This document shows positions 1-64,000 of a DNA stretch of 64,000 bases, one piece after another. Source of the DNA: Mantamonas sphyraenae STR306 (lineage: Eukaryota; Protista; CRuMs); contig JAPMXV010000026.1 of the NCBI GenBank assembly GCA_026936335.1, positions 62,001 through 126,000 of the forward strand. The letters run 5' to 3'. The notes under the pieces were generated by a model, which ran no database searches, was not told the origin of the DNA, and saw nothing but the letters and a program-made list of their open reading frames with translations. Position numbers and translations under genes: made by a program. Position 1 is the first letter of the stretch, and every line of letters begins with the position of its first letter.

Positions 1-231
1 GACGTCCAGTGGCTGGAGCAGCCCATGGAGACAGAAGATGTCGGCCCCAGCGGCTCTTTTCGCCACGCCCAATTCGGACGCTACAAGCGACTGCGTGCTC
101 GTGACGACGACGACAATGACGACAATGACGACGACCATGTTGATGACGACAATGAAAACGACGACGGCGACGATAGCCAGCGCTGGTACGTCGACCATCG
201 AGAGCAACGCCGACGCAAACAGCGCCGGTGA
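1..231 (+). CDS. 3' end of an upstream gene (acidic then basic tail), partial
   Basis: Frame 1 is open from the window start to TGA at 229-231 (DVQWLEQPMETED...DDDD...RRKQRR) and converges on the next gene. Confidence 0.35.
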   Translation, partial: DVQWLEQPMETEDVGPSGSFRHAQFGRYKRLRARDDDDNDDNDDDHVDDDNENDDGDDSQRWYVDHREQRRRKQRR

Positions 232-259
232 GCATGCGGCCATGAGCAGGCTCACAAGT

Positions 260-1291
260 TCACGGGAGCACAACCTTGGCCAAAGCGGCGTAGTATCCTC
301 GTTCGTCGTCCTTTCCCATTGTGGACAGCTCAAATGCACTGATCTTGCCCTTGCCAAAGTCGTAGCCGTCCAGCTGGTCAAACACAGCGGTGGCATCCAC
401 AGTGCGTGGGCCTTTGCCCTTCCGATACTTTGTGTTGATCAGTGTCGCGTGCATGTTCAACTTGTCGCGCTTCAGATCAGCGCTCGACACCAGGTCGTCC
501 TCTTCAAACGCGTCTCGGATGCGCTGGATGCACGCCAGCAGCCGTTCGATGTCCTCGCCGCTCTCTTGCGGCTTGGCGTACGCCACGCGCACCTTGCTCA
601 CATCCTTTTGGAACGACTCGGGTCCTCCGAGCTCCAGGACCACCGAGCGTGTGTTCAACCAGTCGTAGATGGGCAACGAGCGAAGAAGCTCGGCTGCACG
701 CAGCTGCTCCACCTCTGTGGGCAACTTCAGCAACAGGACAGTGAAGTGGTAGTGTGCCGCCGGCATCAGAATGGTCTCGTCAAACCCGTCCGCCTCGCGG
801 ATCTCCGTGTTGTCCAGCATTGCCTGCTGGAACTCCAGCATCGGCTCCACAAAGTGCTTGTCCAGCAGCGGGATGGACACAAAGTGGCTGTACCGATCCC
901 TCTTGCGTGCTTCCTCCAACAGTGCGTCCACTTCCAACTTGGCACCCACCACCGTGGCCAGGTCTTCCCCTTCGATGCTGATCCATTCGTCGCCCGAACC
1001 TCTTCTCGGAATGTTCAGAGTTGCGCCCGTGTTCTGCTCCACCGCCCTTTTGGTTGCCCCTTTGCTCCCAATCAGCTTGCCATGCAGGTTGCTGGCCACC
1101 AATTGCCTCAGCACCACCTTGTCCTCGCTCTCGACCAGTTTGCAGCGCCATGACCGTCGCATCTCCGCCACAACATCGTCGTACTCGTCCTGGGTTGAGT
1201 TTTCACGCGCCTCTTCGCTCTCCACATGCTTCCCCTTGCCTCCACGCTGCTCACGGCCTCGTCCTCGTCCTCTCCCCCCACCACCTCGCCC

Positions 1292-1324
<33 letters not shown>

Positions 1325-1459
1325 TTGCCCATCACCGAGCGACAGAACGCCCGCCTGCACTCCATTGCGCTCCCACCGTGCATGTTGCTCCACGCGTGTC
1401 TTGCGGTACGTGGTGCCCTGCACCTTGACCAGTGTCACTTCAGGCTCTCCAGAGTCCAT
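260..1459 (-). CDS. ASCC1: ASCC1-like KH domain + AKAP7-type 2H phosphoesterase
   Basis: KH motif HGKLIGSKGATKRAVEQNTGATLNIP; YSHFVSIPL; two HxT motifs (YHFTV, MHATL). Confidence 0.8.
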
Positions 1460-1917
1460 GGCTTCCTGTGCGCGAACGGTGTTTTTGCCTTGGCCAAGAC
1501 CCCGCAGCACGCAGCATCCACACACACGCACACACCCACAAAGCGTTGTCCTGACCTCCGTCCAGAATACTGCCACATCCATTCAATGCAACAATGGTGA
1601 GACACTGCAGTCAGGGTGCAGGGCCGCTTGGAAGAGAACCATCACGAGAAACTTCCTTCATTGCTGCTCCCCACCGCCGTTTTCTGCCACAAACACACCA
1701 TCGAGGAACGCGCGGATGTCTGAACGCCGTACCAGATTTACACGCACACGCTCACCCGGCTGACCAGCCCCTTGTGGAGCCTGTGCTCGGGACACTTCCG
1801 CCCTGGCCTGCACCTCGTCGACAAAGGCCCCATCCACAACCTCGATGTCACCATCGTTGTCCGCATTCACCTGTGCTGCGCCTTCCTGCTGCTCGGGGAT
1901 GCTGTTTGACATTTGGG

Positions 1918-3063
1918 ATGGATGCCGCAGGGCGAAGCAAACTTTCGCTCCTTCCCCGTCGCATGCGTCACACTGCACTGTTTGCCCTTGCGTTGGCACT
2001 GGTGGTCAGCACATGCTGGGCATCCATGCCAAACAACGCCAACATCCTGGTGATTGGCGGCACACAATTCATGGGGCGGCTGAACGTGGAGCACCTGGCC
2101 GACCAGGGCCACAACGTCACCATGCTCAACCGTGGGCGCACAGCAAATCCGTTTGCCAACGACTCGCGTGTGCACCACTTTGCCTGCGACCGTATGAACA
2201 ACCCAGACCGGTTCCGCAAGTTTCTGGCCGCCGACGCCTTTGATGTCATCATCGACTACGTGTGCTTCGAGCCTCGACACATGCTCGACGCCCTCACGGC
2301 GCTCAACTACACCGCTGGCCAGTCTCGGTTGCGCCACTACGTCTTTATCAGCACCGACAGCGTGTACATGGCCGCCAAGCGTCCGCCGAAGCATGGAGGC
2401 TTCATTCGCGAGGAGGACGGCAAGATGCCAAAGAGTTCCCGCTCGCAGAGGAAGCTGTTCAAGCGCAACAAGTACCAGTTTATGTACGGTGGCAACAAAC
2501 TCAAGGTGGAACAGGTGCTGGAGAGCGCCCACGCCTCGTCGGGCTTTCCCGTGACCTCGCTTCGCCTGACCGACGTGATCGGGCCCTACGACAACCTCGG
2601 CTCCCACCTGCAAATCTTGGAGACCCTGCTTCAGCGCCAGCCTGTTGGCACGCGTATCCAGGGCGTGCGTGGTGACACAAGCAACTACCGCTTTTCAACC
2701 GTGTATGCACCGGACGTGGTTCGCCTTGTCGACGCCGTCGTCCAGGCCGGCCCGTCCCTGTTTGGACATGCCTTGAACGTCGCCAACCCTCCTCAGGAGG
2801 CACCCACCATGCACGAATACGCCGGCCTGGTGGCAGAGTACGCCAATGTCACGCGCGACCACGTCACCTTTGACGACACCAAGTGGGCGTTTCTGCCCTC
2901 CACCGACTTTGGACCCATCGACACCGCCAAGCTGCACCGCATGCTGCCCTCGTTTGCCTTTACCCCATTCAACGACACCGTGCGTCTCACCACCGAGTGG
3001 TACCTCGCCGACGACGAGCACAAGATTTACACGGCGCAGCTGGCCGACTCGGATTCGGACTGA
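1918..3063 (+). CDS. NAD-dependent epimerase/dehydratase (extended SDR) with signal-peptide-like N-terminus
   Basis: ILVIGGTQFMG Rossmann motif, FISTDSVY, YGGNK (YxxxK); hydrophobic LFALALALVVSTCWA leader. Start at 1918 or 1963. Confidence 0.8.
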   Translation: MDAAGRSKLSLLPRRMRHTALFALALALVVSTCWASMPNNANILVIGGTQFMGRLNVEHLADQGHNVTMLNRGRTANPFANDSRVHHFACDRMNNPDRFRKFLAADAFDVIIDYVCFEPRHMLDALTALNYTAGQSRLRHYVFISTDSVYMAAKRPPKHGGFIREEDGKMPKSSRSQRKLFKRNKYQFMYGGNKLKVEQVLESAHASSGFPVTSLRLTDVIGPYDNLGSHLQILETLLQRQPVGTRIQGVRGDTSNYRFSTVYAPDVVRLVDAVVQAGPSLFGHALNVANPPQEAPTMHEYAGLVAEYANVTRDHVTFDDTKWAFLPSTDFGPIDTAKLHRMLPSFAFTPFNDTVRLTTEWYLADDEHKIYTAQLADSDSD

Positions 3064-3157
3064 AAACGCGTGTGCGTGTGGCAAGACGACCAATGCAAAT
3101 GCAAATGACATGTGGGATACGATGGGTGGGGTTTACGTTGCCTCTGGTTGGCACCGC

Positions 3158-3879
3158 TTACTCCTCCTCGTCCAGGAAGCCAGTCTCGGACACGTAGACA
3201 CCGTCCAGGAACTTACGGATATCCTTGTTGCGCACAAGGGTGGACATGTGGATCGAGGCGGCGGACTGGGACACCTTCTCGATGTCGCTGCCCTCCAGGA
3301 TCAGCTGGTCCTTGACCTTGTTGTCACGCTGGACTGTCACGCCGTCCAGCATGTTCACCACGCGGTCGTTCTTCTCACCCAAAAAGTTACGCAGCTCGAT
3401 CTTGGTGTCGTTCTCCGTGATCACTGTGTTGATGGGGAAATGCGCGTACACCAGACGCATCTTGTAGCGGTAGCCCTGTGGGATGCCAATGCGTGTGCGT
3501 GTCAGTCTCTGTGTGTGTCCCTGCCCATGCGTGCTCCACAAGGATTTGACTCGCGCTTGAAAAAATGCATGCGCTCCGCCCTCTGCGCTGCCCCCGCAGC
3601 TCTTCCCCTGCACACACAACGTACGCGAGTGACGCCGTCCACCATGTTCTGGATGTGCGACTTGATGGTCTTCACGCAGGCCAGCTGCTTCTTGCTGCCG
3701 AACCACAGCTCGATCTGGAGCTGGCGGCGGGACGGGAAGTGCTTGATGTCCACAGACTGGTGCTTGAACGACTTCTGCAGCTTGCCACGCGGGCCGGACA
3801 CCTCCACGAAGCGCGACGACACGCTCACCGTCACGTCCTTGGGGTAGTTCACGCGCTCACTCTTGAAGATCTGCTTCAT
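3158..3879 (-). CDS. RPL9: 60S ribosomal protein L9 (uL6)
   Basis: VSGPRGKL...[12 protein letters not shown]|[16 protein letters not shown]...[14 protein letters not shown]; intron 3624-3476 (GTACGT...CAG). The ATG directly follows a CAG acceptor, implying a 5'UTR intron. Confidence 0.95.
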
Positions 3880-4995
3880 CTGTGTGTGTGCGGCCGCCAC
3901 AAAACGCACGCAAGCGCAGCCCCAGAGTCAGCCTGCATGCGCTTCGCAACTTTTGCCTCCTTCTCCCTCTCCCCATGCCCTCCCGCCATTCCTCCGCCCC
4001 ATCCAGCGACGCAGACATGTGTACGCCTTCATGCATGCACCTCCGCTGCCCTCATGCAACCCGCCTCCGTCCGCTAGCGGCCCAGCTGTACACGGCCAAT
4101 CGCGAAAAAACGCAAGGCACAACGCCCGCGCTCTCACCGCTCCCCAGCGTGCCCCCACAAGCACACTCGAGCCAGAGTTGCACACCCATGCACATAGGCC
4201 ACACCTCCCGCAGCCACGAGACATCCATCTGCATATCTCTCTTCCACACACCTTATGTAATTGGTTGGCTGGCTCTCCCCGCGCGCTGGCTCTCGCCCCA
4301 CAAGACTGCCCTCCCTCCACACCACCTTGCTCGACCCGGCGCACCCTGTGCACAAGTGCTCACAGCCCATGTTCTGTCCATTCCAACCGTCTGCACGCGA
4401 TGCAAACCCCTGTACCGTTCATTCCTGCCCCCCATCCTCTCCATCCCCGCCCCGTTCGTTCCCGCACCATCCTCACAGGCTTCCCTACACGCCTTTCTCC
4501 ACAACTGATCACCGTTTACCCAACACACTTCTATATGTACACAGCCGCAGCCTGGATCACCCTCAAGGGAGGGCGTTCGCTTTTGCGTTGGCGCGCTCCA
4601 GGTCTCGCTGCCGCCCTTGACTTCCACAGAACGCACACCACCTACGCACACCGCCTTCCGTACCATCCAGCTCACCTCACCATCTGTACAACCACGTCCG
4701 TTGGCACTGCATGGCCTTCAGTTGGCCACAGGCTGGCGCTTGAACCGTGAATCAAGATTGCTGGGCAGCTTGACTGCTGCACGGTACAGGATGGCATACA
4801 TGACAACCACGAGTGCAATAAAGAACAACCGAATGAGGATCTGCGACTGCATACTCGTTGTCCAGGTCCACGTTGCTTTCGCCGGCGCACAGCACAAGCC
4901 GCTCGACAACCCACCCTGCCGCCTCTCTCCCGTGTCACAAACAGCCCACAAGACGCAGCAACAGCGCCAGACCGTCTCTGCACAACCCCCCATCT

Positions 4996-5438
4996 TTACT
5001 TCTTCAGCTTCTGTCGCAGCTCCTGTACTCGCTGCACGTACCTGGGCACGCGGAAATGCACCGATGCGCGCCACATCCCGACGGCCGCACACGTCCCCGC
5101 CACGCCACACGCCAATGTCACACACACATGCACCCGTGTCAGCTGCCATTGCTCTCTCTGCGGCGTTCTCCTTCACCCACGGCGCCCGCGTTGCATGCCC
5201 CTACGCTCGCCACCGTCGCTGCAAACCGACGAATGTGCCCTCTCGCACCAACGTACTCTTCATACTGACACTTCTCGTACGTGTGGCGCTCGTGCTCGCA
5301 CTTCCACGGCAAATAATACTCCTTCTTGCGGCACTCGTTCAGCGGAATCAGCAGGTGAGCACAGTAGTCCCGATAGCCCACGTCCAACTTTGCCGCTTTC
5401 ATCTCCTCCTCCGTCGCCTGCATCGTCCGGTTGCTCAT
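4996..5438 (-). CDS. NDUFB7: Complex I subunit B18/NDUFB7
   Basis: ATEEEMKAAKL..YRDYCAHLLIPLNECR..PWKCEHERHTYEKCQYEE (twin CX9C); intron 5256-5042; last exon YVQRVQELRQKLKK*. Confidence 0.9.
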
Positions 5439-5621
5439 GTTCGGTCTGAATGTGTCCGTGTCACACCCGATCAGAAGCACATCACATATACACACACACA
5501 AACACACACACACGATGTGGTCATCATCCGACACCCCTCCCTTTGTGTCAGCCTCGTTGCCCCTCTTCTCACACACGCTCTCTCACGCGCCGGAAAAACC
5601 AACCCTTGCGATTGCGTTGCC

Positions 5622-8600
5622 ATGTCGGACGCACCCAGCTCTCCGGCTTCTCCCGAGCAACCCGAATCGTCCGAAGAGACCATCGATCAGCCCAAGGCCC
5701 CACCTGCTCCCGTGCTTGCCTACCATGAGCTCCTGTCCCGCTACCTGCTCATCGAGCAGCGCTTCGACGAACTCCTCAGCGCAGACCGTGCCCTCACCGT
5801 CGCCTATCACGCCCTCTCCCAGCTGAAAATGGAGCAGGATGTCCAGCTGGAGCTCACCAATGCCCGTCTCGAGGCCGCCCAGAAGCAATGCGAGCGCCTT
5901 TCCGCTGAAGTCGGCAAGCTCAACGACGTACGTTCGCCCAACGCCGCCCCACCTGCCTTTTTTGTCCAGAGGGCCTTCTTTCCACGCCGTCCCATGGTTC
6001 CCACCCTGCCTCTCTTCTCGGCAGACAATACCCACACGCACGCATGGGTCTCCACGCGTACGCCCACCTCGCGTTTGCATGGTCTCACCCTCCCGTTCAC
6101 CCGCACCACGCAGGCCATGGGCAGCACCGAAACCAAGGAACGCCCCCGCTCCATCTTTGGCCGCCGATCCAAGGCCAAAAGCAGGATGCTAGGCAAGAGC
6201 AACTCCAGCAGCGCACTGAGCAGCTCCACTAGCACCAAGGGCAAAACCAACGTGGCCTTGGTCGATGTCAATGACGACGACCACTGGGCTGGCATGGATC
6301 TCGGCGACTCCCTCGACTCCTCCACCGCCGTCGAGCTCAAGGAAGTCAGGAAGGAGCTGAAACAGACCCAGGCCTTGGTCAAGAAACAGCAGAGTGTCAT
6401 TGAGAAGCAACAGACACAGCTGGAGAAACAGCAGCAACTCCTCACCCAGCAACGCTACCTTCTCGACAAGCTGCGTGGCACAAACCAGACTGTGGACACT
6501 CGCCTGGGCGACTACAGCAGCCGCTCACGTGGCTACAACCAAAACCTACCCTCTCGCGCAGACGCAGAGTCAAATGCTGGCGACGCCGAAGACGCAGACG
6601 CAGAGGCAGACAACGGCGCCGACCCGCACTCACACGGCTCACGTCTCAACCCACGCAAACTCCTCGATGGGTTCCGCAAGAACGCAGGCGGTGGAGGCGG
6701 CAGCAGCGGCAGCAGCAGCTCCGGCGAGGGAGACGACGACGCAAACGGCAAGGATGGAGACGACGCAGACAAGAAGAAGCAGGATGTCAAGGCGCCGTCG
6801 GTGCACCAGGATGGTACCTTCAACCTCATCTGTTCGTCGTGCAAACGCACACTGATGGTCAAGGTTGGCGCACGCCTTGCCGTCTGCCCCTGTGGAACCA
6901 CCATGCAGCGTGTACAGTGTCCAAAGTGCCGCATGGTGCTCATGCATCGCTCCACCTCGCGTCTCCTCGGCTGCCCCGCCTGTCACACCCATATGGTCAA
7001 GGACGTGTGCATCCAGTGCAACAACCCGTTCAGCTTTGCCGTCGACGACACAAACATCTCCTGCGAACGGTGCAGCTTCCGCATGATGGCCCAGCAGTGC
7101 AAGGCCTGCGACAACTACCTGTTATGTCCCATCGATTGCGACGAACTCTTCTGTGGCTTCTGCCACGTCGTCATGTACCGCCAGGACTGCAACAAGTGCG
7201 AACATGTCATGTTTTACATCCCTGACGCCGTCGACCACGACCAACAGTCCTACCGAGTGCGCTGTGAAAACTGCTCAACCTCCAATCTGCTCCTCGACGA
7301 GGCCGACTCCTTCCAAGATGTTGAGGACGAGGAGCAGCGCTCCTGGATGCGCATCCTGCACAATCTCAAGTTCAAGAACAGCAAACGCATCAACCCACTG
7401 TCCATCCTCTCGCCAGGCGAAAAGCAGCGCCTCCTCAGTCGCATCTACGACGACGAAAAGTTTGCCTTTATCGATCAGGTCATGGACCTTGTCACCAGCG
7501 TCCAGGACGCAGACCTCACCGCCTGGCTGCTCATTTACCTGTTTGACCAGGTCAACGGCACCATGGACGTGTTGAAGCACGTCATTTCTCGCGAGGTCGA
7601 CGCAACCACGGACCCGGCCACCATGTTCCGTGGCAACAGCATCGCCAGCAAGATGCTCAAGGAGCTCACCAGTCTCGTCTGTGGCCAGTATCTGCAGGTC
7701 ACCTCCACACCCATCATCGAAGCCGTCATGGAGGCCAAGGGCAGCTTTGAAATCGACCCCTTGCGTCTGGACAACGTCAACAAACAGTCTGCAAACATGG
7801 ATCGCCTGCTCGACCACACCCAGTACGCCCTGGACGTCATCTACCAGAGTGCCAACATCGCCCCGGCCGCCATGCGCCAGATTTGCATCATTTTGCGCGG
7901 TTACGTCGGCGACAAGTTTCCAGAGAGCCGCTACTCGTGCATTGGAGGCTTTGTCTTTCTGCGCGTCATCAATCCGGCCCTGTCGCAGCCCACCACCATC
8001 AACGAGGCGTGGGAGGTCAGCTCCGACGCACGCCGCGGCCTCCTCCTCATGTGCAAGGTGCTGCAGAACCTGGCCAATGGTCTGCTCTTTGGCAGCAAGG
8101 AAACATACATGCAGCGCATCAACCCGTTTCTGGAACACAACCGCGAGGCCATCAACAACATGTTTGACGATCTCGCCTCGCCCGAAAACATCAGCCACCG
8201 CTCTCTGTCCCTACGCGAGATGCAGATGCAATTCTCCATGCTTGAGAAACGGGTCAACTCGCTGCGCAAGAACTCGCTGGATCTGGAATCCGATCGCTCG
8301 GGCGAAGACACCGGCGACGAGGACGAATCCTGGGACGACTCTTCCTACGGCGACCCTCGCTCCATCAGCGTCAGCTCCACCGCCTCCACCGACTCGCTGA
8401 GCAACCGTCGTGGCCTCATCGGCTCCCTGGGACGCTCCTCTGCGTTTCCTTCCGACGACGAAGATTTGGCCTCGTCGCCCAGCCCACGTACCACCAGCAA
8501 GGTCGCACGCTGGAGGAAGAACAGCAACAAGGACAGCGGCTCAGCCTCCAAGAACGGAAAGGACAAGCGCAAAGACGAATCTGCAAACGTGAACGGCTCC

Positions 8601-8630
8601 CTCTCGTTTGCGTTGCAAGCGGATTTGTGA
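5622..8630 (+). CDS. Ras GTPase-activating protein with coiled coil and tandem CxxC zinc ribbons
   Basis: RasGAP motifs TMFRGNSIASKM (arginine finger), GFVFLRVINPAL, KVLQNLAN, FGSKETYM; probable in-frame intron ~5928-6112. Confidence 0.85.
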   Translation: MSDAPSSPASPEQPESSEETIDQPKAPPAPVLAYHELLSRYLLIEQRFDELLSADRALTVAYHALSQLKMEQDVQLELTNARLEAAQKQCERLSAEVGKLNDVRSPNAAPPAFFVQRAFFPRRPMVPTLPLFSADNTHTHAWVSTRTPTSRLHGLTLPFTRTTQAMGSTETKERPRSIFGRRSKAKSRMLGKSNSSSALSSSTSTKGKTNVALVDVNDDDHWAGMDLGDSLDSSTAVELKEVRKELKQTQALVKKQQSVIEKQQTQLEKQQQLLTQQRYLLDKLRGTNQTVDTRLGDYSSRSRGYNQNLPSRADAESNAGDAEDADAEADNGADPHSHGSRLNPRKLLDGFRKNAGGGGGSSGSSSSGEGDDDANGKDGDDADKKKQDVKAPSVHQDGTFNLICSSCKRTLMVKVGARLAVCPCGTTMQRVQCPKCRMVLMHRSTSRLLGCPACHTHMVKDVCIQCNNPFSFAVDDTNISCERCSFRMMAQQCKACDNYLLCPIDCDELFCGFCHVVMYRQDCNKCEHVMFYIPDAVDHDQQSYRVRCENCSTSNLLLDEADSFQDVEDEEQRSWMRILHNLKFKNSKRINPLSILSPGEKQRLLSRIYDDEKFAFIDQVMDLVTSVQDADLTAWLLIYLFDQVNGTMDVLKHVISREVDATTDPATMFRGNSIASKMLKELTSLVCGQYLQVTSTPIIEAVMEAKGSFEIDPLRLDNVNKQSANMDRLLDHTQYALDVIYQSANIAPAAMRQICIILRGYVGDKFPESRYSCIGGFVFLRVINPALSQPTTINEAWEVSSDARRGLLLMCKVLQNLANGLLFGSKETYMQRINPFLEHNREAINNMFDDLASPENISHRSLSLREMQMQFSMLEKRVNSLRKNSLDLESDRSGEDTGDEDESWDDSSYGDPRSISVSSTASTDSLSNRRGLIGSLGRSSAFPSDDEDLASSPSPRTTSKVARWRKNSNKDSGSASKNGKDKRKDESANVNGSLSFALQADL

Positions 8631-8715
8631 TCCTCGATGTATGTATTGTCTCCTCCCTTCTCCCTCCTCCCTTCCATCACACACACTCTCGTCCATCCTC
8701 TTTCCCTTTGGCTGG

Positions 8716-9057
8716 CTATTCGTCTGCACGTAGCACGCGGCCGTCGTCGGGGGTGATGTACGCGATGCCGTCGCGCACAGGAAACGCGGCGCCCAGCGTA
8801 GGCGAAACAAGCCATTCTCCATCGGCGCTTTGTTCCAGAGGCGCTTTGCTCACGGGGCAGGCAATGATGGAAAGCAGATCTGGATCGATGCCCTGTGTGC
8901 TGGCAGAGTCGTCGTCCAAGGAGGCGACCGTCATTGAAAGCTTCCGCCTGCCCATAGACGCCGAAGAGAGACTGAGCGAGGGCGAAGCATGCGTGCTGCT
9001 GCCGGCCATCCACGCTGTGAATCGCCCCGTGGCACGAAGACTGACAGAGGAGGTCAT
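8716..9057 (-). CDS. Trm112-like small protein (PREY/PYURF-like), possibly mitochondrial
   Basis: IDPDLLSIIACPVSKAPL...LVS...AFPVRDGIAY; Ser/Arg-rich leader. Confidence 0.7.
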   Translation of the reverse strand: MTSSVSLRATGRFTAWMAGSSTHASPSLSLSSASMGRRKLSMTVASLDDDSASTQGIDPDLLSIIACPVSKAPLEQSADGEWLVSPTLGAAFPVRDGIAYITPDDGRVLRADE

Positions 9058-9129
9058 GGTGGATGCGGATTCCAAACCAAACTTGCGCTGCGAAAGCGAG
9101 CGCAAGAGAAACGCAGCCGGTGACGAGCA

Positions 9130-10752
9130 ATGTCGAGCACGGGAGATCTGGTGGGCTCACAGCAGCAAATGATTACACCGTTGGGGCTGATCATGTCGCC
9201 GACGCTGCGGTCACAGTGGCAGTACATGAAGAAGGAGTTCCAAAAGACCAACAGCGCGGCGGAAACGCTGACGTTTGAGAACGGGGTGTTGAGCATCGAC
9301 ATGGAAAAGCTGACGCGGTTCAATGTGGTCCTCCTGGAAGAGGCCATGCTGGACGCCTATCTTGCACGGTACAGCAAGCACTTCTACCACGGGGAGGGCC
9401 GCGTGGTTCAGTTGCGTTTGCACGGCAGCGAGGGCTCGGGCCTGATTGGCTACTCCTTGCTGGGCATACTGCTGCGTCTCAACGCCATGCGTGCGTTGCA
9501 CATCGAGAACACAGAAGTGATCCAGGGCAACACGCTGTGGAAGAGCTTCGACGACTGCATCCACTACACTCGCCTGCCCGACTACGACAGCGATGACAGC
9601 GACGACGAGGAAAGCAGCAGCGATGGACGCAAGGGCTGCGGCATCCAATTGCCCTTCCTGCGCACCATCCACCTCCAAGACATCACCTGCGACGAAACAC
9701 GCTTCACCGACGGCCTCGTGGCTGGTCTTTGTCGCATGAGCCCCAATCTGGACACACTCAAACTCATCCGGTCCAATTGTGGCGTGCAAAAGCAATCGGT
9801 GTGCAACAAGTTTGAGTTGGAAGTGGATTTTGAACTGTTTGACATCATTGGCACTGTGTGTCCGCACATCCGTCACCTCCACATCGATTGCGGGCCATCC
9901 ACACGCTCGCTGCCGCAAGACGACGGCGCCCAGTGCATTCCCGTGGCACGCATCCTCCACCTCTTATCCAAGTTGCAGTTTCTCGAGGAGCTGCACATTG
10001 CCGGCTGCGAGCTCGACGTCCCCGAATTTCTGCGCCAGCTCAACGTACACTGCCGTGCCCTTCAGTGGCTCGATCTCGACGTGGACATCGGCATGCCTCC
10101 AGGCAAGGAGGATACAGTGGACGACGGCGACGCGTCGGGCTCCTCCTCGTCCACGGTCACGGCCTCCGCAAAGGGAGTTGCCAAGGGCAAACGCTCCAAG
10201 GCCATGGAGTACCTGAGCAAGAAGAACAAGGTGCGTGCACAGGCAGAAGCAAAGCAGAAACAACAGCAGCTGCCATGGTTTCCCAACCTCATCACCGTGT
10301 CCATGTGCGTGGAGCTGGCCGAAACGCCCGAAGAGGTGGAGCCTCTGTTTGCTGCGCTGGAGGCACAGGTTGACGCATGGAGCACAGCATGCCCGAATCT
10401 GGGCAACATCTTGCTCAAGGGCTTGCCTACGGTGGAGGAGCTCAAGGTGATTCTGTCGAGCGAGGGCAATCAAGGTCACCAGGAGATGTTGTGGAATCTT
10501 ATGGCGCACCCAATGACGTCGTCGGCCATCCCTGTGGCCTACAAGGAGGTGGTGAACATGGACAACCCGTGGCTGACCGCACAACTGGCTCTGGAACGCG
10601 AAGTGCTCGCCAACGACGAGTTTGGCCTCGACGACAACTTTGCCATGTACCCGCTGCGTGTGGAAGACTTTGGCAGGCACGAAGAGTGTGCCAGGTTAGG
10701 TTTGGCGGTGCGTACAGATGCTCCGCGTGAGACTGAGGGTGGAAACGATTGA
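9130..10752 (+). CDS. Hypothetical RNI-like/LRR protein
   Basis: 540-aa ORF with repeated CPxL/LxxLxL units (LRTIHL, SPNLDTLKL, CPHIRHLHI, LEELHI, CPNL). Confidence 0.55.
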   Translation: MSSTGDLVGSQQQMITPLGLIMSPTLRSQWQYMKKEFQKTNSAAETLTFENGVLSIDMEKLTRFNVVLLEEAMLDAYLARYSKHFYHGEGRVVQLRLHGSEGSGLIGYSLLGILLRLNAMRALHIENTEVIQGNTLWKSFDDCIHYTRLPDYDSDDSDDEESSSDGRKGCGIQLPFLRTIHLQDITCDETRFTDGLVAGLCRMSPNLDTLKLIRSNCGVQKQSVCNKFELEVDFELFDIIGTVCPHIRHLHIDCGPSTRSLPQDDGAQCIPVARILHLLSKLQFLEELHIAGCELDVPEFLRQLNVHCRALQWLDLDVDIGMPPGKEDTVDDGDASGSSSSTVTASAKGVAKGKRSKAMEYLSKKNKVRAQAEAKQKQQQLPWFPNLITVSMCVELAETPEEVEPLFAALEAQVDAWSTACPNLGNILLKGLPTVEELKVILSSEGNQGHQEMLWNLMAHPMTSSAIPVAYKEVVNMDNPWLTAQLALEREVLANDEFGLDDNFAMYPLRVEDFGRHEECARLGLAVRTDAPRETEGGND

Positions 10753-10784
10753 GCGAAGAAACCCTTTTGTTGCTTCTCCGCATC

Positions 10785-13430
10785 TCACATGGCCAGGACG
10801 TCGCCTCCCTGCACCTCTGAGTGGCAGACAATCGTCTTGGCGACGTAAGCTTGACTGGGCTGGTCGTAGTCAAGGACGATATGCACAGGGTCGTCGGCGA
10901 GGTCGAGGTGAAGGATAGGTTGCAGGTGTCCTGCAAACACACTGGTGGAGATGCGAATGACGGGCCTGCCATTCACATAGCGAGGCCTAGCACAGCGTTC
11001 GTTTGCATCTCGCAGCATGCGACGCAGCTCATGGTCATCCACATGCTGCAGCGACAAAGGCAGTCGTTGGCGCATGTCCTCCGTGCAGACATGGTTGAGG
11101 AATGCCTTGCGAAGGAGCACGTCTGCGCGAGGAATGCAGACGCAGACGCAGCCCTGCGAGTCGCTGTGGCCCAGCGGGAGGTAGCGTGGAGGGATGGGCG
11201 TGTTCCGGTTGCCGTCCCACTTGCGAAAGACGCTGCGCAGCTGCATGTCCTCCTCGGGCAGCACCTCCTGCGCATGCATGCCACCGTGGTTGGTTTGGTG
11301 CCACACCACAAAGAGAAACTCGTTGTCGATGTCCACAAGGCCCGTGTTGACCACGGCAAAGAGCTTGGACAAGCCCTGAACAGACGGCTGCTCGTGCACA
11401 TGGTAGTCCTCCAGAGCACCAAAAAGGTTGATGCAGAGCATGGCACGGATCGACTCTGGGCTGGCATGCTGCAGGATGGGACATCCCTGCTGCAAACCGG
11501 ACACCACCCCATCGTCCACCTGCATCCGCTCGACCATGCTGCGAAAACACAGCCTCGTCTGCCCACATGTCCTCCTCCATCGACTCACACAGATCCAACA
11601 GAGAGGAATCCGATGTTGTCGATGTCGACGATGACGCTTTGTGTGTTTTGCTGTGGCTGGTTGTGTTGTCGGTCGTCGTCGTTGCTGTGGGCTGGCTGTG
11701 CAGACGTGCAACCGCAGGAGCAGCCTCTGCTGTGCTCAATGCATTCAGCGACTGCTTTGTCTCTGTGCGCTGCTCAGGATGCGCCGTCGAGCGCTTCTCG
11801 CTGCTCTTTGCTGCTTCCTGCAACATGTGTTGAACAGAGGGAATGACCGTACCTGCATCCTTCTGCGCCTGCTCCTTGTTCCCTTTGTTCTTGTGAACCT
11901 TGTTGGTTTCTTGAACAGGTGCTTGGACGTTGGGTGTCGCCTGGATGACCTGGGAAAGAGAAGGCACCGAGCCAAGATCCAGCTGCGTGCTTGCGTGGCC
12001 AGATGCTCCTTGCATGACCTGAGACAACGAGGGAACACTGCTTGTGCTCGGTTGACTCGTTCGCATGAGTTCCTGCAGCGCTCTGCTGGGCTTCTGCGTT
12101 TGTTGCGACGCACGAGGCTCCGGGAACCCCGACTCCATGATCGACGCAAGGGACGGCAGGTCACCGTATCCTGCCTCATCTGCGTACCCCACTGGCGGGT
12201 CACCCCAGATGAAGGACTCTCCTCGTCGTCCACGTTGTCCGCAAACGGCTCACCGTGCTTGTACGAGACCACTTCGACATCCTTGTCGTCGTCGCTGTCG
12301 TCAACATCGTCGTCGTCATCGTCGTCGTCATCATCCTCGTCATCATCGTCATCGTCACCAAGCACTCCCCACGTGTTGGAGGTCGCAGATGCACTGTTCA
12401 CAGAACTGCGTGTCGTTTGCTTGGACGACGTCGCCATTTTGCTCGCACGGCTGCTTCGCGACGGCGCTTCCGTCACCTTGAGGATGCTTTGGATCAGCAC
12501 CATCGCCTCTTGCTCAACCACAGTGTCTGAAGTGACGATGCACTCTGCATAGAACGGGTTTGGCCGATCCGGAAAGTTCTCGGGACATCGGACAATCAGG
12601 TCTTCTCGACAAACGAGATAGAGGACACCCCTGTGCTGCTCCACGCCCCACTCGTACCACATAACGGCTCCCCGAATCTTGTCTCGTAGCACCTTGTACT
12701 TCAGGTACGGATTGGGGGCCTCACGCATGCCTGCAAGTGGGATATCGCGGAGATTCAGTGATGCGCTGCTTTTGGTCTCAATGAACAGCCATTCCTTCAG
12801 CTCCTTGGGAACATCGCTGGTTTTCAAAACCCTCCATGTGCCGTTTGTGTCTAGCTTCTTCCAGCTGGGGTTCGTCACCACCGCAGCCTTGTCCTTGCTC
12901 TTCTTGCGCTTTGTCCGCGCTGTTCCCGCCGCAGCTGTCAGCGCGAGCGCGGGTTTCGACGCCTTGGCCTTTCCAGACTTGATCTTGGGTGGCGAAACCT
13001 GCGTACCCTTGCTACCCTGTGTGTGTTCGTCACTGCTGCTGTCCGACTCTGTGGATTCCTCATCGTCCTCCTGGTCTTGAAGGATGTTCCTGATCAGGAA
13101 CCCTGCTTCGGGCTCGCGCTCCATCACGCTCTCCTCCGTGTGAAACTCCTGCGCCACAAAGGGCGAAGTGCCATGCTTTAGGCGCACACATAGGATTATC
13201 CTTCTGGAAGAGGTGACCAAGTACACCGCGTCTCCTGGGGCGTTGCGCCAGCGGATCACCATGGCGATGACCTGCTTTTGCAGCTCCCCTAGCTTCTTCT
13301 TGTGCCTCGTGCTTCCCTTCATCGACCGCAGTATATCCCCACTGAAAAAGACAAAGCGCTCCAGCTTGGGGATGTTGTCCATCACTGTCCAATCGTCGCA
13401 ATAGTACTCTGCAAATTCATCTGTGGACAT
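10785..13430 (-). CDS. Protein with C-terminal DUF3825-like domain; two apparent 1-nt frameshifts
   Basis: Three overlapping minus-strand ORFs join at ~12200-12220 and at the run 11544-11547; C-terminus VVNTGLVD..NEFLFVVW...GHLQPILHLDL...YVAKTIV. Confidence 0.5.
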
Positions 13431-13593
13431 GGTTGATGTGTTGGTGTGGTTCACTGCGCGCATCGTCCCCGCTTTCCTTTTTGTGCGTTCCTGACAACCG
13501 CATCCGAATCCAGCCGGAATGTGCAGTCAAAGGTGGGGTGCAGTCATCTGCGTGACCTGTGCTCGACCGCACAGCCAACTCGAAATTCCGCGG

Positions 13594-15097
13594 ATGTTTG
13601 GGCGCACGCGGCGTAGTGGAGGAGGTGGTGGCATGCAGGTGTGGCGAACCGTGCACACATTGCACCACAGCGTCGCCACACGCACGGCGACGCCGTCACG
13701 GCCCCTGTCCGTCAGTGCCGCTTTACGACGAGGCAAACGCGGCGCAACCAACAAGCAGCAGGTCCATAGCGCAGTTGGAGGAGGAGGCAGCAATGGCAAC
13801 TCGCAGAGTCAAGCCACGCCGCCGCAGCAGGGGTCCTTCTCAGGCATGGAATTGCAGTTTCTCGGCACTTCGTCGGCCATGCCGTCGTCCACTCGAAACG
13901 TGACCAGCTTGGGGCTGAAACTCGGTACGTTCGTTGTGCACACAAATGGGCACCAGCATTATCCACACCTTTTCACTCTGACCAAAGTGCACACGGGGGT
14001 CATACGCTGATACGTGCTCTTCTGCTGACACACGCACGGGTTGCGGCGGACCAACATGCCTGCGCGCAGAACACGGCTCGACGTGGCTCTTTGACGCGGG
14101 CGAGGGCACACAGCACCAGATCATGCGCTCCGGGATTCGTTCGGGTCAAATTACACGCATTTTCGTCACGCACATGCATGGGGATCATACGTATGGCCTG
14201 CTAGGACTGCTGTGCAAGATCAACGCCTCGGTGTCGCCTTCGCACCCGCCCGTACACCTGTACGGGCCCACAGGCCTGCGTCAGTTTGTACAGAGTGGCT
14301 TGCGTTTGTCACACGCCCACATGCGCTGCAAATACCACATCCACGAGATTGTGGAGCCCGACAGTGTGGGCAACCGCAACATTGTCTCCACAGGTGTGGT
14401 TGACCGGCCATTTGACGACGTCCAGGCCCATGCCGACTTTGTGCTCAACCAGGACCGGCAAGTGACATTGCTCAGCGACGCCCACTATCGCGTCCATGCG
14501 GGCTTCCTCAAGCACACGGTGCCGTCGTACGGCTTTGTGGTCGAGGAGACGGCGCAGCCAGGAAGACTGGATGTGGATCGTGCACAGGCGCTGGGTGTGC
14601 CTGTGGGTCCCGAGCTGGGACGACTCAAGGCTGGACACACGGTGACACTGGACGACGGCTCACAGGTGACGCCGACGCAGGTGTTGGGACCCCCCTTGCC
14701 TGGGCGCAAGCTTGTGGTCATGGGAGACACGTGCGACAACACACACATGGCGTCGTTGTGCACACACGCGGATGTGCTCGTGCACGAATCCACCATGCAG
14801 GCCAGCATGCAGAACAAGGCCATCCGGTACGGCCACAGCACTTCCGCCATGGCCGGCGCCTTTGCCAAACACGTCCAGGCCAAGAACCTCATTCTGACGC
14901 ACTTTAGTGCTCGGTACGACGACGAGACAGGCAGGGACACGAGTGTTGTCGACGTCCAGACCCTCGTTCGCGAGGCACAGCGCTCCTACGGCAGCAAACA
15001 AGTCATAGCCGCACAGGATTTCATGGTGTACAGCATCCCACGGCCTTCCCACGCCTCTTCCTCTTCCTCCTCCTCCTCCTCCTCCCCTCCTTCCTAG
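13594..15097 (+). CDS. Short-form ribonuclease Z (ELAC1/Rnz type) with N-terminal targeting-like extension
   Basis: MELQFLGTSSAMPSSTRN, WLFDAGEGTQ, THMHGDH, GVPVGP exosite, GDT, HEST, GHST, LTHFSARY; intron ~13925-14069. Confidence 0.9.
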
Positions 15098-15110
15098 TGT
15101 CTCCTCCACC

Positions 15111-15848
15111 TCACCTGCTCAACAAGCTGGTGTGGCCGCCGGCACTGCCGCTGTACCCGAGCTTCTTCTGCGCCATGCCCATAAACTTGGCATACATCTC
15201 CTTGTCCCGCTTGCGCTGTTCGGCCAGAAGTTCCCGCACACGAATGCACTCCTTTGCAATCTTGCCATCCTTGGGTGCCAGCTTGACGGCGCGCGCAAGG
15301 TCCTTGGCCGCCTTTTCATAGTCCTCAATATGGCTCCAGTACAGCGAGCGACGGTACAGAGCCTTGGCGGAGCTGCCGTTCAGCTCCAATGCCGCACTGG
15401 TGTGTTTCAACACGTGGAACATTGTGTCGTCGTCGTGCTGCGCCAGGTACACTGCCGCCAAGTTTAGGTGCAGCACAACTTTCACTTTGTTGATCGCCAC
15501 CATCTCCTCCTCGCTCGGATCCTCAATGGTCCGCAGTGTCATCAGCCCCTGCGACCAGAGTGCACACATACACACAGAATGGGTTCATGCACGCGTGGCG
15601 CGGCCGCAGTCAGATGCGTTTTGTTGTTGTCAGCCGCCACTTTCCGCCTTCGACTCCCGGCAACGGATCAACGGCGCACGTCGTGTTCTCACCTTGCGGT
15701 ATTTGGTGCCCGCCTGTTCATACTCCCCGTCTCGGTACAAAGCATTGGCTTCATTCTTGAAACACACGGCCAGATCGATGCGGCCGTCAAACTCGTCTGG
15801 GAAGCGTTGCAGGTCTTCGCTGCGCGCGAGCTTGCCACTCTCGCTCAT
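15111..15848 (-). CDS. Small TPR protein (FKBP/cyclophilin-40-type TPR)
   Basis: FKNEANALYRDGEYEQAGTKY, LHLNLAAVYL, KALYRRS, DLARAVKLAPKD; one intron ~15692-15550. Confidence 0.7.
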
Positions 15849-15877
15849 GTTGACCTGCACGCCACTGCGCACATCCA

Positions 15878-15917
<40 letters not shown>

Positions 15918-15934
15918 CAACCCCGTTATCCACC

Positions 15935-17944
15935 TCAGTAGGTAAAGTTGGAGCGTCCACGTGCAACGGGTGCACGTCCGTTCTGCGACTCAAACTGCAG
16001 GCCGCCGAGACTGCCGCCGTCGTTGCGCCTTGCGTTTTGCTGCTGTTCCTGCTGCTGCTTCACCTGCATCTGCCACTCCAGCATCTGTTTGTACGACTCC
16101 TTGTCGTGTTGATGGCGCTGGTTGTCCCTTCCCAGACCCAGGCCCTGCTCTTGCATCCCCGAGCGACGTCGTGCCTCCTCCTTGGCTCGCTGTGCCTCCT
16201 TGATCTGCATCTGTGTCTGCAAATAGTCTGCATACGACTTTTTCTGCTGCTCTGCCTGCGATTGGCTGCGCTCGCCAATGCTCAGGCCGCCCACGCTGGC
16301 GCTGTCGCTCCCCGTGTTCTGCCCGTACCCACCACGGCTGCCGGTGCGTGATTCGTTTCGGCTGACACCTGCAGACTGGCTCTGGCTCATTTGTTGCTCC
16401 AGTTCCTGACGGTAGCGCTGCTTGTCGTAGCCGCTGTAGCCACCCAGCTGCAACCCTTGGTGTTCCTGCGCCTCCCGGGCCTCACGCTCCTTGCGTTCGT
16501 TCTCCGCTTGCAGACGCTGGTGCTCCAGCAGCTCCTGGCGGTAACGCTGCTTGTCGTAACCGCTGTAGCCACCCAGCTGCAACCCTTGGTGTTCCTGCGC
16601 CTCCCGGGCCTCGCGCTCCTTGCGTTCGTTCTCCGCTTGCAGACGCTGGTGCTCCAGCAGCTCCTGGCGGTACCGCTGCTTGTCGTACCCGCTGTAGCCT
16701 CCCAGCTGCAAACCTTGCTCCTCCTGATTGGCTTCGCGTTCCTTGCGTTCCTTCTCCGCTTGAAGACGCTGGTGCTCCTGCAGCTCCTGGCGGTACCTCT
16801 GCTTGTCGTAGCCGCTGTAGCCACCCAGCTTCAGGCCTTGCTCCTCCTCCTGCTGTTGCGCCTCCTTTTCCTTCTTTTGCTTTTCCGCTTGCAGACGCTG
16901 GTGCTCCAGCAGCTCCTGGCGGTATCGCTGCTTGTCGTAGCCGCTGTAGCCGCCCAGCTGCAAACCTTGCTCCTCCTGGTTGGCTTCGCGTTCCTTGCGT
17001 TCCTTCTCCGCTTGCAGACGCTGGTGCTCCTGCAGCTCCTGACGGTACCTCTGCTTGTCGTAGCCGCTGTAGCCACCCAGCTGCAGGCCCTGGTGCTGCT
17101 CCTCACGCTTACGTTCTTCGTTGCGCTTGCGCTCCTCAGCCTCGCGACGCATGCGCTCTTGCTCCTGCAGCTCGCGTCGGTACCTGTCCTTGTCGTAGCC
17201 ACGGTTCTCTGAAAAGGCCAGACCGCCCTGCGCACGTCCTCGCTCCTGCTGCGCCGCCTTTGCCGCACGCTTGTCTTCCTCGTCCTGCGCTGCCTGCTCC
17301 ATCAGCATTTCCTGGTGCTTCTTCAGCATCATCAGCTCTCGCTCGTACGGGCTCATGTTTTCCATCGACTGTCCACCGCCGCCGTTCGTGTCGTCGTCGT
17401 CGTCGTTGTCCTCACCCTGCTGCTGCTGCTGCTGTGCTTGCTCCATCTTGGCCACCTGTGCAACATGGGATTGCGAGCGGCTCGATGTGCTCCAGCGGTC
17501 GTCGTCGTAGTCGCCGGCGCCGCCGCCGTTGCCTGCGCTGTTGTACGCAAACACGTCGCTCATGCGCTGTGACCCTTCGCGTGACAGCACACTGCGTCGT
17601 CCGTGTGCACTCGTCTGCTGCTGACGTTGGCTCTGGCGCGACCCCTGCTGCTCACGGCGTGCCTGGGCGTCCTCCTGCTCCGCAAATCCACCAGGGAATG
17701 CCGACGAGATGGGCGGCATGGCAGGCTTGCTGTTGATTTGCTGCGACAACTGCAGGTCGCTGGTCTCCTCGGGCACGTCGTCGTAGTTCACGTACGGGCT
17801 ACGGCGTCCTCCTTGTGCATCCGACGACTGGCCCTGTTGCATTGGACTGCCGTATGCATCACGACTCGACGGCCTGCGGTTTCCCAGAAAGTCCAGTGCA
17901 TCCTCGGGTCCCGCCTTGCTCATCTGCACGGGGCGCAACGGGCT

Positions 17945-17975
<31 letters not shown>

Positions 17976-19594
17976 TGCATCTCGCGTTCGCGTTGCTGTT
18001 GCTGCTCTTCCTCTTGCTGACGCATTCGCTGTGTCTGCGAGTACTGCACCTCACCCTGGCGGATGCGATCGCGGTTGGCTTGCATTGCACGTGCGTTTTC
18101 CTCCATCATGGCACGGTACTGCTGCTGTTGCTCCTCTTGTTGCTGCAACTGCTCCATTTGCTGCTGGCGCTGTTGCTGCTGCTGCTGCTGCTGCTGCGAG
18201 TAATCGTCACCGATGGTAAAGTGCGAGCCCGTCGTGCGCTGCATGTTTTGCTGACGCGCACGCAGGTTCTCTTGCGACACAGTCGAGTCAAACGTCGACT
18301 GCGCACTCACCTTGCCAAAGATGTCTGTGTCGCCACGTCGCTGGCTGGACCGCACCTTGGGTGGCGTAAACTGCGTGCTGGTGTCTGGGTGCGAGAACGA
18401 CAACTGCGACTGGTTCATCCGCGTGCCGTACTGCTGCCGTTGCGCATGCTTCTCCTGCAGATAGTTTTCGTCAAACGGTTGCGAGCCCACCTTGCCTGCC
18501 ACTTCTTGCGGCTTGGGGTAGTCTGTGTTGCGAAAGATGCCCGACGATTGGTCCATCCCGCCGCGGCCTCCTTGCTCCTCCTGATACCGCTCCATGCTGT
18601 TGCGTCGTCCATGGCCGCTGTTACCGCGTGCGCTCCATCGACCGCCGTCGTCCTGCTGCTCGTCGTCTCCTTCACCTTCGCTGCCGAACGACCATTGCGA
18701 CCCGCGCACACGGTTCTTGTACGCCTCGCGCTGTGCCTGCCGCTCCTCGTGCGACGCACGCAGCACCTCTCCGTCGCTCGACTCTTCGTTCACCTTGAAC
18801 GTCTGTGTGCGTGCCGATCCGCTACCCGAACCACTGCTGTTTGTGCGTCGCGTGCGTGTCTCGTCGCCGAAGAAACGCTGGTCGCCGCCGGGTCCCTCCA
18901 TTGTGATGGCGCTCTGTTCCCCCGCAAACCCCCCCACCGCGCCGACGCGCGTGCAACCCCCCACCGTGTCCATGAGTCCCCCAATCGCAGATGCACCCGT
19001 GTGACATGTGTTTCGGTGTCAGTTTCCTGCGTGTTCCTTGCCCCCTCTTGTGCTCAGTGACCACTGGGCGCCGCACATGAAAAAGAAACGGACGTTTCGG
19101 TTGCGGCTCGAATAGTTTTCGCGCTCCTGCGACGCATGCTCTGCGTACTGTGCCAACGAAGTGCCCGACACCTGTCGGCCGTCCACATATCCGTTGCTGC
19201 TGTGGGCGCAATGCCCCATCGTGTCAGCGTGTGGACCTGCTCAGCCACAATTTCGTGCTCTTTCCCAGCACAAAGGCGCCCTCTTTGTCGCCACCCACCT
19301 GCTGTAGAAGTTGCCCGGGTTGTTCGGGTTCAAGCCCCCAGAGATCTCCACGTTTGACGAATAGTCGCGGTTGCGGTACTGCTGCGACATCTGAGCCTGC
19401 TCATACGCCTCGTAGGAGCTGAAAACAACCCTCGCCGAGTGTCAGCAAAATCTCTGTGGCCAACTCTCCCCCGTCGTCGTCACCTCGCTCCCACCTCGCT
19501 CCCACCCGGTCTCCACTTACTTGGGCTGCACGTTGTTCGGCTTGTCAAAGGTAAAGTCACGCGCACGCTGCTGCTGCTGCTGCTGTTGAAACAT
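15935..19594 (-). CDS. Large Q/E/R-rich repeat coiled-coil protein (possible microtubule/ciliary protein)
   Basis: 1012-aa ORF plus upstream exons from MFQQQQ (19594) joined by GT-AG introns and one G-run shift at ~19335. The same YxxR..S.(F/I) motif recurs in the upstream exons and the main ORF. Confidence 0.6.
16390..17225 (-). repeat. Coding tandem repeat, 123-129 nt unit (41-43 aa), 6 copies + 1 divergent
   Basis: GLQLGGYSGYDKQRYRQELxEHQRLQAExERKEREA repeated. Confidence 0.95.
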
Positions 19595-19662
19595 GACGGC
19601 GTTGGCTGTGCCAGCGCCAACCTGCGCAGCACAAACACACGGCGCAGAGAGGACATCACAGA

Positions 19663-20998
19663 ATGAGCTCACCTCTGCGACCAAAACGCAACGCGCGCAA
19701 GCGCAAAAAGGTGGTTCTGGACGACGACAGTGATGATGAGAATGCGTTTCAGGACGACAACAGCGACAACGACGACCAGGATGAATGGGACGAGTTTCAC
19801 GACGAGGCGGACGAGGAAAGCGACGACGCATGGGAAGAACCAGGCAGTCAGAGCAGCAGGGGCAAGGGCAGGGGCAAGTCCAAGGCCAAGGCCAAGGACA
19901 CAGCAAAGAACAAGATGCGGCGGGTGCAGGAAGCCGCGGAGCGACGTGTGAAGTCGCCCAAGAAGAAGAGCAAGACAGCGGCGGAGCGAAGACTCAGCAA
20001 AAAGCAAGAGGAGTTTGAGGCGGAAATCAAGGAAGAGGTGAAAGAGCGGCAGGAAGGTCGCAACGTGCTGGACGAGAAGGACGAGCGCGAGGAGAAGCAG
20101 AGGCAGCACCTCGCCAAAGCTGCACTTGAGCACGGTGTGGTGTCCGAGCATGTGCCCAGCGAGTACAGAATGATGAAACCCAGCAAAGGTGAGTGTGTGA
20201 GGTGTGGCGTGTGATGAAAGTGGCGGCAGCGGCGTGTGGGTGCAGTTGTTGCGAAAGAGGTGTGTGATCACTCACCCGCTCGTTTCCAAAAACCACCCCT
20301 CCACGCGCGCCTCACCGTCTACAGTGCTCAAACGCTGCACAGACGCAAGCATTGTGCGTCCAAGCAGCTCAAACAAGCAAAAGGGCAAATTCCTGCTGCT
20401 GCTGCCGGGTCGCTTTGCAGTGGGTGACAAGGAGGGCACTCTGGGCGAGCTCGAAGCGCTCGACACGCCCAACCCAGTGCTCTACATCGACTGGGATGTG
20501 GACGAGGCGGATGATCATAGCACTGAGAGCAAGACCGGAGACGAACCCGTCTCGGAGATGCAAGTGGAGTTTGTCGGAGGCACAACGAAACAGAAACGCA
20601 GACTCAAGCTGTTTGGGACAGTCATGGTGACCAAGAAACCCATGGTGTGCATGCGACCAGACGTCAACGGAAAGAGGGTGACGGTAACAGACACGTTTGA
20701 GCGCGTGGTTGTGTTTTCCGAGTACACTTGGGTGTTGGTCAGTCACGGCGTCGAGCACGAGGTCGACGAACAGCCAGACGGCTTTACGTTTGTGCCCACC
20801 ATCCACGTCAAAGGAGGCGCCTCTTTCTACGACAACCCTGCCAAGAAGAAGAGCAAGAAGAGCACTACGGAGGAGGAGGACGACGACGACGACGATGAAG
20901 ACGATGAAGACGACGACAAGGATGATGACGACGACGACAACGACGGTGATGACGATGATGATGATGATGACGATGATGATGATGACGAATGGAAATGA
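19663..20998 (+). CDS. RHL1: RHL1-like DNA-binding protein (topoisomerase VI accessory subunit)
   Basis: After intron 20189-20324: KPSKVLKRC..KGKFLLLLPG..GTLGELEALDTPNPVLYIDW..LKLFGTVM..VTDTFERVVVFSEYTWV, matching the plant RHL1 core as recalled. Confidence 0.78.
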
Positions 20999-22380
20999 AG
21001 AAAGCAAACAGAGCCCGCTTGGAGCCAACGAAACGAAAAATGTTTGGCGGATCACTCGGCTCGCTGCTGATGGTCGGCGTGGTCGCGCTGTCTTCGCTCA
21101 ACTCGCTCTTTGTGTACAATGCCAAGAACGAGAAGGGCGAGTTTGACTTTGACTCGACGACGCTGCCGCTGAACGTGGAGTTTCTCAAGCTGTGCCTGTC
21201 GGGCTTCTTCATGTGGAGGCAATACCAGGCCCGTGAGCCGTCCATCATGAACTACAAGTGGTCTGTGCTCGAGTCCCTCAAGTACATGGTGCCGGCCATC
21301 ATCTACGCCATCAACAACAACATCGTGCTGGCCGCATTCCTCTACCTCAATCCGGTCTACCTCGTTCCCCTCAACAACTTCAAGATCATCTGGACCTGTC
21401 TGCTGTGGAAGCTGTTCTTCAAAAAGTCCATCGGCAAACTCAAGTGGGCCTCCCTCACCGTGCTCATCATCGGCTGTGTCATCTCGCAGATGGAGCCGTG
21501 CGCAGAGGTGCCAGAGGGCCCCGAAAGTTCGGTGACAGCCGACAACGCCGCTTCCTCGGCCAGCCATGGCACCGACGCGGCTGGCAGCGAGGAAACACGC
21601 TTCACCAAGCGTGTTCTCATGACACAGGGTCTCGAAACGCCCTCACAGGTGTGTCTACGGCACGCCGGTGGCCGCAAACTGGCGGCCACAAAACGCGCAC
21701 AGAAGGCAGAGCCGCCCAAAGACACACGGTGGATCGGGGTGGCCTTGATGCTCACCGAGACCCTCCTCAGTGCCCTTGCCGGTGTGTACACAGAGGCACT
21801 GATGAAGAAGGGCGGCAATGATTCCATCCACGTGCAGAACTTCCAGCTGTACATGTACGGGGTGGTCATCACCCTCCTGTTCTGGCAGATCCAGGCCGGC
21901 TCGCATGCAGTGGAGCGCGCCAACCAGGGCTACTTCTCAGGGTACAACTTCTGGGCCGTGCTGTACATGGTCAACACGGCGTTTGGTGGCCTGCTGATCA
22001 GCGGTCTGCTCAAGTACGTGGACAACATCGCCAAAATCTTTTCGCAGAGCATCAGCATGGGTGTCGTCACCATCATGGGCGTGTTCTTCTTCAACCACTC
22101 GCTGAACATCTTCAACGTGCTGGGTTTGGGCAACATCTCTGTCTCGGTGTGGATGTACTACGTGGCTGCCGAACGCTTCATCGAGGCGGATCCTGCGGCA
22201 TCCTCCTCCTCACCCAGTGCAGGGACGCCCACAACTGCATCGTCGTCCACGCCGTCGGCACACACGTCCACGCCTCGGGGCAAGGACAGTGAACGCGGAG
22301 GCCCCCTGGCGTTTGCCCTCGATGACAAGGATGCTTCTGCGTCGGCACAGCTTGACGAGGACGGTGCCAAGAATGTGTGA
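20995..22380 (+). CDS. Nucleotide-sugar transporter (SLC35A family)
   Basis: VEFLKL, YMVPAIIYAINNNI, LSALAGVYTEALMK, IHVQNFQLY, LKYVDNIAK; multiple TM helices. Start at 20995 or 21040. Confidence 0.85.
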   Translation: MKKANRARLEPTKRKMFGGSLGSLLMVGVVALSSLNSLFVYNAKNEKGEFDFDSTTLPLNVEFLKLCLSGFFMWRQYQAREPSIMNYKWSVLESLKYMVPAIIYAINNNIVLAAFLYLNPVYLVPLNNFKIIWTCLLWKLFFKKSIGKLKWASLTVLIIGCVISQMEPCAEVPEGPESSVTADNAASSASHGTDAAGSEETRFTKRVLMTQGLETPSQVCLRHAGGRKLAATKRAQKAEPPKDTRWIGVALMLTETLLSALAGVYTEALMKKGGNDSIHVQNFQLYMYGVVITLLFWQIQAGSHAVERANQGYFSGYNFWAVLYMVNTAFGGLLISGLLKYVDNIAKIFSQSISMGVVTIMGVFFFNHSLNIFNVLGLGNISVSVWMYYVAAERFIEADPAASSSSPSAGTPTTASSSTPSAHTSTPRGKDSERGGPLAFALDDKDASASAQLDEDGAKNV

Positions 22381-22485
22381 CGATGGCAGCAGGAAGGAGA
22401 GAAGACAGAGAGGAGAGTGTGCAGGAGAGGCATTGGCGATGGAGAATGGAATCGCTGCGGGTCCCCCATCGGGAACATTCCAACC

Positions 22486-23455
22486 ATGACGACGGGTGCC
22501 GGAGAACAGGGGGTCATGGTTGCGTCCCTACGGCCAGGAATGAAACGGGTGCACACGCGCGTGGTGGTTTTGGAAAAGGGCAGTGTACAGAACAAGCGCG
22601 GGGGAGTGATGCTTGTAGCGCTGGTCGCCGACGGCTCTGCCTGCGTCAACATGGTACTGTTTGACCAGTATGCCACAGAATTGCAGCCGGGAGATATTGT
22701 ACACGTGAGCAACGGGTATACCTCGCTGCACAGATACCAGATGCATCTGTACTGCGGCCGTTATGGCGTGATCACACGGGTGAACAAGTAAGCGTCCCTT
22801 CCCCACTGCACACACCGCTCATTGACACACACTGACCCTGGCACCATCTTTGCATTGCACCACACAGGTTCTGCATGCTATTCAATGAGACTGTAAACAT
22901 GAGCCACGTCTTCTGGGTGGCTCACCCGACCCTGGCGGGTGGCTTTGTACGTGCACGCCCCCTCTCCTGCGCGTATTCACTCTCCAAATGCTCATGGTGC
23001 ACACACACATTCCCCTCCACGCACAGATCTTGTACGATGAGGCCATCAAAATGGGGATCCAGAACCCTCAGCTGGAGCAAGGGGAGTTTGGAGGCGGCGC
23101 GGTCAGGTCAGGCTCGCCAAGCGCAGGCGGCACACAAGCTGGTGCTCAATCAGCAGCGGCTCACAACATGCACAATCTGTCCATGTTGCGCACACACAGT
23201 CCGTACGGTGGCGAGCGTCGCGGGAACAGCCGCCGGGGGCGGGAAAGACAAGGAGGCGCTGGAAGGTGGCGAGGCGGAGGCACAGGCGAGGACGAGGAGG
23301 TGAACATGGAGATGGGACGGGGCAGAGGGGCCACACGTGGATACCCTTTTGCGCATCAGCATCAGCATGCGCATCAGCAACAACAGACGCGCAGGCGTGG
23401 CCAACATGGACATGGACGCGCTGCCTCGGGCGGCAGCCGGCGGGGCACAGGATGA
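22486..23455 (+). CDS. SOSS complex subunit B (NABP/hSSB1-like OB-fold ssDNA-binding protein)
   Basis: LRPGMK..VVVLEKG..LVADGSACVNMVLFD..LQPGDIVHVSNGYTSL..LYCGRYG|FCMLFNETVNMS; two introns; 3' end uncertain. Confidence 0.75.
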
Positions 23456-26400
23456 TGACGACTCCCTGAGCCAAGCCGACAGTGAATTGGATTATCATAC
23501 AAACCAGGTGTTGCGCTTCCAGCAATTGGTGTTGGACAGCGTCGACCAGCAATTGCTCAACATCGAATCGCAGCTGGGTGCGTTGGTGACTCTCCGCCGT
23601 CCATCCAACCGTTGCGCCTCTTGCTTCCCGTTCCTGCTCACACACGCACGCGCACATCCACACGCGCAGACGACAAGCATGTCGAACTCAAAGAGAGCGA
23701 AAAGGCACGCCAGGAGGTTGGCGAAGCCCTGTACAGTGCCCAGCGCGAGCTGCGAAAGATCAAGACTCTGCTGGAGAAGAGGTGCGTCTCCTTGCTGCGC
23801 TTCCTCGCTCTCTCCACACCTGCACCCGCACCATCACTCCATTGCATCCATCCTCCACGAATTTCATGACCACCCTCCACCCTATCCATGCACCATGGTG
23901 TCCACACGGGCGTCGGTTGCGTGCGTAGGGACGCGTCAAGTTGCGCGTTTGGCAGCAGCCGCAACGAATCTCGGCCCCGGTGCCCGTCCTTTGCCCGCCT
24001 GCTGACACTGCAACGGACCACACACAAACACACACACAGCAAGGATGAAATCAACGCATTGACGCGTATCAACGACCAGCTGGCCATCGAAAACACAAAG
24101 TGGGCGGAGCAGATGGACAAGGTGTTGAAGGAGAAGAAGGAGAGCGACCGCTACCTAAAAATGGCCCAGGACGACCTCGTGCGAGTGCAGGACTCGCTGC
24201 TGCAAACCCGTCAGATCAATTTGGCATACGAGAACGAAATCAAGGTGCTGAAGCGACTGCTGGAGAAGCAGAATGGCGACGCAGAACAGGCCAAAGCCAA
24301 CGAGAAACGGCGGCAGGACAACTCGACCCTGCTGAACCGCAAGCTGGCAGAGACAAAGACAGAAAACACAGCGTTGCAACAGGAGCTGTACGAGCAGAAG
24401 CAGGAGACACTTGCGGTGCAGCAGGCGCTGGACAAGATTGTGGCCGACCTGAACGACGTCTCGGCCACCAAAGAGTCCATTTTCAAGCAGTGGCAAGAGT
24501 CGTTGCAGGCCATGACGAAGCGTGACAGCGCCCTGCAGGCCACCGAAGAGGCCAGCCAGAAGCTGAAGCATGAGTTGACCATCGCACATGCGCGGGAAAA
24601 GAGTTTGCAGGAGGAGAATCTCCACCTGGACAGCGAGGTGAAGAAGCTCAACTACGACCTGACCGCACTGAAGAAGGAAAAACGCATCGCTGAAAACCAA
24701 ACTGCACGACGAGGGCCAAAAGCAGATGACCATGGAGGCGGACGTGCTGTCGTTGCAAAAGGTCAACAAGAATGCCGAGGCCGAGGTCAAGCAGCTGGAA
24801 CGGGCGAACAACACCCTGCGCGGTGAAAACAGCGATCTGACGCGACGTCTCGAGGCGGCACGCACCACGCTGAGTGAACTGGGCAAGAAGTACGATCTGT
24901 CGCAGAAGGAAGGCGAGATCTTTGAGGTGAGCATGGAACGGCACACACAAAAGATGTCCAGCGAGTACGAACGGGAGCGAAGGGACAAGAACGCACGCAT
25001 TGCCGAGCTGGAGAACCAGAACAAGATGCGGTCGATTGAGCACCGTTCGCTGGAGCAGGAGCTGCTGACGGCGACCATGGAGAACGAGGTGTTGAACAAC
25101 AACAGCAAGCGGTTGCAGGCCAAGAACGAGAAGCTGTGGAAGGAAATCTACAGTCTGACGGAGCAGGTGGTGCGCAAGGAGCATGACATCAACAAGCTGG
25201 CGGCGGCGGTGACAGAGCAACGCGAGCTGAGCATCAAACCGTTCAAGAACGCAATCGAAAAGCTGGAGCAGGAGCTGGAAACCAAGAACAGCGAGCTGAA
25301 GTACCTTCAGACGCTGTGGCTGCGCGACCAGCATCAGCTGACGCTGTCACGCGAAGCTGAGATGAAGAGCAAGGAAAAGGCGCTGCAGAGCGAGACGGAA
25401 AACGTGGTGGTCAACGGGATGGTGAACCGGGCCAACACCGATCTGAAAGCAAAGCAGAGCGAGTACGACGAGTTGTTGGTGACCAAGAACGAGATGCAAC
25501 TGCAGCTGAGCAAGTACAGCCGTGAGTTGCAGCTGCAGAAGGAGCTGAACGTGGAGATGGAGGAGCGGCTGGAAGACACGCTGGCACGCATGCAGGAGCA
25601 GGCCATCGAACACAAGGACGAGCTGAACCGTATGCGTGACAGGCTGCAGTTGGAGCGAGCAAACGTGAAGGAGTTGAAAAAGACGCGGTCCAAGAGGGAC
25701 AACAAGCACGACAAACTGGCACGGGAGCTGGAAGTGGCCAAGAGCATGCTGGAGGAGAAGCGTGTGGAGTGCCGCATGCTGGAGGAAAAGCTGAGCCACG
25801 CCAGTGTGGACAAGAGCAGTTCGGATCGCGAGTATCGCAACAGCAAAAAGGCGTTCAAGCAGTGGTCCAAGCAGTTGGAAGTGGCAGTTGGCAAGAACTT
25901 TGAGGAGCGGCGTCGCATGGTGAACGGATTCCGTGACGGCAAGCCTCGCAAAGCAAAGGCAGGCAACAACAACAGCAGCAGCAGTGCGCTGGCCATGTCC
26001 TCGGGTCGTTCAGACGCAGGGTCTGTGCGATCAAGCAGCCGTGCGAGCAGTGTGGAGCGTGTGTTGGCAGGCGACGAAGAGGTGCGCCTGGATGCATCGC
26101 TGAACCCGAGGCAGGTGTTGGGCAAGGGAGGCAAAGGGAAGGCGGGGGAGCCGGTGACAACGATGGCCACCACCACAACAATCACCAACAGCCCAACAAC
26201 CACACAACGAGTTTGGGGAGCTGGGCGAAGGCGAGGAGAGCGGCAAGCTGGTGGAGTTTTTGACGCTGAAACTGCACAAGGCCAAGTCGCATGCGGCGCA
26301 GCTGAACAACGAGAACCTGAGGTTGAAACAGGCAAACGAGCAGATCAGCAACAAGTACATTGAGATGGAGGCACAGCTGCAAGAGGTTTCGCAGCAGCGG

Positions 26401-26820
26401 ATGTTTATGCAACGGGAAATCCAGATGCTGCACTCGGACGTGATGGACCTGACGGCACGATGCATGCTGACGGAGAAGCTTTGTGCTTCGTTGGAGGTGC
26501 AGCTGAAGGAGCTGGACTCGTCGATGCCCATCAACTACGACGTGCCGGAACAGGTGGAGGCCACCCCGTTCCTACTGGCCACCTTTCAGCACCTCAAAAC
26601 GGGCAACCACAACTATTCACAGCAACGGCTCATGGAACAGCTGGAGTTTTATCGATCGGGACCACCTGCAGGCTCGTCCATTATCCCCAGCAAGCCCTCG
26701 GGCATCATGGAGGTCATGGATGGCCGAGCCAGCAGTTCGCGCAGCTCACGTGTCAGCAGCCGAGCAAGCAGCCGAGCAAGTCGTGCCAGTCGAGCCAGCA
26801 GCAGAGCGAGCAGGAAATGA
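23407..26820 (+). CDS. CCDC40-like axonemal ruler coiled-coil protein
   Basis: RQEVGEALYSAQREL, KQWQESLQAMTKRDSAL, LQTLWLRDQHQL; two 5' introns; frame breaks at the A-run 24678-24682 and at ~26040-26210. Confidence 0.65.
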
Positions 26821-26840
26821 AAACGTGCTCATGAAACCAA

Positions 26841-28234
26841 TCATTTGCTGCTGCTGGTGCCGTCACCATTGAGCACAGAGGCCAGGCGGGCACCGATGGT
26901 GAGCAGGTCATCTTCGCTCTTGGCATAGAGGAGACGGAACCATCCGGGCTCGTCGTGACTGTAGAACGAGCTGCCCGGGTTGATGTAGAGATGGGCGCTG
27001 TCGAGGATGCGTTCAAAGAGCGCCATTTCGGCGTCGACATCGTCGCCGTCCATCCATGCACGCAGGTCAATCCACACAAAGAAGCCCGCGGTGGCGGGAA
27101 GGAAGGGAATGTTGAGGGTGTCGAGCTGGGTGGTGATGGTGCTCCACGCGGCGGCAAGACGGCGGTTGTTCTCGGCGATGAGCGAGTCACGCCACTCGTG
27201 GTCACCCAAAGCGTGGACAAGCACCTCCTGCGTGTGCGATGACACCGACGTAAACAGGGTGAATGAGCTCAACACGCGCATGAGTGAGGCGTTTTGCGAG
27301 ACTCCATAGCCGACTTTGAGGCCGTTGACAGCAAAGTCTTTGGCCAAACCCGTGGCAATGTGCACGTGGGGCGTCCACGTGTCGGTGGAGTCGTATGTTT
27401 GTGCAGCCACGTCGAGCATGGACACAAACGTGGTGTCGTTGTCCCACACGCTGTTGGCGTAGATCTCGTCGCTGACGACGTGCAGTCCTGCCTCGATGCC
27501 AAACTTGAGAAAGGCTTGCATCTCGTCAAAGGAGTAGGTGTACCCCAGCGGATTGTTGGGCTGGGTGATCAGCAGCATCTTTGTCCTTGCACGCTCCTCG
27601 TCACTCATGGACTCCCAGTGTGCCTTGAGATCGTCCGCAGTGGCCACAAAGCCTTTGTCGGAGCCAGCAAACACATTTTGGAAGCCGACGCCCTGGTAGC
27701 CGACGTCCATGTCAAAGCCGCCGTAGAACGGAGCCGGAATCAACACGTCGTCGCCACGTTCACACAACGCAAAGGTCATGAGGTTGACCACGGCCCCACA
27801 GCCGGTTGCTAAGAAGACACAGATGGGAAAAGTGCAATGTGGGCAATGGATGTCAGATGGAGGGTGCACGCAAGTGAGGAGTTGGACGGAATGTCAACGA
27901 CGAACCACGTACCGGCAGCAACGTGGTCGATGGTCAGGCCAATCTTGTCGGCGTGCTCCAGGTTGCGTGTGTACAGATCGAGGAGCGCCTGTCGGAATTG
28001 GTTGGTGCCGTGGGCAGGCACATACTTCAAGTGGTCCGGAAGGATTTCCTTGGCAGCCCCCTCCTGCAACTTGGGTCCAATGAGGTCGTGGATGATTTCG
28101 TTCTCGGCGGTGCCCGCGTTGATATACCCGTCTGGGTTGCTCTTTGCATCATACGGGCTCTCTTTGCACTTGAGGAAAGCCTTGAAGAGCAGGGAGTCGC
28201 CGAGGACACTGGATGCGCGTTCGCTGATGGACAT
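26841..28234 (-). CDS. ACC-synthase-like class I/II PLP aminotransferase
   Basis: YDAKSNPDGYINAGTAEN, PAPFYGGF, TQPNNPLG, HVVSDEIYA, GLAKDFAVNGLKVG, EPGWFRLLYA; intron ~27912-27809. Confidence 0.85.
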
Positions 28235-28357
28235 GGTTGGTATGTGTGATACGTGGGATACAAGACTGGGACGAGAACAATCCAGTTGGCTTGGGTCTGG
28301 GAATGGTTTGGGTTTTGTCGACGTGCGCGAGCACAGGCACGGAAACAACAAACAACA

Positions 28358-29757
28358 ATGTGGGTTGCACGAGCGAGAGAGGGAGAGTGTGAGCGATCGA
28401 GCAAGTGAATGTTATGGAAGTACTGACTCTGTCTGCGTGTCTGTGTGGCTGCTGCTGCACACGGGTTGGTCTGGATTCGACCGGCTGGTTCGTTCACGAA
28501 AAACCAACAGGGTTCAGCGTGTTACCTACCGCCGCCGCACTTCGTACCGCACCAAGTCCAACAAGGGCCGCATGTAAGTGAAGAGGAGAGACACGGATGT
28601 CTCTGTGTGTGTGTGTGTGTGTGTCACCGGATGGGTGTGCAAGAGAGAAGGAGGAGGAGGAGGAGGAGGAGGCGTTGGGAGGAGGCAAAGCGGGAAAGGG
28701 GACGGGGTTTGCAGGCGGGCGTGTGGAGGCGGAGGGAGTCCCAGGGACAAGGATGGGCATGAAGAGATGGCACGGTGGATGGGGGAGATGATGAATGGAC
28801 ACAGGGAGGGGATTGGGATGTGTGGGAAGGGGAACGGGGCGGGAGATGGGGCTGGGGCGAAAATGCAGCGGTGGAGAATGGGAGGTAGAGAGGGCTGACA
28901 CGGGAATGGGACATCCACAGGGTCAAGACGCCCGGAGGCAAGCTGACTCTGCAGTACACGGAGAAGAAGGCATCGCCGCACAACTGCGCCGAGTGCCCGC
29001 AGGTGCTGGGAGGGGTGAGTTTTGCGAGAGGCAGGGATTTGCATGCGAGGGGAGCGGCGGAGGCGTGTGGAGGAGGGCAGAGAGGGGAAGGAGGGATGGA
29101 AAGGGATGTGCATGTGTGGAGGAGGGTGGGAAAGGATGCATGGGAGGCAGGTGCAATGAGGAAGTAGATTCCCCTTCGCAAGTAATGGGCAGGTGTGTGT
29201 GCGCGTTTGGCTCTGAAAGGCGGCTGAGCAAAGCACAGAGCAAGACCCGCTGTTGCGGATGCTGTGTGCTTGTTCAGTGGCTGGTCACGGGCACATGCTA
29301 CCGCCATTGTGGTCGAAGAAAAGTCTGTGGCCGTGTGTAAACAGCGCGCGGCCCTGAGCACGTGCCGCATTTTGCCGTGAGCAGAAGCGCAGATGGGGGA
29401 GGGGTGCGGGGGGGGGACGCAGAGGGGGGAATTGATGAGAAAGGTGGAGGTTGTTGGGGAAGGGAGGAAACTGACGCAGAATGGGAACGATGGATGTATG
29501 GACACACACACACACACACACAACGTCAACAACAGATCCCGCGCCTTCGACCCCGTCAGTACAGCCGCCTGAGCAAGCGACAGAAGACGGTGAACCGCGC
29601 GTACGGTGGCAACCTGTGCTCGACGTGCGTGCGCAACCGTGTGGTGCGTGCTTTCCTGATTGAGGAGCAGAGGATTGTCAAGGCTGTGCTCAAGGTGCAG
29701 GCTGCCAAGGCTGCCAAGAAGGCCAAGAAGACCGGCAAGAAGGGCGGCAAGAAGTGA
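28358..29757 (+). CDS. RPL34: 60S ribosomal protein L34 (eL34), copy 1
   Basis: Exons 28358-28359 (AT), 28511-28573, 28921-29014, 29536-29757: [64 protein letters not shown]. Confidence 0.95.
29152..29230 (+). ncRNA. Candidate intronic box C/D snoRNA (second copy at 40407-40487, minus strand)
   Basis: C-like ATGAGGA 29156, D box CTGA 29224, 3-bp terminal stem TGC/GCA. AGATTCCCCTT (29166-29176) is complementary to the LSU rRNA segment AAGGGGAAUCU as recalled. D' box not canonical. Confidence 0.3.
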
Positions 29758-29896
29758 GCTCTTTCTCGTCACACACAACCTGCACATTTGAATCCACACC
29801 CGCAATGAACTCTTCCAATGTTGGGACCTCTGCTCCTTTGTCTTTTTGGGGTTGGCAGGGCCAGCCAGCGCAGCGGGAGCCAGAAGAAGAGAGACG

Positions 29897-31123
29897 ATGA
29901 AGGTGCCGTCGTGCTGGCAGGCCGTGGGCATGGTGGTGGTTGCGTTGGGGATGCTGCACGTGTTTCTGAGCACATGTACAGAGACCACGCTGGAGGTACA
30001 CTGCAGTGGGGCCGCGTTCCAGGCAGACGGGGCGGGCAAAGGCAGCTGCGTGGTGCAACGTCATCTGTTGCTCTCGGCGCTGCTGCCTGGCAACGGCACC
30101 AAATGGCGTCTGATGGAACTGGGCAGCGGCAGGCTGAGTGGTACATGGAAGGCAGGTGTGCTTGTGCATGGGGTGTACGAATCGCCGACGGGGGTGCAGT
30201 ACGAGGGCGGCTTTGCAGCAATGCGCTTTCACGGCGCCGGGGTGCTGCGAAGTAGCGAAGCCACACACGCGCCACCTTTGGCGGAGAGCTGCTGGAAATT
30301 GGCACCCTGGAAGCAGAGTGGGCCCAAGGGCGCCTGGAGGAGAACAAGGCCATTCGATACACTCATCCAGTGCTGGGGGCGCAGCTGGAGGCGCAGGCCG
30401 GGGCAAACAACACGCTGGCCGGCCGTGTACACATCCGCGTGTGGGAAACAAATCACACATACACCGGACGGGTGTACAACACCCTTGTGGACGGCAACGG
30501 CTGGTTCGAGCTGCCCTGGGACGGCCAGAGTGCGCTGGGGCCGCAGCGTCAAGGCGGACGTCCGGCAAACGCCGACCGGATGCGGCTGGATGTCCATTGG
30601 CACCAGGAACGGGACGCACAGACGGGAAGCATCAAGCTGGGCAATGTGACGTGGAATGGCATGCTGTTTGACTTTGCTGGAAACGTCAATGTCAGCGACA
30701 CAGACGTGACGGCGTACCAACAGGCGCAGCGGGCACAGGCACAAGCGCCGAGCGGCCAGGGAAAGGAAGGTGCCACAGAGGGACGCAAGCCGCTGAAGGA
30801 CATGAAGCCATTGCCTCCTTTGGCGTCCATGGACGAGGTGCTGAAGCACGAAATGTTTGCACAGGAGGCAGGAAAGGGGAGAAACCAAGGGCGAGGAGGC
30901 GGAGGCGGAGCACGAGGGCAAGGCGAGAGCCAAGGCGAGCCAGGAGGAAGCAAGCAAGGAACAGGCACGACAGGCACTGCAGGACAAGGCCAAACAGAGA
31001 GAGGAATTGTTCCATTTGTGCTATGCCACCAATCGGGCGTTGATTCGCTTCCGTGCGCAGGTGCCACACAACATCCAGCTGTTACAGGACGAGCTGCAGC
31101 ACATCACTGCGCTGGCCACGTGA
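29897..31123 (+). CDS. Hypothetical MORN-like protein with N-terminal hydrophobic segment; two frame breaks
   Basis: LSGTWKAGVLVHGVY, YEGGFAAMRFHGAGVL, YTGRVYNTLVDGNG; three ORFs joined at ~30262 (CA run) and ~30876 (G run). Confidence 0.45.
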
Positions 31124-32829
31124 AACGAGTGAGAAAGTAGGAGAGGGGGAGGTCGCTGCATCACGCAGACGAGGAGGAGGGCAGAAGAGGAGGAGGAGGA
31201 CATGAAGGATGCGTACAGCGTGCCAAACTTTTCCTTGGCTTGCTCACACCAGTCCTTTTGCTCCTGGGCATTGTCGCCCAGACTGCGATAGTGATCCACC
31301 CACCATGAGACGAAGCGTTTGGCCTGTTCGGCCCATTCCTGGTGGTGTTCGTCGCATCCGTCAACCCAGCGCAACTCCTTCATGCCCTTGTTGCAGCGTG
31401 TGTGTGCCTTTTCCAACGCCTCTGTCAGCGTGCTCATGTCCGATCCCTTTACGTTCTTTCCTCGCTTGAACGGCGACCCACGGATCTTGCCAGCACGCAT
31501 GCGATCCACAATGCCACTCCACAGGATCTGCCGTGTGCGTCGTGCAATCACGTAGAAGGCCGTCTTGACCTTGAAGAGACCGATCACCTCCTGGTCTGCG
31601 TTCTGAAAGTAAATGACGGCGCCTTCGTTGTCGGTGGCCCCACGCACCTCTTCCATGCGCTCGTCCAGCTGGCCAATCGGGTACAGGTCGCACGGCACCC
31701 GCGGCAGTTTGTACGTGTCAAACAGCGCAAATGCCGCCTCTTGGTCGATGGGTACGCCGTATGCGTCAAGCACAGCCACAAACTCGGCAAAGTCCTCGTC
31801 GATGGGAAACAGATGCTCGTGGGTGGCGCTGTTGTGCTCAAACATCCACGTGTACCGGTTGTCGGCGCCCACGTTGGCCAGCTCGAGAATTTGGTCTTGC
31901 GTAAGCACGCTGTTGAGGTGGCGGTGCACCCAGTGGACAATGCGAGGCCCAGGCACAGCCTTGTCCACCTCTGGGTAGACCTCCACGGGGTCGACGCCGT
32001 TCACCCAGGCCATGGCTGTGTTCTTGGAGCCGGCAAACCAGATGAGGTGGTCAAACACGCGATGAACGGCCATTTTGGCGTTCTCGCCGTTGCTTTTCTT
32101 GGTGACAGCAAAGGTGACGGCGTCGTCCTTTGTGTTGGAGCCGAAAAAGAAGGAGTCGTGTGCATCTGCGGCGCCGGACTGTTCGTCTTCGTCGCCTGCG
32201 TTGAAGCCTGTGAACTTGCGGAAGCCACGGACGACAACCACCTGTTTCTTGCCACTCTGGGTGTCCTCAAACGTAAAGTGGTGGTAGCCACGAGGCACAT
32301 AGTTGCGGCACAGGGCCGAAATGGTGTAGAGACCGTCGTCCGAGACCCCTTTGGCCACGTCTGCATACTTGCTGCCCGTCTTGCCACGCAACCATGAGCG
32401 CAAACGATTGATGTTGAGCATACCACGCACCTGAGTGCCTGTAATGCCTGCAGGAAGCGCTGCGGAGGGCACTTCGGTACGGGACACCTTGACAAACTCG
32501 TGGCGTTCGATGATCTCCAACACAGCAGCCTCGCGTGCCTCCCAGTCCCCATTGCCCTCTGCCTCTTCGGCAGCCTTGACCCATTTGGCCAGTCCGCGCT
32601 CAATGGGCAGCAGCTCGATGGAAACGCCGTTTTCTGATGACGACGACGACGAGGCGCCGGCCTGCTCCTCCTCGTCCTTCTCCAGCGCAGCCTGTTCGGC
32701 GTGAAAGTCAAACTCTTCGGAATCTAATGGGATGTGAGTGTGCGGAGAGCACATGGCGGGGCGGGATGGGGCAGCCTGTCATGTCATGTGTCGCTTACTC
32801 TTGCTGCCAGCCTTGCTCTTTGTGGACAT
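31021..32829 (-). CDS. Stand-alone ATP-dependent RNA ligase-like nucleotidyltransferase (Trl1/Rnl1 type)
   Basis: RGFRKF, motif I KSNG, Ia GSKN, III TWMFE, IV EGAVI, V LFKVK; exon 1 32829-32799, intron 32798-32724; true 3' end uncertain. Confidence 0.7.
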
Positions 32830-32965
32830 TGTGTGTTGCGTGTTTTCCGATGGGCTGTGCCGCGCATGTGGGTCCTCGTTCTGGAATGACTTTTGCCACC
32901 GTTCACGGACGGGCATCAAGACGGATGGAAGCAATGGAGCAGACAAGCATGGGAAAGCAAGAGGT

Positions 32966-33736
32966 TCAATAGATTCCGCCGCCTTCGTTGCGGTACACAC
33001 TGACAGCCTCCTGTGGTGGGGTGGGGTGATGGGAATGGGGCAAGGTGGAACAGCGGTACACGGGTTGGAGAACGAGCCCAGGGGTTGGGTTGACAGGGTT
33101 GACATACGAGAGAGAGAGAGGGGGGTGGAAGTGTTTGTCAGCAACTTTGTACGCCGCAAGCATAAAAACACAGACTCTGCACAGCCACGCTTACACTAAA
33201 GTTCTTGCGGAGGAGGTCAGTTTCAAACTTGAGGTCGCCGAGGCAGTCGAGGAGGACTTCCTCGGGTGTTTTTGTGTCGGTGGTCTGGATCTTCAAGACA
33301 ATCGTATGCTCGTACGGGTGCGGGTTCTTGTATCCGGCAAACAGCACGTCGGGATAATTTAGGAGCTGCCTGTGGACGAGCGGTGCGTGTGGGTGTGGGC
33401 ACGCATGGGTGTCAGCCTGTGGCTGCAGGTGTGGAATTCTCCTCGCGCTGCCTCCGTCGCTCACGTACATGCGCAGCAGGTTGCCGATGGTGTGATCCTC
33501 CAGCCGAATGGTAAAAGTGCCTGCGTTCGGGATCTTGGTGTCCTTCTCATACTCCACTCTGTGTGTGCATGGTGTCCATGTGTGCGTGTGTGTGAGCGTC
33601 ACGGCAGCAAAGCGCCAAAACGCATCGCGAGTCTCTCTCGAGCACACACGGGGCCGCGTTTTGGGCCAACGTACTTTGCCTGCGCGTCCGGCAGATGGAT
33701 CAGCTCGAAGCGCTCGGGCAAGTTTGTCCTGTGCAT
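32966..33736 (-). CDS. RPB11: RNA polymerase II subunit RPB11
   Basis: NLPERFEL..KDTKIPNAGTFTIRLEDHTIGNLLRM|QLLNYPDVLFAGYKNPHP; three introns. Confidence 0.95.
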
Positions 33737-33858
33737 GGTCGTACGGCGTATGGACGTCGTGTGATGTGTGAGTGTGTGGGAGGAAACGTCGACAAGAGGG
33801 GCAAGCGCTTCTTCGTACATTCTTCGTTCTGTGTGTTGCATCCACACGCGCAACGCTC

Positions 33859-33977
33859 TCATCCCACACGTTGCCTCTTTGACTGACGACGCAGCCCATA
33901 CGGGTGCGAGCCATCCTCATCGTCGTCCTCATTGTCGTCATCTTCACCCTCGTCGTCCTCTTCCTCCTCTTCCTCCT

Positions 33978-34008
<31 letters not shown>

Positions 34009-34818
34009 CTCATCCTCGTACCCGCGCGGGCGTTTGCGCTGAGCCCGCTCCTCCTCGTCCTCGTCCTCGTCCTCCTCTTCTTCGTTCTTGCTCTCATTGT
34101 CGCCGTCGTCGCCGGGTGTGGAAGGACTGCCGTCGTCGACAAACACCCTGTAGGGCCTCCTGCTTGGCACACGAATCCTGCCTGTGCTCTCCACGGGCTT
34201 CACCAGCGCAGTGCCCGGACGCGCCATACACGAGAGGCCGTCTTTCGACGACTCATCGACCCTCCAGAAGCCATCGATGTCCACTGCGTTTGGGTTCATG
34301 GGCGACACAAGACACGCGCAGAAGCCCAGGGCGGGAAGGTACTCCATGCAGAAGCGGCCAAAGTCCTCCTGAGAGTGGATGTGCAACACGTATGCCACTT
34401 CATCCTTGTTTCGCATGATGACGCCCGAGTGGCCGTCGTTGTCCAGGTTGACCAGGTCCGGAACGGCCGTGTCGCTGAGCACCGAGCGCTTTTTGCGGTC
34501 GTCCTTTTGCAGCATCTCCTCCTGGTAGGCGAGGGTGAGAAGAACCGCACGCGCCAGTCCAGCCCACGACGACGCCATTTCGATCACTTGCGTCGTGCTC
34601 ATGCTGGAGTCGTTTGTTTCCGACACGTGTGTGTGGTTCAACCGAATTGTAGCCCGCAGCGTCGTTGTTTGCCCGTGCACCACTGCGTATTCCATCGCCG
34701 CCTCCGGTGCAGGAGGCAGTGAGTTGCCAAACGGGCGTCTTCGTACGGATGTGTACGGCTGCTGGCCCGCAGGCAACTGCACCGGGTCCAGTCTGCCTTG
34801 CCACAATACTTGCGACAT
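33859..34818 (-). CDS. Hypothetical protein with acidic C-terminus
   Basis: 319-aa ORF, globular-looking N-terminus, poly-E/D tail with basic NLS-like motifs. Confidence 0.5.
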
Positions 34819-34968
34819 TGTCTCCTCGTTTCGTTTCGTTTGCGTTTGTTGCTGATTGATCAGCCGGGGAAATGCAGACGTGCTAATATGCTAATAAAGA
34901 TAAAGTACAATGGAGGTGGACGTCGCAACACACACGCACACACACACTCTCCTCTCGGGTTTCCGCTG

Positions 34969-35751
34969 CTACCCCTTGCGCAATCGGAACCCGCGCCGCT
35001 TCCGTGGAGACATGTGCTGCACATGCGCAAACACTTCTGCCACCTCTTTGGCACTTTTGACCCCAAAGCCTTCCACCTTGCGGATTTGCTCTTCAGTGGC
35101 ACCAGACAACGTGCTGATGGTGCGAAAGTGCCGCAGCAACGCCACAGCTCGTTTCTGGTTGAGCTTGGGGCACAAGGAACGCACCATGCGCACCATGCTC
35201 GCGTCTGTGTTTGTTGTGCGAGGCATCATCCTTTCGGGCGACTTGCCTTTGCGGTTGGCCACCTTGACCACGGTTTGCAACATCTCTCCAGCTTCGCGCA
35301 CATTGCTCACCGCCGCACACTTGAGTCCAAAGCCCAGGGCGTGGTTTTGCAACCGATAGAACGACTTGGAGCTCTGTTTGGGGCGCACAAACAGACAGAG
35401 AACACGCTCAAAGCGCGACGCCTGCTCAAAGCGCGCGTCGAACGACGAAAGCTCCTTGCTCTGTGCCACCTCGTCCACAATCAACACGCCCACCCTACTG
35501 CCCACTTGTGCATCCAACGGTGGGATCTCCGCACACATATACTCTGCACACAAGCAGACGACCAGAAAGTGTGTCAGCGCCCTGGCTTCCGATTCTCGGG
35601 AACCGCTTGATCACTCAGCTCACTCACCGCCGGCGAATTTGCCCAGCAGTTTGGCCATGGCTCTGCTCAATATCAACGTGTGCTTATTGCTGGACGACGA
35701 CGACGATGACGATGACGAGGAGGATGTGCTTTGCGGTGTGCGTCTGCTCAT
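34969..35751 (-). CDS. FAAP24/ERCC1-like protein (degenerate ERCC4 + tandem HhH)
   Basis: CPKLNQKRAVALLRHFRTISTLSGATEEQIRKVEGFGVKSAKEV (HhH2); one 5' intron. Start at 35751 or 35658. Confidence 0.55.
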
Positions 35752-38714
35752 TTCTTCTTCTTCAGCTTGTACGCACCTGCGCTCGTCATGCTCAGCTTCT
35801 CCTCCATCACCATGTTGTTCAGCAGCACCTTCAGCTCCGCCGTGCTCTTGTCGTACGTGCCTTCCGTCACAAACATCTTGAGCATGTTGTGGATTTTGTC
35901 CACAGGCAGCGAGGGGAAGTTGGCAAGCATTCCCAGCACAAACTGCTCATACACACGCAGATCTTCCGCCTCCTGCGCCTCTGCCGAGCTCACTGCCACC
36001 TCCTCCTCATAGCGCACTTGGCCCGCACCCTCCTCTGCCTGTTCAAGCAACACCCACGTGTCTGTCTGCGTCTGCTTCACCACCCCGTGGTTTGCCCAGA
36101 AGCCCAGCTTGCGTCGCACCTCCTCCTCTCCCATGTGCATCGCCTCTGCCAACGCTTGCGTCGTCCACGTGCCTTCCTCCCCAAAGTACATCATGATGCT
36201 CGCCTGCGCTGGCGTCACGCTCAACTCCAGCGTCCTGTCTTCAAACTCGAGTTCCAGCTCCACCACACCCATGCTTGCCATCCACTGCAACTTCCGCGGT
36301 GTCTTGAGGGTGTAGTATTCCTCCCCATACCGTTCCATCTCCTTTGCCACCGCAGGCGGCGGCACCATCTCCTCTTCAACAATCGTTGGCCAGAACAGCT
36401 TCGACACAATTGTTGCCGTCAGCGGCACCTGCACCTCTTCACCATCCTCCTCCTCCTCCGCCTCCTCTTGCTCCTTCGACACCTGCGCTTTGTCTGCTGC
36501 CCCGACACTTGTGCTCGTGCTGGAGGAGGAGGAGGACGACGACGACGACGACGATGCCTCTGCGGAGGCGGCGCCCTCGCCCCGTGGTCGCTTGCTGCGC
36601 GACTGTTCGCCTGCGCTGGGCTGCACACTCTTGAACATGCGGTCGATGGAGATGGTGGGTCGCATCCGTGGGTCGTAGCTGCCTTCGTCCTCGCTACTGT
36701 ACTCTGGGCTGCTGCTGCCCCCACTGCTCGAGTCACCACTGCTGCCTGTGCTCTGTGTGCGTCCCCTGGCCATGGACAAGGACAAGGGATGGCCCATGCG
36801 CTGCTGCCGTTCCTTGCGCTTCTCCTTCTCTTCCGCCTCCCGTATCTTGGCCACCCTGCGTGCCTCTTGCACACGCGTCCACACACGCTTGCTGTCCTTC
36901 AGATCCCGCAGCATGATTTCGCAGTTGCGAAACACATCCTCGCCAAATCGTCGCTTCAGCATCTCCTGCATGCGCTGCTCCTTGCCCGTGTCGAAATCGG
37001 TGATCTCCAGCAATTTGTCCGCCAGCATCATGCGGTACTCGTTCACAAACACCTCTTTGCTCCCGTAGATGCTGTTCATCGTGTTCAGGATGTCCGTGCC
37101 TTCTGCGCCGCCGCCGCCGCCGTGCAGCTGTTCCATCGAGCCCGCTTCCATGTCCACTGCGCCGGGCACCCACCGCATGGGGTCTCCCGACTCTGCCGCT
37201 GCCTCTCCGTCTTCAATGATATCTCCCGCACGCCCCAACTCCTTGTACAGCTCTCCCGTCTCCTCCGTCATGCTTGTCACAATGCACCGTATCGTGTCGC
37301 TCCTGCCGGCCAGATACTGCTTCACCGGCTCACTAACCACGTCTGCTGCCATGCCGGTTGGATCCAGGATGGCCAGTACCTTGATGGCGTTGATGAACGT
37401 GCTCAGCAGCACCGGTGTGTTTGCACCCGCCACCAGCAACCGTTGTTGGAAACGACGTGCGCAGCTGTTCCGCAAGCGCACGCTGCTGTTTCGTTTCGTA
37501 CAGACACGTGCGCAGGTTGCGGATGGCTTCCATCGAGTCGGGAAAGTCCACAATGATGTCAAAGATCTCGCCGATGCGCAGGTCTGCCATGCGTTCGTGC
37601 AGGAAAAACTGCATCCGTGTGTGCCACTGTTCAAACAGCCCATGCGCACGCTCCCGTCCCAACGGACGCACCGCCTCCGAGAACCAGCGCATCAGCACCT
37701 GATTCAGCCAATTCACTGCAATCTGCAAACACGGCTCGTCATACGTGCCCGTGCACTCCTTCACCACGTGCCGCTCGATACGCTCGTACATCACCTCGCT
37801 GTACACCTCTTCAGCCCACCCCAACATCTGCATCTTGGCCAACGCCGTCGCCATCCCTCCCACCTGCTCCTCCAGGTACTGCTGCGACCTTCGATGAGCC
37901 TCCACCTCCTCCTCGTCCCGATCCGAATCCGACGCCTCCACGTCGTCGCTGTCCGATTCCTCCTCCACACTGTGTTCTCCAATGTACATGCGTGCAAAGC
38001 GGTCAAAGTGATGACGCATGAGCACACTCACCAGCTCTGCAAAGTACCCTGGCTCGCTGTTGTTCAACGCCGCCGACCAGATCGTACCCAAATCAGTCCA
38101 TTCGCCCTCCATGTGTCCCTGGTGTTTGCTCACAAGCTCCACCACTGCCTTGCACCGCTCCCATTGGCCTTCCACTTCTTCTGCTGTTTCCACTAGGGCC
38201 GCTTGCACTGCCCGCATCCTTGCTTCGTGTGCTGCCACTTCCTCGTCCTCCTCCTCCTCCTCCTCTGCGTCCTCTGCCTTTTCATCATCCCCTTCATCCT
38301 CCTCATCACTGTCGCTGTCGCTGTCCTCCTCCTTCTCGTCCAGCTCCGCCTGCTTCGCTGCCAACTCTGTGCACTCGGTCTCAAACTCGCCAAAGCGGCG
38401 CCAAAACCCGCCAAACACCGTCTGCCGCACGTACGCGCTCACCTGCGCCTGCACACGCGTGCGCACCAGAGTGTATGTTGTCCATTCGGCACTCACTCGT
38501 TCAACGTGATCTGCAACCTCCTTGTTCTCCCCTGTGGGTCCATCGCACGAGTCAGCGCGCCAAAACCCCGCGTGCGGATCAACCCCAACGCCCGCCCCGG
38601 CTCGCCACACACACTCACACACACACACTCACCCAATTTGCGGATTTCCTCCGCGTCCATCTCCTGCCACGATGCTATCGCCTCCAGCACGCCCTTGACT
38701 GCAGTGCCCGCCAT
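35748..38714 (-). CDS. ANAPC2: Anaphase-promoting complex subunit 2
   Basis: LRIGEIFDIIVDFPDS, QRLLVAGANT, ILDPTG, YLAGRSDTIRCIV, IYGSKEVFVNEYRMMLADKLL, CEIMLRDLKDSKR, FVLGMLANF; +1 break at 37448-37452. Confidence 0.9.
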
Positions 38715-38890
38715 GTCAGCTTGTCAGCTTGTTTCGCTGGAGACGTCTGCGCGCGACAAGGACAGCCAGCCAGCACAGCCAGCCAGCACACACACCACAA
38801 TGCAATGTGACCATGTTTGTACACGCATTCACACACTCTCGCATGCAATGCAAACGTGGATTCGCTCTGTGCGCTGTCAGAAACAATCAA

Positions 38891-39667
38891 ATGAGCGCAA
38901 TCTTCAACAAACTCAAGAAGATGACCAGCAAAGAGGTGGCCAAGGGCCGCGTGGTGTTTGAGGACGACCGCCACACGGCCACACTGGCCCTAGGGTGATT
39001 CTGGAACCCCGAACCTGCGTTTGCGTCCAAGAAGGGAGTCATTGTGACGCGCGTCGGCTATTCGGGGGGACTCAAGGAGAACCCGACCTACCACAGCATC
39101 GGAGACCACACCGAAACCATCCAACTGGAGTATGACCCGGAGCAGATCAGCTACGAGGATCTCCTCGTCGTCTTTTTCAGCCTCCACTCGCCATTCCGCC
39201 GAGCCTACTCCGTCCAGTACCGCTCGGCGATCTTTTATCACAACGACGAGCAAAAGGCCACCGCAGAAAAGGTCATTGCCACGCTGGAAAAGAAGCAAGG
39301 CCGCAGTGTGTACACCGACCTGGAAGAGGTGCGTTTCCACAGCCGTTTTCCTTGTTGCTCCAGGTCGCCGACGGAAGATCCCACTCACCCACCCTTCCCC
39401 CCGCACGCACAGGCCGGCACCTTTTGGATTGCCGAAGACTATCACCAGAAGTACATGCTACGGTCTCAACGTGCTGTGTTCACCTCACTTGGCCTGACCG
39501 CCGAGGAAGTGATCAGCAGCCCGCTGGCTGCCAAACTCAACGCCTTTGCCGCCGGCTACGGCTCGGCAGAGGACTTTTACCAAGTCGAGAAGGACTTTGA
39601 CCTCGACTTGGACTCCAGCGTGCGCGACAAGGTGCTCAAGAACATCACCTACAGCTCGCGCCGCTGA
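38891..39667 (+). CDS. MSRA: Selenocysteine-containing peptide methionine-S-sulfoxide reductase MsrA (Sec TGA at 38996-38998)
   Basis: ATLALG-TGA-FWNPE (GCFW motif), TRVGYSGG, NPTY, DHTETIQLEYDP, QYRSAIFYH, AEDYHQKY; 84-nt intron 39329-39412. Confidence 0.92.
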
Positions 39668-39700
39668 ATCGCCCCGACGACTCATGGTCATCCAAACCCA

Positions 39701-39747
39701 GGGAAAGCCTGCCTGTGAACTCCCGTTCGCGCAGGACTGGGCTGGAC
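39701..39747 (+). promoter_or_regulatory. Candidate GGGA-type SECIS element in the MsrA 3'UTR
   Basis: GGGAA, 12-nt arm AGCCTGCCTGTG, unpaired AA (39718-39719), loop, complementary CGCAGG-act-GGGCT, then GGAC; lower helix I weak. Confidence 0.55.
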
Positions 39748-39889
39748 AACACGACGCCGCACTGCACTGCCACACACACACCCGCAACCGTGCCACACAC
39801 AAATGACACCCGCAGTGCCAAAAGCCCGATTGATTGTCGACATCCCCGTGTGGAGACAAATGAGACTCGAGTGCGCAAACAAAAGCAAT

Positions 39890-41273
39890 TTACTTCTTGC
39901 CGCCCTTCTTGCCGGTCTTCTTGGCCTTCTTGGCAGCCTTGGCAGCCTGCACCTTGAGCACAGCCTTGACAATCCTCTGCTCCTCAATCAGGAAAGCACG
40001 CACCACACGGTTGCGCACGCACGTCGAGCACAGGTTGCCACCGTACGCGCGGTTCACCGTCTTCTGTCGCTTGCTCAGGCGGCTGTACTGACGGGGTCGA
40101 AGGCGCGGGATCTGTTGTTGACGTTGTGTGTGTGTGTGTGTGTGTCCATACATCCATCGTTCCCATTCTGCGTCAGTTTCCTCCCTTCCCCAACAACCTC
40201 CACCTTTCTCATCAATTCCCCCCTCTGCGGGCCCCCTCCCCCATCTGCGCTTCTGCACACGGCAAAATGCGGCACGTGCTCAGGGCCGCGCGCTGTTTAC
40301 ACACGGCCACAGACTTTTCTTCGACCACAATGGCGGTAGCATGTGCCCGTGACCAGCCACTGAACAAGCACACAGCATCCGCAACAGCGGGTCTTGCTCT
40401 GTGCTTTGCTCAGCCGCCTTTCAAAGCCAAACGCGCACACACACACCTGCCCATTACTTGCGAAGGGGAATCTACTTCCTCATTGCACCTGCCTCCCATG
40501 CATCCTTTCCCACCCTCCTCCACACATGCACATCCCTTTCCATCCCTCCTTCCCCTCTCTGCCCTCCTCCACACGCCTCCGCCGCTCCCCTCGCATGCAA
40601 ATCCCTGCCTCCCGCAAAACTCACCCCTCCCAGCACCTGCGGGCACTCGGCGCAGTTGTGCGGCGATGCCTTCTTCTCCGTGTACTGCAGAGTCAGCTTG
40701 CCTCCGGGCGTCTTGACCCTGTGGATGTCCCATTCCCGTGTCAGCCCTCTCTACCTCCCATTCTCCACCGCTGCATTTTCGCCCCAGCCCCATCTCCCGC
40801 CCCGTTCCCCTTCCCACACATCCCAATCCCCTCCCTGTGTCCATTCATCATCTCCCCCATCCACCGTGCCATCTCTTCATGCCCATCCTTGTCCCTGGGA
40901 CTCCCTCTCGCCTCCACACGCCCGCCTGCAAACCCCGTCCCCTTTCCCGCTTTGCCTCCAACGCCTCCTCCTCCTCCTCCTCCTTCTCTCTTGCACACCC
41001 ATCCGGTGACACACACACACACACACACAGACATCCGTGTCTCTCCTCTTCACTTACATGCGGCCCTTGTTGGACTTGGTGCGGTACGAAGTGCGGCGGC
41101 GGTAGGTAACACGCTGAACCCTGTTGGTTTTTCGTGAACGAACCAGCCGGTCGAATCCAGACCAACCCGTGTGCAGCAGCAGTCACACAGACATGCAGAC
41201 AGAGTCAGTACTTCCATAACATTCACTTGCTCGATCGCTCACACTCTCCCTCTCTCACTCGTGCAACCCACAT
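39890..41273 (-). CDS. RPL34: 60S ribosomal protein L34 (eL34), copy 2
   Basis: Same four-exon structure and apparently identical protein; TAA stop instead of TGA. Confidence 0.95.
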
Positions 41274-41322
41274 TGTTGTTTGTTGTTTCCGTGCCTGTGC
41301 TCGCGCACCTCGACAAAACCCA
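39890..41322 (-). repeat. Inverted repeat, right arm
   Basis: Reverse complement of 28309-29757. Confidence 0.95.
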
Positions 41323-41340
41323 TCGAAACTGGTCTCCAGT

Positions 41341-43858
41341 TCATTCGGCATCGCTGTCACCGTCGCTGTCCCACTCGCCCTCCTCCTCATCATCACTCTC
41401 CTCCTCGTCGCTGTCTCCTTCATCGTCCGAGGAGGAAAACTCGTCCTCCTCGCCCTCCTCGTAGCTGATCCTCGGCGCGTCGTTGAGTGCAGAGGCAGCC
41501 TCGTCGTCCTCCAGCTTCTGACGCAGCGAAATCTGCGACATGACCAGGTCCATGCGTCCGCTGAGTCGCAGCAGCTTCTTGAACACGGCCAGGCGCGAGT
41601 CTACGGTTTGGTACAGGCCCGACAGGTGTTGGACGAGGTTGGGCACCGTCATGAGGTAGGCCGTGTGTTGCACAAGAACGGCACGAATCCAGCGCGTGAG
41701 CACCATCGCCCGGTTGGGACGAGACTGCAGTCGCATGATGACCTGCGTCAGGAACGGCAGCACGTACTCGTTCGGCAGCCGCTCCACCGTGTTTACAATC
41801 ACCTTTTCGTCTGCAATCGACAGACAGTACTCCAGCAGATGTGTGTCTTCACTCTTCAGCGCCTGCTGCAACACAGCACGAAGCGAGTCTGCCTTGGGTG
41901 GGCCTCGCCCGCTGCCCAGCTCCACCTGCACCTTGCGTGCTGCCTTGGCCACGCTATCCGCCTCCACATCCTCCTCTGCGTCGTCTCCGCCAATGCTGTC
42001 GCCCACCAAATCCAACAGCTCCAGCTGTTCGCCCATTGTGTGTTCGTCCTCGTCCGAGTCACTGTCCCCGCCTGCGTTCCTGCCCCGCTTCTTGGCCGTT
42101 CCGTCCTGCATGCTCACCACGCCGGCGTCGCCTGCACCCAACACCGTCACCCTGTCCGACGCAGGGTTGTTGCGTGTGTTGCCCGATGACGATGAAGACG
42201 AAGAGGACGAGGATGACGACATGGCTGCTGCCGACGACTCAACACGTGCCTCGTCCTGTGCAATCAGTGCCAACTGCGTGTCCTTCAGTGCAGGCAGACT
42301 GATCTTGGTCTGCCACTTGCCCTTGCGCGTGTACGCCACCGTCTCAAACACCGGGTGCACAAACGAACCGCGTGCCACCATCACGGTGCCCGCCTTGTTG
42401 AACGCCGCCGCAAAGATGCGCTGGTACCGCTGTTTGCTCAGCAATGCGTTGGATGCCTCTGCCTCTGCTGCTGCCGACGACCCTGCCGCCGTGCCCACGC
42501 TCACACGCACGCTCTTGCCGTTGGCCCGGCTGCCGTCCAACTCCATCGCGTCCTCGTCGTCACCGCCCGCCGTCGACGACGCCTCCGACGCACTGCTCGG
42601 CGTCAACACACACCTGCGGAACCCCTTGCCTGCCTTTGCACGTTCCATCTGCGTCTGCGTGGCACGAAACACCGTGGCCGAGCCGCTCGTCGTGCACACC
42701 AGCAACGTGTACTCCTTCTCTCCTCCCTCCTCCTCCTCCTCTTCATCCTCTCCAACCCCACCCGCCGACGTCTTGCTGGCATCGTGTGCTGAAAACGCCA
42801 AACGCACAGCCGCACTGTCCATGGCAATGGCCTGGCGTGCAGGCGCACGTTCCTGCGATTCTTCAGGCTGGGCGTTCTCCTCCTCGTCCGCCTCCTCGTC
42901 CGGCACATCCACCTGCCAAATATTCACATAGCGGTCGCCGTCACGCGCTGCCGTGGCAAACCAGGCGCCGTCGGGGCTAAACTGGATGCTGGACACTGTC
43001 GTGGAATGGCCCGTGAACTTTTGCACCGCGACCCCGCTTGCCCAGTGCCACAGCTTCAACGTGCTCGCCGCACTCACCACGTACCTCCCATTCGGGTGCA
43101 CTGCAATGCTGCTCACCGGCCGCTTGTGCGCTCCCGAGATCGATCTGTGCCCACGTGTGCGTCGTCGCCCTCTTTGAGTGAGCTGGGTCGCCCGGACTTG
43201 GCCTCCTCGCATGCACGCCCCGGCCCGGAAATCCGTCTCCAGCTTTGCCGCCCCTGCACACGCCTTTCCGCAACTTACGTCACCACACGCGTCTTGCTCA
43301 CGTTCCACTCGATGATGCGCTTGTCTGAGCTGCACGAAAACAGCCGGTTGCTGTCTGTGGGCGAGAACACCAGCTGGTTCACACGTCCTCGGTGTCCACC
43401 CTTGCTGCCCTTGCCAAGCTGCGCCACCACTTCCCCACTGCGCACATCGCACATCAGAATCGTTCCACTCTGCGTGCCCACAGCCAGCACGCTCGGCTCA
43501 CGCTTGCTTGCGCTCTTGGACCCCTGTTGCGTCGTCACATGTGGCACCCCCCGAGTCGTGTCAGGAATGCGTCGTCCCGATTTCGAGCGGACTGCCGTGC
43601 ATCAACCACGCAAGGCTTCCCCTACGCCCGTAGAGCACATCACACGCGCACACACGACGCCCGTGGAACACCGCCCATGCCATCCCCACTTACCGAAGAT
43701 GAGTAGCCCCATGCCAGACAGGTAAAGACGTCCGAAGCCTGCATGTCTGTGGCCAGCTCGCGACGCAGTTCGCTGTTCAACGTGTCCCACACCTTGATGC
43801 GATTGTCGGTGGTCAACACCGCCAACAAGCCACACTGTGCGTCAAACGCTACCCGCAT
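41341..43858 (-). CDS. WDR43: U3 snoRNP/t-UTP protein UTP5/WDR43
   Basis: WD40 repeats (RIKVWDT, LAVGTQSGTI, KFTGHSTTV) plus Utp12 domain (LQQALKSED..LLEYCL..WIRAVLVQHTAYL..LLRLSGRMDL); at least two introns; start approximate. Confidence 0.85.
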
Positions 43859-43999
43859 CCTCGTGTGTGTTGTATGTGTGTGTGTTGGTGGAAGGGGGGC
43901 TGGCCCCAGGGTCGCAAGCGCAGTCACGCCCAACGAATTTCCCGCCTGAGAAGCATGACGACATTGCGTGTGAGCAAGTCGCTGAGCAGCAGCCGCGGC

Positions 44000-46698
44000 A
44001 TGGCTGCTGTGTTGGCTGTGGTCATGTGCACTGCGTGTGCAATGTCCGCCCTGGCGCATTCCGACGCCCTGGTGATGCCTGAGCCCGAGGTCAACCTGCG
44101 ACCCAGCCACTGGAGGCCGTCCACCGCCTCGGTGTCGCCCCAACAAACCGTCGGGTTCACTGTCGGTCTCAAGCAGCGCAACTTGGACAAGCTGGAGGTG
44201 AGTGAAACCCTTGTCCTTGGCCTCTCCCGGGACACACACACACACACACACACACGCGAAAATTGAGACGACGACACGCGTGTACTTTCGTCCTCCGTTC
44301 CCCCGTTTTTTGCCGGCCCGCACGCGCTGGCCACGTGCACACCCATCCCCATGTGTCGCTTACACGCAGCCGTGATTGTGTACAGCGCCTGTTTTGGGAG
44401 GTGAGCAACCCGCAGAGCGAGTCGTACATGGCGTACCTGTCGCAAAAGGAGATCACGGCGCTGGTGGCCCCTCCGGCAGCTTCGGTGGAGGCCGTGCAGA
44501 CGTGGCTGAAGGAGGCAGGCTGCACACAGGTGGAGCTGGCTGGCAACAACGATGCACTTCGTGTGGCGGCGCCCGTGGAGGTTGTGGAGCGTCTGTTTGG
44601 CGTGAGCATGCAGGCCTTTGAGTCGGTGCACCGTCCCGGTGTGACCATTGTGCGCTCCACACGCGCATACACCCTTCCCGCAGACGTGGCTGCTCATGTG
44701 CAGTACATCAACGGCATCCACTCGTTTCCGCCCATGCGACCCAGTGCCATGGAACGCGAACGCGCAGCCGTCGTGGCCAGCGTGGCCGACGACGAGGCCC
44801 TTGCCAGTGGCACCAACACGTCGATGCCCCTCGTGGCACGCCTTCGCAACGGTGACTCGCAATTGGCCATGTTTGCGGCGCTGCGATGTGCCGATGGCAC
44901 GTGGGCAACCCAGGCCAACGGCGTTTGTGCCACGGCCAACGGAGGCGCTGGAGCCATCACCGCCCTGCGCGCAAACCTGCGCTACAACACGTCGGCGTCC
45001 ATGAGTGTGGATTATGACATTGTGGTGGATCAGGCTCACGGTTGCATGCCCTGCTCCGCCTTTGCCAGCAAGCCCTTCTACCACGGCATGTGCACAGACG
45101 TCCTGAAGGCCGCGGGCACCACCGAGGACGTTGTCTTCTGCGCCAACGCCGTCAAGGGTCTGGTCAACTACGTGGCCACGCGTGTGAGCATCAGCACGGT
45201 GTTCACCAACAACGGTGTTGTGTCGCCCGCATACACCCCTCCCTTGGACGTGTACACCTCGCCCCTGGTGACCCCCGATCTGTTGCGTGCCCACTATGGC
45301 ATTCCCCAGGGCACGCGTGGTGGCGTGCGTGCCGACAACGTGCAAGCCGTGGCCGAGTTTCTGGGCCAGTATTACAGCCCCCACGACCTGTCGCGCTTCC
45401 TGGCGGACAACGGCCTGCCGCAACAGGGGGTCAAGGAGGTCATTGGTCCCAACGACGTCAACATGCCCGGCGGCGAGGCGCAGCTGGACATTGAGTTTAT
45501 CATGGGCGTGGCTCCGGGTGTGGAGACGGTGTTTTGGAGCGTCGGCGGACTGCACGAGAACCAGGAGCGCTTCCTCAAGTGGATCCAGGACGTCAACGCA
45601 GACTCGCACGGCGTGCTGGTGCACTCCATCTCCTACGACGACGACGAGAAGAACATGACGGCGTCGTACCGGGCGGCACTGAACACAGAGTTCCAGAAGG
45701 CCGGTGTGGCAGGCATGACCCTGCTCTTTGCTGCCGGCGACGACGGCACTGGCTCGTTTGACGCACGCACAAACGCGGCCGCGTGCAACGCAATCACGCC
45801 CACCTTCCCGTCCACTTCGCAGTATGTCACCGCCGTGGGCGGCACCACATTCAGCACCCAGGCACGCTCTCTGTGCACGCAGAACGACCACGGCTTTGAC
45901 TTCAAGTGCAACCTGGTCGGAGAGATTGTCTCCTCCACAGACACGGGCTCGGGCATCACCACCGGCGGTGGCTTCTCCTTCACCGAACCCATGCCTGGGT
46001 ACCAGAAGGACGCCGTGGCCGCCTATCTGGCGAGCAAGAACAAGGGCACCGTGTTCCCGCCCTCCAACATGTTCAACGCCAACGGACGCGCCTATCCGGA
46101 CGTTGCTGGCGTGGCACACAACTACATGGTGCGCATGGACAACACCACCTTCCAGGTGGACGGCACCAGCGCAAGCACCCCGCTCGTGGCTGCCATGATC
46201 TCCCTTCTCAACGAGGCCCTCCCTGCAGGCAAGTCCATGGGCTTCCTCAACCCTTGGCTCTACCAAATGGCCGCCAGCAACCCGGAAGCCTTCTACGACG
46301 TCACCCTTGGCAACAACCGCTGCACGGCAAACCCCAAGGTGTGCTGCCCCAACGGATTCCACGCCGCCGTCGGCTGGGATGCCGTCACGGGCCTGGGAAC
46401 ACCTCGTTTCGACGTGTGGTTCAACCATGTGCTCAACCCCACCAGCCGATTCCCGCTGGCTTCTCAGCAGGGGCCCCCGGGCTCTCCGGGTCCCGCCGGT
46501 CCCCCGGGTCCCCAGGGCTCCCAGAGTGTGCTCACCCACGAGCAGAGCACCCTCCTGTACGTTTCCCTCTTTATCAACGCCGGCATCATCATCCTGCTCA
46601 TCATTGGAGGTGTGTACTGGTGCACCAACGGCCGCCGCAAGGACGCCCTCCTCAACATCAACGACTCGTCCCACTCGTACGACCGCATCCGCGGCTAA
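44000..46698 (+). CDS. Tripeptidyl-peptidase I/sedolisin (S53) with collagen-like stalk and C-terminal TM helix
   Basis: Signal peptide, prodomain (LKQRNLDKLE..EVSNP), GEAQLDIE, AAGDDG, FPSTSQYVTAVGGT, GRAYPDVA, GTSASTP, GWDAVTGLGTP; intron from ~44198. Confidence 0.9.
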
Positions 46699-46784
46699 GC
46701 TCGCTTTCTGCAACAACTCATGCAATGATGCAATTGGAATGGAATCCAAGTGTGCTCTCTTTCTTGGTGGTTTTCGTCGCTCCC

Positions 46785-48467
46785 TCATGATCTCTGCCGC
46801 TTCCAGTCCTGGGTCGTGTCTGTCGTTTCCGTCGCCGGTCGCTTCCTGCGCTGGCTGTGAACACGCACCGCTGCATCGATGGCATCTGCGAGGGCAAACG
46901 ACTCAAAAGGGTCGATCTCGGCCAACCGGTTGGCAATGTTCTTTGCAAGGTCTGTGATCAATGCAATTCTGGTGCCAAGCGCGTACACATGCACTGTGCA
47001 CTCGTTTTCGTGAGAGTAAACCACCTGCGTGGACGCATACTCGCCGAAGAAGCGCGTGGCTCGATCTCCACGTCCCAGAGCCGATCGCATTTGTGCGGAT
47101 ACTTCGTTGCGGTACTGCAGAGCCAGCGACGGATCAATTGTCCACGGTCTTGCGGACTCGCCAAGTTCCTCACGTAAGACTGCTGTGTAGAACTTGCGCA
47201 CTTGGGCGTTCAGCCGCCCGGTTGCACGAGACCACTCTTTTTCCAGCGGATGTTTCCTTGCATTCGCGGACGATGTGGAGGATGAGGAGTATGAAGAGGA
47301 TGAAGAGGATGAGGTAGAAGTAGAAGATAAAGGTGTGGAGGATGACGTGGACGTGGAAGACACCTGCTGCAAGTATGGACTCGGTGTGCTGCTTGTCGAC
47401 ACCTGCTGCAAGTATGGACTCGGTGTGCTGCTTGTCGACACCTGCTGGTAGTGTGGACTCGGTGTGCTGCTTGTAGACACCTGCTGGTAGTGTGGACTCG
47501 GTGTGCTGCTTGTAGACACCTGCTGGTAGTGTGGACTCGGTGTGCTGCTTGTAGACACCTGCTGGTAGTGTGGACTCGGTGTGCTGCTTGTAGACACCTG
47601 CTGGTAGTGTGGACTCGGTGTGCTGCTTGTAGACACCTGCTGGTAGTGTGGACTCGGTGTGCTGCTTGTAGACACCTGCTGGTAGTGTGGACTCGGTGTG
47701 CTGCTTGTAGACACCTGCTGCAAGTATGGACTCGGTGTGCTGCTTGTAGACACCTGCTGCAAGTGTGGACTCGGTGTGCTGCTTGTCGTCTGGACGTTCA
47801 TGCCCGACGGCGAACGCCATATGGACGTGCTCGTGCTACTGTGGTTGTTTCCATGTATGATTTGGGCAGGTGGATTCTTGAAAATGAAGGTTGGGCCTCC
47901 TTGCCTTTCCGACTCCGCCCGCACGTATTGCTGCACGTATTGGAGGTCCACCTCTGGACCACCTATCGTTCTCGTGGTGTTGGTTGATGGATCCGTCGCT
48001 GTGAGCACCCAAGATGTTCCGTTGTTCCTTGCTACCACGACCCTGCTACCCGTGCTGGCGATGTCCGTCTGGTTGCTGTTGCCGCCTCCCGAAGTCACCA
48101 TCATCATCCCGATCCCGCTGTTCGATGTCGTTGCCAAGTTGTTGTTGCTGTGCTGTTGCCAGAGCTGTTGTTGTCGCTGTTGTACTTGCTGTTGCTGTTG
48201 TACCTGCTGCTGCTGTTGTTGTTGCTGTTGCTGTTGCTGTTGTTGTTGCGGTTGCGGTTGCTGTTGTTGTTGCTGTTGCTGTTGATGTTGCTGCTGCTGT
48301 TGCTGTTGCGGTTGCTGTTGCTGTTGTTGTTGCTGTTGCTGTTGCGGTTGCGGTTGCGGTTGCGGTTGCGGTTGCGGTTGCTGTTCCCGTCGCTGTTGCT
48401 CTTTCTCTTGCTGTTGCTGTCGCCGTCGCTGTCGCCGTTCCCGTCGCTGTTGCCGCTCTTGTGTGCG

Positions 48468-48513
<46 letters not shown>

Positions 48514-49799
48514 GTTGTGCTTGAGGACACAGATGTTTCCTGTGCTGTTGTTCCCAATCTTGGCGATTCGCTTCCACTTCCACTGCTCGCAATGTTCAAA
48601 CCACTCGAATTGCTGGTGCTCGTCGTGCTCGTCGTGCTCGTTGTGCTCGTCGTGCTCGTTGTGCTCGTTGTGCTCGTCGTGCCCGCAGTGCCAGCCATGC
48701 TTGATGCACTACTCGTCCCCAAATCCTCACTCTGTGGCTGCCACATGCGTCTCCTCCGGGGCGAACTCAGCACTGGGTCGTAGTCCACCTCATGGCCTGG
48801 AATCGTCTGCCCTGCCCCCCTGTTGTACCATGTTTTCGGGACCCATCCAGACCCCAGAAAGTGCCGCAACTCGTGCACAAACATCTCGGTACGCGACCCA
48901 AGCAACTCTCGCAACTGTTCTTCCAACGCCCGTGCATCCAGTGCCCCCCTGCTTTCCAGAATAGACATCACGGCCGCGCACAGCGTTCGGATCTCTACCC
49001 TTTCCGCCAGCGCCATCAGCTCGTCGTGCACAAAATTATGCACCCTATGGACCCGCGATCGAATCGATTGTGAAGTTAAGTGCCTAGAAACGCGGTTTGC
49101 CTTCCTGTCCAGCTGCCGAGTCCACATGTTGGAGCGATACCGTCGCAGTCGCTCCGTCAGCCCGTAGAGTCTCGCCCAAGAATCGTCACGTTGCACGTCG
49201 GATTCCGAGCTGCTCATCGATGAGCTACTACTTTGTGTTCCTGAGTATGCCCCCGATGAGGTTGTGGAGCTTGTCTGTGCACGTGCAACGCCGCCCGACG
49301 GAATCGGCGGCGGCGAGGGACGTCGACTGCGTCCAATGGCCATGCGGTTGAACTCCCCTGTGCCTGTGGGATCAAACACCACCGTGTCAAACTCCCGTCG
49401 ACACTGCGGACACTTTGTCGAGCGGTTGGCCCACATTTTGATGCAGGACAAGCAGAAGCGGTGAAAGCAAACGTCTAGGAACGCAAGGTTCCCTTCCTTC
49501 ACACGCTCCAGACAAATGCTACAGTCCTCGTCGCCAAACTCATAGTCCTCGTCGGCAGAGTTGAGCAACTCCTCCTCCCCCTCCTCCATCTGCCTCGCGG
49601 GTTTGGTGTCGAACCCGGCCCCGACTCCTGAATACATCGAATCTTCCCGACTGGGCGGAGTTCCCGACACCGCTGCTCGCCACTCCGCCTCCCGCTGCGC
49701 GCTTTCCATGCTCATGGCCAACGCCTTTTGCAGCTGTTCTTCCTCTTCATTCCAGCTGGAAGGCATCCTGGGCGGCGTCCGTGGCTCCTCCTCCTCCAT
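46785..49799 (-). CDS. Topors-like RING E3 ligase with UIM and long low-complexity tail
   Basis: EEEEQLQKALAMSME (UIM); CSICL..CFHRFCLSCI..CPQCR (C3HC4); FVHDEL..TEMFVHELRHF. Confidence 0.7.
47358..47787 (-). repeat. 39-bp coding minisatellite, 11 units (STSSTPSP[HY/YL/HL]QQV)
   Basis: Head-to-tail repeat without spacers. Confidence 0.95.
48140..48515 (-). repeat. CAA/CAG/CCG microsatellite region encoding poly-Q, QP and SN tracts
   Basis: Visible triplet and hexamer repeats. Confidence 0.9.
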
Positions 49800-49869
49800 C
49801 GGATCCTTGACAGCTGTCGACACTTGAGTTGCGCCGAGTGACGCACACCACACGCCACCCCAAACACAT

Positions 49870-50602
49870 ATGTCGCGTTCCAAGTCCTCCCCCGCCATCA
49901 ACGTACTCATCACTGGCACACCGGGCACAGGCAAGACCACCCTTGCTGGACTCGTTGCCGAGCGCACCGACATGAACCACATCGACATCAGTGCCCTTGT
50001 GAAGGAAAAGGTACGTCCACAGATCCGGATCCGGATCTCGACGCCGCCGCTGCCCGTTGTCAACCTGCGCATTGCCAAACCTCCACGATCGACTGCTCAC
50101 ACTTGCCACCCGACAGGAACTGTACGAGGAATGGGACGAGGAGTATTCCAGCTACGTCATCGACGAGGACAAGGTGTGTTTCGTGTGCGCATGTTCTCCA
50201 CTCGCCCAAATCGGCTCCCACGAACAGCTCACACCGACACTCACTCGTTGCCAATTTGCCCACCCATTCTACCTCCAGGTGTGCGACGAACTGGAAGAGA
50301 CCATGAGCAAAGGGTTCAACGTGGTCGACCACCACGGTTGCGACTGGTTCCCCGAACGCTGGTTCCAGCTCGTTGTCGTGCTGCGAACAGACAACACCAC
50401 GCTGTACGACCGCCTTGTCGACAGGGGTTACGAGAAGCAAAAGCTGGAGGACAACATCGAGGCCGAAATCATGCGTGTCATCCTCGACGAGGCTATGGAG
50501 AGCTACGACGAGAAAATCATCTGGGAGCTCGACTCCAACTCCATCGAAGACATGGAGAACAACGCCGACAGGATTGTCGATTGGGTCAAAGACAACTCGT
50601 AG
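49870..50602 (+). CDS. AK6: Adenylate kinase 6 (Fap7/hCINAP)
   Basis: NVLITGTPGTGKT, VVDHHGCDWFPERWF, LYDRLVDRGY, NIEAEIM; introns 50011-50116 and 50174-50278. Confidence 0.92.
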
Positions 50603-50677
50603 ACGAACAAGGTGGTCGCACCCCCACCACCACCCCCATGTATTTCCCAGTTAAAGAAATTTCTTCTTCTCTCTTTC

Positions 50678-53600
50678 TCAATCGTCCTGCTCCTTGCCAC
50701 ACAACTCCTCCAGCTGCAGGTGCTCTTTCAGCACACTCTGCTTCTCCAGCTCTCGCCGCCTGATGCTGCGTGCTGCAAACCTATCCTTGTCCATCTGCAC
50801 ATTGGCCGTCTCGCCGCTGAGGAAGCTCGTCAGTTCGTACTGCTTCCACATCTCCAGCAGTTGTGCGGGCGACCCGGCCTCGCGCAACACAAACAGCATC
50901 TCTTCGTCCCAATCCTCCTTAAAGTAGCGTCCCAGTCGACGTGACGGTTGCATCAGCGTCACCACGAGCCGGGTGTTGACCTCGGGCATCACCTCCTTGC
51001 GCACCAGAGCCACAAGCAGCATCAGCACGCTGCTCAACTGCTGGAAGGCTTCGTCGTTCACCAGCTCGTCCTGCACAAGCTGCATGCACGTCCGTTGGAT
51101 GTGCAACTGTGTCCTCTCCCACACATTCATACCGTACATCTTTGTGTGTGCCACCAGCGACACCTCCATCAGCAGACCACGCACGCCGCCTGCGCGGAAC
51201 GTATCGTACGTGTCGGCGTGCAGGAAGGGCAGACGCGACCAATCTGTGTTGCGCAGCAGCTCCAGCTCGTGGCAAATCTCAAACACAAGCGACACGAGCG
51301 GCCAGCATTCGTGCAAGAACGCAGGCGGCAATTCGTCCAACTCGTCCTCTCCTTCCTCCTCGCCTTCCGCTTCCTCCTCCTCGGCCTTCTTCTTCTTCTT
51401 CTTTTTCAATCGGAACAGCTTCTTCTTCTTCTTCTTCGGTTTGTCGTCGTTCGCCTTGCGTTTGCGCAGATTGGCCCCAAACAGCCGGTCTTCCTTCGAC
51501 ACGTGGGCTGCCGCAGCTATCTCGGGATCCATGTCCTTCTCAAAGTGAGCCTGACGACACGCACGTACCTTGTCCGCCACGCGTGCCAAACTCTCGTCCT
51601 CCTCCTCTTCCGCCTGCCCTTCCGCCGACGGTTTCTCCTCCTCCGGTCGCCTAAACACAAGCGGCACCGTCATGGTACGCACGGGGTACCTCTCCACATC
51701 CTCACAGTTGAGGTCGTCGCGGATCAGCTCCAGGGCGCGTGCGCGGTACTCGTCGGTGGCGGTGAGAAAGAGGTGTTCGTCGACCATGCGCAGAAGGTTG
51801 CCCACGTTGACCCACACGGGCGTCTTCATCTCCCAGTCAAACACCTGGCGAGCAAAGCGCACGAGGACAAAGATCAGCGAGGACAGCAGGGCGCGCTGGA
51901 ACATGACCACGTTGGCGCGCTTGTTGGCAAACGCAGACGTGCTTTCCGTGGCGTGCGTGGTCAGGAAGCGCTCATGGCGCAGCACGTGTGTGTTGTTGTC
52001 CACCATGAGAAACTCGGCAAGGTAAAACAGGCGTGCGAGTTCGTGGGTGGCGTTTAGCGAGGTGCGCATCTGGAAAAACACCACATTCTGCAACACGCCC
52101 ACACACAGGTTGAACACAACCGTGTCGGCGATAAAGGTTTTCAACACACACAGCACGTTCTCCTGCCACAGCGGTGTGCTAATCACCAGCTTGCAATTCT
52201 CGTCGCCGTTGCCAACAAAGCCCACCGTCAGCGTGTGCAGCGACTCCATCACATACTCTGCCAGTTGTTCATCGTTGCTCTTGATGCACAGAGCCATGAT
52301 GGTGCGCAGGAGGGGCAGCAGGTTCTTGCTCAGCTTCATCTTTTCATCCACTTCCAGCGGGTTGAAGTACACCCTGCTGATCGGCCTGTCCACACGGATC
52401 TCGTTGGTCAGGATCATCATCAGCGCATCCATAACGAGAATGGTAATCTTGCTCTCCAGCAGCGTCGTCTCAATGACAGCCAGCACGTCCTCGATGCCGG
52501 GCGGGAAGTTGTACTTGATCATCAGGCCCACAATCTTGAGCGAGCTGATACGCACGCGCTCCTTGGGGTTGCGCATGAGGTCCAAAAACACAGCGAGGCC
52601 CTCTTTGTCCCACAGCTGGGTGCACAGTACGCTCTGTGCGCCTCCTGCAAAGATGACCTCTGCCACGAGCTGGGAGATGTCCGTCAGCTGCGCCAGGTCG
52701 GTGCAGCTCTTGAGAAAGTCGATGAGATAGTCTGTGACTGCGCCGGCAATGCTTGCGGTGGAGTCTTGCAGCAGCACGTGGCGCAGAACCTGGATGAGAA
52801 ACACGCGTACGGTGAGGACATCCTCGCGCGAAAGGCGTCGATGGTGCATACGCTGCTCGGTGGTGCGAGAGATGCCCTCCTCCTCGTCCAGCCAGTAGTA
52901 CTGACGCAGGATGTCAAACAGGTTGATGACAGTGAAACCGCTGGGGATGCCTGCGTTCTCCTCGTACAGACGTCGCACGTAGTCGAGCAACAGCAGCTGG
53001 GTTTCCAGGTCGTGCCAGGCCCAGATTTCCATGTTGAAGACAATGTGTCGCAGAAAGAGTGGGTACAGCTCGTCGTTGGACTCGACAAAGGTGGAAAGCA
53101 CCTCCAGGCGGCGCACAAGGTCGCTCCCTTGGATGGTTGGGTTCAGGTCCTTGAGCAGGCCGGCCAACTCGATGAGATCCAGCTCTGTCAACAGCGACAG
53201 GTTGTTGGCCTGACCGTACAGGATGTTGTTGACGATGCTGAGCATGGTGACGGGCACAGCCGGGTCGGCAGCAAACTCGGGTGCTTCCGACATGTCGTAG
53301 TCGGCCGGCAGGGGCTCGTCGTCGTCGTACGGGAGCAGATAATTGGTTTGCAGCAGCATGTGCATGGGTTTCCACAGCTCCTGCAGACCTCCGATGTCGT
53401 AGAGGGTGGTGCAGGGGTTTTTGGTGACCACTGCGCTGACGGCGGCCATGTGGCCGTTGTGTTTGCCAAACACGCCGCGGATGAACTCGGAGGTGGTGCA
53501 GCGCGGGTTGAGACACATGTACACCTTGTCGTAGAGGGTGTCGGGCAGGGTCTTGAGGGCGTGCTGATAGTCCGAGTCGGCCTCGGATTTGGATTGCAAG

Positions 53601-55711
53601 CGTTGCAACTCCTCGTCGGACATCTCGTGCACGCCCTTGCCACGCAGAGCACGCAGCTCGTGGGCACTGAGGGCCTTGGTGAAGACAGTGGCGCCCGAGG
53701 TGGCGCCGATATACTCGCCAAAGAGGCGGCAGCGTGTAAACACGCGACAGTCGGTTTCGCTGGGATAGAGCAGCTTCTTGACACACACAAACTTGGTGTC
53801 GACCCACAGCGACACGTCCTGGTTGCGCTCGTGGACAATGCCCACGGCGTACCAGGTGCGCGGTTGAAAGTCGTGCTCGAGCAGGATGCTTGCCTGGATG
53901 GTGTCGCCCTCGGGCTTCTTGCTGTCCAGCATGACATTGCTCTTGATGTCCAAACTGATGCCTGCCGGGCGGATAAACGCAGTGATGCCGTACCCGACGT
54001 CGTTCTTGAAGTTGTACAAGTAGGCGGTGTCGCGTTCAAACACGTCGACGTAGATCCACGTGTAAAACGTGTACGCCTCGGTGGGCCACGCCTGCACCTC
54101 GTTGTCAATGGAGATGAGGGACATGTTGGAGCGCAGCAGAAAGAAGTAGTCCGGGTGGGCGCGGCTGAACATGCGGTTCAGCGCATACATAAACGCATCG
54201 TGGACGTCGGTGGGCAACAGCTCACGGTTCTCAATCGTGGCCAAGATCTGCTTCAGATTCTTTGCACGCACGTCAAACGCCGCCAACGCCAGCATGAGTT
54301 CCACGATTTGCTCTGTGGGTGAGGGAACGGGGTCGGGGAACAGGGTCGTCAGTGTGTCAGTGTGTGTCGGGAGAGCCGGCGGGAGGGTGGGGGGTGGCAC
54401 ACACACACACACACACGTACTCTTCAAGGAGATGGTGGAGCTGGACTCCAGCCACTCGAGACAGAGCTCGATGACATGGATGGCAGACAGAGAGTACTTG
54501 TTGAAAATGTGGTGGTTGAGGAGGAGGTTCAGGGCGGCGGCGGCGGTGAACTGGTGCTTTTCGGGCAGATCAGCAAACATCTCGGACATGGTGTACACCA
54601 TGGATGGGTAGACAATGGTGAGGTCGCGTACACCTGCCTCGAGCTTCTTGCACGAGCGTGGCGTTTCGGTCATGATGTCAAAGAGCAGGTAGAGAACCTC
54701 CAGGCTGGGCTCGTTCTCAATCACCTCTTCCCACTGATCCAAGCTCATGCCCTCCATCTCCTCGTCGTTGAAGCTGTAGATAAGCGGCTCCTCCTCCAAC
54801 TTGGACTGGATCTTGTTCAGTGTCTTGGCAAACTTGCGGAAGCACTCCTCCTGCACCTCGCCTGTGTTTTCCAGGTAGTCCTCCCACAGATCTTCCAAGG
54901 CGCCGCCGATATTCGTGTCGCTGTGTGTACACACACACGCACAGTGTGGCAAAACGAGAGGACGTGAGAGCGAGCATGAGTGTGAGTGTGAGTGCGTTGC
55001 ACGTTGCATGCGTTGTGTGACGTGGTGCGGATTGACTTTTGCGGGCAGAAAAAGGAGCAAAGGAGCAAAACGTACGCAAAGAGCACTTCAAAGTTGTTCA
55101 GGTTGACAGGAGTCTCTGTGATGGTGTTCTTGCGCAGGGACCAGGGTGCATGCACGTTGGCGGTGAGCCGTTCGGCCCTGATGTTTTCTGCCTCGAGCTG
55201 AGCCATGGCCGACACGGAGTTGGCGGCGGCGCGGCTTGTGATGTGCTCAAAGCGGCTCGCCAAATCGGCATCCTCGTCGTCTTCTTCGTCGTCTTCCTCG
55301 TCATACTCGTCACTGTATGAGCTGGAAGAGGAGGAAGAGGAGGAAGAGGAGGACGCAGCGGAAGAGGAGGAGGTTGTCGTGGAGGATGATGCTGAGGATG
55401 CGGACGAAGAGGACGACGCGGCCGAGGACGACGACCCAGACGTGTTGGCGAGTTGGTCGTCCTGCACAGTGTCCTCGACATCCACTTGCACCTCCACGTC
55501 GGTTTGTACATCTGTGGCAATGAAAGAACGAGGCGTAAGAGGGCGAGAAACGAGAGAAGCGGCGCATGGACCCCAATTCCCGCGTCAGCGAACGGCGCCC
55601 AACACACGCGACAGCGTGCCGGGCTCTCACGGGTGCGGACATGCATGCACACACAGAGCACATGGATGTGCCTCCAAACAAGCACATGTGCAATGTTGTG
55701 ATGTGTGGCGA

Positions 55712-55742
<31 letters not shown>

Positions 55743-56520
55743 TGGGGTGGCACCTACCGTCTGTGAATGCCTCAACGTCGTCCTGTTCGGCGGTCTCTGT
55801 CTGCGTTGCGATGGCCAGGTCGCTGCTATCGGCCTCCTGGACGTCGACTTGTTCGTCGCTCTGTGTGTTGGGTGTGTCTTGGGGCCCATCGACTTCTGTG
55901 TGCTCCTCCTGGGCCTCGGTTGACTCGTGCGTCTCCTGCTCCTCCATTCCTCCAGCAGGTTCGTCTTGCTGAGGAGGTTCCTCAGCCTGTTCCTGTTCCT
56001 GTTCCGTCTCCTGTTGCTCCTCCTCCTCCTCTACGTTTGCTTCTTGGGTCTCTTGTTGCTCGTCCGACGGTGTGTGTTGCTGCTCCTCCTCCGCATTGGT
56101 CGTGACGTCGTTGTGGCTGGCGGCTGCCGACTCGTCAGCCTCGTCTGTGACCTCCTGGTGCTCCTGGTGCTCCTGTGCGCCACTGTCGTCGTCTGCAGCC
56201 TCGTTATCATCTGCATCCGCTCCATTGGTATCCGTGGCCTGTTCATCATCGGAGGAATCGTCGTCATCGTTGAGCATGACGGCAGTGGAGGCGACCGCAG
56301 CCGTGGATGGCTCTGGCTGTTGGGTTTGGGTCGTCGGCTGCGCCTCGTCGTCGCTGCTGCTATCATCATCCTCCAGCATGACCACCGTGGATGTGTTTGC
56401 ACGATCGCGCACAACCATCACCTCCTCGTCGCCCGATGACGAGTCGTCGTCTTGAAGCATGCCGGGATTCGCTTTGGCGCAGCTCCCGCAAAACTTTTCC
56501 CCCGCCAGCATGGACGATGT
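50678..56520 (-). CDS. Large neurobeachin-N-terminus-like protein (ConA-like + ARM) with acidic N-terminus; no BEACH/WD40 seen
   Basis: AYTFYTWIY..LYNF..WYAVGIVH..LWVD..LYDIGGL..HIVFNMEIW..LFDILRQYYW; several introns; 5' end approximate. Confidence 0.55.
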
Positions 56521-56774
56521 GAGTTGCAACTTTTGTTGTGTGCGTTTGTCCACATGCATACACACACACACACCCATGGTCTTCCTCATTGGGTCCGTGT
56601 CCGTGTTGTGGTGTGCATGTGTGTGTGTGTGTGTCTGCCGTTCTTCTTTTTGGCGATGCACCCAACCCGCTTTTTTCGGCGGAGCGTTCGTCTGTACCCT
56701 GTCGCAAGGCATCCCATGTGGCAAGATGGGCCCAGGCGCGGCTCGAGGGCACCAGGCGATCGTTGTTCGTTCGC

Positions 56775-59700
56775 ATGAGGGTGTGGATTGAGGGTGTGCG
56801 AGGCTGATGGGGGTGCTGTCTTGGCGTGGTCTGTGGTTTGAACGAGGCCAAGGCAGCAAATCCCCTCTGCGTGTTGCGAGGCGCTGACACGGCCACGGGA
56901 CATACAGCTGGCCGGATACCTGTACAAACAGGGGGACAAGGGTCTGGTCAAGGCCTACCGGAAACGGTGGTTTGTGTACAGGCCCGAAGAGAACCGAATC
57001 TACTACTACAAAGTGCGCGAGGGGAGCGAGGATGGCGGAGGCGGCGGCAAGAAGAAGGGCTCCGGGGCCGGAGGAGACTCGAGCAGCTCGTCGGGCGCAA
57101 GCAGTCGCACCCCACTGTACAAACGATCGGGGTCGCGCAAGACAGGCAAGGGAGTGTCGAGTGGAGGTGGAGGGGAGACGGGCCAAAACGAGGAAAACGG
57201 GAGGCAGCAGCCGAATCTGGAGGGCATTCAGGCGTCGGGGTTCATCGACGTCTCCAAAGTGGACAAGGCTGTGTTTACGGGCTACTCCAGTAGCAACGAA
57301 CGGTACGGACTGGTGTTTGAGACGCCGTCTCGCAAGTACCAACTGGAGGGGGACCTGGAAGACGATTGCCGCCGTTGGGTCAAACGCGTCAACAAGCTGG
57401 TGGCCAACAAGTACGGCCCGCCGTCTCTGGACAAAGGGGCAGACGAGTCATTCAGCAGCACATCGAGTGAGCACCCGTCGCCGAGCGGCGGCCTGTTGTC
57501 TGTGGATGAGGGCAACGGGGCAAGCGACGGGGGCGGAGGGATGATGTCCACACGCAGCAAGCGAGGAGGCGGAGGAGGCGGAGGAGGAGGCGGGGGCAGC
57601 GGAGGCGGAGGCGGAGGAGGAGGAGGAGGGCAATAACTACCGCAAGAGTGTGCGCATGAGCGTACAGGATTTGCAGCTGGGGATGATGGGTGCACGCAAT
57701 GGCAGCAAGAGCACACAGGCTGAAGACATCTTTGTGACGGAGGCTGTGCATCAGCAGTTGCTACAGCAGATCCGCAACCACCGCGGGTTCAGTGTATCCA
57801 CAGAAAACGATCTGCAGGGGATTGATGCGCTGATTGCTGGGCAGAGCGGCAGCAGCGGCGGCCACGAGGGAGCCACAAGGGCAGAGACGATAGAGAATGG
57901 GACGCAAGGATCGCCCATGGCAGCGGGTACGGATGGGACAGAGGTGACGCCTGCGCCTGCTGCGTCGCCAGGATGGGAAGAGGTGTCGTTGGGGGGAGGC
58001 AGCAGCGGGGACGATGCAGAGTCGCCGCATCCGGACCTGCTGGCGCCGGTGCAGCGCATTGTTCATGTGCGTAGCTTGGATTGGGAGGATGTGGAGGATG
58101 TACAGACAGAGTTGATGGGAGGGGGAAGCGGAGGAGGTGGAGGTGGGATCGGAAGCGACTATGGCATGCGAGAGAAAGGCATCGGCAGTGGCGGGAGCAA
58201 AGAGACAAACAGCACAGGGATGTATGCACACGAACAGGTGAACTTGGAATCGTTGATGGCTCGCAAAAGCAAGAGAAAGGGCGGCGGTGGGATGATGTCG
58301 CAGCGATCCCATTCGCTGTCTGGGGACGGCCGCGATGTACAGAAGACAGAACAGGCGGGCACACCGGCACAGCTGGTGGCGATGGCATCGATGCCCGATC
58401 TGGTGTTGGAAGGCGGCAGTGGACTGGGCGGAGCAGGAGGAGTGAGTGTGCGCAAGAGTGGAAGCCGTTCGCCGTTGGGGATGACACGGAACAGCAGCCG
58501 GGTGATCAGCGGCACGTACACAGAGAACGTGAAGCAGCTGAACATCGGGGAGCTGGGACGCGTGGCGATTGTGGCGTCGGAAAGGGAGGGCACGGTGCAT
58601 GACAACGAGCAACCTGTGTCGCTGTCGGTGATGCGGCGTGGGTCGGCGACAAAGCGTACGGGCGAAGGAGGCAAACAGACGAGTGGGGACATGTCGATCG
58701 CAAGCCTACTGGGTGACACAACGCATGCGATGGGTATTGGGTTGGGACTGATGGACAGGATGTCACCGAGGCAAGGAAACGCGGAAGCGGAGGAGGAGAT
58801 GTTCAGCGATATCCTGCTGGACGACGAAAAGGACAGCAAGCGAGGCTTTACGGTGCGCAAGTCGACGACAGTGGCGAGTGTGGAGAGTTCGCCCGTGCGT
58901 TCGTCCACAATCGCCATCCCGTCGACCTCGTCGATTCTGGGCAAGAAGAAAGATCGGCCGACGGGGACACCCACGGCGGCGGCAGCAGCAGCGGCGAGCA
59001 GCAGGCTGGCAAGCAAGGACGCCACACAGAGCAGTGGAGGTGGGATGGCCGGAGGAGGAGGAGATGGCAGCGGAGTAGACGGCGAGAGTCACGAGGCAGG
59101 GGAGAGGGTGACGGGAGACGACAAGGGAGAGGGCAACGGGATGAGTTTGAGTGGAGGGACCGGGGATGGAACGGGTGGCTCGTCTGGAGGAGGGGCAGGA
59201 GTCGCAGGAGGAGGCGATGGAGGAAGTGGAAGTGGGGAGCAGCAGGGAGAGGGTGGGTCAAGCAGCGGGAAGCGCAGTCTGAAGCGTGCAGTGAGCAAAG
59301 ACAGTGACGGGAGTGGGAGCGGACGGTCGCGGGATGGGATCATGCCGGAGAGTGTGGGTGGAGGCGGAGGTGGGGATCAGGGAGCACACGCGTTGAGCAA
59401 GCGGATGTCATGGATGCATGTTTCGGAAACGTGGGTGGAGCTGACGATGGGTACAGACGGGGAGAGTGTGTTGGAGCAGTCGTTCGAGGCAGACAGCGCA
59501 CGTGCGAGCATGTCTGTGTCGGAGCTGAATCTGCTGGGCGGAGAAGGAGAGATGGTGGGTGGGGAAGCGGAGGGCCGCGTGAGCCAGGACGACGGAAGCG
59601 GTGGAGGAGGATCGAGCGGGTTGGGACGTGTGTCGATGGACAGCGTGAGCGGAGGGAGCACGGGCCGAGTGAGCATGGATTCGGAGGGCCGGTTTTCGTT

Positions 59701-60202
59701 GTCGTTGGGGGACATTGCAGAGGAGGAGGGGCGCCCGTCGCTGGAAGGGGCAGGTGCAAGCACAGCGAGCGACACCGGGTCGAGTGGAGGTGCGGGGGGT
59801 GATGGGGCGGATGAAATGGGCGCCGGGGCGTCGTCGTCGGCTGCGTCGTCGTCGTCGTCGCTCGGGGGTGGTGCGTACGAACACCAGGGGTGGCTGTGGA
59901 AGATGGATGGCAAGGGGTTGAAGAAGGGGTTCAAGAAGCGGTGGTTTGTGCTGGACAAGGAGGTTGTGTCGTACTACAAGACACCCGAAAGCAAGGAGGC
60001 ACAGGGGACGATCGACGTGAAGAAGATCACAGGGGTCAGCGTGCCGTCGGAGCTGAGCAAGGTGCACGTGAAACACAACATGACGTATGCACTGGACGTG
60101 GAGATTCCCGGGCGAGTGTATGCGCTGGCGGCAGCGGACGAGATGGAGCGACAAAAGTGGCTGGAAATGCTGGATCTGGCACGCACGTTGCTGGGGACGT
60201 GA
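56775..60202 (+). CDS. Protein with N- and C-terminal PH domains and a long G/S-rich linker; one frame break
   Basis: LAGYLYKQGDKGLVKAYRKRWF..YYYK..RKYQL..RRWV and HQGWLWKMDGKGLKKGFKKRWFVL..YYK..GTID..RVYAL..KWL; ORFs join at the G-run 57627-57630. Confidence 0.7.
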
Positions 60203-60274
60203 GTGAGATGGAGAGAGAAAGGGAGAGAGGGAGAGAAGGGAGATGGAATGCACCGCACTTTATTGTTGAAGGGC

Positions 60275-60862
60275 TCACTGGCCAAAGGGAGGGAACAGAG
60301 TGTCGTAGGCGAGGAGGAGCCAGACAAAGGACACGGCAGAGGCAACAAAGGTGGCGGCGGTAGCTTCGGGAGACGTGGATTTGTAGTAGAACATTTCCAT
60401 GACAAAGTGAGCGAGGGCGATGAGGAAGCTGAGGACAGTGGCCCAGTAGATCTGAAAGCTGTTTGGATAGACGGCAAATGTGATGCGGACGACAGAGGCA
60501 ACCAGGGTCCAGCAGGCAAACAGGCGTGCAAGGAGAGCGAGCACTGGCGTGGCGCGTGCAGGAGGGGTGGGCAATGGGGAGCGAGGTTTTTGGCGGGAGA
60601 GGGCGAAATGCGAACGTGTCAGGGCGGCGAAAAGGCGTATGCAAGAGGCTGCACAAGATGACCAAGGGGAAGGGGATTGCATGGATGGGTGGAATGGGCG
60701 CGCGTGTCACCTACTCAACTCACCCTTGGGGTCGGAACGGTTGTCCTTCAAGAGCTTGCTGTACAACTTGTTGCGGAGGTACTCCGGGTTGATGAGGGCG
60801 TAGATGCCTGCGCCTGCAGACACGGTGCCAATGAAGCCGACCCAATAGCGCACGTATTCCAT
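60275..60862 (-). CDS. ERG28: Ergosterol biosynthesis scaffold ERG28
   Basis: LLARLFACWTLVASVVR..SFLIALAHFVMEMFYYKS; one intron. Confidence 0.8.
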
Positions 60863-60903
60863 AGTGGTGCTACGTTTGTGTGTGTGTGGTTGCGGTGGGA
60901 GAG

Positions 60904-62856
60904 ATGGCGCACCACCCCACACAGAAAAAGAGCCGGAGAGAAGCAACGATGGAGACTGCACTGCGCACACAGCTGGAGGACCGGCAAAAGGCGCTGGAGG
61001 GGTACAAGGACAAGTTTCAGAAGATGTAAGTGGTGTGTGAAAGGATGTAGAGGGGTGTTTTTGTCGGCGTTTGGTCGGGGCTGACACACGGCGGGTATGT
61101 ACGTCGTAGCCGGATGGAGAATGACTACTTGCAGCAGGAGATGCAGACGCGAGAAAGCGACACGGTGAGTGTTTGGGTGGGGATGAAGGCAGAGGTGTGA
61201 GGGCGGGAGCGGGAGCGGGAAAAGGGCTGTGGGGATGAGCGTTTGCAACGGTTGGCGGCGAGTGTTTTGAGGCGGAGTGAGAAGGGACGACGAGGCTGAC
61301 GGGCATGGAATGTGGGCACACAGATTGAAGTGATTGCGTTTCTGCGGAAGGAGGGCGAAAAGAAAGAGGAGCTTATCACATCGTTGAGCAGCACGATCCA
61401 GAAGCAGAAAGAGCAGTTTGAAAAGGAGAAGGAGTATCTGGAGGCGATGTGGAACCAGAAGATCCAAGAGTTGGAGGAGCTGGTGATGCGCAAAGACCAA
61501 CAGCTGAAGTTGCTGCAGACGGAGTTGGGTGTGGTGAAGGAGTTTCGGGTATGTTCCTGGGGAGGAGAGGAGAGAGAGAGAGATCACATCAACCAACGCA
61601 GACGGGGATGGTGGCTGACGACGCTGCTGGGCAAACCACACGCACGGCCTGCGCATTACACAGAAAAACAGGACACAACTGCAGAATGATCTGGAAAAGA
61701 CGAGGCGAGAGAAGCAGGAGCAGAAGAAGAAGCACGAGGAACAAGGTGAGGCAGCATGCAATCGGGGGATGGAGGTTTGAGCCAATGCTCACACACACAC
61801 ACACACACACACGCACGCATACACATGCACATACCACTCACAGTGGCAAGGCTGGAGCACAAGTTTTACGAGGAAAAGGTGCGTCTGCAGAAGGAAAACG
61901 CAAAGAAGCTCGGGGAACAGCAGCAGGGGGCACGCGAGCAGGCGTTGCAGCTGTTGGACGAGAACACACGTCAGATCCTGGTGGAGAACCGAAGGATGGC
62001 GGAGGAGCTGCGACTGCAGGTGCAGGAGACGGATGATCTGCAACGAGCGAAGAAGCAGATGGAGGAGGAGAACAAGCGGCTGTTGCGAGAGGTGGAACTG
62101 AACCAGAAGAGTGTGGAGGAGTACGCCAAGCAGGGGTACAAGTACAGCAAGGAGCTGCGCAGCAAAACGGAGGAGATTAAGAATCTGGAGAATTCGCTCA
62201 GCAAAGTGGTGCACAATTTCGAGCGGGAACGAGAGGAGACGGAGGCGGCACACGCACGGGAGCTGAAGGAGCGACAGAGTGAAAACCACGGCTTGCGCAA
62301 ACTGTTGCAAATCCGCAGCCACGAGCTGACGGCGCTGCGGAAGCTGAGCAAGGTGATTCTGCAGGAGCGCAGCCAAACGGAGAGGTTCTTTATGGAGGCG
62401 CTGGACACGGTGCGCAAGCAGCTTGCGGCCAGCAGTGGTGGTGGCGGCGGCAGCAGTAGCAAGCTGGTGGGTGGGGGACGACGCAACAGCAAGCTGACAG
62501 GGAATTCGAAGCTCAAACGGGGCAAGGGGATGAGTGTGAGCCAGGTGGGACAGGGAAGGCGCGCAGGAGACGAGACGGGCTCTGGCAGCGTCAAGGGCAA
62601 GGATGGAGAGATGGATGAGGTGCTGCAGGGGGGAATGGAGGAGGCAGACGACACACACAGTGTGGTTTCGGGTCGCTCAGGCCGTTCAGTGTCGAGTGCG
62701 CTGAGCAGCGTGAGCGGCGGAGGTGTGGATGTGGCACAGTTGGATTGGGATGACAAGGAAAAGGTGCTGCGGTTGCTGTTTGCCAAGATCAACGAAGCGT
62801 CGTTCGACACAAGTGCGTACGAGGGCGAGGGATGGTGGATGGAAGACGAGGGATGA
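60904..62856 (+). CDS. BBOF1: Basal body orientation factor 1 (CCDC176)-like
   Basis: IEVIAFLRKE, LEHKFYEEKVRL, ILQERSQTERFFMEAL, VDVAQLDWDDKEKVLRLLFAKIN; about four introns. Confidence 0.8.
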
Positions 62857-63052
62857 ACGCCATGATTATCATCCATTTTCATCACCATCGAATGAGTGCG
62901 TGCGTGTGCGTGTGGTGGAAAGAAATCAAACAAGGGAATTTTGTTCTCTTCTGGTGCCACCATCGATGCCAACCCGAGGGGAGTGTCACTCGTGCAAGCA
63001 CAGCATTGCATGAACGTGAACATGAACATGAACATTGGACTTGGAAACCCGG

Positions 63053-63874
63053 TCAGAACTTGTTGTAGCCGCCATCGATGAGGAGGACATCGCCGTTGTG
63101 GTAGGCGCTGGCATCACTGGCAAGGTAGGCAGCGACACCACCAAAGTCGTCCTGGGAGCCCCAGCGACGAACGGGCACACGAGGCAGCACCTTTTGCATG
63201 ACGGGTTCGGCGTTGAGAAACTGGGCGGTCATGTCGGTTTCGACCCACCCGGGCAGGATGGCGTTGGCACGGATTCCCTTGGGACCCAGCTCGACGGCAA
63301 GGGCGTAGACCATGGCAATGACGGCCCCCTTTGTGGCTGCATAATGCTGGCCACGGGGCTGGCCACTGATGGCGGCGAGGGAGGAGGTGACGGCGAGGGA
63401 GCCGCCACGCTGGCCCTCTTCCATGTGCTTGGCAGCCTCACGCAGCGTGAGAAAGGCTCCGTCGAGGTTGATGGCCAGCACCTTGCGCCATTGGTCCATG
63501 CTCATGGTGGAAAAGGACTTTGAGGCGGCAGCAATGCCGGCGTTGGCGAAGCAGGAGTCGACGTGGCCGAAGCGGCCGACGACGGCGCCCATGGCCTCGA
63601 CCACACTGTCTTCGTTGGACACGTCGACCACTTGGGTGTCCACCTGGGCAGCTTCCTCCTCGCTTTGGTGGTTGATGGGATCCAGAGGCGCAGTTTCCTG
63701 GTCCAGCAGAAAGGTTTTGGCGCGGGTCAACTTGTCGCCATTGGTTCCCCACACTGACACCGACGCTCCCTGGCGTCGCAGAGCCGCAGCCATGCCCAGA
63801 CCAATGCCTCCATTGCCGCCTGTGACCACAGCCACCTTTCCAGTCAGATCAAAGAGGTTGCGTCGTGTGCTCAT
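63053..63874 (-). CDS. Classical SDR oxidoreductase (KduD/gluconate-5-dehydrogenase-like)
   Basis: FDLTGKVAVVTGGNGGIG, ANAG, YAATK, ANAILPGWVETDM, IDGGY; intronless. Confidence 0.9.
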   Translation of the reverse strand: MSTRRNLFDLTGKVAVVTGGNGGIGLGMAAALRRQGASVSVWGTNGDKLTRAKTFLLDQETAPLDPINHQSEEEAAQVDTQVVDVSNEDSVVEAMGAVVGRFGHVDSCFANAGIAAASKSFSTMSMDQWRKVLAINLDGAFLTLREAAKHMEEGQRGGSLAVTSSLAAISGQPRGQHYAATKGAVIAMVYALAVELGPKGIRANAILPGWVETDMTAQFLNAEPVMQKVLPRVPVRRWGSQDDFGGVAAYLASDASAYHNGDVLLIDGGYNKF

Positions 63875-64000
63875 GAGGGAGTGTGTGTGGTGGTGTTGGC
63901 GGCGTCGGGGCGAACAGCCCAGAGCACACACACACACACACACACACGCACACACACACGATGCGGCGTGCGGGTGGAGGTGGGGTGGTGCGACGTAGTT

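Follow-up and report, generated by a model that had tools for sequence, protein, structure and literature searches.

In a 64,000-nucleotide window of the genome of the deep-branching protist Mantamonas sphyraenae, the reading frame of a methionine sulfoxide reductase A (MsrA) gene is interrupted by a TGA at the position of the catalytic cysteine (Cys). This locus raises the question of whether the codon is read as selenocysteine (Sec) or marks a gene that has been inactivated. The genome searched was the M. sphyraenae assembly of 25,061,354 bases in 78 contigs, and the window has a GC content of 59.2%. The M. sphyraenae genome has been reported as diploid and was assembled with FALCON (PMC10492846).

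The MsrA frame starts with the ATG at 38891-38893. The N-terminal part of exon 1 (38891-38995, plus strand), assigned from the frame and the family motif, comprises 35 codons and ends in HTATLALG. The in-frame TGA follows at 38996-38998 (plus strand), where DNA and RNA contigs both contain it; it is the proposed Sec codon at the position of the catalytic Cys of the GCFW motif, and on its 3' side the frame continues with FWNPEPAFASKKGVIVTRVGYSGG. The remainder of exon 1 (38999-39328, plus strand) encodes the catalytic domain in 110 codons, as recognized from matches to Pfam PF01625 and the PDB. It is separated by an 84-nt GT..AG intron (GTGCGT...GCACAG; 39329-39412, plus strand), supported by the sequence and by RNA contigs, from exon 2 (39413-39664, plus strand). 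Exon 2 has 84 codons, opens with AGTFWIAEDYHQKY, encodes the end of the catalytic domain (AEDYHQKY) and a probable C-terminal helical domain, and is closed by a stop TGA at 39665-39667. The product length is 230 residues (35 + U + 110 + 84), and none of the 229 standard residues in the three coding pieces is a Cys. An alternative in-frame ATG is present at 38921, and the earliest start among the listed RNA contigs is 38944, 3' of both ATGs (38891 and 38921); the start codon and the 5' end are placed provisionally, by the frame.

Contigs of public runs from the same organism were compared with the assembly over positions 38600-40150. Two DNA-type contigs cover 38639-39858, including the intron, and are identical to the assembly in the TGA column, while an RNA-type contig (38944-39105) spans the TGA with 0 differences. 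The codon is therefore TGA in DNA and RNA contigs alike, and neither TGC nor TGT. In RNA-type contigs, position 39329 continues as exon-2 letters and exon-1 letters continue at 39411, and these junctions confirm the splice 39328|39413. Only the 84-nt intron is removed, and the TGA is retained. Since the TGA is the same in DNA contigs and in spliced RNA contigs, it is explained neither by a sequencing error nor by editing, and it is not spliced out. In the RNA-type run, depth was approximately 850 to 1400 on the MsrA exons, collapsed in the intron, and fell to zero immediately 5' of the gene; depth on the upstream neighbor gene was approximately 24. The MsrA locus is an expressed, spliced, two-exon gene. 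The two haplotypes differ in its coding sequence by two single-nucleotide polymorphisms (SNPs), at 39175 and 39448, both of them synonymous. On the minus strand, a convergent RPL34 gene occupies 39890-40110, with its end 222 nt from the MsrA stop. The read contigs fragment into many short pieces at this stretch, and the sole metatranscriptome "RNA" run matched only the RPL34 ribosomal stretch within the compared region.

The product is a member of the MsrA family on both sides of the TGA. The piece at 38999-39328 matches Pfam PF01625 (PMSR) with an E value of 2.2e-28 and a score of 99.8 bits, against a cut-off of 23.7 bits, and in a profile scan of the genome with the PMSR model the window MsrA scored 108.7 bits with the remark "1 TGA." Exon 2 matches positions 131-149 of the PF01625 model (E value, 0.027). 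It also matches PF20939, the "Selenoprotein MsrA helical domain," weakly and under the 23.7-bit cut-off (E value, 6.6e-4; 19.9 bits), and over its entire length it aligns with homologues in which PF20939 is present. The best PDB matches are entries 4w8c, 4u66, and 4lwj (E value, 1.8e-28), which are structures of the selenoprotein MsrA of Clostridium oremlandii. In the alignment, full-length homologues read ATLALG-C-FW (LALG-C-FWSPD) where the window reads ATLALG-TGA-FWNPEPAF, so that the G-C/U-F-W motif position is occupied by the TGA (LALG-TGA-FWNPEP). The motifs VGYxGG, PTYxxxGDHxE, QY, and AEDYHQKY are conserved, every near-invariant column is matched to either side of both the TGA and the intron, and the substrate-binding residues (the Tyr and Glu of PTYxxxGDHxE and the Tyr of EDYHQ) are all present. 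Judged from these alignments, the window MsrA would fall within the subfamily that is typified by the C. oremlandii enzyme (CoMsrA) and has a C-terminal helical domain. The preliminary description had stated that the stop sits exactly at the catalytic residue and that the protein contains no Cys once the 84-nt intron is removed; the alignment, the three coding pieces, and the splice seen in RNA contigs bear out both statements.

Relatives were collected by a word-index search with the stop-free frame of 207 codons as the query. The search returned more than 4,000 MsrA relatives, the best of which share approximately 42 to 45% identity with the window protein, and no close orthologue (>50% identity) was found among them. 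The catalytic column was counted in the 92 anchored relatives among the 120 best of the more than 4,000. Eighty of these 92 begin just past the column, within a few residues, which is the signature of gene callers stumbling on an in-frame TGA; 7 have Cys in the column and 4 have Trp, which we read as a misread TGA. Two relatives, a Logan transcript and a Synergistaceae contig, were checked at the DNA level, and both carry a TGA exactly at the catalytic column. Within the window, TGA ends 44 of 58 long frames, is the commonest stop, and also ends the MsrA gene itself. Because TGA is thus an ordinary stop in the window, the genetic code has not been reassigned.

As judged by similarity searches, the M. 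sphyraenae genome holds a complete eukaryotic Sec machinery. It contains a tRNA-Sec with anticodon TCA (64.6 bits), SepSecS (6e-137), SelD/SPS2 (206 bits), eEFSec (4.5e-89 to human eEFSec), and SBP2 (7.8e-23 to the L7Ae region of human SBP2, besides which the matches to ribosomal eL8 are weak). PSTK is also present, and its PDB matches are solely to archaeal PSTK (2e-7). [quoted passage not shown]

Six further Sec genes were recognized in the genome, each with its Sec codon, as judged by eye, at the position expected from textbook examples. Sec lies at NVASN-U-G in GPx, at C-I-K-U in an Rdx-family protein, and at SLT-U-PPW in a deiodinase-like protein (DI); SelK ends in U-G-R-stop, and thioredoxin reductase (TR; C23:130631-133969) ends in G-C-TGA-G-stop. 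In SPS2/SelD, the Sec codon stands in K-G-TGA-G, followed by an intron and then by CKVPQ. Sep15 (C-N-C) is encoded as a Cys form, as are the two MsrB genes (RYC-I/M-NS), so that the use of Sec is selective across the methionine sulfoxide reductases of M. sphyraenae. A scan of the thioredoxin and AhpC family loci for further Sec codons gave no convincing case, and the CMD and SelO families had no match in the genome.

The SECIS elements of the six other Sec genes were found by scripted search and inspection. They share a single design: helix I and a free base precede AUGAC, helix II comes next over 11 to 16 bases, and an unpaired AAA is followed later by N-GA and, directly after it, by the return strand of helix I. 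The SPS2 element (C49:404192-404279) has the form AUGAC...AAA...CGAG and lies approximately 380 nt past the stop. The TR element is of the AUGAC type, lies approximately 290 nt downstream, and has a 4-nt bulge in helix II. The sole SECIS-like element of GPx (C3:88566-88627) is approximately 1.2 kb past the stop and nearly devoid of helix I; it reflects either an unusually long 3'UTR or an element of another transcript. The 3' cores of the Mantamonas elements are CGAG, UGAG, or UGAC and fall outside KGAW, against a published eukaryotic SECIS consensus with a UGAN/KGAW core and an apical AA (PMC3753652). General models performed poorly on these elements: Rfam SECIS families had no match at the GPx, Rdx, and DI loci, and a scan of the whole genome with RF00031 returned no SECIS. 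A covariance model built from one SECIS recovered SPS2 and SelK weakly and nothing more, with Rdx and GPx misaligned, and MAFFT produced no in-register alignment of five of the elements. A scripted descriptor, controlled against background sequence and shuffles, was used in place of the covariance model.

No canonical AUGA SECIS was found within 330 nt 3' of the MsrA gene or on the plus strand of the gene; the search used an AUGA descriptor capable of retrieving the elements of Rdx, DI, and SelK. Rfam likewise gave no SECIS in the MsrA region, a result that is uninformative because Rfam also misses the GPx, Rdx, and DI loci. A SECIS-shaped element is present at 39745-39838 (plus strand). It is intact in the read allele, the version found in the read contigs, which was rebuilt by script from the differences between the public-run contigs and the assembly; the element was recognized from this rebuilt allele, its fold, and the descriptor. 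Helix I pairs 39745-49 with 39834-38 (GACAA with UUGUC). The 5' core, ACGA (39751-54), is preceded by a free C and followed by a C. Helix II pairs 39756-65 with 39812-18 and 39824-26, giving ten pairs with a two-base bulge. The apex reads C-AAA-CC, with the unpaired AAA 11 nt past the core, and the 3' core is C-GA-U, with the GA at 39832-33. The minimum-free-energy (MFE) fold of the read allele retains both helices. The listed RNA contig stops at 39820, within the element, beside adapter letters, so that it covers the element in mRNA only up to that point.

The assembled allele carries extra letters at 39766-78, 39781-85, 39801-05, 39821-23, and 39828-31 (13, 5, 5, 3, and 4 nt, respectively). 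The read allele is accordingly 23 nt shorter in 39766-39805 and, at 39821 and 39828, is missing three and four letters, respectively; it also has G where the assembly has C at 39825. All five indels and the one SNP (39766-39832) lie inside the SECIS-shaped element, and they were found by comparing contigs of three public runs with the assembly. The assembled allele fails the descriptor, with its AAA out of place, helix II weakened, and a GAUU duplication. The simplest explanation of the difference between assembly and reads is that the cell is diploid and its haplotypes differ, the element being intact in one and disrupted in the other.

The descriptor required A-N-G-A-C followed by AAA at a distance of 10 to 14 nt, with helix I adjacent and no shorter than 4 bp and helix II no shorter than 8 bp; it was derived from the other Mantamonas SECIS elements, and any base was allowed at the U position after the candidate had been seen. 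Applied to 646,688 background bases, this descriptor gave 5 matches, 4 of which fell on the Rdx, deiodinase (twice), and SPS2 elements; the fifth is probably false. When the 3'UTR of the read allele was shuffled 20,000 times with dinucleotides preserved, 1 shuffle matched. A descriptor match with an AGGAC core on contig C9, 5' of the Cys-type MsrA paralogue and seemingly antisense to coding sequence, is likely to be spurious. The elements of all six other Sec genes have U at the second position of the quartet (AUGA), which makes ACGA an outlier, and we verified no functional precedent for an ACGA core. The ACGA element at 39745-39838 of the read allele is the likely, though not the assured, candidate for the SECIS of MsrA. 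The fuller proposal, in which ACGA is the functional SECIS, Mantamonas SBP2 accepts C where the U.U pair would stand, and the diploid cell carries the SECIS intact on one haplotype and disrupted by insertions on the other, is put forward tentatively, at slightly less than an even chance.

Alternatively, the gene may encode a Sec-MsrA whose SECIS is a different element, either the hairpin at 39691-39746 or an unrecognized structure such as the AUGAC-N12-AAAA of the assembled allele (39803-39823). We consider this unlikely. The hairpin (39691-39746, plus strand) is stable, with an MFE of -23.9 kcal/mol, is identical in all read contigs, and is unique in the genome. However, its stable fold has a 6/1 internal loop in place of tandem G.A pairs and a UCCC tetraloop in place of an apical AA, and its z score is an ordinary -1.59, with 16 of 200 shuffles equally good. 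A GGGA-core SECIS at this site (39695-39755) was rejected for the same reasons; the hairpin is probably not a SECIS. In the assembled allele, AUGAC with AAAA 12 nt on reproduces the 5' half of the pattern of all other Mantamonas SECIS elements, but it was rejected because it lacks both a helix I and a complementary strand on its 3' side and because the five letters of AUGAC at 39803 are missing from the allele of the DNA and RNA contigs. Shuffled sequences fold as well as the region 39790-39880 (z score, +0.72). Two other candidates were also set aside: an AUGAG at 39860, which has no pairing partner, a shuffle-like fold, and no counterpart in the read allele, and a stem just 3' of the UGA, of the kind formed by an SRE or a bacterial SECIS (z score, -0.5).

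A recently inactivated MsrA gene is quite improbable. Under this explanation, the Cys codon TGC or TGT has become TGA, the function is supplied by the Cys paralogue of contig 9, and the mRNA, although still made, yields only a peptide of 35 residues. It would account for the failure to find a canonical AUGA SECIS and for why the only SECIS-like element is disrupted in the assembly, and a Cys-type MsrA (GCFWC) is indeed encoded elsewhere in the genome. Against this, the sequence 3' of the TGA is intact across the intron and keeps all family-conserved residues, and both coding SNPs between the haplotypes are synonymous. The mRNA is abundant and spliced, unlike an expected target of NMD. A TGA at the catalytic column is moreover the rule among the nearest relatives (92 anchored; two checked), and the 3'UTR contains a SECIS-shaped element at a chance level of approximately 5e-5. 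Recoding of the UGA as Sec is the reading that we retain over inactivation.

Basal UGA readthrough occurs in eukaryotes, and a near-cognate tRNA for Cys or Trp could in principle insert its amino acid at the codon, without selenium, so that small amounts of enzyme with Cys or Trp would be made. This is highly improbable, given that the host keeps a dedicated, complete Sec system and several other selenoprotein genes, that an enzyme with Trp as its catalytic residue would be inactive, and that relatives in the subfamily are established selenoproteins (PMC4479559).

With Sec decoding as the preferred reading, the product would be a 230-residue methionine-S-sulfoxide reductase A in which the catalytic nucleophile is Sec. 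Recoding of the UGA would be carried out by the host Sec machinery, with SBP2 acting on a kink-turn element in the 3'UTR, for which 39745-39838 is the candidate, built like the other Mantamonas SECIS elements but with ACGA replacing AUGA. The selenolate is predicted to attack methionine-S-sulfoxide, giving a selenenic acid, and since MsrA has no Cys, this intermediate would be resolved by an external thiol. By analogy with the clostridial enzyme, the reductant is probably glutaredoxin/glutathione.

Sec-MsrA as a kind of protein is already well known from algae, invertebrates, and clostridia. What is new here is the Mantamonas lineage, a gene that would be truncated under standard annotation, and possibly a noncanonical, heterozygous SECIS. 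A literature search found no paper that pairs Mantamonas with selenoproteins, and "seleno" does not occur in the genome paper (PMC10492846). Standard gene callers would cut this MsrA at the TGA or overlook the gene. Mantamonas, near the base of Amorphea, is thus credited with a Sec-MsrA and a working Sec system with at least seven selenoprotein genes, which supports the view of an ancient and large eukaryotic selenoproteome that included a Sec-only MsrA with no Cys. Finders that look for the SECIS first would undercall this clade, as Rfam was blank on all four Sec loci scanned and the cores are CGAG, UGAG, and UGAC, with ACGA as a variant. If the ACGA SECIS and its heterozygosity prove true, then together with the other hidden Sec genes they would give the CRuMs supergroup its first selenoproteome, along with a SECIS consensus that departs from the usual one.

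Comparison with known systems places the window MsrA apart from the Cys-type enzymes of E. coli and bovine type, which are represented in this genome by the paralogue on contig 9. The two share the Pfam family and the GxFW motif. The paralogue, in contrast, reads GSGCFWCTEG, has further Cys residues and no in-frame stop, scores 227 bits with the PMSR model compared with 109 bits for the window MsrA, and belongs to a different subfamily, one without the helical domain.

Among eukaryotes, Sec-MsrA was described in Chlamydomonas and found in Ostreococcus and Thalassiosira (PMC2375036), and MSRA is among the most widely distributed Sec proteins of algae (PMC7539508). The preliminary description had held that Sec forms of MsrA occur sporadically, for example in green algae and some clostridia, and that some of them lack a resolving Cys and are recycled by glutaredoxin, a type to which CoMsrA belongs (PMC4479559). 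The Sec-MsrAs of algae and invertebrates (PMC2375036, PMC7539508, PMC3473315) resemble the Mantamonas gene in having UGA at the catalytic Cys. Their SECIS elements are in the 3'UTR and have an AUGA core, whereas the core of the Mantamonas candidate is ACGA. The nearest named database matches are truncated, "partial" MsrA proteins of sponge, starfish, and molluscs. Several animal relatives have a C-terminal Cys, which Mantamonas MsrA does not, and the Mantamonas lineage belongs to CRuMs, neither algae nor animals, with approximately 42 to 45% identity to any match.

The ACGA element resembles eukaryotic SECIS elements (PMC3753652) in its helix I, its kink-turn core with tandem GA on both strands, its helix II of approximately 10 bp, the AAA 11 nt past the core, and its location in the 3'UTR. 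It differs from them in having C for the U of AUGA and in its 3' core, CGAU.

The closest characterized counterpart is CoMsrA, the MsrA of Clostridium (Alkaliphilus) oremlandii (PDB 4u66, 4lwj-4lwm, 4w8c, and 7c13; PMC4479559, PMC4333827). CoMsrA is a 1-Cys type selenoprotein MsrA that has Sec and no Cys and is reduced by glutaredoxin (PMC4479559). The Mantamonas protein is collinear with it over the whole catalytic piece and keeps the glutamate of GDHxE. In both proteins, the Sec position is near the N terminus at the catalytic site, and Cys is absent. A helical domain is C-terminal in CoMsrA and probably also in the Mantamonas protein, whose match to PF20939 lies below the cut-off. CoMsrA has 209 residues with Sec at position 16, while the Mantamonas protein has 230 residues with the predicted Sec at position 36. 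The bacterial enzyme relies on a SECIS within the coding region and on SelB; in contrast, decoding in Mantamonas, whose gene is interrupted by an intron, must depend on an element in the 3'UTR together with SBP2 and eEFSec.
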